64,000 nt of DNA from Thecamonas trahens ATCC 50062 (lineage: Eukaryota; Protista; Apusomonadida). The stretch lies in NCBI RefSeq assembly GCF_000142905.1, contig NW_013657627.1:162204-226203 (forward strand). Reading direction: 5' to 3'. Each line of letters starts with the position of its first letter. Position 1 is the first letter of the stretch. Positions 1 to 64,000 of the stretch are shown here, piece after piece. The notes under the pieces were generated by a model, which did not search any database, was not told the origin of the DNA, and worked only from the letters and a program-made list of their open reading frames with translations. The position numbers and the translations under genes are program-made.

Positions 1-62
1 CGCAGTGGGGAAGAGGGGGGAGGGGAGGGGTAAGGGGGTACACTTGTCGTAGGTCACGAACC

Positions 63-1760
<1,698 letters not shown>

Positions 1761-1827
1761 CAGAGTACATGCGATAAAGCACTTGCGCCTGCCTAGCTCG
1801 CTCGCACTGCGGCGAGAGGAAGCGAGG

Positions 1828-2694
1828 TCACAGGCCGTGGCGCTCGAGGTTGGCGAGGACGGCCTTGTAGATGTCGACGACCTTGGGCCGGAGCCGCGGA
1901 AAGCCCATGAGGTCGGTGTGGTTGACCTCGGGAAAGATGCCGATGAGCTTGCCCCACTTGGCCGAGGCGACAGTGACGAGCCCGTCCGAGTCAAAGTGGT
2001 CGCGCGGCGCCGAGGAGCCCGGCGTGGCCACGACGCGCGAGCCGGTACGGCCGGTAGTACTGCGCGGATCCGACGGTGCCGCGGCACGCAGCATCCGCGA
2101 GGTCACCGCATACGGGTGCATTGGCGACGGGTCGTCGTACGAGGCGACTGAAAAGTAAAGGACCCGCGGCGAGTTCGGAACGGCGGCGTTAAACGCCGCA
2201 GTCGCAGCCGTGGTTAGATCGCGGAGGCCGTCGGTCGAGATGCCGAGCCAGCTTACAATGCGCTCGATGGTCGCCGAGGCCTCCAGCGAGCCCGCAAGCA
2301 CGTCGGCCACCGCCGATCCGCGGTGCGGCGTGCCGAGGGTGGTGAGCGAGGCAACCAGCTCGTCGCCGCCGAGGTGGGCGATGAGATAGCGGACGTCGAG
2401 GCCGGCCATCGAGTGGGCCACCACATTGAACCTCAGCGATTCATCGCCCATCTCGGCCCGCGCCGCCCGCAGCGCGTCCGCCAGCTGTCCGGCTCGAACG
2501 GCAATGCCCTCGAGTGGTGAGACCACCGGGCGGGTGACGGGATACGGCGAGGCGGCCTCGACCAAGGCCACCAGCTTGGGGTGGAAGTACGGCATGAACG
2601 CGAGCTTGCCAAAGCCCATGTAGCCGTGGCACAGCGCCACAGGCTGCTGAACCGGCGGGGCGCGGGCGGGGGCCGACCGGGCGGAGGTGGCCAT
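1828..2694 (-). CDS. Alpha/beta-hydrolase triacylglycerol lipase (TGL2-like)
   Basis: LCHGYMG oxyanion region, nucleophile elbow VAHSMAGLD, TLGTPHRGS, SDGLV, NHTDL catalytic His. Confidence 0.85.
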   Translation of the reverse strand: MATSARSAPARAPPVQQPVALCHGYMGFGKLAFMPYFHPKLVALVEAASPYPVTRPVVSPLEGIAVRAGQLADALRAARAEMGDESLRFNVVAHSMAGLDVRYLIAHLGGDELVASLTTLGTPHRGSAVADVLAGSLEASATIERIVSWLGISTDGLRDLTTAATAAFNAAVPNSPRVLYFSVASYDDPSPMHPYAVTSRMLRAAAPSDPRSTTGRTGSRVVATPGSSAPRDHFDSDGLVTVASAKWGKLIGIFPEVNHTDLMGFPRLRPKVVDIYKAVLANLERHGL

Positions 2695-2837
2695 GATGGA
2701 CGGCCGGGCGTGTTATGGGTGGGTGGCGAGGGTGGGTGCGGGTGCGTGCCACAGCTCGGAGCAGGCAGAGGCGGCGGGCAGGGGCTTGGCGGCGGTGGAC
2801 GGAGGAGAGGCAAGTAGTGCCGCTGACACGCTGACGA

Positions 2838-4316
2838 CTACCACGCCGAAAAGTCGGAGAGGTGTGACGAGGGCTTGAGCCGCTTGGCGAGGCGGGCGAG
2901 GAGCGCCGGGTCGGCGGGTGCGGCGGGCGACGGCGGCTCGTCTTCGCGGCGGCGCTTGTTCTTCCCCTTGGCCTTGTCCTTGTCCTTGACCTTGACCTTG
3001 GCCTTGGCCTTCCCCTTGGCCTTCCCCTTGGCCTTGGTCTTGACCTTGGCCGGATCATCGGACGATGGCGGTGTGGCGAGGTAGCGACCGATGGCGAGCG
3101 GGTCGACGGGCGCAGGTCGGGCGGCAGCGTCGGCGGACGCGGGCGCTGTGGCCTTGACCTTGGCGGCAGCCTCGTCAGCAAAGGCGTTGACAAAAACTGG
3201 CGTGGAGCGGATGACGATGTCTTGGAGCGGGGTGTCCGAGTCGGGGACGGTCGGCATGGCCTCCATCATGTCGAGAACAGGACCGCCGCCGACGACGCGG
3301 CCAAAGACGGTGTGCTTGTTGTCGAGGTGGTGGGCCGAGTTAAAGGTGATGAAGAACTGGGATGTGTTGGTGTTCGGGCCCTTGTTGGCCATGGCAACGA
3401 CGCCGCGTGCATCGTGGGTCAACTTGCCGCGGAACTCGTCGGCAAAGGGCTGCCCGTAGACGGAGGCGCCGCCCGAGCCAGTCGAGCTCGGGTCGCCGCC
3501 CTGAATCATGAACCGCGGGATGAGCCGGTGGAACTTGGTGCCGTCGTAGAACCCGTTGGTGCAGTGGGTCACAAAGTTGTAGGCAGCGAGTGGGACCGAG
3601 TCCGAGCGGATCTCCAAGTTGAGGTCGCCGAGCGAGGTGACCAGCCGGACGTAGCACTTGCCGCGCGTCTTGGCCACCTGGGGTGTCTTCTCCTCCACCC
3701 GCTGGCCGACCGTCACCGGCGCCATCGCCGACGAAGTCAGCGACGCCGCCATGTACCCGACGTTGGTGTGCGAGGTCGAGGTCGAGGTTGAGGTTGAGCT
3801 CGCGGCCGATGCTGGCCGGGCGGGCGCCGGTGCCGACTCGGCCCGAGTCTCAGCCGTGGGCTGTGCCGACGGTTCCGGGCGGCCGGCCGGGCGCTTGGGA
3901 TCTTGCAAGACAAGCAGATCCGACTCGGGGTCAAACGGCGAGCCGTCGGTCGGGTCCGCAGGCGGGGCGCCTGTCGCGGCGGCGGGGGCGATGGCGACGG
4001 CGCGGAGGCCCGATAGTGAGTAGACGCGGCCGTTTGTGCGGAGGGCGACGATGGTAGAGGAGGAGAGGAACGGCTCGTGTGTGAGCGGGCAGATGGGAGT
4101 CTGGGCAGCGTCGTCGGCCCTGGCAACATGAAGGCGGAGCAGATCCTGCGGGGCGCAAGGAGTGCCGGAGACCGGATCGGTGCCGTGGCGGCGGAGCCAG
4201 GGCACAATGTTGAGCAAGTCGTACACCGCGCCGGTGGCCGGGTTGGCTACGGGCGTGGTGGCCGGCACCAGTCCCAGCTGGCACTCGAGCGGGGCGGACG
4301 CGGCGTGTTCGGCCAT
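2838..4316 (-). CDS. PPIL2: U-box/RING-type plus cyclophilin peptidyl-prolyl isomerase (PPIL2/Cyp60-like)
   Basis: N-terminal YDLLNIVPWL..GTDPVSG and CPLT motifs; cyclophilin core FHRLIPRFMIQGGDP, MANKGPNTNTSQFF, HTVFGRV; C-terminal DFSAW. The true start may lie in the adjacent gap. Confidence 0.85.
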   Translation of the reverse strand: MAEHAASAPLECQLGLVPATTPVANPATGAVYDLLNIVPWLRRHGTDPVSGTPCAPQDLLRLHVARADDAAQTPICPLTHEPFLSSSTIVALRTNGRVYSLSGLRAVAIAPAAATGAPPADPTDGSPFDPESDLLVLQDPKRPAGRPEPSAQPTAETRAESAPAPARPASAASSTSTSTSTSHTNVGYMAASLTSSAMAPVTVGQRVEEKTPQVAKTRGKCYVRLVTSLGDLNLEIRSDSVPLAAYNFVTHCTNGFYDGTKFHRLIPRFMIQGGDPSSTGSGGASVYGQPFADEFRGKLTHDARGVVAMANKGPNTNTSQFFITFNSAHHLDNKHTVFGRVVGGGPVLDMMEAMPTVPDSDTPLQDIVIRSTPVFVNAFADEAAAKVKATAPASADAAARPAPVDPLAIGRYLATPPSSDDPAKVKTKAKGKAKGKAKAKVKVKDKDKAKGKNKRRREDEPPSPAAPADPALLARLAKRLKPSSHLSDFSAW

Positions 4317-4370
4317 GGGTGGTGTGGTGGTCGGGGTGGTGGGCGGGGTGGTGGGGTGGGCGGGGTGGTG

Positions 4371-4470
4371 NNNNNNNNNNNNNNNNNNNNNNNNNNNNNN
4401 NNNNNNNNNNNNNNNNNNNNNNNNNNNNNNNNNNNNNNNNNNNNNNNNNNNNNNNNNNNNNNNNNNNNNN
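4371..4470. other. Assembly gap (100 N)
   Basis: Run of N flanked by G-rich low-complexity DNA. Confidence 0.99.
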
Positions 4471-4769
4471 ACATTGAACATATTTTGCGTAGTTATCTTC
4501 CGCCCTGATGTTGCTCCCCGCGGGCGGCTTCAGAACAATCCCCCGCGGACAATTAATCTTGTCAAAGGTGCCATACAATTCGCATAGCCCCCGATCATAG
4601 GCAGAAGCTGGGTGTGGTAGTTGTCTTCGTGTTCGGTCTCGTTCCGGCTCAACGCATTGTGTTGGCGGGGTGATGGGGTGGGCGGGGTGGTGGGCGGCAG
4701 GGGGCGCGCCAGCGGGCGGGTGGGCGCGGGCGCGAGACACCCAGCTCTGCTTCGGGCCAAAGAGGCGGG

Positions 4770-6415
4770 ATGGACGAGACAGTGTTTGAGCTGTCGGCAG
4801 CGGACCTGGGGCAGGACCCCAACGAGGTGTTCCAGAAAGTGGAGAAGCTTGGAGAAGGGTATGTACATGGGGTGGAGGAGATGGTGGTGGTGGTGGTGGT
4901 GGTGGTGGGAGGGGGAGGAGGAGGAGCATGCGTGGCAGTTTTTTGCGGTGATGAAGGGCTTCTTATCGGTTGGTGGGGGTGGGGGGGGGAGAGTGGAGGG
5001 GGGGAGAGTGGAGGGGAGGAAGGGAGGGAGGAGGAAGGGAGGGTGGAGGAGGGGGAGGCAGGCGGGGAGGCAGGCGGGGAGGTAGGCGGGGAGGAGGAGG
5101 GAGCGGGGAGGAGGAGGGCGGGGCAGAGCGGGCGGGTGGCGGGGCGGGTGGAATTGGTGGGCCGAGGACGGGGGGACAGCCGGCGGGTGGGATGGGAGCA
5201 GGAGGGGGGGGAAGGAGGGCAGGCGGGCGGACGGGTTACTGACCAAGACGCAATGTGTGGTGCGGGGCGGACAGATCGTATGGGTCTGTGTACAAGGCCA
5301 TGCACGTGCGGACGGGCAAGATTGTGGCGATCAAGGAGGTTGCGATGGAGGACGACCTGGACGAGATCATCATTGAGATCAACATCATGAAGCAGCTGTC
5401 TGACCCGTACATTGTCAACTACTTTGGCAACTACCTGCTTGCTAACGAGCTGTGGATCATCATGGAGTACTGTGGGTCCGGGTCTGTGGCGGATTTGATG
5501 TCTGTGTGCAAGGAGTGCCTCACGGAGGAGCAGATCGGGTGCATTATGGCGGACACGCTCAAGGGCCTCGAGTACCTGCACAAGAACAACAAGATCCATC
5601 GCGACATCAAGGCGGGCAACATCTTGATCAATGACCAGGGCCTGGCCAAGCTTGCAGACTTTGGGGTCTCCGGGCAGCTGAAGGACGACGACGCGAAGCG
5701 GAACACCGTGATCGGCACGCCGTACTGGATGGCACCCGAGGTGATCCAGGAGATTGGCTACTCGACCGGGGTGGACATCTGGTCGCTCGGCATTACGTGC
5801 ATCGAGATGGCGGACTCACGGCCGCCACTGTGCAACATTCACCCAATGCGGGCCATTTTCATGATCCCGCAGCGCCCGTCGCCGACGCTGACGTCGCCGG
5901 ACGAGTGGTCGGACGAGTTCAACGACTTTATTGCGTCGTGTCTTGTCAAGGAGGCCGCGGACCGGCCGACAGCGACCCAGCTCCTCAAGCACGCCTTTGT
6001 CAACAAGAAGCACTCGCGCTCGTCGCTGTTGGAGATGATGGAGCGCGCGTCGACCATCATCGAGGAGAAGGGCCGCAACTTTGAGTCGGACGACGAAGAG
6101 GCGTCCGAGGAAGACGACGACGACGATGACTACACCGGGACCATGGCCCGCGTCGACGCGCCCGACGACGGCACCATGGTCCGCGCCTCGGCCGATTCCT
6201 CGGCTCCGGACAAGATCACGCCCGAGTACCTCGTCAAGATCACCTCGCGGAAGCAGGCTGACATCCTCAACTCGATGCCACTCGACTCGCTCAAGGCTCT
6301 GCTTACCCAGATCGACGCGTCAATGACCCGCGAGGTGGCCGCCATCAACCAGAAGTACGAGAAGAAGAAGGCGCCCATCCTGACAGTGCTCGAGGCCAAG
6401 ACGGCCGAGTCGTAA
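4770..6415 (+). CDS. STK3/STK4: Ste20-family MST1/2 (Hippo) kinase with C-terminal SARAH domain; exons 4770..4858 and 5275..6415
   Basis: Splicing (GTATGT donor 4859, TACTGAC branch near 5240, ACAG acceptor 5274) restores KLGEGSYGSVYK. Also HRDIKAGN, DFGVSGQL, KRNTVIGTPYWMAPEVIQEIGY, and a C-terminal IDASMTREVAAINQKYEKKKAPIL matching the MST SARAH helix. Confidence 0.92.
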
Positions 6416-6445
6416 AAAACCATCACCCCACCGGCCTAGTGCACA

Positions 6446-7725
6446 CTACTTGGCCGCATCACCCTCGAGCTTGAGAAGGAGCTGCGAGACGCGCTCGTAG
6501 ACAGCAAAGGTGACGCAGGCGCCGGGCATGACGCGGAGGACGGTCGGGACGAGGCCCTTGTACAGGCCAGACACGCCCTCAGAGGCAATGATGGAGCGAA
6601 AGGCGTGGAGCGCCGACGTGTAGCGGCGGGCAGTGCGGTCGACCTCGGTTTGGATTTGGAGGCGGGCGCGAATGACTTGGTATGGGTACGAGACGATCGA
6701 GGCAAACATCTTGGAGAGCGCACCAACCGCCAACGCCTCGTAAGTTGAGAGATCGCGGGCCGAGTGGGTCGAGGAGACGTCAACGGCGTCAGAGAGCATC
6801 CAGCGTGGTAGCAGCCGGATCTTGGCGTCGTAGAGCGGCGAGTAGAGGAGCAGCTTCTTGAGCTCCTCATAGGCCATAAACTGAAAGGCGCCGTGCGAGA
6901 CGCCGATGAGTGACGGGCCGAGGCCGCGGTACAGTCCGCGGATGCCCTCCTCGCCCGCAATGGTTCGGATGGCGTGGACGACACCGCGGTACTGCCGCGC
7001 CGTCGGATCGTCGAGCTGCAGCTGCATCCGCGTCTTGACCAGCCAGATCGGGTTGGTCACCAGGCATGTGGCCAGCCCGGCCGCCGTCGCCGCGCCCATG
7101 TGCCACCCGGGCCCGAGCGGCGTACCCGGCGCCAGGCCGCGCTCTTCACGGATCGCCTCCTTCAAGCGGGTGTACGAGAGAAAGTATAGGCCCCACGCCA
7201 TGCCCGAGCCCACTAAGTTCGGCGAGAGGCCCGAGTACAGACCGCGGAGGCCGTGCTTGCGTGAGATCTGCACCAGCGCTGCAACCGGCCGCCGAGGGGA
7301 TGTGGGGAGAGGTGAGTCGGGCGCGGAGCCGCGCGATGCGATGCTGCTCGCAGGGGATGGGAGGGGAGGGGAGAGGAAGCAGAGGGTACATACCGTCCCA
7401 TGTCGATGCGTAGCGCGGGTACTTGCATCCGGCGGTGCCGTCGTGGACTGCGGGGTGGGGAGGGGCGTGAGTGGCAGGCGGCGGGCAAACGCGGCATGGA
7501 TCCCTCCTGGCAGAGGAGACGGAGGGGGAGGGGGGAGGGGGCGGGGAAGGGGAGGGGTGGGGGGGAGACGAGGGGAAGGAGGGGGCTGGGCTGGGCGGAT
7601 GGGCGGATGGGCGTACCTTGGAACTTGGTCTTGACCAGGTCGAGCGGGTAGGTGGACATGGTGGCGGACATGCCGGCCACCACGCCGGCCACCGCATGGA
7701 TCGGCGCCTTAGTCTCGCTCGCCAT
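6446..7725 (-). CDS. SLC25A32: Mitochondrial carrier, folate/FAD transporter-like (SLC25A32/FLX1); exons 7617..7725, 7394..7447, 6446..7278
   Basis: Three carrier repeats (YPLDLVKTK, NPIWLVKTR, YPYQVIRAR); GLYF..Y and SHGAFQF are typical of the folate-carrier clade. Two phase-1 GT-AG introns keep the frame. Confidence 0.85.
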
Positions 7726-7992
7726 ACGAGTGCAGTGTACTGTGTCCGGCGCAGGCGCAGGCGCAGGGATGGCCAACCACCAGGCGCAGGGATGGCCAAC
7801 CACCAGTCGGCCTGTTGGGTATGTGTGTGTGGGGGGGGAGAGAGAGACTTTACGATCCAGTGGAGGTGGGAGGGTGCGGTGCGATGCGATGGGTCGCGCG
7901 GGCGGCGTGTGGGCGGGCGGTAGTGCAGGTGCGCAGTGCCCGTGACCGGGGGGCGATGAAAGGGGGTGGGGGGTGGGAGGAGGGCGGGGCGG

Positions 7993-8546
7993 CTATGTGG
8001 GCGCCGGATCGGTGCCGCGGAGGACTTCCAGCGAGTCTGGAAGGATGAGCGAGGGCTGAGCAGGCGGGGCGGCGCCGACAACGTTGATGCCAAAGGTGGG
8101 TAGGCCGTGGGCGTGGGTGACAAGCAGGTCGGCGGCGGCGTCGAGGCGGGCAGAGCGGGCGGCGGACGCCTCCTCAAAGGCGGCCAGACGCTCGGCATCG
8201 ACGGTGCGCATGGCAGCGATGCGCGGATCGTCGTCGATGGCGCCTGCGGCGACGCCGCGCGCCGAGCGCGGCGCCTCGTGCGGGGCCCGCTCAAAGGCGG
8301 CGGTGGCGACAAAGGCATCCGTGTCAAGCACCGCCTCGCCCTCGCCCTGCACGCCCACCACGGAGCGCGAGTACGTCGGCAGGTCACCGACTCTACGGAC
8401 TGTGCGTGGGGGGATGGGGGGGGGGGTGAGGGAGGGTGAGGGGGTAACGGTCAGGGAGGGAGGGGACCTGGGGAGGGCGTACTGTGCAGCTCACCGTCGT
8501 CGGTGAAGCCCGAAAGCATCTCGCGAGGAGGGATGTGGTCGTCCAT
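7993..8546 (-). CDS. Hypothetical protein (~152 aa); exons 8495..8546 and 7993..8399
   Basis: ATG 8546 (MDDHIPPREMLSGFTDD), GTGAG donor, CAG acceptor at 8402-8400; the phase-1 join is in frame with ORF 7993..8361. No recognisable domain. Confidence 0.6.
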
Positions 8547-8808
8547 GTGTGTGTGAGCGGGGGAGGGGGGTGGGTGGGGGGGGGTTGGTGGTTGGTTGGG
8601 GGTGGGGGGGGTGGAGTGGGGTGGCCTGGTCAGGCAGGTGGGTGGCAGGCGGCGGCAGGCGGCGGGTGGGCAGCGGCGGGCGGCACGCGACGGGTTGGCG
8701 TTACGACAGCGCCATTGGTCTGGTGAGAGGTGGTAGTGGTAGGCGGCCAAGTACTCAGCCGGGGACCCACTTGTCGCCGACAGCAGAGAAGACTTTTGCA
8801 ACGTGACC

Positions 8809-10155
8809 ATGATGACGTCTAACCGCGTGGTGCAGGCGTTGGCCGTGCTGGTGGTGGTGCTCGGGTGTGTGGCGGCGGCGGCGGCGGCGGTGCCGTACTG
8901 CGGGATCGCGCCGGGGGCGACAGCCGGCGAGTACGGGAGCCTCGAGGGCTCGCGGAGCCTGCTGGCGGCGGCAGCGGGGAAGCTTGTCCACGTCGATGCG
9001 GTGTTCCGGCATGGCGACCGGACGCCGGCCAATGCGGCGCAGTGCTGGCCGAACGACACGGCGGTGTGGGAGTGCGAGCTGGCTCAGGCTGTCCAGGCCT
9101 CACGCAGCATGGCCGCACCCGCCGCGTCGTACGGCGCGCTCTTCCGCATCGCGCCGGTTCCGGGCAAGATGTTCTTTCCAGGCAACTGCGCTGTCGGCCA
9201 GCTGACGACCCAGGGCTACGAGCAGCACCTCGCCAACGGCGCTGCCTTCCGTGCCGCCTACGTCGCCGGCGCCGGCCTTCTCCCGACCGCCTTTGACCCG
9301 ACAACCGTCCACATCGAGACCGACACCTCGATCCGGGTCCAGATGTCGGCTCAGGCCTTCATTTCGGGCATGTACCCAGATCAGCTTGGCCCGAACGCTG
9401 CCGGCTCCACCGCTAGCCTGCCGCTGGTCAACATCGCCGTCCGCGACTCAGCCACTCAGATTGTCTGCCCCAACCCGGCCGTCTGCCCCGCACTCGCCTC
9501 GATCGCCGCGGACTTTGCAAAGTCCAAGGTCCTCGCTAACTTTACCGAGACTGTGGTCAAGCCTGTGAGCGACAAGCTTGCCGCCGCATTTGGCGAGAAG
9601 GACGGCGACGTCTCGCTCGGCGTCACCTTTGACTGCATGCACGCCCACGAGTGCCACGGCTTCCCGCTCCCCCCGAGCGTCCCGTCGTCGCTCTGGGCTG
9701 ACCTCTCCAACGCCGCTATTGGCATGCTCGGCCTCACCTACAGCTTCCCGTCGCGGACTGAGTTTGGCTCCAACGCCATGGGTCCCATGATCGGCCAGGT
9801 CGTCGCCGACCTGCAGACCGCCGTCGCCGGCTCCTCCCCAGTCAAGATGCACATGTACGGGACCCACGACACGTGCATTATGCCTCTACTTGCCGCCCTT
9901 GGCCTCTACGGCGACGAGTGGTGCCCCTACGCCGGCATCGTCGCCTTTGAGCTGTACGCCGTCGACAAGGCCGTTGCCTCGCCCGCTGCTGCTGCCCTCC
10001 TTGGCGATGACACCCACGCCGTTCGCCTCCTCCGCTACGGCTCCGAGGTCACGATCCCCGGCTGCCCGGACGTTCTCTGCCCGTGGTCGACCTTTGTCAA
10101 CGTCCTCTCGCCGCTTGTCCCGTCGCCCAAGCAGTGCCACCTTGTTCACGGCTGA
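8809..10155 (+). CDS. Secreted histidine acid phosphatase (branch 2)
   Basis: Signal peptide, RHGDRTP catalytic motif, GQLT..G, R in TSIRVQMSA, GTHDT proton-donor motif, conserved cysteines. Confidence 0.9.
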   Translation: MMTSNRVVQALAVLVVVLGCVAAAAAAVPYCGIAPGATAGEYGSLEGSRSLLAAAAGKLVHVDAVFRHGDRTPANAAQCWPNDTAVWECELAQAVQASRSMAAPAASYGALFRIAPVPGKMFFPGNCAVGQLTTQGYEQHLANGAAFRAAYVAGAGLLPTAFDPTTVHIETDTSIRVQMSAQAFISGMYPDQLGPNAAGSTASLPLVNIAVRDSATQIVCPNPAVCPALASIAADFAKSKVLANFTETVVKPVSDKLAAAFGEKDGDVSLGVTFDCMHAHECHGFPLPPSVPSSLWADLSNAAIGMLGLTYSFPSRTEFGSNAMGPMIGQVVADLQTAVAGSSPVKMHMYGTHDTCIMPLLAALGLYGDEWCPYAGIVAFELYAVDKAVASPAAAALLGDDTHAVRLLRYGSEVTIPGCPDVLCPWSTFVNVLSPLVPSPKQCHLVHG

Positions 10156-10520
10156 AGCTCCCCTGAATGGGGTGTCTTTTCACTGCAGATCGCGCCGTGA
10201 TCCACACTAATGAACGTCTTTCCATGTTCAATCCTGTTTTCCTGTGTAGCCAGGAGTCGACCAAATACGACCGGTCGCCAAAATTGCGTTCTGAGACCGT
10301 TCCAGGAACGCTATCACATGCGCTCAGTGAGCGCGATGCAGGCTGCCCCCAGACCACTCGCGAAATTCGTCCCCTCAGTGCGATGTGGGGCGCTCCCCGT
10401 CTGCAGGCTGCATTGTTGCCGAGGGATGCACCCTCGTGGTGTACAGGGCCAGTGATGGGCCCTGTAGTAGGCCGCAGAAGTCGATGAGTGTGGAACAGGC
10501 ACTTTCTCGATAACGCAGCA

Positions 10521-10680
10521 ACATTTACACTATAGTTTATATAAAAACAAATGCGTAAAATTATGTATATATAGTCTACAATGTAAATTATATATTAATC
10601 GCAATTCATTCGAAATTTTATGTATTTGTATTTTTATTTCCAAAATTGGGTCAATTCTGGTCCTTTTTATTGCTATTTCG
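10521..10680. other. AT-rich island (~22% GC over 160 bp; ~17% over 10531..10640)
   Basis: Hand count of 36 G+C in 160 nt; no comparable stretch elsewhere in the window. Confidence 0.9.
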
Positions 10681-10980
10681 ACTGTCGTCACCCCCCATCC
10701 AGATAGACACCTGCCACACGTCATCGCTCCCACTCACATGCACGTCACGCATACTAATGTGTAGCCTACATTCACACCGACAGGTTCATGTGAATCATAT
10801 TCTTTGTAGCGTCTTTAATCGCCCGAATTTCAGTGTTTCGGTCGTACCCGCAGTCGCCAGTCACTGATACTCAGCTCACACGCCACGCCACGCCACGCCA
10901 CGCCTTGGCCCACCTCACCCACACCCGCCACCTCCTCCCTTGCCCACACCACACCCCTCCCCTCGCTTCCCGTCTCCAGA

Positions 10981-11257
10981 ATGCCCACGTCGGCCAACCT
11001 CATATGGGACAGGGTGACGTCGGCGGTCGAGATCCTGTACTTTGTCTCGGGCGTCTTCCTCGCCGCCACCCTCGCCTACTACGTCTGGCTCAACCGGCGC
11101 TACACCTCGCCCACCGTAGTTGGTACGTTCTCCCTCGCCTCCTCCCGCCTCGCCTCTCTGGCCTGCTTGCAACTCACCGTCTCTTTTACCGTCTCTAGCT
11201 TGCTTCGCGGTCCTCGCCGCCACCATTGCATACCAACTCCTCGGCGGAGGCGCCTGA
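10981..11257 (+). CDS. Small two-TM membrane protein (66 aa); exons 10981..11122 and 11199..11257
   Basis: MPTSANLIWDRVTSAVEILYFVSGVFLAATLAYYVWLNRRYTSPTVV|ACFAVLAATIAYQLLGGGA*. GTACGT donor 11123, CTCAC branch 11173, pyrimidine tract, TAG acceptor 11198; codon usage like the neighbouring genes. Confidence 0.65.
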
Positions 11258-14200
11258 GGTAGCGCGCAACTTGGCGAGCTTCGCCCGCATCTGGTCCATC
11301 TCGGCCTGGAAGCTGATGCTCACCCGCAGCGCGGCGGTGGCCCTGTCGCGGGCGTCGCGTTCAAGCTCGGCAACCCGCGCGCGGAGCGTCTCGAGCTCAG
11401 CCTGCGCCGCAGCGTTGGCGTTTTGGACGCTGCTCTGCGGCGAGGGCGGCAAGTCCGCCATCGAGACCATTAGCGACTGCCACCGCGCGCCAGTGGTGGC
11501 GCCGGCGCGGACTGCCGGTGTGGCCTTGCCCTCGGGGCGCCCGAGCCCGAGAATGTGGAAGATCCTCCAGTTGCGCGCCCGGATCGACGGGACGAGCCGC
11601 AGAAACGGAAGGATGGCGACAAGGCCGTAGATGGCAAACGTGGCGAGCGCGTTGTACACCGCCACGTTGTTGAGCACCTCGGGTATGCCCTCGAGCTTGT
11701 ACTCGCTTGCCGACGACGCCTGATACACCCGCAGCGCCGACTGGGTGACAAGGAACGAGAAAATGACCGAGCAGAGGCCCACAATCTCCGCCAAGTTGCC
11801 GAGTGACGTCGAGTACGGCGCGTACCAGCCCTGGATGGCGAGTGAAATGGTGAGCACTACCGTGACCCCGATCGACGAGAGCGACGCTGTTGCCGAGCCC
11901 GCTACCGCCAGCGCAAGCAGCGCTCGACGCACGGTCAGCACCTTCTCGAACCACCACGCTCCTCGGCGGAACGACTCGAACAGAATCGAGTACTGCAGCC
12001 GCACCGCGCCATGCCGCAGCTCACCGCCGCGATGGTGCGCGTTGAGCAGGTGGAAGACCCACACAAAGCCGGCCACGTACACCACCATCAGCAGCGAGCC
12101 CGGAATGTACATTGAAAAGTACTCGTGCGAGTTAAAGCATCGGATCCACGGAACAGTCGTCATGTAGCTGATCGACTGCTGCTTGCCCTGCTCCAGCGGC
12201 GTGTTGTCGCGCGAGCACGCGTACAGCTCAAAGTACGTCGACATGACCGGGAAGAACATGATGTACCCGGTGAGGACCACAACTGCAAACAGAACCTGTC
12301 CGGCGGTCCTAACACGGACCGCAAAGAGCTTGTGCGCCACAGCCACGCGGACTGCCCCGTCGTCCGAGCTCTTGACCGATGCCACCATTCGGATCTTGCA
12401 CAACCACTGGTACACCACCCAGACCCCAAATAGAACCGAGATCGCAACCACAAGGCCGAGTGGGAGGAGCATGACAATAAGAAACATATCCTGGTATGTC
12501 AGCGATGGATGCTGGCACACCAGCGGCGCCACAGACACCAGCAGCTTGTTGAGCGCCACAATGAACGAGCCCCACTTTGGCCAGACCACAAGTCCATTGG
12601 TTACCGCCGCAAGCGTCTGAAAGTAGACCACGAACGACTTGAAGACGCCTGACGCGACGGCAAGCGCCTCGCGCACGTCGCGCACCGGAGTCTCGCCCAG
12701 AAACCCGCCCACGGCATCGCGGTCGTCCTGACCGTCAGAGTGCGCGCGCGCGAGCAGCGCAGTTCGCTCGTTGCGGCCGTCACCACGCCCACTCCCGCCC
12801 TCGTCCGGCGGCAGCGACTTTCGCAGCAGCGAGTACACGACATAGTACGTCGTCGCAAAGAGTGCAAGCATTGTCTCTACCCACGATGGCTCCACAAAGG
12901 CGACTGCCACGCAGAAAGAGACATAGAGCGAGGTAACCTGGATGAGCTCGCCACGATACGCGGTCAGAAACTCGCGCAACGTCCGCTGCTCGTGAAAGTG
13001 CTCCCGGATCCGCTGCATCTGTGGCGACGGGTCCCGAGTCCGGATGAGGATGGCCAGGCCCATAAAGATGAAGAAGAAGATCAAGCCAAAGACTAGCGTC
13101 CATGGCGACGAGATGAGCCCTGTACACTGCCGGCAGCCGACAGCAGTCCGGAAAAAGCCGGTCTCGCACTTGCCGCACAGCCGCTCCGAGTGGCCCCACC
13201 GACAGACCTCATCCACAGGCTTGCATGAAAACTTGGACAGCGTCTCCCCGTTCTCGCCTCTCACAATGTTTGGCGTGCACTCGAGCCGACCCGCAGGATT
13301 GCACGCAATCTGATCAGCTGGCACAGGCAGCGAGGTACATCGGATGAGCAACACCGCCGCGTCGGCACTCGGCGACGGCCAGTAGCCCTTGGAGACCACC
13401 ACCGCCGTCGACGCCACCGACACTGTCTCGTTTGCACTCGGCGCGTGCACAATGCACTCTTTTTCGTCGTCGCAGTACGTGGCAAGCGAGTGGCAGCCGC
13501 TGCCGTCCGCCTGCACCTTGCCCCAGAACCGCGGCGAGCACCGGCAGAGCGTCCGGTGGTAGTAAGTCGCGTCCACGTGGATCTGCGCCCGCGAGTGCGG
13601 CGCAGTCAGGCCCGGGCACACAAAGTTGCCGTCGACTGTCCCCTGCACAACCGTCGTCCAGTCCGGCTGCAGAAACGTTGGCAACTCCGCGCCTAACTTC
13701 ATCTGCATGTCCATGCCACGCAAGCCGAGAAACTGCAAGTTCGTCTCCAGCGCCGGCCCGTACACTGCCGGCAGGCTTCCGCTAAGCGCGTTGTTGCTCA
13801 GATCCAAAAACTCGAGCGAGAACGGAAGCGTAAACGAAAAGAACGTTGTCGACTGCGGCAGCGGCCCGCCCAGATTGTTGCCCTGGAGGTCCAGGTGTGA
13901 GATGCCTGGAAATACTTCGAAAATCGTCGGCATGAGTGAGCCAGAGAGTCCGATCTGCGCCAGTGCAAGCGTTTTGAGCCTCGCATACCCGGTTTGCAAG
14001 CCCTGTACACATGAGAGCAGCGCAGATTCCACACCAATGTCCGAGGCAATGAGCATGGACAAGATGTCACCCATGCGAAGCCGCCTACCCCCGCTCAGCG
14101 GTCGTATCGGGTTGCCACTCACATCCAGAAACGTCATCAGCGAGGTATACGCACACTGCGTCACCTTGTTGTCCTCGACGACCACGTCGAGGTAGACCAA

Positions 14201-15697
14201 GGGCGGAAGCCATGTGAGTCTGTTGCCCCGGAGCGACACTTGTCGAAGCTTTGGTATCGTGTACAGCGTCATGGAGCGGTCAATGGCGGTAAACTCATTG
14301 TCGGCGAGGTTAAGGAGCTCCAGCTGGCCCATATTACCGATCTCGGCCGGAATCGTCCCGAACAACTTGTTGTCGCTCAGCACCAGCTCGGACAAGTTGC
14401 TTGCCAACCCCACAGCGGCTGGAATAGTGCCGTAAAACCTATTACTGGCCAAGTTGAGCCTTGCGAGCTTGCTGTAGGCTGGAAAGAGGACGTCAACGCC
14501 GCCAGAGAGCATGTTGCCCGCCAGCGTGATGTTAACCGGAAAGTACGAGGACGCGACGTAGCCGATCGTTGGCGGCAGCGTGCCCTCCAGCTGGTTGTGC
14601 GACAAGTCGAGTGAGACGTAGTACTGGTACGGGAGAAAGGCGTCCGGAATGCTCCCGTTCAGCTTGTTCTGTGAGAGGTCCAGGAGCGCAAACTTGCGCG
14701 CAAAGAGCGACGGCGGTATCGTTCCCTCGAGCGCGTTGCAGCGCAGCACGAGGCTGGTGAGATTGCCAGCATGCGAGAGCCACTCGGGAATGGTCCCGGT
14801 CAGCGTATTGTCACTAAGGATTAGACTAAACACCGAGCCCGTCAACGCGGCGGCCTCGTCCGGGATCGGTCCAACGAGGTTGACTGCCGCAAGGGCGAGT
14901 ACCTGTAGTTGCTTCATCGAGGCCAGAAACAGCGGCAGCGGCTGAGGCTCGAGGTTCAAGTTACTAAGGTAGAGCTGAAGCAGTGCAGGCATCGACGCCA
15001 GGCACTGGGGTAGTGTCCCGGTGATGTTCTCGTTGAGTACAGCCAGCGTCACCAGATGCGGCATCTGGCAGAGCGAGTCCTCAATCAGCTGCAGCTTCCC
15101 GTTGAGGTTGTTGTCCGAGAACAATACGTTCTCCACCACACCTACCGTAGCGTTTGGCCCGTCGTATGCACACTCCAACCCGTACCACGCCCGACACGGC
15201 GAGGTGCCTGGAATGCAGCACGGGTCGCGGCCCTCCAGCCATCCGTACGATAGCGCCCACTCTGGCCCGCCAAAGTCGTAAAAGAACCGCTGCAACAGCT
15301 CGTATGAGCCGCCTGCCTCTCCGCCGACCACTCCCGCCGCTCTCGCCTGTCTCCGTCCAGCTGCCCGAGCCTCCTCCAAAGCCGCCGCCTGCATCGCCGA
15401 CACCTGCGCCTCGCGCACGCGCATGTGCGCCTCGACCTCAGCCGCATGCACCCGCCGCCCCGCCTCGTCCTCGGCGGACCAGCCCTCGCCCGACCCAGCA
15501 TACACTGGCCACACCCCGGTGTCGGCCTGTCCTACCCAGCCGCCTTTGGCCGCGCCTGTGTCCCCCGTCACGCCTTTACCGGCCACCACCACCGCCAGCG
15601 CCACACTCACCACCACCCCCACCAAACTCACCACCCCCACCACGCCACCCGCCCCGCCCACGCCTCTTCTCCTGCTCCCTCCTCCTGCCGCCGGCAT
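11195..15697 (-). CDS. LRR + Cys-rich + multi-pass membrane receptor-like protein (paralog A)
   Basis: Hydrophobic N-terminal segment, LRR N-cap (GPEW..GW..DPCC..WYGLEC), plant-type LRRs (NxLxGxIP), Cys-rich region (CRC, LCGKC), about 10 TM segments with YSILFESFR..WWFE, C-terminal coiled coil. ATG placed at 15697. Confidence 0.85.
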   Translation of the reverse strand: MPAAGGGSRRRGVGGAGGVVGVVSLVGVVVSVALAVVVAGKGVTGDTGAAKGGWVGQADTGVWPVYAGSGEGWSAEDEAGRRVHAAEVEAHMRVREAQVSAMQAAALEEARAAGRRQARAAGVVGGEAGGSYELLQRFFYDFGGPEWALSYGWLEGRDPCCIPGTSPCRAWYGLECAYDGPNATVGVVENVLFSDNNLNGKLQLIEDSLCQMPHLVTLAVLNENITGTLPQCLASMPALLQLYLSNLNLEPQPLPLFLASMKQLQVLALAAVNLVGPIPDEAAALTGSVFSLILSDNTLTGTIPEWLSHAGNLTSLVLRCNALEGTIPPSLFARKFALLDLSQNKLNGSIPDAFLPYQYYVSLDLSHNQLEGTLPPTIGYVASSYFPVNITLAGNMLSGGVDVLFPAYSKLARLNLASNRFYGTIPAAVGLASNLSELVLSDNKLFGTIPAEIGNMGQLELLNLADNEFTAIDRSMTLYTIPKLRQVSLRGNRLTWLPPLVYLDVVVEDNKVTQCAYTSLMTFLDVSGNPIRPLSGGRRLRMGDILSMLIASDIGVESALLSCVQGLQTGYARLKTLALAQIGLSGSLMPTIFEVFPGISHLDLQGNNLGGPLPQSTTFFSFTLPFSLEFLDLSNNALSGSLPAVYGPALETNLQFLGLRGMDMQMKLGAELPTFLQPDWTTVVQGTVDGNFVCPGLTAPHSRAQIHVDATYYHRTLCRCSPRFWGKVQADGSGCHSLATYCDDEKECIVHAPSANETVSVASTAVVVSKGYWPSPSADAAVLLIRCTSLPVPADQIACNPAGRLECTPNIVRGENGETLSKFSCKPVDEVCRWGHSERLCGKCETGFFRTAVGCRQCTGLISSPWTLVFGLIFFFIFMGLAILIRTRDPSPQMQRIREHFHEQRTLREFLTAYRGELIQVTSLYVSFCVAVAFVEPSWVETMLALFATTYYVVYSLLRKSLPPDEGGSGRGDGRNERTALLARAHSDGQDDRDAVGGFLGETPVRDVREALAVASGVFKSFVVYFQTLAAVTNGLVVWPKWGSFIVALNKLLVSVAPLVCQHPSLTYQDMFLIVMLLPLGLVVAISVLFGVWVVYQWLCKIRMVASVKSSDDGAVRVAVAHKLFAVRVRTAGQVLFAVVVLTGYIMFFPVMSTYFELYACSRDNTPLEQGKQQSISYMTTVPWIRCFNSHEYFSMYIPGSLLMVVYVAGFVWVFHLLNAHHRGGELRHGAVRLQYSILFESFRRGAWWFEKVLTVRRALLALAVAGSATASLSSIGVTVVLTISLAIQGWYAPYSTSLGNLAEIVGLCSVIFSFLVTQSALRVYQASSASEYKLEGIPEVLNNVAVYNALATFAIYGLVAILPFLRLVPSIRARNWRIFHILGLGRPEGKATPAVRAGATTGARWQSLMVSMADLPPSPQSSVQNANAAAQAELETLRARVAELERDARDRATAALRVSISFQAEMDQMRAKLAKLRATSGASAEELVCNGGGEDREAS

Positions 15698-15926
15698 CCA
15701 GATCCAGGCCGCCAAGTACGACAAGTGCACCACCTACCACCGTCCCGTCCTACCGCCGCCCCGTCCTGCCGCCGCCCCGTCCCCGGCCACCCGTCCTTGC
15801 CGTCCCGTGCCTGGTGCCGGGTGATCACGTGTGGCCGCACCTCACCCACCACCACCACCACCACCACCACCACCACCACCACCACCACCACCACCACCAC
15901 ACTCTCCCTCCTCCTCCTCCCCTCCC
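15698..15926. promoter_or_regulatory. Putative bidirectional promoter of the LRR receptor pair with central E-box ATCACGTG (15824..15831) and a (CAC)n tract
   Basis: 229 bp between divergent ATGs; palindromic CACGTG near the midpoint; CAC repeat ~15846..15900. Confidence 0.5.
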
Positions 15927-18900
15927 ATGCCATCCCCCCTTCCCCTCCCCCTCCTCCTCGTCACATTGGCCCTCACCGTGGCCCTCGCCGTAGCCACGCC
16001 CGCCCGCAAGCCCCCGCTCCCACCACACCTCGCCCACGCCGCGCCGCACCTTGCTACTGCTGCTGCTGCTGCTACTGCTGCTACTGCTGCCACGCCTCGC
16101 CATGCTGTCCGCGCCGTGTCGGCAGGCCCACGGTCTGCGGCGCCACCACCGCCTGGTCCGGACTCTCTTTGCTATGACGACGTCGTGGTCGTCCCGCCGC
16201 CGCCTGAGTGGCGCAACGTGACGTCGCTGGACTCGCGCGCGGCGCTGCTGCGGCTGTACGCCGAGCTCGACGGGCCGAACTGGTACGACAACTCGGGGTG
16301 GAACCAGCCGGACTCGGACCCATGCTGCTACCTCATTGCCGACGGCAGCTGTGTCTCGTGGTTTGGTGTACAGTGCTACAACATCACCATCCTCGCACCC
16401 AATCTCAAGTACGATCCGCCGTTTGTGGTCGACGGCATCTTCATCAACGCCAACGGGCTCAAGGGCGAGCTGACTTCCACCATCTGCGAGATCTCGTGGT
16501 TCCTCAACGAGCTGGCACTCGTCGACATGCCCATCACCGGCAGCCTCCCGTCGTGCATCGCCCACTTGCCCAACCTGCACTTCCTCTACGTCTCGAGTCT
16601 CCACTTTGACCCGGCCCCGCTCCCGCCCTGGATCGGTAGTATGCACCTGATCGGCCTCTCGCTCGCGTCCAACAGCTTTTACGGGCCTATTCCTCACGAG
16701 TACGAAGCGCTTGCCCAGACTGCACTCAACGTGTTTGACCTCTCAGGCAACAACATCAACGGGACTTTGCCGGCATGGATTGATGACCTCCGCTGCGTCT
16801 CACTCATCTCGCTCCGCTCCAATGATCTCACTGGCGGCATCCGCGGCGGCATCTTTCGTGCTCCGTTCATTGCGCTTGTCGACTTTTCGCAGAACATGCT
16901 CACGGGGACGGTGCCCGACACCTTTTCGGCCACCTCATTTCTCGGCACGCTTGATCTCTCGTTCAACTCGCTCAACGGATCCATCCCACCGTCGCTCGGC
17001 GTTGCACTCCAGGCCACGGCGATGAATGTGACTCTCACCGAGAACAACCTTGTCTCGGGTCTGGACGTCCTGTTCTTGCCCGGCTCGCGAGCAGTCACTA
17101 TCGACGTCTCGGCCAACGACCTCCGCGGCTCGCTGCCGCACCACATGGACAACGCCGTCAACCTGACTTCGCTCATTCTGCGAGCCAACGCGCTCAATGG
17201 CACCATCCCTTCCTGTCTAGGCAAGCTGCACAAGCTCCGTGTCCTCGACCTTTCCGACAATGTGTTCTCGGCCATTGATCCAAACTGGCGCATCTACGAC
17301 ATGAACTCGCTCGATTTTCTCTCGCTCCGGCACAACATGCTCTCCACCGCCCCGCCACTTTTCTTTCTCAACGCTGGGCGCGACGCAAATGGCAACCTAT
17401 TTTGCTCGTGGGTCTCGCCGCTCACCTTTGTCGACCTCTCGTCCAACCCGTTCTCCACTTTCGGCGCTCCGAGCCCGGTCTCCACTCGCGGCGGGGAGTG
17501 GCAGGCCGTCTGGGACGATGCGGTGGCTGTCCGCGGCGTCGGCGCGCTCCCGCATGTCATGGGCGCTGCCGAGCCGTTCATCACAGCCTCGCGGCACAAC
17601 GGTATGTACACCATTTCCGAGCTCTTCCAAAGCCTCGTTGTCTCGTCGCTCCCCAACTCGCAGACACTAGTCTCTTGCATCCTCACTGCCGGCGCAGTCA
17701 ACAACCGCCTGCAGACTCTGGTCCTCTCTGACCTCGGTATCGAGGGCGAGTTGCCGTCGCTCCTCTTCTCGGCCTTTCCCTCGCTCTCGCATCTCGACCT
17801 CTCGCACAACCGCATTTCGTCCAAGCTCCCGTCGTCGTCGGTCGTCTATCCGTTCTACCTCCCATACCCGCTCGAGTACCTCAATCTGGCGAACAACAGC
17901 CTGACGGGCGACATTCCCCTCATCTTTGGCCTTGCGCTAGAGTCGAACCTGCGCTACTTTTCGCTGGTCAACAACAACATGACCGCCGAGTCGGGTCAAC
18001 TCCCGTCGTTCCTTGTCCCGACCTATGACTCCCAGCTCGACTTTACCGACCAGCACTACTACTGCCCGTCGATCCAGGATCAGAACCTTCGGTCAACGGT
18101 TCTCGTCGACCCAACATACTATCGGCGGTCGCTCTGCCGCTGCGCCCAAGGTTACTTTGGTCGCGTTTTAGAGGATGGCAGCGGGTGCAAACCGACGTAC
18201 TCATACTGTCAGAACTCGCGTGAGTGTGTCCTTCGCAGCAACGCCGCCTTTTCCAACGTTGTGGCGCCGCTCCGTGGCTACTGGCCGGCGCCCGCGCTTG
18301 ACAACGCCACACTCTTTATCCGTTGCTCCGACGTGCCGCAGCTCGATGACACCATTGCGTGCAACCCGCTCGGACCCAACGACCAGCGGAGCGCCCTTGA
18401 TGAGTTTGCCAAAGGCGTGCAGTGCAAGCCGCGGCCCGACGGCCCGGGCCTCTCGTGCAGCCCGCCTACAAGCGTCTGCCGACCGGGCTCCGAGGGCCGG
18501 CTCTGCTCGGTCTGCTCCGACGACTACTACATGTCTCCCCAGGGCTGCATCCCGTGCCCGCTCAGCCACCAGTCACTGGGGTGGACGGTCATTTCGATCC
18601 TGGCCACCTTGATTGTGGTTGTCGTTGCCCTCCAGCTCCGTTCCCAAGAGACTTCCGGCCATCGCCTCAAACTTCGCAGGCAGTTCCATGAGGCACGGTC
18701 GATCCGCGGCTTCTTCTCGACTTTTTGGCCCGAAATGACGCAGGTCTTTCTCCTCTGGGTATTGATTCCGGTTGCACTCACGCCGTACGACCTCGACGGC
18801 AACGCGTCAGCGTTCATCTACTCGAGTGTCTTTTTCTACATGATATACTCGCTCCTGCGCAAGTCAATTCCGCTCGATCGCGCCGCGCGGCATGCCGCCG

Positions 18901-20507
18901 AGCGTGAGACCCGCACACGCTCGAGCGACATGCGGGCCCCGCTTCTCGGCTCGCTCAACGCGCCACGTGCAGGCGGTTCGGCCCGCTCGTCGGCGGCGGA
19001 CCCGAACAAGTCCATGGGTGGTTTCCTCGGCGACACGCCTGTCCGCGACGTCCAGCAAGTTCTCGCCGTCAGTCAAGGTCTCTTCAAGAGCTTTCTTGTC
19101 TTCTTCCAGACGCTGGCGGTCATTACCGGGACTGTTCTCCCGCCGACGGAAACGCTCTCGTACCTGGTCGAGTTCAACAACCTCGTCATCACCTCGCTCC
19201 GCAACAAGTGCCGCTTTCCGTCGTTCCACTACCAGTCTGGCTTTGCCGTCATCATGTGGGTGCCGGTTGTCGTCGCCATCCTCCTCCTCATCGCGCGATG
19301 CGTCTCGTCGCTCTGGTTTGCAGTGGGCAAGCTTCGTGAGGCCTGGTCAGCCCGCGGCTCGACCGACGCGTCGACCCGCCGGAACGTCGCGTCGGCGCGG
19401 CAGGCGATGCGGGCAAGTGCCATGGGTCAGACCCTTTTCTCCACTGGTGTCCTCACCTTGTACATCCTCTACTTTCCGCTCCTGGTCTCGTACTTCTCGC
19501 TGTTTTCATGCTCGTCCGACCCTCTTACTGGTGTGAGCTACCTCCGCGCCGCGCCGTACATTCGCTGCTGGGGTGGTGACGTCTGGTTGAGTATGATCAT
19601 TGTGGGAAGCACGCTTATGGGCGTTTACACCCTCGCCCTGTTTGCCATCTTCGGCCGCTTCCAGCGCCACAAGCGCCTCGGCCGCCTCAACCACATCGAC
19701 GTCCGCACCAAGTACTCGATCCTGTACGACTCGTACCGGCCAGGCGCCGCCGGCTTTGAACTCATTCTCACCGCCCGCCGCATTGCCATTGCTGCCGTCG
19801 TAGGTGTTGCACCGGTCACCTCGGCGTTCACCGCCGTCAACGTCGTTTTCATTCTTGCCGGTGCCCTCGGCATCCAAGGCTGGCTCGCGCCGTTCAACAC
19901 CTCGCTCGGCAACCTGATGGAGACCATTTCGCTTGTTGCTCTCCTCTGCATCTACATTCTCTCGCGCTCCATTCTGCGCCTCTTCTCGTCGAACGATACT
20001 GCAGCTGTTGACCTTGACGGCAACGTGGAGGTCAACACCCTTGTGTCTCTTGTCCAGTCGCTCTCGTTCTTCACCATCCTCCTGTACTGGTTCTTTGGCA
20101 CGCTGCCCTTCCTCCGACTCATTCCCTTTATTCGCAAGCGCAACCTGCGCATCATGCGCCGCCTCGGCCTCGGCGTCCACTATGACTCGAACGCTGCGTC
20201 GCCAGCGCTCCGTTCCGGCGCCACTGTCGTCGGCGCAGGCATCCGTAACTCGTACCACGCCGCCACCGACGAAGCTGCCAGCAGCGAGCTTGGTGACGTC
20301 AACGGCATGCCTGTTGTCGTGGCCAAGTCTGCTGTGGACACCGAGCGTATCCGAGAACTTGAAGCCGCGCTCGATGCAGAGCGCAAGGCTGCCTTTAAGC
20401 GCGCCATTCACCATGAGGCCGAGCTAACTGTACTTCGCAATCGCCTCGCCCAAGCTGATGTTGGTGCTGTCGACAGCGACGGCGCGGCTGCCAGCAGCAG
20501 TGTCTGA
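15927..20507 (+). CDS. LRR + Cys-rich + multi-pass membrane receptor-like protein (paralog B)
   Basis: Signal peptide MPSPLPLPLLLVTLALTVALAVA, N-cap GPNW..GW..DPCC..WFGVQC, LRRs, CRC/LCSVC Cys-rich region, about 10 TMs, C-terminal coiled coil; colinear with paralog A. Confidence 0.88.
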   Translation: MPSPLPLPLLLVTLALTVALAVATPARKPPLPPHLAHAAPHLATAAAAATAATAATPRHAVRAVSAGPRSAAPPPPGPDSLCYDDVVVVPPPPEWRNVTSLDSRAALLRLYAELDGPNWYDNSGWNQPDSDPCCYLIADGSCVSWFGVQCYNITILAPNLKYDPPFVVDGIFINANGLKGELTSTICEISWFLNELALVDMPITGSLPSCIAHLPNLHFLYVSSLHFDPAPLPPWIGSMHLIGLSLASNSFYGPIPHEYEALAQTALNVFDLSGNNINGTLPAWIDDLRCVSLISLRSNDLTGGIRGGIFRAPFIALVDFSQNMLTGTVPDTFSATSFLGTLDLSFNSLNGSIPPSLGVALQATAMNVTLTENNLVSGLDVLFLPGSRAVTIDVSANDLRGSLPHHMDNAVNLTSLILRANALNGTIPSCLGKLHKLRVLDLSDNVFSAIDPNWRIYDMNSLDFLSLRHNMLSTAPPLFFLNAGRDANGNLFCSWVSPLTFVDLSSNPFSTFGAPSPVSTRGGEWQAVWDDAVAVRGVGALPHVMGAAEPFITASRHNGMYTISELFQSLVVSSLPNSQTLVSCILTAGAVNNRLQTLVLSDLGIEGELPSLLFSAFPSLSHLDLSHNRISSKLPSSSVVYPFYLPYPLEYLNLANNSLTGDIPLIFGLALESNLRYFSLVNNNMTAESGQLPSFLVPTYDSQLDFTDQHYYCPSIQDQNLRSTVLVDPTYYRRSLCRCAQGYFGRVLEDGSGCKPTYSYCQNSRECVLRSNAAFSNVVAPLRGYWPAPALDNATLFIRCSDVPQLDDTIACNPLGPNDQRSALDEFAKGVQCKPRPDGPGLSCSPPTSVCRPGSEGRLCSVCSDDYYMSPQGCIPCPLSHQSLGWTVISILATLIVVVVALQLRSQETSGHRLKLRRQFHEARSIRGFFSTFWPEMTQVFLLWVLIPVALTPYDLDGNASAFIYSSVFFYMIYSLLRKSIPLDRAARHAAERETRTRSSDMRAPLLGSLNAPRAGGSARSSAADPNKSMGGFLGDTPVRDVQQVLAVSQGLFKSFLVFFQTLAVITGTVLPPTETLSYLVEFNNLVITSLRNKCRFPSFHYQSGFAVIMWVPVVVAILLLIARCVSSLWFAVGKLREAWSARGSTDASTRRNVASARQAMRASAMGQTLFSTGVLTLYILYFPLLVSYFSLFSCSSDPLTGVSYLRAAPYIRCWGGDVWLSMIIVGSTLMGVYTLALFAIFGRFQRHKRLGRLNHIDVRTKYSILYDSYRPGAAGFELILTARRIAIAAVVGVAPVTSAFTAVNVVFILAGALGIQGWLAPFNTSLGNLMETISLVALLCIYILSRSILRLFSSNDTAAVDLDGNVEVNTLVSLVQSLSFFTILLYWFFGTLPFLRLIPFIRKRNLRIMRRLGLGVHYDSNAASPALRSGATVVGAGIRNSYHAATDEAASSELGDVNGMPVVVAKSAVDTERIRELEAALDAERKAAFKRAIHHEAELTVLRNRLAQADVGAVDSDGAAASSSV

Positions 20508-20519
20508 TGCGGCGCCGTA

Positions 20520-20752
20520 GTTGTAGAATACCGAGAGCTCCAAGTCGTGGAGTGAGGCAACGACAAGATCGATGAGCGTGTCGCCGTCCATGTCTGCAGC
20601 AATGACGCTCTGCGGAAACTTGGTGGCGAGTAAAATGGTCTCTGCAGTCACAAAGGTGCCCGGTATGGCGAGCGCGCGGAACCAGCCGAGCTTGTTGTTC
20701 CACGGCGAGATGGTGACAAGATCGAGGCGGCCGTCAGCGTCGAGGTCGGCTT
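20520..20752 (-). pseudogene. Isolated FG-GAP/VCBS repeat fragment (two repeats)
   Basis: ADLDADGRLDLV..WF and AADMDGDTLIDLVVAS..VFYN in ORF 20424..20789. No ATG or signal peptide upstream of the repeats, and the frame runs into the antisense of the LRR gene. Confidence 0.55.
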
Positions 20753-20791
20753 CTCGGTGGCGTGAACCCGTGGACGGTGATGTGCTCAAAC

Positions 20792-22852
20792 CTACGGTTT
20801 GGCCTGTGGCGGGAGTGGTGCAGGGCGCGAGGGTGGGTGCGATGCCAGAGTGTCAAGAGCAAGGGGTGGCGGGGCGCTGCCGATGATGCGGACGTCCGAG
20901 CCGCCAGCCTCGCCAAAGTGGTAAAAGTCGCTGGGCGACGACGCGCGGCGTCTGCGAATGACGACGGCCGCGATGACGGCGACAATGCAGAGAAGAAGAC
21001 CACCACCAGCAGCACCGTACATCCACATTGGCTGATCTAGAATCGGAGACGGCGACGGCGAGTTGGACGGTGCAATCTGCCCGGCCGAGACTGAGGAGGA
21101 GGCTGTCGAGACAGCAGGAGGCGGCGGCGTAGGTGGTGACGGAGATGGTGATGGTGGTGTAGGCGATGGGGGAAGAGGAGAGGGAGAGGGAGAGGGAGAG
21201 GGAGGGGGTGGCGACATGAGTGGTGTGCCAGGTGGTGGCGATGGCGGTGGCGGCGATGGCGATGGCGATGGTGGCGGCGGCGATGGCGATGGCGATGGCG
21301 GTGGCGACATGGGTGGGGTGCCAGGTGGTGGCGATGGCGGTGGCGGCGATGGCGATGGCGGTGGCGGCGATGGCGGTGGCGGCGATGGCGGTGGCGGCGA
21401 TGGCGATGGCGATGGCGGCGGCGGCGGGCTTGTGCACGAGCCGGTGCACGAGCCGGCAAACGAGACGGGGACAACACCCGAGAGCTGCGCAAGCGCAATG
21501 GTCTGCGAGGGAAGAATGTGCGGCGAGTGGAGCGAGAGCGTGACGCCGACCGAAGAGCCGACGGTGCCGGACCAGGCGATCTCACCAACGACAACTGGGC
21601 TCGAGCCCGGGACAGTTGAGGCGGCTGGCAGCGAAAACGAAGATGTTGCGGACTCGCCGTCGATTGAAGCGACGACCACGAGGTCGTAGTACGACGGGGC
21701 GAGCCCGATCGAGTCGACGGTGACCGCCAGCCGGAGGCAGGGCGAAGGAGAGGGTGAGCTGCACGGGTCAGCGTCGACGTTGGAGATGACAAAGCGGTAG
21801 CCGAGCTCGGTGACGGCGGCGAGGGCGTTTGCGCCGCGGCCGTCGTCTGCGCTCGGATTCTCAAACAGCCAGTGATACAGGAGCCACGAGAAGCGCAGCG
21901 ACTGGGCCGACGGCAGGAACGGGTGGCCCGAGTACGAGTTGCGGAAAATGTTGGGCTGGACCGAGGGCTGGACCTCGCCGCCCATGGGCGCGACGAGGTA
22001 GCGGTCGGCGATGCCGCGGGCCGCCATGCGATCGTAAGTGTACCAGCTCTGCGGGTTCGAGGCCGAGTACGTGCCAACGCCAAAGTTGTCATCGTGCCAG
22101 CCGAGCGAGGTCGACGGAATGAGTGGCGGCGGGTCCGATGCCTGCCACTGATCGAGCTGGTCGGAGGAGACGACGACACGGGTGGTCGCAAAGGCGGAGT
22201 CGTAGGCCTGCCACACAGCGAGCTGTGTGGCCTGCGGAGCCATCTGGGCTGTGTTTGGGTAAGTGTGCCACTCACCCCAGTAGCCGAGCAGGCCAACCAT
22301 GATAAAGGCGATGCGGCTGTCGCCATCGTACCGCGCGCCCATGGCAGCGATGGCGCCGGTCATGGCGTCGACCAGGCGCTGATTGCCGTAGTCGGGCGAC
22401 TGCCCGCCGCCGTACTCCGAGTAGGGAGTAAAGGTGACCGGCGACGGCGGCGAGAGGAGATAGTCCGGCACGGCGGTCTCGTACCCGCCGCCTGCTGCGC
22501 AGCAGTCTGGGTAGTCGAGATAGAGGCGGAAGACGAGCTGGTTGCCTCGCCCGGCGGCATCGGCCAGCAGCCCGTCGAGGACCGACCACTGGTACACACC
22601 CTCGCCCACCACCACGTCCTTCAGCGCCAGGTACGAGTACTCCATCGAGTGCGGGAACGAGTACCGCCCGACTCCACTCCCGCGTGCGTACGGAAGGAAG
22701 CCCACCAGCGCGTTGCCGGCCGTCACTCCCGTGTTGCTCGCCGTTGACGGTGCCGCCGTGTCGCACGCCGCCTGCGCCCCGCTGCAGCCAGCCACCACAG
22801 CCACCCACACAGCCACAGCCACAGCCACCACTCTGCCCATCTTCAGAGACAT
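20792..22852 (-). CDS. Type I membrane protein: DUF4832-like glycoside-hydrolase-type domain, Ser/Pro stalk, TM, short tail
   Basis: Signal peptide; G.Y.W..LD, RLYLDYP, RYDGDSRIAF, GLLGYWGEWH, PMGGE, LGYRF motifs; (SPPPP)n stalk; TM WMYGAAGGGLLLCIVAVIAAVVI followed by RRRR. Confidence 0.8.
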   Translation of the reverse strand: MSLKMGRVVAVAVAVWVAVVAGCSGAQAACDTAAPSTASNTGVTAGNALVGFLPYARGSGVGRYSFPHSMEYSYLALKDVVVGEGVYQWSVLDGLLADAAGRGNQLVFRLYLDYPDCCAAGGGYETAVPDYLLSPPSPVTFTPYSEYGGGQSPDYGNQRLVDAMTGAIAAMGARYDGDSRIAFIMVGLLGYWGEWHTYPNTAQMAPQATQLAVWQAYDSAFATTRVVVSSDQLDQWQASDPPPLIPSTSLGWHDDNFGVGTYSASNPQSWYTYDRMAARGIADRYLVAPMGGEVQPSVQPNIFRNSYSGHPFLPSAQSLRFSWLLYHWLFENPSADDGRGANALAAVTELGYRFVISNVDADPCSSPSPSPCLRLAVTVDSIGLAPSYYDLVVVASIDGESATSSFSLPAASTVPGSSPVVVGEIAWSGTVGSSVGVTLSLHSPHILPSQTIALAQLSGVVPVSFAGSCTGSCTSPPPPPSPSPSPPPPSPPPPSPPPPSPSPPPPSPPPGTPPMSPPPSPSPSPPPPSPSPSPPPPSPPPGTPLMSPPPPSPSPSPSPLPPSPTPPSPSPSPPTPPPPAVSTASSSVSAGQIAPSNSPSPSPILDQPMWMYGAAGGGLLLCIVAVIAAVVIRRRRASSPSDFYHFGEAGGSDVRIIGSAPPPLALDTLASHPPSRPAPLPPQAKP
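21120..21430 (-). repeat. Coding SP/PPP extensin-like repeat
   Basis: GGCGAT/GGCGGT repeats on + encode SPSPPPPSPPPP on -. Confidence 0.85.
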
Positions 22853-23461
22853 GGGACAGGAGAGGTGTATGGCAGGATGGGGGAGGGGGGGGAGGGGGGA
22901 GGTGGTGAGGTGGGAGTGCGGTGCCGGAGGGGGAAACGTTGCCACACGCCAATCCTTTTTTTTTTCGGAAGGGATTGGAGAGAGTGAGAAAGAAGGAGGC
23001 CGCACGGATGGCCTGTGGCCTGATGGTTGGCTTGCGGCAAGGGGGAGGGATGATGAGAGAGGGGGGAGGAGGAGGAAAAGATGTATGGCTGCTTGGGGCT
23101 CGGTGGGTGGAGAGAGTAGCGGCGAAGGGGCGCTCGGGTGATCTGGGCAAGAGACGACTTTTTCTCCCAAAATTCGAAATGTGCAGCTCGCGTGTGGGAA
23201 AGAGAGAGAGCGGCTGCTCATTGGCCCAGATGGCTGCGATGGAATGAAGGGGAGAAATGATGAATGTGTGTGTGGAGGGGGGGCGGAGTCATGCAGCCGT
23301 CGCAACCAACGTTGCATGCGATAAGAGAACAGGAGCAGAGCTGGTCCAGAGGCAAGAAAATTTGTGCCGCGCCCCTCCCCCCCCCCACCTCATCCCCATT
23401 CCGCCAAAAGCCTCCGCGAGCGGCTGAGCCAGCGCTCTTCCCCCCGGCGAGCCACCTCTCC

Positions 23462-24107
23462 ATGCCCCGGCTCCCCATCCCAGCCACCATGAACAAGGAC
23501 AAGCGGTTCCCTTCGACCATGGTGTGGACCCCGATTCCCCTCATTACGTACGCTCTCCCTCCTCTCCCCCTCACCTTCCCCCCTCTAGCCCACATTCACC
23601 GCACCCACTCACCACCACCCCCACTACAGTTGGCTCCTTCCCTTCATCGGGCACATGGGCCTGACAGACTCTGAGGGGACGATCTTCGACTTTGCCGGTC
23701 CGTACACCATCAACGTCTCCAAGCGGACGACGGCGTTCGGCCCACCGGCAAAGGTGGCGCCCATGTTTGAGTACATGGGCGGTGACGGCGGAAGCGAGAG
23801 CCGGAGCCTGTGGGACTCTGGCGTGGCAGCCGGCTCGGAGGAGTTCCGCCATCGCATGCACAACCTCATCTGCAACAACTGCCACGACCACGTCGCCGAG
23901 TGCCTCAACGTCATGCGCTATCCGGTCCCGGCCTGGGCTTGGGCCCCGCGGTGGGGCATGATCTCCGTCTGGCTGTACATGCTCCTCCATGGCAGGTACA
24001 CCTCGTGGTCCGCCATCGTCAAGACCTACCTCCCGGCCCTGGTCCTCTGGTCGATCATTCTCGGCTTCATGTACATGCCGTTCTGGCTCTCCCGTACCGA
24101 CGAGTGA
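23462..24107 (+). CDS. TMEM222: TMEM222/RTE1-like (DUF778); exons 23462..23547 and 23630..24107
   Basis: Splicing gives RFPSTMVWTPIP LITWLLPFIGHMG; also DFAGPY and HNLICNNCHDHVA. The start could be 23489. Confidence 0.9.
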
Positions 24108-24125
24108 CCGCTTGCTCCTCCGCCT

Positions 24126-26030
24126 CTACCCGCGGGTGATCCGATGCCAGCCGAGGACGGTGTGGACGTACTCGAGGTCGACCGCCGCAAACGGAGTCTT
24201 GCACAGCGGGCAAACGTTCTCGGTGCATCGCGAGTTGAGCACCACCGCCATGCACCCGAGATGGACGGTGTGGACACAGTCGGTGAGCGCGTACAGCGCA
24301 CGCTCGGCAGCGGTCTCCACCCCGACTACCGCTGCGCCCGCCGGCGAGACGATGCACCTCGCCTCGGCGTGGTCGTCCCAGAGGTCGACGTCGCGCGAGA
24401 GCCCGTGCGCCACAAAGGCAGCGATCGACGCTCCGGCCCGCGTCGACACAAAGTAGTCGGGAATCGGCGCCGGGTGCGCCAGCGGGAGCAGGCAGGTGGC
24501 ACACACCGGGGCAGAGCCATGCCACTCGGCAGCAGGCACCGCAGGCAGCTGCGACACAATCCGCGAGACCCGCGCCTGGAGCTCGGTTGCAAGCGTAGGC
24601 CCGGCTGTCGCCGCCTCCCGCCCCGGCTCGTCTTGCGGGCTCTCCGACTTGGGCGTCCCGTCGTCAAGCATGTCTAGCAGTTCAAGCGGCGGCGGCGCCA
24701 AGCGCGGCGCGGCGCCATTGGCGTCCAGCACGCTCTGCACCTCGGCCGATGCTGCCGAGTACGCCATGACGACAGCCGCGTCGGGCGCCGCCCGCGTCCG
24801 TATCATCACTCCGGCCACCTCGATCTCGGGCGACGCAAAAACCGCAAAAACCTCCCGCCGCCGCGCGGGCATGAGGTCGAGGAAGCCGCCGCCGATCACG
24901 CCCTGGGCGTGGAGCCGCGCCACCGACGCAGCGCCGCGGACCAGGCTCGCCGCCGCGGCCTCGACGCTGGCAAGCACCGCCTCCTCATCAGGCCCCCATG
25001 GTCTGTGCGAGACAAGCGCGTCGACCGCCTGCCGCTTGCCCACCGTCCGCGACGCCGCCAGCCCACGCGCCGTGGCCAGCCGCCGGTACGCCGCGTACAC
25101 GTACGGCCGCGCGAGCTGACGGATCCGCTCGCGCAGCCGCTCGGCTGCCGCGGCCGAGCCCTGCGCACACTCTGCACACAGAAACGTCTCCGGCACATGC
25201 CGTCCGCCCGGCAGCCCTACACATGCCATGTGTTTCCACGTCCCACATTCGTCGCATGCAATCGCCGGTCCGTCAATCCGCTGCTGCGGCTTGCACGAGC
25301 ACGTCAGCTGGCCCGTCGCCGCCGGCAGCCGGCCTGCAGCCGGTGATCGTGGTGCGGCTGGTGATTGCGCATCTGCAGACGTGAGCGGCGGCGATGGATG
25401 CACCGCCTCGCCCGACTGCTCAGCCACCGGCGAAGCCTCGCCCAGTTGCCCGGCTGCCGTCGGTGCCTCGCCCGGCGAAGCCTCGCCCAGTTGCCCGGCT
25501 GCCGTCGGTGCCTCGCCCGGCGAAGCCTCGCCCAGTTGCCCGGCTGCCGTCGGTGCCTCGCCCGGCGAAGCCTCGCCCAGTTGCCCGGCTGCCGTCGGTG
25601 CCTCGCCCGGCTCGCGCTTGCCGGTCGGAGTTTCACGCCCTTTTTCGGCCGCCGGTGATCGCTCGCTGGTTGATCGCGCGCCGGACTGGTCGCCTTCCAC
25701 AGCGAGTTGAACAGGCGTTGCAGCGCGTGATGGTGCTGCCGGAGCAGGAGGAGCAGTCATAGCCAAGACATGGTTGAGCCATCGAGTGTGGGCGCGGCGG
25801 GTGGACCTGGGCGCGTAAACAGGCTCCCCCGGCGGGGACAACTCGAGCGTAGCGTGATCACTTTTCTGAGTCTTCGGGCACCTGAATCCACAATGTTTTT
25901 TAGCCAGGCTGACTCCCCCTATCGCCACCGGCTCTGCTCGCCGCTTGCGCCTACGCGTGTGTGGGCTTCCCGAGATGGCTGCAGGAGGCGGAGGCGGTGG
26001 TGGCGGGCTGGGTCTATGACTTGGATCCAT
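24126..26030 (-). CDS. PHD finger and C-terminal RING-like protein
   Basis: PHD: CSC..IACDECGTWKHMAC..FLCAEC. RING-like: CATC...CVHTVHLGC...CPLC. Basic NLS RRRKRR. Confidence 0.7.
   Translation of the reverse strand: MDPSHRPSPPPPPPPPAAISGSPHTRRRKRRAEPVAIGGVSLAKKHCGFRCPKTQKSDHATLELSPPGEPVYAPRSTRRAHTRWLNHVLAMTAPPAPAAPSRAATPVQLAVEGDQSGARSTSERSPAAEKGRETPTGKREPGEAPTAAGQLGEASPGEAPTAAGQLGEASPGEAPTAAGQLGEASPGEAPTAAGQLGEASPVAEQSGEAVHPSPPLTSADAQSPAAPRSPAAGRLPAATGQLTCSCKPQQRIDGPAIACDECGTWKHMACVGLPGGRHVPETFLCAECAQGSAAAAERLRERIRQLARPYVYAAYRRLATARGLAASRTVGKRQAVDALVSHRPWGPDEEAVLASVEAAAASLVRGAASVARLHAQGVIGGGFLDLMPARRREVFAVFASPEIEVAGVMIRTRAAPDAAVVMAYSAASAEVQSVLDANGAAPRLAPPPLELLDMLDDGTPKSESPQDEPGREAATAGPTLATELQARVSRIVSQLPAVPAAEWHGSAPVCATCLLPLAHPAPIPDYFVSTRAGASIAAFVAHGLSRDVDLWDDHAEARCIVSPAGAAVVGVETAAERALYALTDCVHTVHLGCMAVVLNSRCTENVCPLCKTPFAAVDLEYVHTVLGWHRITRG
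25427..25610. repeat. 45-bp coding tandem repeat, 4 identical copies (GEAPTAAGQLGEASP)
   Basis: CCGGCGAAGCCTCGCCCAGTTGCCCGGCTGCCGTCGGTGCCTCGC at 25427, 25472, 25517 and 25562. Confidence 0.95.
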
Positions 26031-26137
26031 CGGTAGAGGGGGGGGGGGGGGGGACAAGTGTGATAGGGGGCGGTGTGTACGGCGGCGCTGGGTGAGGCGG
26101 CGGGCGGGTGGGCCGAGCTGCGAGTTGGGATCACCGA

Positions 26138-27825
26138 TCAGCGGACGACGAGCGAGGCCAGGAGCTGCTGGATGGAGGCATCATTGCGGATGATGGTGGC
26201 CTTGAGGGCAAGATTCTTGGCGAGCTGATTCTTGATGGCCTCGTCAACCTGGCGGAGCTTGGCCTCCAAGGGCTCGAGCTCTGCGGCGGCGGCCTTGCGG
26301 TGCTTGGCGAGGGCGGCCTTGTGCGACTCGGCGTCTGCGACGTAGCCGTTGAGCTCGCGGGTCATCGACGCCATGTCTTCCTGCACGTAGTCCATCAGCT
26401 GGCCGAGCTTGGTGACCTGCGGCGCGGCGTGCTGCAGAGCATCGCAGAGCTCGCCAAGCTCGCGGGCGCCTACGGCTGGTGCGCTGGCAGCCGAGCCTGC
26501 CGAGCCGCCGGCCGAGCCTCCGGCGCGCTTCTTCTTGAGAATGATACCCGTTGAGCCCGAGGCCTGCGTCGTCTCGGCCTGCTTGGCCTCAACAGCCTGG
26601 ATCTTGGCCTGAGCCGACTTGAGCTGCGCCACAAGCTTCCCGTCGGGGGCCGAGCTAGCTGCTGCCGGCCGCGAGCTGCCACCGGCCCCGCCGACGGCCA
26701 TAAAGTCTTCGTCGTCGCCCGAGTCGTCGTCGCGGATGATGGCTTTGTTGACGACAGTGCGGTCGGCGCCAGAGCCCGGGCGCCCCCGTCCACCGGTGCG
26801 CGCCTTGGGCGGCCCCGTTCTCGTCGTCGCCCGGATGATTGGCTGCTGCCGAGTGGCTGGCTCGACTGGTGCGGCAGCTGGCTGCTCTGCAGGCGGCGCT
26901 GCCGCCGCCGCCAGCTCGGGACCACGGCTCGCCTCGTTCTGATCCGCCTGCGCCGGCTCGGCCGGCACTGCCTGAACTTGCTTCGGCCGCTGGCGCTTGC
27001 CGCGTGCTGACGACGGACGCGCCGGGCGCTTGGCTGGCTCTGCAGGTTCTGCGGGCGGGGCCTGCGGCTCGGCCTCGGGCGCAGGTGCGGGCGCCTTTGC
27101 CTTTGCCTTTGCCTTGTCCTTACCCTTGGCTTTCGCCGCTCCACGCTCGGGCATGTGCTCACCGGCGCGGACACGGCGTACGGCATCGGGCATGTCGACC
27201 GACTTTGAGACGGCAGCCTTGGCCAGCATGGTGAGGAAGATGTTGGTCCGCTTGGGCTCGAGGCCGGCCACGATCTTCTTTGGCTTGACCGGGACGTTCA
27301 TGTCAAGGGCGATGCCCACAACATCGATGACCTTTGTCAGAAAGGCGATCTTGTCAGCCTTGCCCTTGATATTGCTCACATCGAGCTCTGCCGGCTCAAA
27401 CAGGCCGTCGGCAAAGTGCCGCTTGGCCACCAGCGCCACCACCACGTCGTGCAGAAAGCGGAACGGCGGACGAGCGAGCACCTTTTCATCCATAGCAGGC
27501 GTCTGTGCAGGCGAAGCATGTGTGTGTGATTGTGAATGTGTGTGTGTGCGTGCGCGGGCAAGGGACGGGGAGGTGGCTGTGGTGTGAGTGTGTGTGTGTG
27601 CGGTGGCTGGGTAGGTGGTGGTGGTTTGGCGCGCAGGCGGTGGCTGGGGGNNNNNNNNNNNNNNNNNNNNNNNNNNNNNNNNNNNNNNNNNNNNNNNNNN
27701 NNNNNNNNNNNNNNNNNNNNNNNNNNNNNNNNNNNNNNNNNNNNNNNNNNTACGCTAATGACCCTCCCCAGGGTGGACTGGGTCTTCTTGATCTTGTCCA
27801 TCAGGTCGGAGGGGATGTCCGCCAT
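26138..27825 (-). CDS. IFT54: Intraflagellar transport protein 54 (TRAF3IP1/MIP-T3); exons 27754..27825 and 26138..27502
   Basis: KTQSTLGRVIS|TPAMDEKVLARPPFRFLHD, KIAFLTK, KKIVAGLEPKRTNIFL, and C-terminal coiled coil LGQLMDYVQEDMASM. The intron spans the gap. Confidence 0.92.
27651..27750. other. Assembly gap (100 N) inside the IFT54 intron
   Basis: Run of N. Confidence 0.99.
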
Positions 27826-28480
27826 GATGAGTCCCCGTGTGTGCTTGGTGGTGGTGGTGGTGGTGGGGTAGTAGCTGTGGGGTGGGATGGGTGGGGTTGG
27901 CGTTGGCTGCCGTCGACGGTCGGCTCGGTGGCGGCCAGGTCGTGTCCTCCAGCCGCTGTCGATCAAACTCTCGGTCCTCCTCCCTCCTCCCTCCCTCCTC
28001 CCCCCCCTCCCGTTCCATCTCCATCAACCCGTCAACATCCCCTTTTCTCCATCGCACCAATCTCTACGCCTGCTCTTACCCCATATATTCTGATCATCCC
28101 CATCCCATCCCATCCCATCCCCCCTCTCCCCCCACTTCCTTCTCTTTGTCGTAACAAATGTCACTTGAGGGAACACTCTCGCGCCAACCTCACCTCCCTC
28201 TCCCCGTTCCTCCCCTCCCCCGACTGCCTCAGCCCCCACCCCTAACACATCAGACATTCCTCTTTACGCCACCTTACGTCGCACTTGTCGACAGCAGTCA
28301 CACCTTCTTCGCTACCTCCCCCCTCCCCCCCCCCCCCTTCGGTACCTGCAATAGGCACAGGTGGTCGGAGCAGTCGGCAAAGAGGTTCGATTGTTCCAGA
28401 GCGGCAGGGCTAGGCAGAGACAGAGCCAGACAAGGCAGATCAGTGGAAGCTGGCAAGTGGCTGCGTGGGACCGAGACATC

Positions 28481-30688
28481 ATGCTAGATGCAGAGTATCA
28501 TAGGGTGGAGTCTGGAGACATGCCGCTGGTGGATATGTCCGCAGGCGACGTGAGCGGCAAGAGTGGCGGCGGCCGGCAGCCGCTGCTCGGCTCGGGCGAG
28601 GGCGGGCAAGGTCCATCGCCGTTTGCCAACATCGCATCCCCGGACGGCTTTCTCAAGCAAACGTATCTGTACTACGTGGGGCTTGGGTACTGGCCGATTG
28701 TGACGCAGCAGGTGTTTGATCTGCTCACGCTTGCGTTTGTCATCTTTCTCTTTGGCTTTGTCACGATGGCGGTCGAGTACGGCCGGCTGCTGGACGATCT
28801 GTCTGCCGAGAATCGGATTGCCTTTGTGGACTACATGTCGTTTGCGCCCGAGAAGCATCCGTTTGCGCTCCTCTGCGCCATTCTTTTCTCGCTCTATTGG
28901 CTGACATCGCTGTACTGGTTTGTGGTCTCGCTCCCGCTGCTGGGGAGAGTAGCCGCGTTCTACAAGGCCGAGGTGTACGAGGCGAGCGATCGTGGCGGCG
29001 ACTGGAACCTTAAGGCGCGGCCGTGGTCTGCGGTGGTTGCGCGAGTGTCTGCGGCGCAGCGGCGCAACGCCATGATCCGGACGGTCGACTCGCTGGACGC
29101 ACTCGACGTGACCAACATCATCATGCGTCAGGAGAACTTTATGCTTGGGCTGTACGAGGCGCACATCCTTGGCATCCACCCGATCAACGCGGGATGGCTC
29201 CGGTGGGTGCCTGTCGAGGTCCCGTTCCTCAACAAGAGCTACCCGGTGGTCACAGCGGCACTCGACTACAACTACCGGCACATTGTGCTCAACTACGTGT
29301 TCTCGGGCTCGGGCGGCGGAGTCCACCCTGTGCTGAGCAGTGGGCCGCTGAGCGCGTCGCGGCGAGCGCGGCTGGTCGCCGGCCTCCGCACCCAGTTCCG
29401 GATCGGTGCTGTGGTCAACCTTGTGCTCATGCCGTTCATCCTTGTCTTTCTTGTCTTTTACTTTTTCTTCAAGTACGGAGAGCAGTTTCACTCGAACCCG
29501 CACTCGCTCTCGGCCCGGGCCTGGTCGCCGTACGCCAAGCGCATCTTCCGCATGTACAACGAGCTGCTCCACGAGTTTGAGAACCGCGTTAACAAAGCGC
29601 ACGCGCCGGCGTATCGCTACCTGCAGCAGTTCCCGCCAGCCATCACCGCTACCCTCGCCAAGTTTGTGGCCTTCCTCGTCGGCTCGGCCACCATTCTCTT
29701 TGTCGTTCTCTCGCTCATTGACCAGAACGCGTACTTTAACCTCGAGATCACACCCGACAAGTCGGTTGTTTTCTACCTCGGGCCTGCCGCAGCAATTCTG
29801 GCGTTGGCTCGGTCGTTCATCCCTGCGCCGTACGTGACATACGACGCCGACAAGGCCCTGCACGACGTCGCCGCGCACACCCGCTTCCTCCCGCCGGCGT
29901 GGGAGCACGGAGCTGGGACGCGTGAGGTCCTCGCTCAGTTTTCGGAGCTCTTCCAGTACAAGGTCGTTCTCTTTCTGCAGGAGCTCATCTCGGTCGTCCT
30001 CATGCCGTGGCTCCTGCTCTCGGCCTCAATGGGCTCAACGCCCGAAGAGGTCCTCCGATTCTTTGAGGAAAATCTCGTCGAGGTCCGCGGCCTTGGCCAC
30101 CTCTGCCGGCCGGCACGGTTTGATCTAGACGCGGCTGTGACAGAGGTTGGTGCGGCATCGCTTTCGGACTCTATTGCTGCCCTCGCCGAGCCGGGCAAGG
30201 CCAACCACGACCTCGTCCTCAACTCGTTTGTCAACTTTGCGGCGAATCACCCCGAGTGGGTTCCGTGCCCGTCTGGAACGGCGCTGCTGCAGTCGATTGC
30301 GTCGGTGCCGGATCTGGAGACGCCGGCCGGCGGCGCACTGCTGCAGTCGCCGGCGGCATCGTCGGTCGCGCTCGCAGCCTCGCTCACCACCTCGATCCGC
30401 CGAGTGGCCGGCGAGCCGGCCGCCGTCCCGCGAGTCGCGCGCTCGCCGTCGGTCTCGGCCTCGCAACAATGGTTCTCGCTCCTCGACACCCAACGGGCCG
30501 CCATCCAGCTGCCTCACGTCGACACTCGCTACTGCCCGCCACCCATTGCCGATGCCGCCCTCCCGCCGCCGCCATTCTCGTCGTCATCGTACGACTGTGA
30601 CCCACCGCTCAATCTTGGCGGCGGCCGCGACGACGACGATGACGATCATCAGGTCGTGGGCACGTCGTCCGACTCGTCGTCGCGATGA
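28481..30688 (+). CDS. ATG9: Autophagy-related protein 9 lipid scramblase
   Basis: DGFLKQTYLYY..G, IMRQENF, ARAWSPYA, YNELLHEF..R, YLQQFP, ELFQYK..FLQEL, VEVRGLGHLC. Confidence 0.92.
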   Translation: MLDAEYHRVESGDMPLVDMSAGDVSGKSGGGRQPLLGSGEGGQGPSPFANIASPDGFLKQTYLYYVGLGYWPIVTQQVFDLLTLAFVIFLFGFVTMAVEYGRLLDDLSAENRIAFVDYMSFAPEKHPFALLCAILFSLYWLTSLYWFVVSLPLLGRVAAFYKAEVYEASDRGGDWNLKARPWSAVVARVSAAQRRNAMIRTVDSLDALDVTNIIMRQENFMLGLYEAHILGIHPINAGWLRWVPVEVPFLNKSYPVVTAALDYNYRHIVLNYVFSGSGGGVHPVLSSGPLSASRRARLVAGLRTQFRIGAVVNLVLMPFILVFLVFYFFFKYGEQFHSNPHSLSARAWSPYAKRIFRMYNELLHEFENRVNKAHAPAYRYLQQFPPAITATLAKFVAFLVGSATILFVVLSLIDQNAYFNLEITPDKSVVFYLGPAAAILALARSFIPAPYVTYDADKALHDVAAHTRFLPPAWEHGAGTREVLAQFSELFQYKVVLFLQELISVVLMPWLLLSASMGSTPEEVLRFFEENLVEVRGLGHLCRPARFDLDAAVTEVGAASLSDSIAALAEPGKANHDLVLNSFVNFAANHPEWVPCPSGTALLQSIASVPDLETPAGGALLQSPAASSVALAASLTTSIRRVAGEPAAVPRVARSPSVSASQQWFSLLDTQRAAIQLPHVDTRYCPPPIADAALPPPPFSSSSYDCDPPLNLGGGRDDDDDDHQVVGTSSDSSSR

Positions 30689-30835
30689 ATAGCCTTGATC
30701 CGAGGTGACAATGAACAAGGTCCATGGTTCAGAGCAAGCAAGCAGCGCAGAGAGGGGAAACGCACCCAAACGACCGAGGACAGCCACCCCCCTCTCCCCT
30801 CACCACACCACTTCCCCCCCCCCCCCCCCCCTCCC

Positions 30836-31915
30836 ATGCCCTCCTCCTCCGCTACACTGGCTATCCTCCTTGTGGTGGCAAGCGTCACCGCTCTGGCAGC
30901 AGGCACGGCTCCGCCGCCCCCGGCGTGTACCAGCCAAGGCTCGCCGTCTGCGGCGCTCTCGTGCCTGGTCCCGGCCTCGCTGGCCTCGCTCAACATGTCT
31001 TTCACAGCCGACGTTGCCGTTGTCCGCTCGGCAGCCACCATCTCGGGCAGACTCGTCATCGGCTCGGGTGCTACGGTTGTTGTTCACGACGCAGTGCTCA
31101 CCGTCTCCGGCTCGAGCCAGGTCAGCGGCGGTGTCCTCGCCATCCAGGGCGATGCGGGGCAGGCCAATCTCGACGGCGGCCTGATGATGAGCGAGAGTGG
31201 CGGACGGATCGAGTTTGAGGCCTCTGACGCCCGGGTCAATGCCGGTGCGACGGCGGCGCCTGTGGTTGTTACCGGCAATCTCGCGCCGGGCGGCGCGACT
31301 GTCGCTGTCTCTCTTACCCCGGCCGTCCGCGATCGCCTCCGCGATGGCACGCCCATGGTCTGGCTCACCTTTTCCGGCGAGCTGGTTTCTGGCTCGGCCG
31401 ACTTTGGTGTGAGTGTCACCATCGCTTCCGCCGCCCGCAGTGAGAAGCCGACCACCACCGCCTTTGGCTCGCTCCTCGCCGCGCCGGCCATCCGGTGCTC
31501 GGCTGCGAGCAAGCAGTGTACCTTTGGCTTTGAGGCCAACGGGCTCTCACCGTCATCCGACAACAATACCCTCGTCATCCTCGCCACTCTCGGCACCCTC
31601 ATGCTCTCGCTCATCGTCGCCATCTGCGCCGCTCTCGCAGTCGCCCGCTCCAAGAACGTCAAGGTCCTCCGCGAGCGCGTCGCCCTCGCCCAAGCCAACC
31701 CTGAAGCCTATCAAGCTGCCAACAAGTCCAAGCTCCTGCCCAGCACGCCGCTCAAGCCCAAGCCGGAAGCAGCCGCGCCCGTCGATGACACCACCGACGA
31801 TGCCGCCGACGACACCACCGACGATGCCGCCGACGACTTTACCTACGTCACTGCCACCTCGGACTCGGGTGCCACCTTGGGCTCGGACTCGGGCCCGGAC
31901 TCGGGCTCATCGTAG
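30836..31915 (+). CDS. Single-pass type I membrane protein, unknown function
   Basis: Signal peptide MPSSSATLAILLVVASVTALA, beta-rich ectodomain, TM LVILATLGTLMLSLIVAICAALAV, acidic tail. Confidence 0.7.
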   Translation: MPSSSATLAILLVVASVTALAAGTAPPPPACTSQGSPSAALSCLVPASLASLNMSFTADVAVVRSAATISGRLVIGSGATVVVHDAVLTVSGSSQVSGGVLAIQGDAGQANLDGGLMMSESGGRIEFEASDARVNAGATAAPVVVTGNLAPGGATVAVSLTPAVRDRLRDGTPMVWLTFSGELVSGSADFGVSVTIASAARSEKPTTTAFGSLLAAPAIRCSAASKQCTFGFEANGLSPSSDNNTLVILATLGTLMLSLIVAICAALAVARSKNVKVLRERVALAQANPEAYQAANKSKLLPSTPLKPKPEAAAPVDDTTDDAADDTTDDAADDFTYVTATSDSGATLGSDSGPDSGSS

Positions 31916-32371
31916 TTGTTTGCCCATGATTCATCTGGCATGAGGGGGGCATGATGGTGCCACTCGTTAGCAGCGTGACCTCGATCGGCGTGATCGCTGT
32001 CAGCCCAGCCCGTGCACGGGCTGCAAGCGAGGAATCGAGCTCTGTCCGGAAACCGGATCCCAAGCCAGCACCTCCCCTACCCCCCCCCCCCCCCCCCCTT
32101 CTCCTAAAAGGCCAACGATCGCGGCAGTGGGCGTCAGGACTCACCATTGGGCCGCGTCATGATGCGCGTCATCATGGCCGCACGCGTCACCGCCAAGTGA
32201 GCCTTGCTCTTTTTCTGGCGAAACACACAATGGAAACCATCGTCCGAGCCAATTGGAGGCCTGAGGCAACCCAAAAAGGTCGTGAAATTGGGGCCCAGCA
32301 GGCGGCTTGCCACGGAAGAGGTCAAGGGCAAACAGATCGCGACAGACTCGACTCGACACTCTTGCAACATC

Positions 32372-34393
32372 ATGGGCGACGACGAGTACTACTACTCTGA
32401 GTACTATTCTGAGAGCTCTGCCTCTCAGGAGCGCGGCAGGCGGAGCCGCAAGCGGAGCGCCAAGGCTGTGCGGTCGGGCCAAACGCGACAGGTCGGACAC
32501 GTGACGGTGGAGATGGACCGCGGATCGGACAAGGTTGCGGCCATGCTTGCGGCGCTGGAGACGACCGAGGCTGAGCTGGACACGTCGCACCTTGAACCGT
32601 GTGCCATGCCCATGGCACTCGAGTTCTCGGACGTACGGTACTCGGTGGACCTTGGCGGCGGGGCGAGCAAGGAGATCCTGCACGGCGTGTCAGGCGCAGT
32701 GTACCCGGGGCAGGTGCTGGCCATTCTCGGCCCGTCTGGCGCAGGCAAGACGACTCTGCTCAAGGTGCTGGCGCAGCGGCTGGTGACGGGCAAGTCGTCA
32801 GGCTCGGTCACCGTCAACGGCGCGCCCATCGACGACAAGGCCAAGCGGTCGATCGGGTATGTGCTGCAGGAGGACCACCTGCTCACCGAGCTGACGGTGC
32901 AGGAGACGCTCGAGTTTGCAGCGCTCATCCGGCTCCCGCGCGAGATGCCCAAGGCCGAGAAGCTCGCGCGGGTCAAGCGGGTCATCAAGGCTTTTGGCCT
33001 CGAGCACGCGAGTAAGACCAAGATCGGCGGCGTTAACTTTGGCGGCTTTACGCCCGGCGTCTCGGGCGGCGAGAAGAAGCGGACCTCGATCGCCAACGAG
33101 ATGCTGTTTGACCCGTCACTGCTCTTCCTCGATGAGCCGACGTCGGGTCTCGACTCGTCGACCGCGCTCAAGATCCTCAAGGAGCTGCGGGTGCTGGCGT
33201 CGTCGGGGCGGACGGTGGTGACCACCATCCACCAGCCTTCGTCGCAAATCTTTTCCGCCTTTGACCTTGTGGCGCTCATGGCCGGCGGCGAGCTGGCGTA
33301 CTTTGGCCCGGCCAAGCGGGTTGTCGAGTACTTTACCTCGATCGGGCTCCGGCCGCCGGCACATTTTAACCCGGCCGACTTTATGCTCGAGGTCGTCTCG
33401 TCACCGATTGTGGCCGACGACTACAACTTTGGCGAGGAGTTTGCCAAGCAGATGGTCAAGTACCGGCCGGAGCGGCCGACGGAGCTGCCGAATGCACCGG
33501 TGGCGGCGCCCGGCACCACGCCGCGGCAGCCCGGCAGCCGCAAGTTTGAGGCCTCGTTCCTCACCCAGGTCCAGCTCCTCACCCTGCGCGCGTTCCGTCA
33601 GGAGCGCGGTGACATCTTCACCAAGCTCAAGACCTTCCAGTACGCCGCCATCACTATCATCACCTCGGTTCTCTGGTACAACATTGCGTACAACGCATCG
33701 ACGATCAACGACCGTGTCGGCCTCATGTTCTTCATTCTCCTCTACCTCTCGTTCGAGTCGCTCTTCCATACCCTCATCATGTTCCCCGCCGAGCGCCCAG
33801 TCTTCTCCAAGGAGCGGCAAGCCGGAGCGTACACGACGCTCGCGTATGTCATCGGCAAGTCGCTTGCCGACATCCCGGTCTCGCTCACGTTCCCCACCGT
33901 CATCGCCTCGGTGGTGTACTGGATGACGGGCCTGCGGCCGGACTTTTTCGCCTTCCTCACCTACCTCATCATCCTCTGGGTCCAGGTCATGTCGGCGCAG
34001 TCGCTCGGCTTGCTCATCGGCGCGGTGATGACGCTCAAGAAGGCGCTAGTCACCGTCGGCGTCGTCCTCCTCGGCATGGTCCTCACCGCAGGCTTCTACG
34101 TTTCCACCGACTCACTCGGCTCGTGGATCAGGTGGATCCGCTACGTCTCGGTCTTCCTCTACGGCTTCCAGGCCATGCTTCTCAACGAGATCAAGGGCGA
34201 GGCGTACCCGTGCTTCACCTCGGATGACATCCCCTACTCGGAGTGCCCCGTCACCGAGTCACAGATTCGCGACTTTTACGGCATCGACATGTCCATCGCC
34301 TCCAACATCTTCATCTCGTTGGCCATTGCCCTCGTCGGCCGCTTTGCTGCCTACTATGGCCTTGTTCTCAACCAGCGCGCCATGGCCGTGTAG
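32372..34393 (+). CDS. ABCG (White-family) half transporter
   Basis: NBD-TMD order; GPSGAGKT, VSGGEKKR, LDEPTSGLD, TIHQP; six-TM ABC2 membrane domain. Confidence 0.95.
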   Translation: MGDDEYYYSEYYSESSASQERGRRSRKRSAKAVRSGQTRQVGHVTVEMDRGSDKVAAMLAALETTEAELDTSHLEPCAMPMALEFSDVRYSVDLGGGASKEILHGVSGAVYPGQVLAILGPSGAGKTTLLKVLAQRLVTGKSSGSVTVNGAPIDDKAKRSIGYVLQEDHLLTELTVQETLEFAALIRLPREMPKAEKLARVKRVIKAFGLEHASKTKIGGVNFGGFTPGVSGGEKKRTSIANEMLFDPSLLFLDEPTSGLDSSTALKILKELRVLASSGRTVVTTIHQPSSQIFSAFDLVALMAGGELAYFGPAKRVVEYFTSIGLRPPAHFNPADFMLEVVSSPIVADDYNFGEEFAKQMVKYRPERPTELPNAPVAAPGTTPRQPGSRKFEASFLTQVQLLTLRAFRQERGDIFTKLKTFQYAAITIITSVLWYNIAYNASTINDRVGLMFFILLYLSFESLFHTLIMFPAERPVFSKERQAGAYTTLAYVIGKSLADIPVSLTFPTVIASVVYWMTGLRPDFFAFLTYLIILWVQVMSAQSLGLLIGAVMTLKKALVTVGVVLLGMVLTAGFYVSTDSLGSWIRWIRYVSVFLYGFQAMLLNEIKGEAYPCFTSDDIPYSECPVTESQIRDFYGIDMSIASNIFISLAIALVGRFAAYYGLVLNQRAMAV

Positions 34394-34739
34394 ATCATCC
34401 CCACACCCTGAGCAAACGCTTTCATTTTGCCCGCCACAAAAGTCCACACGCAACCCATGACCACTCATTGTCCTGCAATGCCACGGTTGTGGTGATGGGT
34501 GGTGATGGGCGTTGGGCGATGGCGGTGGGGCAGTGACTGGAGGCTCCCGGCTGACGGTGCTCCCTCTGGCTCGACCTTGACGCAGCATGGCGCAACGGCC
34601 TGTCGGGCTCGGCGGAACCGTCCACTCCACCCCCCTCCGCCAACCTCTGCCACACCTCCTCGGACAACTGGGCGGGCTAGCGAGTCTGAAGGCGACTGGA
34701 GGAGCTGTGTGCGCAAGGGGCTTACTCATCGAGCAGAGG

Positions 34740-34830
34740 GCGGAGCCGAGCTGGGGCGAGCCAAAGCTGAGCCGAGCTGAGCTTAGCTGAGCCGAGCTGA
34801 GCTGAGTTGGACCGAGTGTGACCGAGCTGG
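34740..34830. repeat. Degenerate pentamer repeat (GAGCT/GAGCC)n
   Basis: GCTGAGCCGAGCTGAGCTTAGCTGAGCCGAGCTGAGCTGAG. Confidence 0.8.
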
Positions 34831-34894
34831 CGGTGGACTGATCGAGCTGCCATTCAAGGCCGAGGCCGAGACCGAGGCCGAGGTACAGATAGCC

Positions 34895-35874
34895 ATGGCG
34901 TCAGAGGGCTCACATCAAGACCGACCGGCATCAGGTCGGGCGGCATCGGGTTGGGCGGCATCGGGTCGGGCGGCATCGGGTCGGGCGGCATCGGGTCGGG
35001 CGGCATCGGACTCGTCGGATCCTGTGCCGGCGTGCGGTACTCGTATCTGGTGACAGGCGCGCTGTCGGCCGGGTGGGCGTCGTTGTTGCTGCAGCCACTG
35101 CTGCAGCCACTGGACGTGATCAAGACTCGGGTGCAGCAGGGCGCGCGGGTGTCGGCTATGGAAGCGGCACGGAGCGTGGTGCGCGACGCCGGATCGGCGC
35201 GCGGGCTGTGGCGAGGGACGGGGGCGACGCTGGCGCGGGCCATGCCGGGCGCAGGGCTGTACTTTTTCGCTCTCCACAACCTGACGCGAGCGTGGCCGCC
35301 ACCGGACGACGCATCGGGCCCGTGGGCGGCGCTGCACGCCACGGCGCTGGCGAGCGGAGCGCGGACAGGCGTGGCGGTGGTGCTCAACCCACTGGCGCTC
35401 GTCAAGACCCGCATCGAGTCGTCGCTCTACCCCGAGTACACGTCGACGGTCTCGGGCCTCCGGGCGCTGATGCGGGCGCATCCGGTCCGGGCGTTTTCCA
35501 TCGGCCTCCCGGCCTCGCTTGCGCGCGACGTTCCGTTCTCGGGCATCTACTACGGGGTCTACTCGCAGCTGCGATCGCTGACAACGGTCGATGGCGAGCG
35601 CCCGGCTTTTGTGCACGCGTTGGGCCTCGGCCTTGCGGCTGCTACCGCTGCCGTCGTCGTCACCCATCCGCAAGATGTGGTGCGGACGCGCGCCCATCTC
35701 GGGCAGTCGTCACGTGAGTTCTTTGTCGGCGGCGGCCTCTCGCTCTCGCAGCGAGTGGCTGCACTTTTCCGCGGCGTCGCCCCGCGCATCTCGCGCAAGA
35801 TCCTCCTCTCAGCTATTGCCTGGGCCTCGTTTGAGCGCATCGAGGCAGCGGTGGACGCAGTGTTTGCTGGATGA
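34895..35874 (+). CDS. SLC25A38: Mitochondrial glycine carrier-like (SLC25A38/Hem25); 5' structure uncertain
   Basis: QPLDVIKTRVQQ, LWRGT..R.MPG.GLYF, LVKTRIES..Y, RDVPFSGIY, THPQDVVRTR, PR..RK. ATG 34895 is out of frame unless 34935..35056 is spliced. Confidence 0.75.
34927..35009. repeat. 15-bp tandem repeat GGCATCGGGTCGGGC, ~5.5 copies
   Basis: Directly visible, with two single-base variants. Confidence 0.9.
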
Positions 35875-35906
35875 GCATGGCACAGGCTGGCAAGGTTCCT
35901 CTCGTT

Positions 35907-36587
35907 TTACGCACTGGCGGCGGCAGCAGCGGCGACGGCAGCGTCGATCTTAGCCTTCTCCTTGTTGAGGATGAGGCGGATGCGGTCGCGGGAGCGGGCG
36001 TTGGGCCCCTGGGCATCGTCTGGAGCGTACGGCGGGGCAATGGTGACGTCATGAATCCTGATGACCTCGCCGTCCCACTTGGCTGGCCCGGTCTTGGCGA
36101 GGACGTTGAAGACGGCCTGCGCGCGCGCCGAGACGCCGACGCCGATCTTGTCTGCTTCCGCGTAGTCTGCCCTCAGAGCTGCGGTCTCCCGCTTGCGGAT
36201 GGTCTCCGGCGGAGTGTGGACGGTGGCCATATGCGCCGCGTGCAGGGCCCCGAGCGAGTCGGCCAGACCCTCTGGCGGCGGAGCGAGGAGGACCATGCTC
36301 GCGATGGCCTCCTCCCGGAGGAGGACGAGCTTGCGCTTGGGGAACCTGCTCGCGTCCTGGAACACCACCATGCCAGACCTCGCATCGTAGGTAAACAGCT
36401 CGCCTGTGAACAGCTCCCCACACACAGGGCGCACCTCAAACGTCGCCCCCACCATGTCCTCCGCCAGCGACATGCCCGTCCCTACGGCCCCCGCCTCGCC
36501 GGCCACCGTCCCGGCACCCCCCTCCCCGCTCGCCTCTTCCCTCGGCCCGCCACCACCCCCAACAACCTCTGTCTCGTCTGCAGACAT
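35907..36587 (-). CDS. LSM12: LSM12-like (Sm-like domain plus anticodon-binding domain)
   Basis: N-terminal Sm-like GELFTYD; IGVGVSARAQAVFNVLAKT..KWDG..I...VTIAPPY anticodon-binding domain. Confidence 0.82.
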   Translation of the reverse strand: MSADETEVVGGGGGPREEASGEGGAGTVAGEAGAVGTGMSLAEDMVGATFEVRPVCGELFTGELFTYDARSGMVVFQDASRFPKRKLVLLREEAIASMVLLAPPPEGLADSLGALHAAHMATVHTPPETIRKRETAALRADYAEADKIGVGVSARAQAVFNVLAKTGPAKWDGEVIRIHDVTIAPPYAPDDAQGPNARSRDRIRLILNKEKAKIDAAVAAAAAASA

Positions 36588-36979
36588 CCACGCGTGTCCG
36601 AAGACCGTCCAGCTGGGAGTGACGTGTGTCTATGCCTGTGCCTGTGCCTGTGCCCATCCGCTTGCTTCTGGGTGCCGCTGTCGGCTGCCGGCCAAACTGC
36701 GACCTTCTGCCAGAGCGACTTCATTCGTCCGCCACTCTGTGGCAAAGAACCCACTCACACAGACCGGAATACGCATGCAATACAAAGACTAACCGCATAC
36801 CCATGTTTCTGACAAACCCTTCTACATGCCAACCCAATTTCCTGCTCATCGACGTGTACATGCTTCTGTTTTGCCTGTGCAAGTGGTCGGCGTCGCGCCG
36901 CAGTGGAGCTGGCGAAACTCACCGATCAGGCTGCGATCAGGCGAGATCAAGGCTCTGCGGGTAGCCACGACAGGTGTGG

Positions 36980-39900
36980 ATGGATGGTATGGGCATGGGG
37001 ATGGAGACACATTCGTCTCTCCCTCACATGCAGACATCGCGTAGAGGCAAGAGGGTGCGTCAGAGGCGAGGCGGGGGAAGAACGCAGAATGACTCGGGCT
37101 CGTCGACAGGAAGCTGGAGCAGGTCAGGTACGGAGACCGAGGGAGCGGACGAGGCCGACGGGGCAAGGGGCACAGGCTCCGACTCGGCTGCATCGTATCC
37201 GTACTCGGAGACAAGCTCGGCACGTGGAGGAGGCGGGGCTCCGGCTAGTGCTGGTGCTGGTGCTGGTGCTGGTGCTGGTGCTGGTGCTGGTGCTCGGCTG
37301 ACCGACGGCGACAACACGCTCACCTCGGACGGGTCGTCGCTGATGGCGATGACCGTGACCGACTCGTCGACGTACACCCTCACCGAACCGCTCTCGATCT
37401 CGGCGCTTGTGTCGCCGATGGCGATCTCTGCAGCGTCGCGGTCTGGCCCGAACGAGAGCGGGCCGATGTTCGCGTCGTCGGCTGCGGGAGCGGCAGGGAT
37501 TGGGGCAGAGATCACGGCAAGCTCGTCGTTTGTCCTTGACTCGCCCGCAGGCACGCCGCTGGCCGGCCTGAATGAGATCCCGGCGACCGAGTTTGAGTTG
37601 ACGTCTCTGCTTGGCGCCGGCGCGTTTGGACAAGTCTGGGCCGGGAGCTGGGGTGGGACCGACATTGCAGCCAAGAAGCTGAGCCTGCCAGCGGGCGCCA
37701 AGGCGAGCGTGGCCTCGCCGTTTGTGCTGGCGCGGACACTCTTGGCCGAGTCGCGGATCCTGGCGCAGATCTCGCATCCCAACTGCCTGCAACTGCTAGG
37801 CGTATGCCTCGATGACGAGTGCGTGTGCATGGTGACCGAGCTGATGCATGGCGGCGACTTGCACACGGCGCTGTTCAAGTCGTCGGACCGAGTCATCTCG
37901 CTCGCCGACGCGCTGTTCATTGTGACCGAGATCGCGCAGGGCCTCGAGTACCTCCATCGCAAGGGCGTGGTCCACGCCGACGTCAAGCCTCTTAACATCC
38001 TGCTCGACCGCAACATGCGGGTGGTCAAGGTCGCCGACTTTGGCCTTTCGCGACTGGTACATCTTGCGCGGCCGGCCGGGGTGCAAGGCACCATCTCATA
38101 CATGGCTCCTGAGCTGCTGGACGGCAACGCGACGCCGCAGCCAGAGTCTGATGTTTTTGCCTTTGGTGTGCTGACCTGGGAGGTTTTTGCGCGCACGCGC
38201 GCGTTTGTCGGCGTCGATCGGCGTACCAACTGGTACGCACCACTCAGGCCCATCACTGACGCAGTTGCGCTCCCTGTCGAGCTGGCTGCCAAGCTCGAGG
38301 ATCTTCTTAGCGCGTGCACTGCCGCAGATCCCAGTGTGCGGCCGACGATGGCGAGCGTGACCGCGGCGCTCAAGGCCTGTGGCGAGCTTGTTACCATCGG
38401 GCACGTCTTTCCGTCTGTCCCGTCAATGCCAGCCATCCATGTGAAGCGGATGGACGAGATGCAGACGGCGACAGCAGTGTTGATGAACCCGGACACCCGG
38501 GCGCTGGTGATTTACGGCTCGTTTGGGGCTGGCAAGTCTGTGCTCGCGTGCGACGTTGTTCGGCAAGCCGAGGTGCGGCGGGCGTTCCCGGACGGCATTC
38601 ACTGGATCCACCTAGGTGCACATCCCGCGATCGAGGCGCTTCAGCTCTCTCTTCTTCACGAGCTGGGAGTGACGCGAGTTGCGGCGGTGGCGTCGGTACC
38701 CGAGGGCCGGGCCAAGTTGGCGGCAGCGTTTGGTGCGTCGGCCTCGCTTCGCAAGCTTGTGGTACTCGATGGCGTGCACCATCTCCGGCACGTGGCGGCG
38801 TTTGATGTGCTCAATGCCGACTCGCGGCTGATGCTCACTACTTCGGTCCGTGCGCTCTGGCCTGCGCCGGGCGTGGCGAGCTACACGCTGTCACCATATA
38901 CGACTGCGGGCGCTCTGGAATTGCTGGCGGCGGCAGCGCGGTGCGAGACCAGCGACCTGCCGCAGCCGCTGGCGACCGAGCTTGTTGACGCGGCAGCGCG
39001 GCTTCCGCTGGCTGTGGTTATGATCGGCTCTGTGGTGCGGCGGCGACAGGCAGCCGCGGATGCGTGGGCCGAGGTGGCAGCGTCGTTTGTTTCGTCGACA
39101 GCGTCGGCGCTGAGCTCCGAGCTCTCACTGCTGTACTCGTCAGTGGCGCTCTCGGTTGCCGCGGTTGGCCCGCTCCGACATCGTTTCCACGATCTGGTCG
39201 TCTTTGCGCGGCTCGGGCAACGTGTGCCGCGGCGGCCGCTGCTCGCTCTCTGGTCCAGGCTCGCCGAGCCGTTCAACGAGGCCGACCTCGGGTTTGTTGT
39301 CCACACGCTTGCAGATCACTCGCTTGTCGAGCTCGAGCCACAGACTGGGACCATTGCGCTCCCCGAGCTGCAGACGGCGTACCTGGAGGCGCACGTGAGC
39401 GGCATGGCGGCGGCGCGAGCTCACGATACGCTCCTTGCGGCTTATGCGGGGATGAGCTCGGCCGCCGAGCTTGCGGCGACGGATGCCGGGCTTCCGTGGT
39501 GGCACTTTGCGCCTGAAGAGCCGAGCGCAGAGCGGAGCTTTTACTTTGGGTCTCTGGTGCACCATCTTGTGCGGTCAACGCGCGGGCACGAACGTGTAGT
39601 AGCGCTTTTGGTCTCGTTCGAGTGGGTTGTGGCGCAGATTGAGGCCAACTCGCTGACGGCGCTGCTACTGGACCTGCAAGTTGGAGTGGATGCTACGGCG
39701 GGAAAGGAGGCATGCAAGTCGCTAGAGGCGCTTGCGATTGCGCTTGCACACTCTGCACCGGCGCTACGGTCCGAGGCGTTTGGCAGGACGGTGGCGGAGC
39801 AAGTGTACTCGCGGCTGGTCGGCGTGAGTGATCCGCTGCTTGCGCCGCTGGTGGCTGCTGCGCGAGCAGCGTCGCAAGTTGAGCTTGTTGCCGGCGAGCT

Positions 39901-42745
39901 GGAGGGTGTCAAGGCTGCGTGCGTGCAGAACTTGGAGGGCCACACGGGAGCGGTCCGTGCGGTTGTGGTGACGAGGTCGGGGACGACGGCCGTGTCGGGA
40001 TCTGAGGACATGACGGTCCGGGTGTGGGATCTTGTATCCGGAATGCAGGTCCATTGCCTGAGAGGGCACAGCTACTATGTTCTCTGTCTCGCACTCTCGA
40101 CGGACGAGACGGTGGTATACTCGGGCTCGGGCGACCACACAGTCATGGCATGGTCGCTCATGTCTGGTGCGGCGCTGGCGGTCTTTCGCGGGCACACCGA
40201 CCGGATCCAAGCGGTGGCAGCACTATGGCTGAGTGGCTCTCAGGCGATGGTCTCGGGCGGCAATGACAGCGCGTTGAGAGTGTGGGAGACAGGCAGCGAG
40301 AGTAGCGTCGCGATCTTGCCTGCCGCACACGACGGATGGATCCGAGCTGTGGCTGTATCGGGAAGAGTTGTGTACTCTGGCGGGGTGGACAAGGTTATTC
40401 GCGAGTGGCGTGTGGTTGAAGTGCCGGCTGTGGCGCTGGAGGCCTGCGGCAGGTTTGTTGGGCATAGCAAGACGGTCATTGCGCTCGCGGTTTCGACTGA
40501 CGGGTCGAGGCTAGTGTCTTCGAGCGACGACAAGACGGCGCGAGTGTGGGCGACGGCAGACCAGACGTGCGTGGCGGTGCTTGCTGGCCATTCGCAGGTT
40601 GTGCGGACGATCGCGCTCGCGGGCGACGACACGCTTGTGGTGACCGGCTCCAACGACCGAACGCTGCGCGTGTGGGAGGCTAGCAGCGGAGTCTGTGTCC
40701 GCGAGCTTGCGGGACACGAGGGGTGGGTCCGAGCTGTTGCGGGCGTACCTGGCTCTGTGCGGTTTGTGGTGTCGGGCGGAGCCGACGCGCGGATCAAGGT
40801 GTGGGACCTGGAGCGCGACGGCGAGGCGCCTGTGGCGCTTGCTCGTGAACGGGTTTGGATCTATGCTGTAGCGGTGCTGGCGGTAGACGGCGGCGACAAC
40901 CTGGTGGCGTGTGGCGGTACCGACTGCCTGGTACGGGTTTGGAGTGTGGGCGGGGCGTGCATCCGGGTACTTGCTGGCCACTCTGGATGGGTGCGGGCGC
41001 TGGCGTGGCTCGGCTCGGGTGAGCTGCTGTTCTCGGGCTCAAACGACGCGACGATCCGAGTATGGGAGGTGGCAAGCGGCGCATGTTTGATGAGTCTCAA
41101 CAGGCATGAGAAAGACGTGCGGTCGCTGTTTGTCTCGGGCCGCCTGCTTGTGTCTGGCGGAAACGATCGGCGAGTGGCGGTCCATGCAGTGTCTGTGTCG
41201 CAGCGCGAGCGCGAGGCTGCAGCCTCGCTGGTCGGCGATGCAGTTGTCCACGAGAACGTGGTGCGGGCGGTGGCACACTCTCCAGCGGCTTGCGTGGTGC
41301 TTTCTGGCTCGGAGGATACGAACCTGCTTGCGCTTCGTGAGGATCTGTCTGGCGAGGTTGCGCGAATGGCACACGGCGGGTTTGTCATGGCGCTCGACGT
41401 AAGCGGCGACGGATGGCAAGTTTTGTCGGGATGCTCAGATGGAAGCGTGTACGTGTGGAATCTACGCGCTGAGGCGCTTGGGACGCTTGTGGGCAAGTAC
41501 GCGGGAGCTCACAATGACTGGGTCACCGGAGTGCGATGGAGCGTTGGACGGGACGGGAGCAAGGCGGCGGTGGCGGTGGGCCTGGACGGGACGCTGAGTG
41601 TGTGGCGCGGCGCACGGACGGGCGGACTCGAGCTTGTGGGCGTGCTGGGCAATGGGAGCGCAGCGCGGTCTGTGGATGTGGGATCGGGGGATGGGCGCGC
41701 ATATGCTGGATATGCGGACGGGTCGCTTGTAGTGTGGGAGTGGGATGCGCGGCGCGAGGTGCACGCGCTGTTTGGGCGCGACGAGGAGGGCATGCCGATC
41801 CGGCTTGCGCCAGACGGAGCGACACTGGTATGCGGCCTGCCATCGGGCGAAGAAGTTGTGGGGCGAGCCGGGACTGGACGGTGGACGGTGGAGCGCCGGG
41901 CATCGGGCGCGGACGGGCCAGTGACAGCGGTTGCGTTCTCCAGCGACTCGCGGTGGTGCGCCACGGGATCGACCGATGGTGTCGTCCGGGTCTGGCCTGT
42001 GTCTGGCCTAGCGGAGGCATACGTGCTTGCGGCGCACTCGGGATGGGTGACGGACGTTGCGTTTGGGCGCGGGAGTGGTGCTGGGCGCGAGCGGCTGATC
42101 TCGTGCTCGCGCGACGGAGTCGCTGCGGTGTGGGAGGTTGGGCAAGCCGAGGCGGTGTGGCGGCTGGTGGGGCATGGATGTTGGGTCCGCGGCGGCGTGC
42201 TACTCGAGGATGGCGAGAGCGCGGTGACGTGGTCGGACGACGGAACGCTGCGGGTGTGGGCCGGGGCTGCCTCCTTGGCGACGCTGTCGAGCGGGAGCGG
42301 CGGAGTGGTGGCATGCGCTGTCGGGAACGACGGGACGGTTGCCGTGTCCGGGAGTGTGACCGGCGAGGTGCGTGTGTGGCGGGCAAGTCGAGGCAGCGCT
42401 CTGCGGAGCTGGACGTCGACGGTGGTGGTCCCGCGCGGGCCGCGGGTAGAGGTGATCTCGCTCTATGGGCGGCTCGCGCTGGTTGACCACGGCCGAGTGT
42501 GGATTGACTTGGAGAGCTGCGGACTTGCGAGCGCTGACGACGTGGCCGAGGGGCAGATGGTGGTGAGCGTGGCCGAGGGCGGGACTGGCGTGCTGCTGCA
42601 CGGCGGCGGGGGGCGGGCGGTGGGCGCGTTTGACTTTGACCACGCGGTGGTCGGAGTGGCGGCGATGGGAGTGGTGGTCGGGGTTGTGTGCGAGGGCGGG
42701 CGAGTGTATGTGTTGCAGACTCCCAGCGCAGGGCGGTGTGGTTGA
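36980..42745 (+). CDS. TKL kinase + NB-ARC (Apaf-1-like STAND) + helical domain + WD40 repeats
   Basis: Kinase: LGAGAFGQV, IAAKK, HPNCLQLLG, HADVKPLN, DFGLS, YMAPE. NB-ARC: IYGSFGAGKS, FPDGIHWIHLG, LVVLDGV, LMLTTS, RLPLAV. APAF1-like helical YFGSLVHHL..LLVSFEWV. Many GH...SGS.D.T.RVW repeats from ~39930. Confidence 0.88.
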   Translation: MDGMGMGMETHSSLPHMQTSRRGKRVRQRRGGGRTQNDSGSSTGSWSRSGTETEGADEADGARGTGSDSAASYPYSETSSARGGGGAPASAGAGAGAGAGAGAGARLTDGDNTLTSDGSSLMAMTVTDSSTYTLTEPLSISALVSPMAISAASRSGPNESGPMFASSAAGAAGIGAEITASSSFVLDSPAGTPLAGLNEIPATEFELTSLLGAGAFGQVWAGSWGGTDIAAKKLSLPAGAKASVASPFVLARTLLAESRILAQISHPNCLQLLGVCLDDECVCMVTELMHGGDLHTALFKSSDRVISLADALFIVTEIAQGLEYLHRKGVVHADVKPLNILLDRNMRVVKVADFGLSRLVHLARPAGVQGTISYMAPELLDGNATPQPESDVFAFGVLTWEVFARTRAFVGVDRRTNWYAPLRPITDAVALPVELAAKLEDLLSACTAADPSVRPTMASVTAALKACGELVTIGHVFPSVPSMPAIHVKRMDEMQTATAVLMNPDTRALVIYGSFGAGKSVLACDVVRQAEVRRAFPDGIHWIHLGAHPAIEALQLSLLHELGVTRVAAVASVPEGRAKLAAAFGASASLRKLVVLDGVHHLRHVAAFDVLNADSRLMLTTSVRALWPAPGVASYTLSPYTTAGALELLAAAARCETSDLPQPLATELVDAAARLPLAVVMIGSVVRRRQAAADAWAEVAASFVSSTASALSSELSLLYSSVALSVAAVGPLRHRFHDLVVFARLGQRVPRRPLLALWSRLAEPFNEADLGFVVHTLADHSLVELEPQTGTIALPELQTAYLEAHVSGMAAARAHDTLLAAYAGMSSAAELAATDAGLPWWHFAPEEPSAERSFYFGSLVHHLVRSTRGHERVVALLVSFEWVVAQIEANSLTALLLDLQVGVDATAGKEACKSLEALAIALAHSAPALRSEAFGRTVAEQVYSRLVGVSDPLLAPLVAAARAASQVELVAGELEGVKAACVQNLEGHTGAVRAVVVTRSGTTAVSGSEDMTVRVWDLVSGMQVHCLRGHSYYVLCLALSTDETVVYSGSGDHTVMAWSLMSGAALAVFRGHTDRIQAVAALWLSGSQAMVSGGNDSALRVWETGSESSVAILPAAHDGWIRAVAVSGRVVYSGGVDKVIREWRVVEVPAVALEACGRFVGHSKTVIALAVSTDGSRLVSSSDDKTARVWATADQTCVAVLAGHSQVVRTIALAGDDTLVVTGSNDRTLRVWEASSGVCVRELAGHEGWVRAVAGVPGSVRFVVSGGADARIKVWDLERDGEAPVALARERVWIYAVAVLAVDGGDNLVACGGTDCLVRVWSVGGACIRVLAGHSGWVRALAWLGSGELLFSGSNDATIRVWEVASGACLMSLNRHEKDVRSLFVSGRLLVSGGNDRRVAVHAVSVSQREREAAASLVGDAVVHENVVRAVAHSPAACVVLSGSEDTNLLALREDLSGEVARMAHGGFVMALDVSGDGWQVLSGCSDGSVYVWNLRAEALGTLVGKYAGAHNDWVTGVRWSVGRDGSKAAVAVGLDGTLSVWRGARTGGLELVGVLGNGSAARSVDVGSGDGRAYAGYADGSLVVWEWDARREVHALFGRDEEGMPIRLAPDGATLVCGLPSGEEVVGRAGTGRWTVERRASGADGPVTAVAFSSDSRWCATGSTDGVVRVWPVSGLAEAYVLAAHSGWVTDVAFGRGSGAGRERLISCSRDGVAAVWEVGQAEAVWRLVGHGCWVRGGVLLEDGESAVTWSDDGTLRVWAGAASLATLSSGSGGVVACAVGNDGTVAVSGSVTGEVRVWRASRGSALRSWTSTVVVPRGPRVEVISLYGRLALVDHGRVWIDLESCGLASADDVAEGQMVVSVAEGGTGVLLHGGGGRAVGAFDFDHAVVGVAAMGVVVGVVCEGGRVYVLQTPSAGRCG

Positions 42746-42797
42746 TGGCTCTACGAGCACGGATTGAACGATGTGTTATGGGTCGGGGAGGGTGGCG

Positions 42798-44458
42798 CTA
42801 CGACGAGGACGAGGCGGCAGGAGCATCGACGGATGCGGACTCGAGCTCCGGGTGACGGCGGCAGCGGTAGAGGAGGATGTAGCCGACGTGCCAGTCGCCG
42901 CCGCCGGAGAGCTTGAGGATCTCGTCGGGCGAGACTTCAGTGACAACGTCGTCATCAAACTTCATCCAGCGGTCACCAGCGTCACGGACCCAGCCGACGT
43001 AGTGGCCGGCGTCGGCGGAGCGGCCCTGGTGAGTGACGACGCCGCAGAGCTCGTACATGCCAGTCTTGTTGGGGAGGTCGGGCATGTTGTCGATGTCAAG
43101 CGGGGCGTAGGGGAATGAGGCCGCGGCATCGGCCGAGGTGGACGGGGTGAGGGAGGAGGGTGCGGCGACGTCCATGGGCGCGGGCTCGTCGTCGGCAGGA
43201 GCAGCCTCTGCGTCGTCTTTGTCCTTTGCGGCGGAGCCAGCGCGGGCGTCGAGGGCGGCCTCTGTGGCGGCCTCCTGGGCAGCGAGGATGACCTCGCGGT
43301 TGACGCGGAGCTTGGCCTGGAGGTCGGGCGAGCACATGTCAAAGACGTCGAGCTCCATGGGGAACTTGACGGAACGGAGGATCTTGGCCTTGACCTGGTC
43401 GTTGGCCTTCCAGAAGAAGCGGACCATGGAGACGGTGAGGTATGCGGGGAGCTTTGAGATGGCGGCGCTCTTGAGGTAGAGGGCTGAGCGGCCGAGCGAC
43501 GACGAGCTCTTCTCGATCTCCTCGGACATACCGGCCTTGAGGCCTTCGACGAGGTAGTTTGTGTCTGCGGTGATGTTGCAGGTGAGCTTGCCAAAGGTGG
43601 AGGTGCGGACCGAGGGCGGCTCGTCGGCAGCCTCGAGGCACTGCATGGTCTCTGTCAGCTCGCCCATGAAGAGCTTGTCCATGGCGTTGCGCGGGAGCTG
43701 GGTGGAGAGCATGGAGAGGAGCGTGGTCCAGCACTCCTCGGCGTCCTGCTGCTTGAAGCCACCGTTCTGGGCGCGCTCTGCAAACTGCGGCAGCAGCTGG
43801 CGGAACATCATGACAAAGGAGAGCGGGACGACCTTGTCCGTCGACGCGCTGACCTCCTCCCAAAGGCCGCGGATAGCAGCGGTGAGCATAGCCGGGGGCG
43901 ACTGCTCCTGCGGAGCGTACTTTGCCAGAGCGGCAGCCAGCTCGGGCACGCCTCGAAAGCACTGGAGGGTAGCATTGAGATAGCAGGTGTTGCCCAGGTT
44001 CTGCAAGCCCGGCGGGTTGACGACGGCCAAGCGAGCCTGATCCTCGACGGACAAGTCCTCGACAAAGACGACCTTCTCTGTCGGCGGCGGCGGCATCTCC
44101 TCAGCACTTCCAATGAGCATGACCTTCTTGCCCTCCTTGAGGCCGAGCTCCTCCCACTTTGCATTGTCCTTGACATTGCCGCCCTTCAAGCCCATGATCT
44201 TCTGCTTCTCCACAGGCACTCCAGTCAGGCTGTACAGCTGCGCCTTGAATGCCGTCACAGGCTCGCTCGTCTGCACCTCCACGTCGAACATCTGCTTGCC
44301 CCACTTGACCTTGACTGTCTCCCCGGAGGCATGTAAGGCGACCTGTGTGAGTGTGTGCAGGGGGAGGGGGGGGAGGGGGGGGGGGGGGGGGGGGGGGTAT
44401 GGGCATGGTATGAGGGGGATGGTGTAGGTGATGGCGTACGGTTGTAGGTCGACTGCAT
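42798..44458 (-). CDS. USP14: Ubiquitin carboxyl-terminal hydrolase 14 / UBP6; exons 44440..44458 and 42798..44314
   Basis: Spliced MQSTYNL KVKWGKQ Ubl domain; GLQNLGNTCY, QQDAEEC, THQGRSADAGHY, LSGGGDWH. Confidence 0.95.
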
Positions 44459-44629
44459 GGTGGGTGGGTTGGGGGAGGTGAGGTGGTGGTGGTTGTCGTC
44501 GTGGCCGTGGTCGTCGTGGCTGTCGTCGTGGCTGTGGTCGTGGCTGTGGTCGTGGTCGTGTTGGGTCGTCCTGCGGCTTTTGGCGCTTTTCGGTCGGTTT
44601 GGGTTGCTTTTGGGGGAATCAATGGAAGA

Positions 44630-44793
44630 ATGATGGTGATGATGATCATCGTATCGAGGGGTATGATTGTGTGGGATGATGTGATCGTGGGGATGATGGG
44701 GCGGGTGGCGGGCGGGCGGGCGGGCGGGGGGATGGAGGATGATGGTGATGATGATCATCGTATCGAGGGGTATGATTGCGTGGGATGTTGTGA
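44630..44793. repeat. 55-bp direct repeat, two copies (44630..44684 and 44739..44793), 2 mismatches
   Basis: ATGATGGTGATGATGATCATCGTATCGAGGGGTATGATTG(T/C)GTGGGATG(A/T)TGTGA. Confidence 0.9.
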
Positions 44794-45165
44794 ATGCGTG
44801 CATGTGCGTGTACATGTTCATCATCCGCCCCTTGTCATAACGACAGTCTGTCTTCTAGTCTCCGTCGAATCTGGGGCTGCACTCCACACCGTCCGCGCCC
44901 GCCGCACCTCCGGATCAGCGCCGTACGGCATCGCCCATGCTCCCAGGTCGGGCATTCTTCAGGCGGGCGTCTACGTGTCGGCCGCCATCACGTGCGGGCG
45001 CGCCTCCCACCTCAAGCCGCAGACCAAGCAGGCGTCGCGCAGCGTCGGCCAGGTGACCTGGAAGTCAAGCATCATCGTGTTGTTCACTTTGAGACGGGCG
45101 ACAACGCGTCCGAATGACCGTATCGTTAAGGGTTAAGCAGACCCAACACCTCTTTGCAAGCAAAA

Positions 45166-45441
45166 ATGTCGTCGTCGAACCAGATGAAGGTCACCCTTAC
45201 CAAGGGCATGGATGGTGAGTTTATGGGCAAGGCCGGCACGCCGCTGTCGTTCCTGATGCAGAAGCTCGGCGTCTCGGGCTCGCTCGAGTTTGAGCGGGTC
45301 ATGCCCGACGGCTCCATGCGCTCGGTCAAGGGCTACACCGGGGTCTTCCCGTCCTCCGTCCACCACATCAACACCAAGGCCGAGGACGGCACCACCACCC
45401 TGCTCGCTATCCTCAACGCCGAAGCCGTGGACGAGGCGTAG
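45166..45441 (+). CDS. Small hypothetical protein (91 aa)
   Basis: CAAAAATG start context, strong C/G third-position bias, non-low-complexity sequence; no family recognised. Confidence 0.65.
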   Translation: MSSSNQMKVTLTKGMDGEFMGKAGTPLSFLMQKLGVSGSLEFERVMPDGSMRSVKGYTGVFPSSVHHINTKAEDGTTTLLAILNAEAVDEA

Positions 45442-45556
45442 CTGGCTTGCCATGACGGCCTGGGCTTGAGGCCAGCTGGGTGGAGCGGGAGCAAATGCCG
45501 CGGAGAAAATAAATTTCCGAAACCCGCACGTGGGTTGTGTCACCCACAGCAGCCTC

Positions 45557-48500
45557 TCACGAGGCGAGGATCTTCTCGATGGCGGCATCGATGGCGTCCA
45601 TGTTGATGGCGGCGGGTTCGTTGAGCGGCGGCGGCGGTAGGTCCTGTGTTGTCTTGGTTGGCGAGACTGACGGCGAGGGACGCCGCCGCGACGGCGAGGC
45701 TGACGACGGCGAGGAGCGTGCAAGGAGCGCGCTCCCGACCTTGGTCGGCGAGATGAGCTCGACCATGAGCTCGTAGGCCTGTTCCATCCGTAGCGGTGTG
45801 TGCGCCCGCACCAGATCGTCGCCACGCAAATTGCGCCGCCGGGCAGAGCGGGCCTGGAACGTGCCGGGCGTGGTCCGGCGAGGCGTCTTCCATCGCCCGC
45901 CAACGTTCCGGGGCGCCATCGGCGGAGTTCGCCAGTCCGGGAGCGGTGGCGCTAGCCGCGCTATGTCGGCCTCCATTTGGCCGGATGCTAGCGACATCGA
46001 CCGTGTGCCGGACCCGCGCCGCCGCTGCTCTGCGATCGATCTGCGAGCTGGTGGCGCCTCGGCCGACGCTTGAGCCGCCGGCACCACCCGCCGCAGTGCT
46101 CGCGACTTTGAACGCGGCGAGGCCGCAGCCGCCGGCGAGTGAGGCGGATGGACCGGGCGCGCTGGGCCGCCGGCGGCGACTTCAGCTTCAAGCACCGCGA
46201 TCCGCTGCTGGAGCTGGGCGACACCGCGTGGCGTCGCCACGGCAACAACCGGCGCTTCCGGCGCCGTTGCGGTCGTCCCGACCCGGGCCTCGAGCTTGGC
46301 GATGGTCGCTGTGAGGCTGGTAACTTGAGCCTGAAGACTGGCGAGCTCCGGCGACGGTGATGAACGAGTAGGAGCTGTCGCAGCAGGAGCGACCGAAGAG
46401 GCCGCCGTTGACGCGTCCGAATCGGATACCGAGCGCGTCGAGGGCATGGCGGCGACGGGCTCACTGTCGGCGAGGGCCGAAGACGACTCCGACGCCGATG
46501 CCGATGCCGACGCCGACGATGGCGAGGGTGAGGGAGCGTGAGATGGAGAAGCAGGATGGGTCGAGGAGGATGACGACGAGGAGTGATCGGCGTGGGCAAC
46601 ACGGGCACTGGCGGCCACTTTGAGCTCAGCATCGGCAAGGGCAAGCTTGTCACGGACGGCGGCAAGCGCAATCTCAAGCTCGCCAACCTGGGCCTCAAGC
46701 TCGGCGGTGCGGTCCTCGACTGCAGTGCGGGCGACCTTGGCGGCGGCAAGCTCGAGTTGGAGGTCGTGCTCGCGGGATGCGGCGGCGGCGGCGGCGGCGG
46801 CAGCAGCAGCGGCGTCACTGGCAGCAGCGGCAGTAGCGGCCGCCAAGTCGGCGCGGAGCTTCTCGGCGACTATGTCGTTAGCGGCAGCCACCTGCTCAGC
46901 GCGGGCGGCAGCACGAGCCTCAGCGACGTTTTCGGCGTCAACGCGGGCGGCGGCAAGTGAGTCCTGGACGGTAGCAAGCTCGCGCTCGAGATCGGCGCAG
47001 CGGGCGTTCGCGGCAGCGAGCAGATCGGCTGTGCCGGCCTGGTCGTCTTCGGCCATCTCGGCGCGGGCGGTGGCAGCGGCGGCGGCAGCCTGGGCGTCGG
47101 CGCAGGTCTTGCGCTCGGCAGCGAGCTTGCTGTCGAGCGCGGCGAGCTTTTTGCGGTGAACCGCGTCGCGCTGCTTCAGCAGCGAGGTCTTAGACGAGAG
47201 CTTGGCGCGCAAGACTTCGACCTGATCGGCCAAATCTGCAGCGTCGCGCTCAGCGGCATCTCGGGCCTTTGCTGCGGCAGCAGCTTTGGCGCTAGCGTCA
47301 CTGGCGGCGACGACCTGGGCTTCGAGCTCAGCGACGCGAGCCTGGAGCTCGGCCTTGGCGGCAGCGAGCTCTGCATTGGATCGCGCAAGCTGTTCGGCCT
47401 TTGCGCTGGCCACGGCAGCTTTGGCGGCCTCGTCAACACGGACAACAGACTCCTGCTCGGCGAGCGGCGACGAGGCGGTGCTGATGGTGCGGACGTCGAC
47501 GCGGGCAGGACTGGGGGCGTGCGACGACGAGTCAATGGCCGGATCGGGCTCAGGCGAGTCGTTGCGGACTGGCTGCGGTGGGACTTCCGCCTCGCTTTGC
47601 GACGCGAGCGGCGAGATCCAGGTTGTGGCCTTGGCCACGTGGTCAACATAGAACGGGCGGCCGTCATCGTGAGTCTTGCGCGACCAATGCTGCGGCAGCG
47701 GGCGGCCGTCGACGTCCAGATGCGAGTCGGCCGGCGGAGCGGGGTCGGAGACTGGCGCCGGGTTCGGGCATTGGCTCTCTTGCGAGGCGCGGGAAAGCGC
47801 CTTGACAAACTTGCGGCCGGAGCGGAGCGAGTGGGCGAGATCGAGCGCGGTGCGGCCGGCGGCGTCGCGTTCCAAACGGGCACCTGCGTCGATGAGAGCC
47901 TTGACGACGGCGAGCTGCGAGGCGGCGACAGCGACGTGCAGCGGGGTGACGGCGTCTGCCGCGATACCAGCGCGCTGCTCGACCGCGCCACCGCGAGCGA
48001 GCAGCAGTGTGACGGTGCGGACGTTTCCCTGCGCGGTGGCAAGATGTAGCAGCGTCCATGCGTCGGAGATGGGCGGCTCGCGGCTCTTCCAGCGGTTCGC
48101 CAGTTGGGCGGCGAGCGAGGGGCCGAGCTCGCGACCGGCCAGAGGAGCGATCCAGGAGAGCGGCGCAAGGGCATCGACAACGGCCATGTCTTTGCCGGCC
48201 AAAATGGCCAGCGCGAGCTCTCTGACCGCGTCATCACTCTCGAGCGGGGCGATGGCCAGCGGTGGCGGCAGGTGGCTCTTGAGCTCGGCAACAACCTTTT
48301 TGCGCTTGGCGGCAACAGCGACGTCGAGTGGCATGGCGCCGTTGGCGTCACGGGTGCCGAGCAGCGCCTCGGCGATGCCGCGGTCGACAGCGATGCGAAC
48401 CAGGGTCCGCAGCGGCTTTGGATCCTTAACGGTGGCGGCGAGGTGCAGCGGGGTGGCACCATCGCTCGGCCGGCTCGCCGCAATGTCAGCGCCACGGGCG

Positions 48501-49033
48501 ACCAGTAGCTGAATGATGTCCGCGGCCTTGGAGCCAGCGGTGACCGCCAGATGCAGCGGAGTGGTGCCGATCTGGAGCATGCCGGCGGCCAGGTCGCAGC
48601 CCTCCATGGCGGCCAGCATCTCCTTGACCTTTCCAATCTTCCCCTTCCGCACCACCTCGCCAAACACAGCCCTCTTCAGCCGTAACGACGGATCTTCGTC
48701 TGCGTCCGCCGGCCACGGGTCTCTGTTCTCCTCGCTGTCCTCGGCGCCCTCAGGCTCTGTCGTCCGAACACTGTCGGCAGTCTCATCATGACCGGCATGC
48801 GGCAGAGGCCGTGTTGATCCGTCCTCGCCACGGACGCTGGCACCAGCACCGGCACCAGTACCGGCCGCGACATCGACATCGGCATTGGCATCGGCATCGG
48901 CATCGTCTGCTGTGGGCGATGGTGTCGGCTGTGGCGGGCGTGGCTCTCCCGGCGCTGCTGTGGAGGCGGATGACTGGGATGCGGGCGGGGCGGGGGCTAG
49001 TGACTGCTTCCTGCGGCGGTTGAAGAGGCCCAT
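45557..49033 (-). CDS. Ankyrin-repeat + WW domain + long coiled-coil protein
   Basis: TPLHLA ankyrin repeats in two clusters; WW domain LPQHWSRKTHDDGRPFYVDHVAKATTWISP; Ala/Glu-rich coiled coil. Confidence 0.85.
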   Translation of the reverse strand: MGLFNRRRKQSLAPAPPASQSSASTAAPGEPRPPQPTPSPTADDADADANADVDVAAGTGAGAGASVRGEDGSTRPLPHAGHDETADSVRTTEPEGAEDSEENRDPWPADADEDPSLRLKRAVFGEVVRKGKIGKVKEMLAAMEGCDLAAGMLQIGTTPLHLAVTAGSKAADIIQLLVARGADIAASRPSDGATPLHLAATVKDPKPLRTLVRIAVDRGIAEALLGTRDANGAMPLDVAVAAKRKKVVAELKSHLPPPLAIAPLESDDAVRELALAILAGKDMAVVDALAPLSWIAPLAGRELGPSLAAQLANRWKSREPPISDAWTLLHLATAQGNVRTVTLLLARGGAVEQRAGIAADAVTPLHVAVAASQLAVVKALIDAGARLERDAAGRTALDLAHSLRSGRKFVKALSRASQESQCPNPAPVSDPAPPADSHLDVDGRPLPQHWSRKTHDDGRPFYVDHVAKATTWISPLASQSEAEVPPQPVRNDSPEPDPAIDSSSHAPSPARVDVRTISTASSPLAEQESVVRVDEAAKAAVASAKAEQLARSNAELAAAKAELQARVAELEAQVVAASDASAKAAAAAKARDAAERDAADLADQVEVLRAKLSSKTSLLKQRDAVHRKKLAALDSKLAAERKTCADAQAAAAAATARAEMAEDDQAGTADLLAAANARCADLERELATVQDSLAAARVDAENVAEARAAARAEQVAAANDIVAEKLRADLAAATAAAASDAAAAAAAAAAAASREHDLQLELAAAKVARTAVEDRTAELEAQVGELEIALAAVRDKLALADAELKVAASARVAHADHSSSSSSSTHPASPSHAPSPSPSSASASASASESSSALADSEPVAAMPSTRSVSDSDASTAASSVAPAATAPTRSSPSPELASLQAQVTSLTATIAKLEARVGTTATAPEAPVVAVATPRGVAQLQQRIAVLEAEVAAGGPARPVHPPHSPAAAASPRSKSRALRRVVPAAQASAEAPPARRSIAEQRRRGSGTRSMSLASGQMEADIARLAPPLPDWRTPPMAPRNVGGRWKTPRRTTPGTFQARSARRRNLRGDDLVRAHTPLRMEQAYELMVELISPTKVGSALLARSSPSSASPSRRRPSPSVSPTKTTQDLPPPPLNEPAAINMDAIDAAIEKILAS

Positions 49034-49129
49034 ACAGATGAGGTTGGGGGCGGAGGTCGGCGGCGTGGCGTGAGGTGTGGCTGTGGCTGTGTGGGAGTTC
49101 CTGCCAACGGGCGGAGTGCTGACTGGCTG

Positions 49130-49562
49130 TTAATCGTTGGTGGCATGGAGACTAATCGTTGGTGAAGGGGATTAATCGTTGGTGAAGGGGATTAATCGTT
49201 GGTGAAGGGGATTAATCGTTGGTGAAGGGGATTAATCGTTGGTGAAGGGGATTAATCGTTGGTGAAGGGGGTTAATCGTTGGTGAAGGGGGCTAATCGTT
49301 GGTGAAGGGGATTAATCGTTGGTGAAGGGGGCTAATCGTTGGTGAAGGGGGCTAATCGTTGGTGAAGGGGGCTAATCGTTGGTGAAGGGGGCTAATCGTT
49401 GGTGAAGGGGATTAATCGTTGGTGAAGGGGGTTAATCGTTGGTGAAGGGGGCTAATCGTTGGTGAAGGGGATTAATCGTTGGTGAAGGGGGCTAATCGTT
49501 GGTGAAGGGGATTAATCGTTGGTGAAGGGGATTAATCGTTGGTGAAGGGGATTAATCGTTGG
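49130..49562. repeat. 20-bp minisatellite (A/G)(T/C)TAATCGTTGGTGAAGGGG, 20 full copies plus partials
   Basis: Units start at 49151 and every 20 bp to 49531; a partial unit follows at 49551. No spacers. Confidence 0.97.
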
Positions 49563-49569
49563 GATTAAC

Positions 49570-49878
49570 CCCCCCTCCCCCCCTTCCCCCCACGCCAACT
49601 CCCCACACCCATTAACCAATTACCAATGACATTGGTATGTCCCCCCCTTCCCCCCCACCCCCCCCACCCCCCACCCCCACACCCACAGACACAGACCACT
49701 ACCATTCACCCCCATCCCCACACACCACTCTACCCATACCCACCACCACCACCACCACCACCACCACCACCTCCACAGCCACCACAGCCACCACTCCCTC
49801 CCCACGTACCCCCACCTCCCACCACCACAGACGCTTCATCCCCCACCACCACCACCACCACCACCACCACCACCACCC

Positions 49879-49918
<40 letters not shown>

Positions 49919-49980
49919 CACTGAACCCACCACACCCACCACACCCTCCCTATCCCTCCCCATCCTCCTCATCTTGCTGC

Positions 49981-50013
<33 letters not shown>

Positions 50014-50240
50014 TTGTTCGCCATCGCCGCCGTCTCTGTCGTCATCCGCTCTTCCTCTTGTTCTCTGCTCACTGCTCACTGCTCACTGCTTGCTGACGTC
50101 AACAAGTCTGACAACTCGCACCTGTTCTCTCTCTCTCTCTTCCGCTCTCCCGCTCTCCCGCTCTCCCGCTTTCTCGCTCCGTCATTGACAACTCGATGGA
50201 GTCGACATCGTCATCGTCATCATCATCATCATCATCATCA
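49570..50240. repeat. Microsatellite cluster (CAC)n, (CCATAC)n, (TGTC)n, (TCA)n
   Basis: Directly visible simple repeats upstream of and into the 50196 gene. Confidence 0.85.
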
Positions 50241-52088
50241 GCGTCGTCATCTTCATCGGCAACTTCAACACCTTCGATGTCTCGACCATCTGTTGTTGTT
50301 CCTGATCGTAGGTCAACAACCGGCTCGCCATTGGTTGGTCAGGGCTCCGGTCTCGGTCTTGCTTCGGGTTCAGCGCTAGGTCTTGGCCCCGGGGCGGCTG
50401 GCGCTGGATCGGCGGCTGGCATGGGCACGGCTGCTGGGGGCAGTGCAGGGCACTTCTCGACTGCAGGGAACATGTACGGCTCAGAGATCCAGACACCGAG
50501 GATAGGCGAGCGCCTGCCTAGGCACACACCAGTCTCGGTCGATCCGCTCGGCGAGCCCATCGACATGATCACAGAGCCCGGCGCGGCGGCGGCGTCGACC
50601 GCGTTCACCTTTGTCCAGTCGGACGATGGCCCGCTGCTGGCATCGTCGCTCTCGTTGGCCGACATGCTCTCCGAGGACTACGGCGTGAGCGGGTGGCCCA
50701 AGCCTGATCCGGCCATGGACGTGTCCGACAACCTCGACCTCGGCATGGTCCTCCCCTCCTCCCCTGCAGGCTCGTTCCTGGGCATCGACTACTCGCCGAG
50801 CCGCCTTGCGCGGACAACTGCCACGTCGCACCTCGACCTGCAGCTGGCGGACATTTTGCCGCCGCTGGACTTTTCCGGCGCCCTCGCCCCTCAGGCCCAC
50901 CACGACTCGACTCTCTACTCGCGGGCACAGTACAACGACGACGTGTTTGCCGCCCGTGCGCCGTTCCCGGCCTCGCTCGCCCGCTCGGCACAACCGGCTT
51001 TTGCGCGCGCAATCGACGCAGACACCCCCGGCTTCGGCGCCGCCGCTCCGGGTACCACCGGCCAGCCCTACCCCGAGGCCAAGGACACCATCTCACCCGC
51101 CCGCCTCGCCGCCGAGCTCGGCGCCATGGACATCTCCACCGAGACGCCCTCCAACGCCGGATGGACCATCCCACTCTTCCTCCCGCTCGGTAACGACCCG
51201 GCGAGCGGACCGCTCGACGGCGGACCGCTCTCGCTCCCGCCGCGTGTCGCCTCGCCGCTCTCCTCGCTCGCCACAGCCGCCACCCTCTCGCCTCGACCGC
51301 CGTCATCGGCCGCGCCGCACGAGCACGTCGCGGACTCCCCGCTCCCGCCTCTCGGCCCGCCGTCGGGCGGAAGCTCCGGCTCGCGGCCGCTCCCGCGTGA
51401 GACCCGCCGCGGCAACCAGTCGTACCTTGTCACCCAGTACGGCGAGTTCCCCATCGACGACGACATCCTCATCTGGGAGCGCGAGATCGGCCTCATCTCT
51501 GTCTACGCCAACGGCACTGTCCGCCACATCTCTGACGAGGAGCGCGCAAGCAGGCCCGAGCTCAAGTACGTCCGCTGCCACTACTGCGTCAACGGGTCGA
51601 ACCCCAAGCAGAAGCGCTCCAAGTGGATCACCAAGTGCCGCCACGTCGGCTGCCGCGTCTTCTACTGCCAGACCCACTACCCCATGTTCTCGCGCGTCCG
51701 TGTCGTCAAGCCCGCAGGCCGCAAGCCGACCTCGGCTTACGAGGGCTTCCTCGCCCTCAAGAACTTTGAGCACACCCCCTTTGTTTGCCTCTACGACTTT
51801 GGCGAGTGCTGCTGCTCAGAGTCCAACTCAAAGTGCTCAGACGTCACATCCAAGCAGTGCAAGACCTTTGGCCAGGCCTCGCACCGCTGCGAGAAGCAGC
51901 GCAACCTTGTATGGAACATGACCGTCCGCAAGCGGAACAAGTCCAAGAAGGCTACGTCCAAGGCCGCAAAGTCTGGCGGCAGCAGTGCCGCCGCATCGGC
52001 CTCCTCCTCCTCGGCCTCGTACCGCAAGCGCGGCACTGAGCCGCCGTCCGAGGACGGCCGTAAGGCCAAGAAGCAGCGCAACCTGTGA
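50196..52088 (+). CDS. Nuclear protein with divergent Cys-rich zinc finger (zf-4CXXC_R1/CDCA7-like spacing)
   Basis: Disordered Ser/Pro N-terminus; CHYC..C.H.GC..YCQTH..FVC...ECCCS..C..C..C; basic C-terminal NLS-like KRNKSKK and RKAKKQR. Confidence 0.65.
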   Translation: MESTSSSSSSSSSSSASSSSSATSTPSMSRPSVVVPDRRSTTGSPLVGQGSGLGLASGSALGLGPGAAGAGSAAGMGTAAGGSAGHFSTAGNMYGSEIQTPRIGERLPRHTPVSVDPLGEPIDMITEPGAAAASTAFTFVQSDDGPLLASSLSLADMLSEDYGVSGWPKPDPAMDVSDNLDLGMVLPSSPAGSFLGIDYSPSRLARTTATSHLDLQLADILPPLDFSGALAPQAHHDSTLYSRAQYNDDVFAARAPFPASLARSAQPAFARAIDADTPGFGAAAPGTTGQPYPEAKDTISPARLAAELGAMDISTETPSNAGWTIPLFLPLGNDPASGPLDGGPLSLPPRVASPLSSLATAATLSPRPPSSAAPHEHVADSPLPPLGPPSGGSSGSRPLPRETRRGNQSYLVTQYGEFPIDDDILIWEREIGLISVYANGTVRHISDEERASRPELKYVRCHYCVNGSNPKQKRSKWITKCRHVGCRVFYCQTHYPMFSRVRVVKPAGRKPTSAYEGFLALKNFEHTPFVCLYDFGECCCSESNSKCSDVTSKQCKTFGQASHRCEKQRNLVWNMTVRKRNKSKKATSKAAKSGGSSAAASASSSSASYRKRGTEPPSEDGRKAKKQRNL

Positions 52089-54096
52089 TAACCGAACCTA
52101 GTCCTAAACGTGTCTGCACCCCCCCATCGCTGCCGTCGCCATCGTCGAGCGCATGCACCTGTTCGCCGCGTCCGACAATCCGCTCGCCGAGCACGTCCTT
52201 CAGCTCGGGCAGGATCCGCGTCGGCTCGTACGGCACCGGCGCTGGCGTCGGCACCGGCGCTGGCGTCGGCACTGGCGCTGCCTTGATCGCCTTCGCCTGG
52301 CTGCTAGAAGCGTCACCCTTCCGCCGCCGCGCAAACGCCACAGGCAGCGGGCCGTCCGATAGCGCGTCAAGGAGAGAGAGCCCACGACTCATCCGCGGCA
52401 ACGAGACCGGCGCGAGCGGAGGCTCCGGCCCGGTGTACGCTTCGAGCGTTGGAATCGGCTCGGTCTTGACCCGATGCTGCATCGAGAGGAGATCAGCCGC
52501 CAGCGACGTCGCCTTCCCCGCCAGCCCCTCGCCGTCGATTTCGCCGTACGTTTCGGCATCGCCTTGCTCGCCGCTCCCCTCGCTCGCATCGTGGACGGTG
52601 CCCGTCTCGGGCGCGTGGACGCCCAGCGCCCGCGCGAGCTCGATCCGGGCGCTCGCCAACTCTACCGCCTGCATCGCCGCGACTCCGGACTCCACCGCCG
52701 CAAACTGGGCCTCACACTCGGCAAGCGTGCTCGGCGTCACTGTGCCGACGTCACCACCCAGCGCCTCACCGTGGCTCGCCGCGTCACCTGCAGCCCGCGC
52801 CACGTGCTCCAGCGTCGCCCGCAGCGTCGCCATCGCGCGCACATACCGCTCCGCCGGCGAGCGATGAACAATCTGCGGCGGACGGAGGGCATTTGCCGCC
52901 GCTGATGCCGCTGCTGCAGCCGCCGCCTCAGACTCACGCTCTACCGCCAGCTCGAGCTCCAGCCGGGCGGCGGCCATGGCCTTTGCGGCGGCAGTTGCTC
53001 GCACCGCCTCCTCGGCCACACCGGCAACAACCACGGCCTTTGCGGCAGCACTACTCCGCCGCTGGAGGAGCTCAGCAGCAGCAACAAGGCGAGCGAGCTT
53101 GAACTTGAGCGCCAGCAAGCTCGTCGGTTCGGCCAGCTCGACCGGCGGCGGTGGGATGACCAGCTTTGCATGGGTGGCGAGCCAGGGCGCGAGGAGAGCG
53201 TCCCAGGCGGCGGCGGCAGCGGTTAGACCGGTAGCCAGAGCGGCACGGAGCGGAACAAGCGCTCGCCGTCGTCGCTTACCGTCCTGTGCTTCCATTCGGG
53301 AGACCGGCGGCATGCCTTCCGACGGCAGTCGGTAGCCGCGGGCAAGTAGCTCGCGCTCCTTGATGGCTCGCAAGCCTCTCCTCGCCGCCGCCACTATCCG
53401 CCCATGCTCACCCAGCAGCACTCTCAGTGAGCACCCGAGCATTGTATGCGCACACATGCTGCTCTGCCTCGAGAGCGCATCCACCAGCATCCGTCCAAAT
53501 ACCATTGTCACGACGGCGATCGTCGTCGCCACCGTCGCCGAGAGCGAGAGTCCACACCCACGGAGTCCGGCTGCCAAAGCCACACCAACCGCTACCATCA
53601 ATGTGGCCACAGCTTGAGGAGTGGCGGACGGTTCCGATGGAATCTGCCTCGGCGTGGGCAGCACTTTGTCCGATCTGCTGCCGAAAGTCTCGTCAATGAC
53701 AGCTCGGACACCTTGGACAGCACCATCGAGGACGTTGTCTGAGGGCGGACCAGCGACATCGAGCTCCACGCAGCTCTCGCCAGCAGCATCGCCGACGAGT
53801 GCATGAAGAAGGATCCGTTCGCGACTCGGTGCACGATGCTGGCCATCATCGATGCCGAGCGAAGCCAGGTACGCGCCTAGCGGAGTTGCAGGCTGATCGG
53901 CACGGGCCGTGGATCTGCCCAAACCACCATCGTTGTCCTCTCCGTCGGCCTCGTTGCTGATCGTTTGACTGCTCGACTCCTTGGCATTGTTCTTGCCACG
54001 ACACGCGACTGCATCGGCGCGCGCAACGTGTGCAACCGGATCGATACGCGCCAGGCCGCCCGGATCGACAGCGAGGATCTCGTCGGCAAGCGACAT
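51952..54096 (-). CDS. VEZT: Vezatin-like protein
   Basis: Two adjacent TM segments followed by AIKERELLARGYRL..MPPVSRME..RRR..LR, matching the vezatin signature; coiled coils. ATG MSLADEIL at 54096. Confidence 0.72.
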   Translation of the reverse strand: MSLADEILAVDPGGLARIDPVAHVARADAVACRGKNNAKESSSQTISNEADGEDNDGGLGRSTARADQPATPLGAYLASLGIDDGQHRAPSRERILLHALVGDAAGESCVELDVAGPPSDNVLDGAVQGVRAVIDETFGSRSDKVLPTPRQIPSEPSATPQAVATLMVAVGVALAAGLRGCGLSLSATVATTIAVVTMVFGRMLVDALSRQSSMCAHTMLGCSLRVLLGEHGRIVAAARRGLRAIKERELLARGYRLPSEGMPPVSRMEAQDGKRRRRALVPLRAALATGLTAAAAAWDALLAPWLATHAKLVIPPPPVELAEPTSLLALKFKLARLVAAAELLQRRSSAAAKAVVVAGVAEEAVRATAAAKAMAAARLELELAVERESEAAAAAAASAAANALRPPQIVHRSPAERYVRAMATLRATLEHVARAAGDAASHGEALGGDVGTVTPSTLAECEAQFAAVESGVAAMQAVELASARIELARALGVHAPETGTVHDASEGSGEQGDAETYGEIDGEGLAGKATSLAADLLSMQHRVKTEPIPTLEAYTGPEPPLAPVSLPRMSRGLSLLDALSDGPLPVAFARRRKGDASSSQAKAIKAAPVPTPAPVPTPAPVPYEPTRILPELKDVLGERIVGRGEQVHALDDGDGSDGGVQTRLGLGSVITGCAASWPYGRPRTAAQCRACGTRPRRRRPMRRHCCRQTLRPWT

Positions 54097-54228
54097 GTGG
54101 ACAAGTGGAGAGGAGTGTGTGATGTGGTGTGGTGAAGCGCAGTGCGGTGGAGCGAGCAAGAGCTACACAGGAGCACCAAGCCGGGCACAATACGTGGTTT
54201 GTGTATGAGGTGAGAGCGGAGGCTACGG

Positions 54229-57200
54229 CTACAGATGCTGCGCAAGGTACTTGTCGCAGAGGTTGGCGATCTTGGGCTCAGCGGCGACGGCGTACTGGCG
54301 GAGGCGGCGGACCTCGTCGACGTCGTGGTGCTTGACGGCGAGGAGGTAGGCGGCCTTGTACTTGCCACACTCGATGTAGCCCGAGACAGCGGTGGCAACA
54401 CCGATGGCCTGTTTGACGTACTTTTCGGCGACCTTGACCTTGCCCTGGCTTGCAAAGGTCTGAATGACGGCGAGAAGGACGGCGTTCCACTCGGCGTCAG
54501 GCACAGTGCCCTTGATATTGCGGAGGAGCTTGTCGACCGACTTGACTGCGTTACCTGAGCCCGAGGCGGCCATCCGGGCTGCCGAGTACGAGAGGATGCG
54601 GACGGAGGGGAGGGAGAACTCGGCCATGATGCGCGAGGCAAGCGAGAAGGCGTCGCGAACGAGGAGCTCTTCCGCAAGCTGGCACCGCTCCTTGGTCCGC
54701 CCGAACAGGTTGTACGGCGCGGCCTCATTGGTCTCGGCGTAGTGGGCAAGGATCTCGAGCTGCAGCCGACCGCGGCGGACGTTCTGGGTCATGGTTGCCT
54801 TGTCCATGATCTGGTCGGTCGGATCGTGCGTGTCGACTGGCCGGGAAATGCTGAAGCCAAGCTCGCCACCAGCGGCGACAGCAGAGGCCATCTTGGCCTG
54901 GCGCTGGGCTGCACGGAGCGCGTCGCGCTGGGCGAGTGCGGCCTCAAAGTGACCGACAGCTCGCTCCATGTGGCCGTACTGTGCGCGGGCCGACGGGGCG
55001 TGGAGAAATAGATGAATGCATGAGAGCGCGGCGCGAACGTGGTCGCCCATAAAGACCTGCAGCTCGTAGAGCGCAACGGGCTTGGCGTGCTTGGAGAGGT
55101 ACGCGCAAGACGCGACAAGGAGCTCGGTGAACTCGTTGAGCGACGGGTCGATGTCGCGCATGATGGTCTGCATCTCGTCGAGCCGGCCAAACTCGACAAC
55201 GTGTTCGACGACGTGCTTGACAAAGGCAAGCGGCGGGACGTCGGCTGAGGCGACAACAACGTTGAGCGCGTCGCGAAGAAGACCGTGCCGCATAAGAAAC
55301 TCGATTTCCGCCACCGGCGTCCCATACTTGCCGAGGTAGAAGCGAGCCTCTGCGAGGCGGACGCTGTTGAGGTTCGAGTAGGCCGAGACCGGCGCGTTGA
55401 GCTCTGCCGACTGGGCAAAGAACTGCCCCATGGCGCCCGGGCGCGGCTCGCCGACAAATGTGTACATGGCGACTTCGAGGAACTCGAGCGAGAGCGGGGC
55501 CGGCCGCTCGAGCGTCGCCAGCACCTCGGTCAGGGTCCGTGACGCCTCGCCTGCACCAGAGGCCTGTCGCTTTGATGGCGACGTGCCACCCGGCCTCGCC
55601 AAGCAGAATCGCAGCTTGCGCCGGGCCTCTTCGTAGTTGCCGAGCCGGATGAGGTTGAGGCCCCATCTCGCCCAGGTGGTCGACGGGTCGAGCCCGGTCT
55701 TGGTTGCCACATCGATGGCAAGCTGCATGCGGTCCTCGCGGACGAGCGCGTCGACGACAAGCCGGACCGAGGTCGGATTGCCAAAATCGCGAAGCGAAGC
55801 CCGCGTGGTGCATCCGGCGGCGAACATCTGCTTCATCAGCTCGACGTACGAGAGATACGAGTCGCACATCGAGACACCCTCGGGGTCAAAGGCGGTGCTG
55901 CCGGCTTCGAGCGCGTCAGCGTAGAGGCGGGTGAAGAGCGACTTGGCAAACATGAGTAGCCGTTGGACGAGGTCGATAACGTTTGCAGGCATCGACGCGG
56001 CCTGGACCCTAGTGAGGACAGCCGGGCCGCCGTCGGCGTCGGCATCGGGGGTAGCGATGGGCACAGCCTCGACCCGTCTGAGCTGCTCTGAGAGGCCCTC
56101 GCAGACACCGACCACTGCGTGGGCAGCGTCGGCGACGTCTGGACAGAGCGAGAACAGCGCTTTGCCAAGCTGCAGGTTCGGCGCCGACGCGTAGTAGTGG
56201 CCGCCGCGGACCTCGTCGTCGGCCGCTGGGTTGCCGCGGAGCGCCCAGCGCTTGCGGACGCGCGCGGCGGCGGCGGCATCATCGGTTGGCAGCGCAAGCG
56301 CCTTGAGCGCGTACGTCATGATGAGGCCCTGCTGAGAGCCGAGTTCGGCACCAAGGGCGGAGAAGACAGCTGAGAGAGAGGCAACTTCCTCGTTCATCAA
56401 CAGCGTCTCGACGATGAGCGCCGGGGAGTCCTCAAGCGATGCAAACCGGCGCTGCTGGGTCTCCGACATGAGCGAGAGGACGCGGATGCCGAGCTTGCGC
56501 TGCTCGAGCCTTGCACGCTCCTTGGGCGTAACACCAAGCTCTGGAGGAGTCTGAAGCAGAAAGTCAACTAGATACAGCCGATGCTTGGCGAGGAGGCCTG
56601 CGACCGAGTCGATGAGGAAGCGGGCAGCTGAGACGCCCGAGTCGTGCATGGCGTTGAGCTGGTGCATGGCGGCGGAGAACTTGCCTTCACCAAGAAGGGC
56701 GGCGATGGAGTCGCGCTCGATCGACGCCATCATGTTGAGGGCGCCGTAGCGGGAAGCGACTTGACGGGCAAGCTCAAACTCACCCGACTCGAGACTGACG
56801 AGCTCCTCGACCACCGCCTGTGGTGACGACTCCATGCGCGAGGCGAGGGCAAGCCACTTGACACGGAGAGAGTTTCGCGGGAGCGCGACGCCTGCACGCA
56901 TGACGGCCTGCACCAGCTTGAGCTCGTCGTACTTGGACTGGAGCGCGGCGGCCGCGTCAGCCGCCATGCACTCGGGCGCACTCTGACCCCAGGCCACGAG
57001 CTTGCGGAGGAGGTCGACGCCCGTGTCGATGTCCCACTGCTTGATGTGCTCGAGGACCACCACCGCGGCGGCGGCCTTGTCGCGGAGCTGCAGGACGGCG
57101 GCGGCGACAGCGGGCATGTCAGCCGAGTACTTGATAAAGGCGCGGAGAACGGTGTCGGGCGCACCGCCCGGCAAAGTGGCGTTAGCCAGCGCGAGTGCGT

Positions 57201-60200
57201 CGTCGTAGGCGCCCTCAACCAAGAGCTGATCGACAAGCCGAGAGTAGAGAGCGGGCTCGTCGCCGCATCCATCAACAGAGACCTGGGTGCGGATGCGGGC
57301 GACGTCCGCGGCCGAGATGCGTCGGTGGTCAGAGCCTGTGGCGAGGCGGGACTTTTGCAGGCCAGGTGGGACCCGAAGCTCGCCGTCGGCGTCGCGGGTT
57401 GCAACCAGCGCTCGAAACATGAACCGGCCAGTGGTGGACCTTGTGGCGGCGAGCTCCAGCTCCAGCTCATCGTCGCCGCCACCCAGGGTCGAGTTGAGCG
57501 GATCAAAGTCATCCATGACGTCGGCGTCGAGCCCACCCGCCCGCCGCGGCGAGACCGAGACCGAGACCGAGCCTGAGGTCTCTGAGACCGAGCTGACTTC
57601 CGAGTGAGTGGCGCGCGTCGACGCAAAGAGTGTAGCCGCGTCGAGGCCGGCCGGGAGCGAGTTCGCCCCCGCCGGCGAGACTGGCGAGGCCGGCGAGCCG
57701 GCAGCGTAGGTCATTGACGCCGCGACACCCGCGGCAACACCGGCGACGTCCTTGGACGACTTGCGGCGGCGCTTCCACCAGGTCCGCCCGCGCTTGAGAG
57801 CAACCGGCTGCGGCTGTGGCTGGGGCGGCTTGGTGGGGACGGCGGCGGGCGAGCCCCAGTTCGACGAATCGTCTCCCATGTCGGACTCGGGCTCGGGTTC
57901 GGGTTCCGGCTCCGGCTCCGAGTCAAAGTCGGGCTCGGGCTCCGATTCGACTTCGAGCTCGTCGTCTGCGCCTGGCCAGAGGATCTGGCCGTACTGGGCG
58001 TGTAAATCGATCGGGGTTTCGAGGAAGACGCCTGCAAAGACAGCGAGCGAGCGGGCACGGGCAAGGACCCAGCGCTTGAGCACGGAGTCGGGTAGGGCGT
58101 CGATGGCTGCGGCAAGTTCAGACGGCTCGAGATGACCGCTGGTGTCGAGGGCGAGAGGGAGGAGGTGCGCGGCGGCGAGCGCGGCCAGTGGCGAGGCGAT
58201 GGTGCTTAGCCATGTCATGAGGGATGGAGTGAGGCTGAGCTCGTCTGGCAGCCCACGACAACCGAGTGAGGCCGCGGTGGCACCGGACGGGAGGCCGAGA
58301 CTCTGTTCGAGAGCGGCAAGAGCGGCGACGGCAACCGGGATGTTGAGCTGGTCAGCGAGGACTTTGGCTGCGTCTTGATTGACGGCGTCTGGGTCCAGGG
58401 CAGCGGCAACGGCGACAAGAGGCGGTGTGGCGAGGTGCTCGCCGCGGGCGATGAGGCTGGCGAGGTCGCGCTGGTTCGCGGCAGCGAGGGCTGAGGCCTG
58501 GGCAGGCGAGGCGGCGGCAAGGCGCGTGCCGTCGAGCTCGACGAGAATGGCACGGGTGCGGTCTGATGCAGCGAGGGCGTCGGCGGCGCTGGCAGCATCA
58601 GGCGCATGCCAGGGCGCGTCGAGACTGTCGGGCGCAAGACCGGCAGCAAGGACGACGTCGAGGACTGCGGCCGAGGCCGAGAATGAGGTACGGGTGTGCG
58701 CCAAGGTGGCGCGAGCGAGGGCCGGTTCACTGGCGGCGACGGCAAGGTCGAGAGCGGCCGACAGATCGTCAAGCGCAAGCCAGGTCGAGGCATCGACATG
58801 ACTGCCAGCGGCGAGCGAGGATGCGGCCGAGTCTATGAGCTCGGCGCGCGTGACGAGGGCGGCGAGGTCGTCGCCGAGATCGAAAGAGGCGATGACGTCG
58901 CGGGCCTTGTCGTAGGCACCGAGGCGGATGCACATGGAGACGAGGTCGCGCGGAGGAGCGAGGACGCGCGCAACAAGCTCGGCGTCGTCGCCAGCCGGCG
59001 CGGCAATGGCGAGGCGCTGGGTGAGCGAGGCGAGCTGGCCGATCAGCCAGCGGGTGCGGGCAACGAGGGCCGGCGGGCCGGCGGTGGTGCGCAGGTTGGC
59101 GGCGAGGCGGGCAAGGACGGGCGGGAGGTGTGCAACGAGGGCGTCGAGGAGTTCGCGCGAGGCGATGGCGGTGCGACCGTCGAAAGCGGGAGCGAGAGCG
59201 AGAGCCGGGGCAAAGACGAGGAGGTAAAGCGCTTCACAAACCGAAAGAAGCAAGGGATGGGCGGGAGCGAGAGCGTCAAGGTGGTTGCTCAGCGCGGCTG
59301 TTGCGACAGACGAGTCTGATGTCGAAGAAGAGAGGATGGAGAGGCCGTGAAAGAGTGCGTAAAAGGCATGGGCCCACGTGCCGTCAGCGACACAGGAGGC
59401 GGATGCCGGGAGCACGGCCGGACCCGGGGCAGCGTCGAGAAGGTCAACGACCAGCTTTTCGGCGGCCGGCAAGTCGAGGGCCGCGGCGAGGGCGTAGAGC
59501 GGCGAGTGATGGGCGAGGAGGTCTAGGAGGTCGAGCGATGGAGCTGAGGGAAGGGCGTCGACGATGCGGAGGCGGAAGACGAGTGAGGCGACAGCGCCGG
59601 CGAGCGAGGGGGCAGGCAGCGGAAGCGGGGCAGCAGAGAGGTCGGTGTCGAGGACATGAGCGAGGGCTGCGAGGAGCGCGGAGCGGGCAGCCGGCGCTTG
59701 GACGACGTCCCATCCGAGGACGAGGAAGAGCGAGGCGAGGCAGGGGAAGAGCGAGGCGAGGCGGGCGAGGAGCGGCCAATTGGCGGTGCCTGCGGCGGCG
59801 AGGGCGAGGTCGAGGACGACGTCGAGGACGTGGCGCTCGCTGACGGTGACGTGCTCGTAGAGCGCGAGCCAGACGGCCGGCTGGTGCGGAGCGGCCGGGG
59901 CATCAAGCACGGCGTGGAGGGCGGGGGCGGTGCGGGAGTCGAGTGAGGTCTTGGCCTCAAAAGCGGCGAGGAGGTCGGGGGCGTCGAGGGCGAGGAGGGC
60001 CATCTGGACGGCGGCAAGAGCCGAAGGCGGGCCGTCGAGGGCGAGTGCGACGAGGGCATTGACGAGGACGGCGGACGTAGCCGGCGCGACGAGGTCCCAG
60101 GCGACGTGGCGGAGCCGGTGGAGAGAGTCGAGGGTGAGGCCGTCGAGGGCAGCCGTGGCGTAGACGTCCTGCAGAGCGGCAGAGGCGGCAGTGGCGGCGT

Positions 60201-60816
60201 GAACGAGGTCCGGGCCGAGATCAGAGCCTGCGGCGACGGACCAAGCCGGCGACTTGAAGACGTGGCGGTAGAGAGCAGCAGCGCGTGCCGGCGAGGCGGC
60301 CCAAAAGGCAGCGAGCTCAAGGCGGCCGTGGCGCGAGTCGAGGGCCGAGGTAAAGGCGGTGAGAGCGCCCAGGAGCTCGTGGGTGGCTTGCTCGTCGAGT
60401 GGGGCGCCTTGCTGCGGAGCGGAGCGAGCAGCAAGGCGATGTGTGGGCGGAAGTAGGAGGGAGTAGATGGATCGCCAATACGGCGAGGCCGGCGGAGGCT
60501 CCGGGCCATCATCGTGGTCTTGCCACAGCAGCAGATCGAGGACGAGTTCGTTTGCGCGGCGATGAAGGTGATCATGGTTTGTGTCTGGAAAGAGGTGGTG
60601 AAGGAGAGCCAGAGCAAAGGCCGAGAGATGTGCTGGAGAGGGAGCCGAGGGCGAAGACGACCATGCGACCGGGACGGAGAAGACAAGCGATTCTAGCAGG
60701 GCGTGTGCCTCTGGCGAGTTGTCGAGGTGTGGGCGAGCGGCATGGAGTTGACCTGCGGCGAGGTGGTTGACTGCGAGCTGGAGTGCGGTCGCACGTGGGT
60801 GTCCGTACCCATCCAT
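54229..60816 (-). CDS. ZFYVE26: Spastizin (ZFYVE26/SPG15)-like, AP-5-associated
   Basis: LIVETLLMN, W.L....D.EVR..YY..APN, LVREDRMQLAIDVATKTG.D...W..WG, FYLGKYG, LYELQVFMGDHVRAALSCI, GKYKAAYLLAVK. Confidence 0.82.
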   Translation of the reverse strand: MDGYGHPRATALQLAVNHLAAGQLHAARPHLDNSPEAHALLESLVFSVPVAWSSSPSAPSPAHLSAFALALLHHLFPDTNHDHLHRRANELVLDLLLWQDHDDGPEPPPASPYWRSIYSLLLPPTHRLAARSAPQQGAPLDEQATHELLGALTAFTSALDSRHGRLELAAFWAASPARAAALYRHVFKSPAWSVAAGSDLGPDLVHAATAASAALQDVYATAALDGLTLDSLHRLRHVAWDLVAPATSAVLVNALVALALDGPPSALAAVQMALLALDAPDLLAAFEAKTSLDSRTAPALHAVLDAPAAPHQPAVWLALYEHVTVSERHVLDVVLDLALAAAGTANWPLLARLASLFPCLASLFLVLGWDVVQAPAARSALLAALAHVLDTDLSAAPLPLPAPSLAGAVASLVFRLRIVDALPSAPSLDLLDLLAHHSPLYALAAALDLPAAEKLVVDLLDAAPGPAVLPASASCVADGTWAHAFYALFHGLSILSSSTSDSSVATAALSNHLDALAPAHPLLLSVCEALYLLVFAPALALAPAFDGRTAIASRELLDALVAHLPPVLARLAANLRTTAGPPALVARTRWLIGQLASLTQRLAIAAPAGDDAELVARVLAPPRDLVSMCIRLGAYDKARDVIASFDLGDDLAALVTRAELIDSAASSLAAGSHVDASTWLALDDLSAALDLAVAASEPALARATLAHTRTSFSASAAVLDVVLAAGLAPDSLDAPWHAPDAASAADALAASDRTRAILVELDGTRLAAASPAQASALAAANQRDLASLIARGEHLATPPLVAVAAALDPDAVNQDAAKVLADQLNIPVAVAALAALEQSLGLPSGATAASLGCRGLPDELSLTPSLMTWLSTIASPLAALAAAHLLPLALDTSGHLEPSELAAAIDALPDSVLKRWVLARARSLAVFAGVFLETPIDLHAQYGQILWPGADDELEVESEPEPDFDSEPEPEPEPEPESDMGDDSSNWGSPAAVPTKPPQPQPQPVALKRGRTWWKRRRKSSKDVAGVAAGVAASMTYAAGSPASPVSPAGANSLPAGLDAATLFASTRATHSEVSSVSETSGSVSVSVSPRRAGGLDADVMDDFDPLNSTLGGGDDELELELAATRSTTGRFMFRALVATRDADGELRVPPGLQKSRLATGSDHRRISAADVARIRTQVSVDGCGDEPALYSRLVDQLLVEGAYDDALALANATLPGGAPDTVLRAFIKYSADMPAVAAAVLQLRDKAAAAVVVLEHIKQWDIDTGVDLLRKLVAWGQSAPECMAADAAAALQSKYDELKLVQAVMRAGVALPRNSLRVKWLALASRMESSPQAVVEELVSLESGEFELARQVASRYGALNMMASIERDSIAALLGEGKFSAAMHQLNAMHDSGVSAARFLIDSVAGLLAKHRLYLVDFLLQTPPELGVTPKERARLEQRKLGIRVLSLMSETQQRRFASLEDSPALIVETLLMNEEVASLSAVFSALGAELGSQQGLIMTYALKALALPTDDAAAAARVRKRWALRGNPAADDEVRGGHYYASAPNLQLGKALFSLCPDVADAAHAVVGVCEGLSEQLRRVEAVPIATPDADADGGPAVLTRVQAASMPANVIDLVQRLLMFAKSLFTRLYADALEAGSTAFDPEGVSMCDSYLSYVELMKQMFAAGCTTRASLRDFGNPTSVRLVVDALVREDRMQLAIDVATKTGLDPSTTWARWGLNLIRLGNYEEARRKLRFCLARPGGTSPSKRQASGAGEASRTLTEVLATLERPAPLSLEFLEVAMYTFVGEPRPGAMGQFFAQSAELNAPVSAYSNLNSVRLAEARFYLGKYGTPVAEIEFLMRHGLLRDALNVVVASADVPPLAFVKHVVEHVVEFGRLDEMQTIMRDIDPSLNEFTELLVASCAYLSKHAKPVALYELQVFMGDHVRAALSCIHLFLHAPSARAQYGHMERAVGHFEAALAQRDALRAAQRQAKMASAVAAGGELGFSISRPVDTHDPTDQIMDKATMTQNVRRGRLQLEILAHYAETNEAAPYNLFGRTKERCQLAEELLVRDAFSLASRIMAEFSLPSVRILSYSAARMAASGSGNAVKSVDKLLRNIKGTVPDAEWNAVLLAVIQTFASQGKVKVAEKYVKQAIGVATAVSGYIECGKYKAAYLLAVKHHDVDEVRRLRQYAVAAEPKIANLCDKYLAQHL

Positions 60817-60989
60817 ACCCCCCTTGGGTGTGTGGGGAATGTGTTTGTGTGTGTGTGTGTGTGGGGGGGGGGGGGGGGATGGAGGTGGTGGTGGGGTGGT
60901 GAGGTGGTGCGTGACTTGTGTCTTCCGAGTTTGCCTTTGCCTTTGCCTTTGACTCGCCTAGACTTCCATCAGATCGGGTTGAGGAGGGG

Positions 60990-61085
60990 GTGATGGTGAT
61001 GGTGATGGTGATGGTGATGGTGATGGTGATGGTGATGGTGATGGTGATGGTGATGGTGATGGTGATGATGATGATGATGATGATG
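60990..61085. repeat. (GTGATG)n/(GAT)n microsatellite
   Basis: Directly visible. Confidence 0.95.
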
Positions 61086-61222
61086 AATCGTCAGGGGAGA
61101 ATTGGTGGTTAATCGTGTCTGGGGAATGGTGGTTCGTATGGTCGTATGGTGGTGCTGGTGTCAAATAGTGGTCATTCGGGTGGGGTTGGGGGGGGGGGGG
61201 GGGGTTATGTGGCGGAAGGGCG

Positions 61223-61322
61223 NNNNNNNNNNNNNNNNNNNNNNNNNNNNNNNNNNNNNNNNNNNNNNNNNNNNNNNNNNNNNNNNNNNNNNNNNNNNNN
61301 NNNNNNNNNNNNNNNNNNNNNN
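61223..61322. other. Assembly gap (100 N)
   Basis: Run of N. Confidence 0.99.
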
Positions 61323-62082
61323 GTAGTGTGTGTGTGGTGGGGGTGGGGGGGGGTTATTGGTGGCGAAAAAGGGCGTCTGGCCAACAGTGACAGACGTTCA
61401 GCCACCTGGCTCTTCGTTACCTGTTGGGTACGTTGCTTTATGGGTGGTTAATTGAAGGGTTGGAGGTGGAGTGGGGAAGGGAGAAGGGGGGGGAGAGGGG
61501 GGCGGTGGGGAGAGAGGGCGGGGGGGGGGGGGAGAGTGCGGCGGGGAGGGGGCGGAGAAGAAGGGGTATGAGGAGAGAGGGAAGGGGAAAAGGGAAGGGG
61601 GAGGGGAGAAGGGACATGGTCAGGAAGGGTTGGGAGATGGTGGTGGTGTAGTTGGTGGTGTCTGGGTGGTGCGAGAGCGAGTCAGAGAGAGAGTCTGTCT
61701 CGCTGGCTGTGGAACGGGACGTCGGTCGTGCGTGTCTGGTTGACGAGCCTTTTCCCAATGTTGTTGCTTCATTGCGAATGGGGGTCTGCAACGGGCGCGG
61801 CGGGGGTTGTGGAGCGGGTGAGAAGGCAAGGAGAGCAACCATTGTGGTACCATTATGCTCAGAGTTTTGTGGTGGATGTGGTAGAGGTGTTGGCTGGAGG
61901 AGAGCGGGAGGTAGCGGGCTTGGAGACGTTGCTCAAGGCATGTCGTGCCTGGCCGGTTGGAGGGCGTTCTGTAATTTTGCGGCGGCTGAGCGGGGCGGCG
62001 AGGCAGCGGATGGAGAAGGCGGCAGAGGGCGTGGGTGACTCACGGAGCGTGGGCGGGAGGGGTGTAGTGTAAGTGTAACGAG

Positions 62083-63066
62083 ATGGGCAAGCTTCTCTCC
62101 AAGTTCCAGGGCTCTATGCCGCCGTCTGAGGTGTTTGTGGACTTTGCCAACGCGGCGCCGCAGACGGACGCCGAGCGGGCGGTGTTTGAGCCAGTGCAGG
62201 CGGTCATTGACGAGGCGGACCAGATTCTGCAGTCGCTGCTTACGTACGAGGGGTGTGGCGAGCTGATCCGCGAGGCTATTGTGAACCCGTCGGACGCGTC
62301 GACGGCTGCGGCGTGGCAGGCTGTCATTCCGCAGGTGCATCTGCTCCGGCAGTTCTACGAGTTCTCGGTCACGCTCACGGGCGTCATTCCGAGCCTGCTG
62401 CAAGCGCTGTGCGAGCCCGGGAATGCAGAGGACACGCTGGTGGCGATGCAGTCATTGACTCGCCAGCTGGCGGACATCATGAACTTTGTGCTCCGCTTCG
62501 ACGACTCGAAGATGACCAACCCGGCGATCCAGAACGACTTTTCGTTCTACCGGCGGACGCTGAACAAGATGAAGATGACGGACCCGAATGTCGAGGTGCC
62601 GATCAAGGACGACCTCGCCAACAAGATGTCGCTCTTCTACGCCTACCCGACGCCCATGATGAAGTGCTTGTCGGAGACGACGGTCTCGTTTGTGTCCAAC
62701 AACTCGCTCCCGCGGGAGTCGGTCACCGAGCTCTTTGCCACCATGGCCAACGCGTGCTACTCGATGGTCCAGCTCGACAAGTTCAACGACCCCGCCGACA
62801 CGGTCAACCAGGACCGGCTCAACATGTTCTGCCTCCGCGCCCTCACGGCCTCGATCATCATCTATGACCACTCGGACCCCATCGGCGCCTTCCACAAGAA
62901 GTCGCCCATCCACATCCGCGCCGCCATCCAGACCCTCAAGGAGTTCCAGCCGGTCAACCCAGGCGACCACACCGAGACCGAGTCACTCATCAACGCCCTG
63001 CGCTTCACCACGGTCCATCTCAACGACGAGGGTGTGCCCTCTGCTGTGCAGGCCCTTCTCGAATGA
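62083..63066 (+). CDS. CYRI: CYRI/FAM49 Rac-binding regulator
   Basis: MGKLLS myristoylation-type start, VFVDFANAAP, KMTNPAIQNDFSFYRRTL, LANKMSLFYA.PTPM, YDH..P.GAF, LINALRFTT.HLNDE. Confidence 0.93.
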   Translation: MGKLLSKFQGSMPPSEVFVDFANAAPQTDAERAVFEPVQAVIDEADQILQSLLTYEGCGELIREAIVNPSDASTAAAWQAVIPQVHLLRQFYEFSVTLTGVIPSLLQALCEPGNAEDTLVAMQSLTRQLADIMNFVLRFDDSKMTNPAIQNDFSFYRRTLNKMKMTDPNVEVPIKDDLANKMSLFYAYPTPMMKCLSETTVSFVSNNSLPRESVTELFATMANACYSMVQLDKFNDPADTVNQDRLNMFCLRALTASIIIYDHSDPIGAFHKKSPIHIRAAIQTLKEFQPVNPGDHTETESLINALRFTTVHLNDEGVPSAVQALLE

Positions 63067-63574
63067 TTCTCTGACGCACGATGTTCCAGAAACGAATGAA
63101 ATGCAAATAGGCGTGTAGCATCCCCCCCGCCCCCTCTCTTTCTCTTACACACCGCCTTTGCCTTCCTCGATCAGGCCCCATCTGCCTCGATCAGGCTAGC
63201 AATTAGGCTACCACTCAGACCCTCGATCAAGCCCCGATCGAGGCGCGATGATAGCTGCAGATCGCCAGCCACGATCATGAACTCATTCCGAGTCTTATCA
63301 TCGCCTGCCAGCTTGCTGCCTTGTACATATCCCGCTGCTTGGCCAACCGATAGAGTTGCAACGCCAAGCATCCGCCACGACAAAGTGGCCAAGGTCGCCG
63401 ACTCGCCAAAAAAAAAATATATGGCTTTTCGGCTCGTCAGGCCGACGACGTTCGCAAGTAACCGACGACAGGGCGTGTTCCTCCCCCGCCCCACCGCTGG
63501 TGGTGTGGCCAAGGGTAAGAGACTCGCGTCTGCAAATACACCGCACTCTCTCAGTTGTACAACGATTGTAGAGT

Positions 63575-64000
63575 ATGGCTACTGACAACACAGTCCAGCA
63601 GCTTGCCGGAGCCGTCCTCCCGACGGCCCTCCGTGAGCTTCTTGGAGCACAGGGCCAAATCAAGGAGATCGCAGAGTACTTTGAGCAAGCGTACGCAGCC
63701 GATGCCGACAAGAACAAGGTCTTTTCAGAGACGCAGGTCTACACCAAGAATGCTCTTGGCAACGTTGCCTTTCATGTCAATGTTGTGGGCTCGCACATGG
63801 TCTCCTTCCTCAACAAGCAGTTTGATGAGCTCGATACCATGCAGCTCCAGTTTGACGCCGTCATGTCGAGGCTGAACAACGCTCGCTATACCCTTGGCCT
63901 CTCGAACTTGTCCTCCTACCTCGCTCCTCGCATCTACAAGACTCGCCCGGTCTCTACTCCTCTCAAGGGCGATGCCGTTCCCGAGGGCGCTCGCATGCTT
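63575..64000 (+). CDS. ABI: Abl interactor (Abi), WAVE regulatory complex subunit; 5' part, truncated by the window
   Basis: Not on the ORF track (no stop in window). MATDNTVQQLAGAVLPTALRELL..IAEYFEQAY..DADKNKVFSETQVYTKNALGNVAFHVN..FLNKQ..L..M aligns by eye with the Abi N-terminus (IP....L..VADYCENNY..DK.KALEETK.YTTQSLASVAYQIN). Confidence 0.85.
   Translation, partial: MATDNTVQQLAGAVLPTALRELLGAQGQIKEIAEYFEQAYAADADKNKVFSETQVYTKNALGNVAFHVNVVGSHMVSFLNKQFDELDTMQLQFDAVMSRLNNARYTLGLSNLSSYLAPRIYKTRPVSTPLKGDAVPEGARML

Follow-up and report, generated by a model that had tools for sequence, protein, structure and literature searches.

A Thecamonas trahens gene that joins a TK/TKL-like protein kinase to an Apaf-1-type NB-ARC module and WD40 propellers

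Among known lineages, the apusomonads stand closest to animals plus fungi, and the origin of the animal apoptosome protein is still debated. Does a member of this group encode an Apaf-1-type switch protein with a kinase in the place of the effector domain, and, if so, how would such a protein be controlled and what might it do? The locus that raises this question lies in a 64,000-nucleotide stretch of DNA, referred to here as the window, from the marine flagellate Thecamonas trahens ATCC 50062, a unicellular eukaryote as had been supposed from the sequence. The original prediction described an N-terminal TKL kinase, an NB-ARC domain with an Apaf-1-like P-loop region, an Apaf-1-like helical domain and more than 15 WD40 repeats in one protein. 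It proposed that ligand binding at the propellers would cluster the kinases as an immune or cell-death switch.

The gene and its genomic setting

An uninterrupted reading frame of 1,923 codons without a stop was found at positions 36974-42745 of the forward strand, with the first ATG at 36980. By our own arithmetic the probability that so long a frame would occur by chance at 65% G+C is ~4e-22. The G+C content of the gene is that of its surroundings, its neighbors are housekeeping genes, and the locus lies outside any receptor cluster. The gene is laid out as follows (coordinates are positions in the window).

36980..42745, + strand: whole gene, a single open frame of ~1921 codons from the first ATG, followed by a stop codon
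36980..37594, + strand: N-terminal Ser/Gly/Ala-rich low-complexity region, matching 0 Pfam families and not conserved in the ortholog P0001
37235-37301, + strand: GA-type simple repeat within the N-terminal region, skipped in read placement
37595..38368, + strand: protein kinase domain, TK/TKL-like (Pfam E 8e-47)
38405..38422, + strand: linker V-F-P-S-V-P from the kinase to the NB-ARC domain, present in the ortholog and in 4/4 paralogs
38456..39157, + strand: NB-ARC domain (NBD, HD1 and the start of the WHD), Pfam PF00931, 60.6 bits, E 1.7e-16
39158..39853, + strand: winged-helix domain and second helical domain (HD2, APAF1_C-like), where the model matches Apaf-1 through HD2
39926..42394, + strand: WD40 region of at least 18 blades, probably three propeller units, from a repeat HMM and Pfam WD40 families
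42395..42742, + strand: C-terminal tail without a family match, poorly modelled, with its last ~56 residues conserved in the ortholog P0001

Nothing splits this frame, in agreement with the single gene that had been predicted. Five public runs, whose library type is unrecorded and which are stored as contigs, cover the locus over 36900-40700 only; they reach only the 5' 60% of the gene and were not counted as expression evidence, and no joints were seen in their contigs over that interval. An independent public contig was co-linear across the kinase/NB-ARC junction (37302-39547). An exact look-up of the encoded protein, with five alternative start codons, showed that it is absent from the public protein collection, so the deposited annotation may differ. 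The literature searched contained no description of these genes, and the two paralogs that were looked up carry public names as kinases only, one of them 'TKL protein kinase'. The matches to NCBIfam were generic kinase matches only, all far below the cut-offs, and none of the PADLOC defence models matched the NB-ARC part.

An ortholog, P0001, was identified on a Tara Oceans contig. It is co-linear with the T. trahens protein from the kinase to the C-terminus, with 58% identity in the kinase, 48% in the NB-ARC domain and 46% in the WD40 region, and there was no synteny between the window and the P0001 contig beyond the gene itself. A genome-wide count of paralogs, which the original prediction had called for, gave four in T. 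trahens; in all of them the kinase precedes the NB-ARC domain and is joined to it by the linker listed above. One of these, L001, forms a second ortholog pair with P0002, and sister genes in T. trahens end in gelsolin or RWD modules. Because the co-linear ortholog and the four paralogs keep the kinase-then-NB-ARC order, these sequence comparisons indicate that the fusion of kinase and NB-ARC-WD40 is one conserved gene. Nearly all of the 80 loci returned by a metagenome scan with a 4-sequence alignment contained the kinase half only or the NB-ARC half only; a single locus spanned both halves (L055, 29% identity), and no new close ortholog was among them. Homologue searches with the NB-ARC part alone returned eight unnamed proteins, while those with the kinase plus the NB-ARC domain were dominated by kinases.

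Domains, predicted fold and nucleotide-sensing residues

The motifs that bear on catalysis and on the nucleotide switch are listed here; residue conservation was scored over 85 aligned NB-ARC relatives.

37973..37996, + strand: catalytic loop H-A-D-V-K-P-L-N, with the catalytic Asp, Lys and Asn present; non-RD
38036..38044, + strand: DFG motif, invariant in 6/6 aligned kinase domains
38516..38539, + strand: P-loop G-S-F-G-A-G-K-S, intact here and in the ortholog, with Lys in 85/85 relatives
38756..38773, + strand: Walker B L-V-V-L-D-G, with the first Asp kept and the second acidic residue replaced by Gly (Asp in 76/85 relatives)
38837..38845, + strand: sensor-I T-T-S, which is T-T-R in relatives and in Apaf-1 (L-L-T-T-R), with Arg in 78/85
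38999..39010, + strand: GLPL-type motif R-L-P-L, kept
39359..39367, + strand: WHD 'MHD/LHD' position L-P-E, with His replaced by Pro (His in 81/85 relatives)

The predicted N-terminal kinase was recovered as Pfam Pkinase and PK_Tyr_Ser-Thr matches at residues 208-465 (E 8e-47 and 5e-46), and the solved structures nearest to it were EGFR, ABL, MLK4, TAK1 and CERK1. In an alignment with EGFR and the paralogs, the Gly-rich loop, beta-3 Lys, alpha-C Glu, HxD Asp, Asn, DFG and APE were all present. The Arg that precedes the catalytic Asp in RD kinases is missing in both the gene and P0001, where the catalytic loop reads H-A-D, and for this reason the kinase is classed as non-RD; the paralogs have HRD or HCD. 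The alignment thus indicates a catalytically complete, non-RD kinase of TK/TKL-like type. Its best matches in its own genome were the fused paralogs, followed by at least 45 other T. trahens kinases with E values down to 1e-39, while the match to the bacterial protein P0133 reached 1e-22 only.

The kinase had been placed in the effector slot, and this placement held: the linker is found in all of the paralogs, and in the nearest NB-ARC relatives the same place is taken by TIR, trypsin-like or other domains. The linker stretch of the window protein aligns with Apaf-1, and a similar V-P..L-P-P motif is found in the consensus of the nearest NB-ARC relatives. The NB-ARC profile matched 171 sequences, made up of the 150 best relatives, the T. 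trahens paralogs and a few further matches; 82 of them have an N-terminal TIR domain, and others have trypsin-like domains. This sequence comparison shows the N-terminal slot to be interchangeable among relatives, being occupied by a kinase, a TIR domain or others.

The middle domain, on which the original prediction hinged, passed the NB-ARC profile (cut-off 23.5 bits) and covered profile positions 4-246 of 248. Its best PDB sequence match was Apaf-1 (E 7.5e-11), and the P-loop region that had been quoted as Apaf-1-like does align with Apaf-1. The APAF1_C family was below threshold (18.5 bits against a cut-off of 22.8, E 0.002), although 43 of the 44 nearest relatives passed it. The AlphaFold model of residues 470-960 had a pLDDT of 93.2 and a pTM of 0.90, and its top fold matches were Apaf-1, CED-4, Dark and plant NLR NB-ARCs, all with probability 1.00. 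Over NBD-HD1-WHD-HD2 the model matched closed, ADP-bound Apaf-1 with TMq of 0.73-0.77 (3sfz, 1z6t, 3shf), compared to 0.38-0.42 for open apoptosome chains, and the structural alignment to Apaf-1 ran over ~500 columns, HD2 included. The model therefore indicates that the middle module folds like closed, ADP-bound Apaf-1. The predicted Apaf-1-like helical domain, which characterizes the Apaf-1-type subfamily, is indicated by this structure match together with the APAF1_C of the relatives.

The repeat HMM placed 18 WD40 units between residues 983 and 1805, with room for more, which agrees with the more than 15 that had been counted. The fold model of this region contained ~80 strands, and its first propeller had a pLDDT above 95. 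Because the WD40 region is as conserved between the orthologs as the NB-ARC domain (46% versus 48% identity), a conserved ligand appears to fit better than an arms race with pathogens.

Three near-invariant residues are missing from the gene: the second Walker B Asp, the sensor-I Arg and the WHD His. P0001 keeps D-D in Walker B and has Pro at the sensor-I position and I-P-K at the WHD motif, so that two of the three losses, those of the sensor-I Arg and the WHD His, are common to the two orthologs. The paralog L001 and its ortholog P0002 keep D-D, the Arg and L-H-D. In Apaf-1 and NLRC4 the WHD His contacts the ADP beta-phosphate and stabilizes the closed state (PMC7583971). In the AlphaFold model the WHD hairpin is followed by a helix, and the L-P-E site falls where that helix begins. 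Since the P-loop is kept and the three sensing residues are lost, the protein probably still binds nucleotide and is probably weak at hydrolysis and ADP-locking. The absence of these residues complicates a simple scheme in which ligand leads to nucleotide exchange and then to an oligomer, and without the sensor-I Arg and the WHD His the module might no longer switch or oligomerize at all. Their loss from an otherwise well-conserved module offers a possible natural test case for the dependence of the STAND switch on them.

Origin of the fusion and readings of its function

The nearest NB-ARC relatives outside the apusomonads were bacterial wherever the gene context was checked. Close kinship to animal Apaf-1 did not survive comparison: the T. 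trahens protein scored 45 bits against Apaf-1 and 120-160 bits against NB-ARC-WD40 proteins from outside the apusomonads. The gene was also considered as an ortholog of animal Apaf-1 and rejected, with no CARD match (a kinase being found instead) and bits to Apaf-1 about three times lower. In the NB-ARC tree, which was inferred without metazoan Apaf-1, the apusomonad kinase clade was monophyletic (FastTree 96, IQ-TREE SH-aLRT 94), and forcing all kinase-bearing NB-ARCs into one clade cost 113 log-likelihood units (p-AU 0.0002). On the strength of this AU test, the bacterial kinase-NB-ARC-WD40 proteins appear to be independent fusions. The T. trahens TIR-NB-ARC-WD40 family is a separate, recently amplified NB-ARC lineage, and no clear telomere repeats were seen at the ends of the contigs that bear it.

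We favor, with a probability of about 0.5, the reading that this is a STAND protein in which the Apaf-1 chassis and WD40 propellers carry a non-RD TK/TKL-like kinase in the CARD position and which works as a proximity switch. At rest, the WD40 propellers and the WHD/HD2 would keep the NBD closed. Ligand on the propellers would open the protein, opened NBDs would associate into an oligomer, and the oligomer would bring the N-terminal kinase domains together, where their targets might be one another, the Ser-rich N-terminal region or recruited substrates. The output would be an induced-proximity kinase switch in place of a caspase platform. Judging from the residues that are kept and lost, the WD40 lock and the kinase are likely to matter more for control than a nucleotide timer does. 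The immune or cell-death role that had been proposed is suggested by analogy only.

The same mechanism could instead serve ordinary intracellular signaling, such as stress, cytoskeleton or nutrient sensing (compare LRRK2/ROCO), and this is a serious possibility, though we would not bet on it. The 1:1 ortholog and the L001/P0002 pair mark an old and stable family, the WD40 region is not hypervariable, the sister genes with gelsolin or RWD ends and the housekeeping neighborhood without a receptor cluster fit such a role, and the recent amplification that is typical of immune repertoires is seen in the TIR-NB-ARC-WD40 family instead. However, characterized NB-ARC-type STANDs function mainly in defence or death, and the non-RD state of the kinase and the chassis shared with TIR proteins point to defence. 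Some bacterial NB-ARC-type STANDs are transcription regulators (PMC7159879). It is also conceivable, though doubtful, that the protein is a degenerate, non-cycling STAND whose NB-ARC module is a scaffold that binds nucleotide at most, leaving a constitutive kinase scaffold or a 'sensor' partner of a canonical paralog such as the C30 gene, in the way that plant sensor NLRs whose motifs are degenerate depend on helpers. The replacement of three residues that are 89-95% conserved in the 85 relatives argues for this, as do the retention of all three positions in L001 and P0002 and the third rank among structural matches of a deposited Apaf-1 R265S mutant (3shf); the two losses that are common to the ortholog are, for that reason, old and tolerated. 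Against it, both orthologs have an intact P-loop, the fold model is of very high confidence, the orthologs keep 48% identity over the module, and loss of the WHD His in NLRs leads to auto-activity more often than to inactivity.

A whole-gene origin by recent transfer from bacteria is very improbable, even though bacteria do have Pkinase-NB-ARC-APAF1_C-WD40 proteins (P0133 and P0062) and also supply the nearest NB-ARC relatives outside the apusomonads. The apusomonad kinase clade is monophyletic with both bacterial kinase fusions elsewhere on the tree, the kinase is closer to T. trahens kinases than to P0133, and the G+C content of the gene matches its surroundings. That two adjacent genes or a mis-assembly were read as one frame is harder still to believe: the absence of the exact protein from the public collection and the unrecorded library type of the public runs leave some room for it, but the frame has no stop, the public contig is co-linear across the junction, and the same fusion recurs in the ortholog and four paralogs. 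A more speculative extension, which we consider unlikely, is that two of the losses, of the sensor-I Arg and of the WHD His, predate the separation of the two species, with that of the second Walker B Asp following in T. trahens. An Apaf-1-type switch would then have given up its nucleotide lock, with the fused non-RD kinase perhaps as the controlling element, and the outcome, in the sister lineage of animals and fungi, would be an apoptosome-like scaffold gated by phosphorylation or a protein that is the obligate partner of a canonical paralog.

Whether or not the proximity switch that we favor operates in this form, the T. trahens genome contains the full Apaf-1-type chassis in two forms. 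The kinase form is an old, stable family with five members, two of which have orthologs in an uncultured relative, and the TIR form is a young, amplified family. Together they show effector swapping on one chassis within a single protist.

Comparison with known systems

Apaf-1, Dark and CED-4 share with the T. trahens protein the NBD-HD1-WHD-HD2 fold, the WD40 propellers after HD2 and an effector domain directly N-terminal of the NBD. Apaf-1 differs in having a CARD where the T. trahens protein has its kinase, and in having fewer blades (15, compared to at least 18). A further difference is that the T. trahens protein has other residues in place of the second Walker B Asp, the sensor-I Arg and the WHD His.

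An N-terminal protein kinase fused to an NB-ARC domain is also found in the plant kinase-NLRs, including the moss PNL class, wheat Tsn1 and 'Pkn-NLR' (PMC3352924; PMC11218826). The kinase domain of Tsn1 alone triggers a hypersensitive response and cell death, for which the HRD motif is needed (PMC11218826), whereas the T. trahens kinase is non-RD. The plant proteins also end in LRRs rather than in HD2 and WD40, and they belong to another lineage and another fusion event; Pfam gave no LRR family match in the T. trahens protein, with WD40 being found instead.

The bacterial proteins P0133 and P0062 have an identical domain order on an Apaf-1-type chassis, but they lie elsewhere on the NB-ARC tree, where a single origin was rejected (p-AU 0.0002). 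They are set among bacterial genes (ECF sigma factors, FHA and restriction-modification), and no published function for such proteins was found in the literature searched. The TIR-NB-ARC-WD40 proteins of bacteria, the red alga Chondrus and T. trahens itself (PMC7145615) have the same chassis and are the commonest near relatives of the NB-ARC domain; they differ in that the effector is a TIR domain (NADase-type).

LRRK2 and the ROCO proteins are similar in outline, with a nucleotide switch, a TKL kinase and WD40 repeats in one chain. Their switch is a Roc GTPase with COR rather than a STAND ATPase, however, and their kinase lies C-terminal of it; no segment of the T. trahens protein had a Roc/COR match in Pfam. 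In the NOD1/NOD2-RIPK2 system, an oligomerizing STAND receptor likewise activates a TKL kinase by induced proximity, but there CARDs recruit the kinase as a separate protein, whereas in T. trahens it is covalently fused. The kinase-NB-ARC-WD40 design thus has bacterial and plant counterparts and is not unprecedented. On the reading that we favor, the T. trahens protein would be a covalent version of a STAND receptor that activates a kinase by proximity, a pairing that animals divide between separate proteins (NOD2-RIPK2) and that some plants have in Tsn1-type receptors.

Gene structure and the kinase domain

One uninterrupted frame of 1923 codons runs from 36974 to 42745 on the forward strand of the window, with its first ATG at 36980; by our own arithmetic, the chance of a random frame staying open over this length at 65% G+C is about 4e-22. 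The parts of the encoded protein and the neighbouring genes are listed here.

Protein and gene features, with residues numbered from the ATG at 36980
N-terminal ~205 residues: low complexity, no family match in Pfam
Residues 208-465, +: protein kinase (Pfam Pkinase E 8e-47, PK_Tyr_Ser-Thr E 5e-46)
Within residues 470-960, scanned separately, +: NB-ARC (Pfam 60.6 bits, curated cut-off 23.5, E 1.7e-16; profile positions 4-246 of 248)
C-terminal half, +: WD40 throughout (Pfam)
Upstream of the gene: mitochondrial carrier gene
42801-44291, -: USP-type deubiquitinase with an N-terminal ubiquitin-like domain, convergent, downstream
Also neighbouring: ankyrin-WW protein gene
Also neighbouring: ABCG-type transporter gene

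The N-terminal kinase lies where the original prediction had placed it, the proposed NB-ARC passes the Pfam profile, and the more than 15 WD40 repeats noted earlier were counted as 18 blades (residues 983-1805) by a repeat HMM made from units of the protein itself; the gaps between them could contain others. Matches to APAF1_C (18.5 against 22.8 bits) and to Dark_WHD in residues 470-960 were sub-threshold in Pfam. The neighbours are ordinary, and the gene is outside any receptor cluster. The stops of the deubiquitinase gene and of the kinase-NB-ARC-WD40 gene are about 55 bases apart. Between the carrier gene and the gene studied is a 313-codon open frame without a Pfam match (35871-36809, +), and one public contig extends from the carrier gene over this frame to the 5' end of the kinase gene.

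The assignment of the predicted kinase, NB-ARC and WD40 parts to a single gene has four lines of evidence behind it, the first being the unbroken frame itself. An orthologue, P0001, is encoded on a contig of the marine metagenome (locus L021, from Tara Oceans run ERR868484) and was co-linear in tblastx all the way from the N-lobe of the kinase to the final residues, with identities of 58% (kinase), 48% (NB-ARC-HD2 module) and 46% (WD40 part). A kinase followed by an NB-ARC in one open frame was also present in four other T. trahens genes (L001, L002, L013 and L014), and the short linker V-F-P-S-V-P between the two domains was kept across all of the kinase-NB-ARC genes. In addition, a public-run contig from the same organism, its library type not on record, was co-linear over 37302-39547, across the kinase/NB-ARC junction, with no joints; the public-run contigs were not counted as RNA evidence and leave the last 2.2 kb of the gene uncovered. 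No exact match to the encoded protein, read from any of five start codons, was present in the protein collection; details of the deposited gene model may therefore be different.

The Gly-rich loop, beta-3 Lys, alpha-C Glu, catalytic Asp-x-Lys-x-x-Asn, DFG and APE are all in place, and the kinase looks active. Ala precedes the catalytic Asp (H-A-D) in both the gene studied and P0001, making this a non-RD kinase; the paralogues have HRD (L001, L002) or HCD (L013, L014). The nearest solved kinases were EGFR, ABL, MLK4, TAK1 and CERK1, on the TK/TKL side of the kinome, in keeping with the TKL assignment made earlier. The best matches to the domain within the genome were the NB-ARC-fused paralogues (45-52% identity), and at least 45 other T. 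trahens kinases matched it, with E down to 1e-39; bacterial kinase-NB-ARC proteins matched less well than these host kinases (1e-22). Two paralogous frames are identical to XP_013762518.1 ("serine/threonine protein kinase") and XP_013760351.1 ("TKL protein kinase"). Further genome matches included L018 (G000:C64:123615-133614, -), where a kinase domain 40% identical to that of the gene studied adjoins a partial NB-ARC match, both in short open frames; this may be a sixth kinase-NB-ARC locus, truncated or intron-bearing.

The switch module and its nucleotide-sensing residues

The closest solved relative of residues 470-960 by sequence was human Apaf-1 (1z6t, E 7.5e-11). The alignment starts in the linker before the P-loop and continues through NBD, HD1 and WHD, with a second stretch in HD2, and takes in the P-loop region whose likeness to Apaf-1 was seen originally. 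An AlphaFold model of the same residues, computed from an input alignment of 85 relatives, had a mean pLDDT of 93.2 and a pTM of 0.90. Its top Foldseek matches were closed, ADP-bound Apaf-1 structures (3sfz, 1z6t and 3shf; TMq 0.73-0.77, rmsd about 4 A over ~500 columns), the third-ranked being a deposited R265S mutant; open apoptosome chains reached a TMq of only 0.38-0.42, and CED-4, Dark and plant NLR NB-ARC structures came next after Apaf-1. The switch module is shown, in the model, in its closed form. Because the model matches Apaf-1 over ~500 columns, HD2, the helical domain of the original prediction, is present despite the weak APAF1_C match. The nearest relatives agree with a predicted HD2, 43 of 44 passing APAF1_C; 29 of the 44 pass an Apaf-1-like WHD model.

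The P-loop Lys, invariant in the 85 aligned relatives, is kept in the gene studied. Three other nucleotide-sensing residues are altered.

Altered residues
Second Walker B acidic residue: Asp in 76 of 85 relatives, Gly in the gene studied; P0001 keeps D-D
Sensor-I: Arg in 78 of 85, Ser in the gene studied, Pro in P0001
WHD "LHD" histidine: His in 81 of 85, Pro in both the gene studied and P0001

Since an independent public contig is identical to the genome at all three codons, these are not assembly errors, and two of the three changes are shared with P0001 and therefore arose before the two organisms diverged. All three canonical residues are retained in the paralogue L001 and in P0002, its orthologue from the metagenome. 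In Apaf-1 and NLRC4, the WHD His touches the ADP beta-phosphate and stabilises the closed state (PMC7583971). The protein would be expected to bind nucleotide still, to hydrolyse it poorly and to lack the ADP lock.

Relatives and origin of the kinase fusion

An exhaustive profile-free search with residues 470-960 recovered 3285 proteins at E ≤ 0.001. The top two were P0001 (E 1.6e-113) and P0002 (E 4e-42); the remaining matches had 27-38% identity and were bacterial wherever gene context was checked. Two contexts were found: Trypsin_2-NB-ARC pairs adjoining AbiEii and Trypco1, and TIR-NB-ARC-APAF1_C-WD40 genes near GerE and CHAT genes. On one bacterial JGI contig (L023, Ga0374083_0059059), two tandem Trypsin_2-NB-ARC genes, whose products are among the closest NB-ARC relatives, have Trypco1 between them and AbiEii beside them.

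A set of 171 NB-ARC-profile sequences was made up of the 150 best relatives from this search, the paralogues in T. trahens and a small number of other profile matches. An N-terminal TIR was present in 82 and a kinase in 10, namely five T. trahens genes (one counted twice, as public protein and locus frame), the two metagenomic orthologues, and P0133 and P0062, which are Pkinase-NB-ARC-APAF1_C-WD40 proteins whose neighbouring genes are clearly bacterial (ECF sigma factors, T6SS VipA, FHA, restriction-modification). Bacterial genes of this layout, at L025:6001-10392 and on the P0133 contig, stand in two contexts, one with an FHA-domain gene and an Eco57I/MmeI-type methyltransferase alongside, the other flanked by ECF sigma-factor genes and adjoining a Pkinase-Macro gene.

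In the NB-ARC tree, the apusomonad kinase genes formed one clade (FastTree 96, IQ-TREE SH-aLRT 94), within which the gene studied paired with P0001 (support 99) and L001 with P0002 (support 100); P0133 and P0062 were placed elsewhere. Forcing all kinase-bearing NB-ARCs into a single clade, a group named after the first tree was seen, cost 113 log-likelihood units (p-AU 0.0002). On these grounds the kinase was joined to the chassis independently in apusomonads, before the family duplicated and before the uncultured marine relative split off. No other close orthologue came out of a scan of JGI metagenome contigs; the sole contig there with a match covering the kinase C-lobe as well as the start of the NB-ARC (L055, JACZCT010116850.1; 29% identity) may carry another such fusion.

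A genome-wide count of paralogues placed the NB-ARC profile at 21 sites in T. trahens, in four groups. Five are kinase-NB-ARC genes, with tails of WD40 (the gene studied, L013, L014), WD40 plus gelsolin (L001) or RWD (L002). In L001:1096-7437 (+, G000:C30) the NB-ARC motifs are canonical and a gelsolin repeat follows the WD40 region; the Tara Oceans relative (L022, P0002/P0151) shares this fusion, gelsolin included. At least 12 are TIR-NB-ARC-WD40 genes (L003-L006, L008-L012, L015-L017 and L020; for example L010:1629-6488, +), 88-95% identical to one another in DNA over 1.5-4.7 kb, with very short tree branches and for the most part no more than about 5 kb from a contig end. In several the open frames are short, which could mean pseudogenes or introns, and the set looks like a young, amplified, partly decayed receptor repertoire. 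The contig ends that carry them showed no clear telomere repeats and may therefore be mere assembly breaks at repeats. An Ank-TIR-NB-ARC gene with many ankyrin repeats (L007:5769-8813, -, G000:C70) branches at the base of the TIR-NB-ARC clade, and one match is an NB-ARC-like TPR protein. The TIR-family NB-ARC is too distant from the kinase family for phmmer to connect them.

Possible role and comparison with known systems

The kinase occupies the effector slot of an Apaf-1-type STAND protein, a large WD40 sensor follows, and the whole layout is conserved. By analogy with the family, ligand binding at the WD40 propellers would release the closed state, the freed NBDs would associate with one another, and the targets of the kinases gathered in this way would be each other, the Ser-rich head or recruited substrates. 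We give this induced-proximity model about an even chance (roughly 0.5). NB-ARC receptors in which a kinase carries out the response have precedent: the kinase domain of wheat Tsn1 alone gives a hypersensitive response, for which its catalytic motif is needed, and mosses have a whole class of kinase-NB-ARC-LRR proteins (PMC11218826, PMC3352924). The three missing nucleotide-sensing residues speak against a simple Apaf-1 scheme, and the protein could instead be a non-cycling scaffold or sensor partner, which we consider unlikely.

The evidence points in two directions as to what the protein does for the cell. The Apaf-1-type chassis, the TIR-bearing relatives of the NB-ARC and the non-RD state of the kinase point by analogy toward a role in defence or death, while the 1:1 orthologue, the evenly conserved WD40 region, the ordinary genomic setting and the gelsolin and RWD tails on sister genes point toward a conserved housekeeping role in signalling, with a ligand that is likewise conserved. 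It is the amplified TIR family, far more than the gene studied, that resembles an immune repertoire.

A literature search found no description of Thecamonas NB-ARC or Apaf-1-type proteins; the one paper to name both Thecamonas and NB-ARC does so in unrelated passages. The kinase-NB-ARC-APAF1_C-WD40 layout is already known in bacteria, as are kinase-NB-ARC fusions in plants. What is new is that a eukaryote from the lineage sister to animals and fungi has the Apaf-1 chassis with a kinase where Apaf-1 has a CARD, and that nucleotide-sensing residues have been lost naturally from this chassis, which is unusual.
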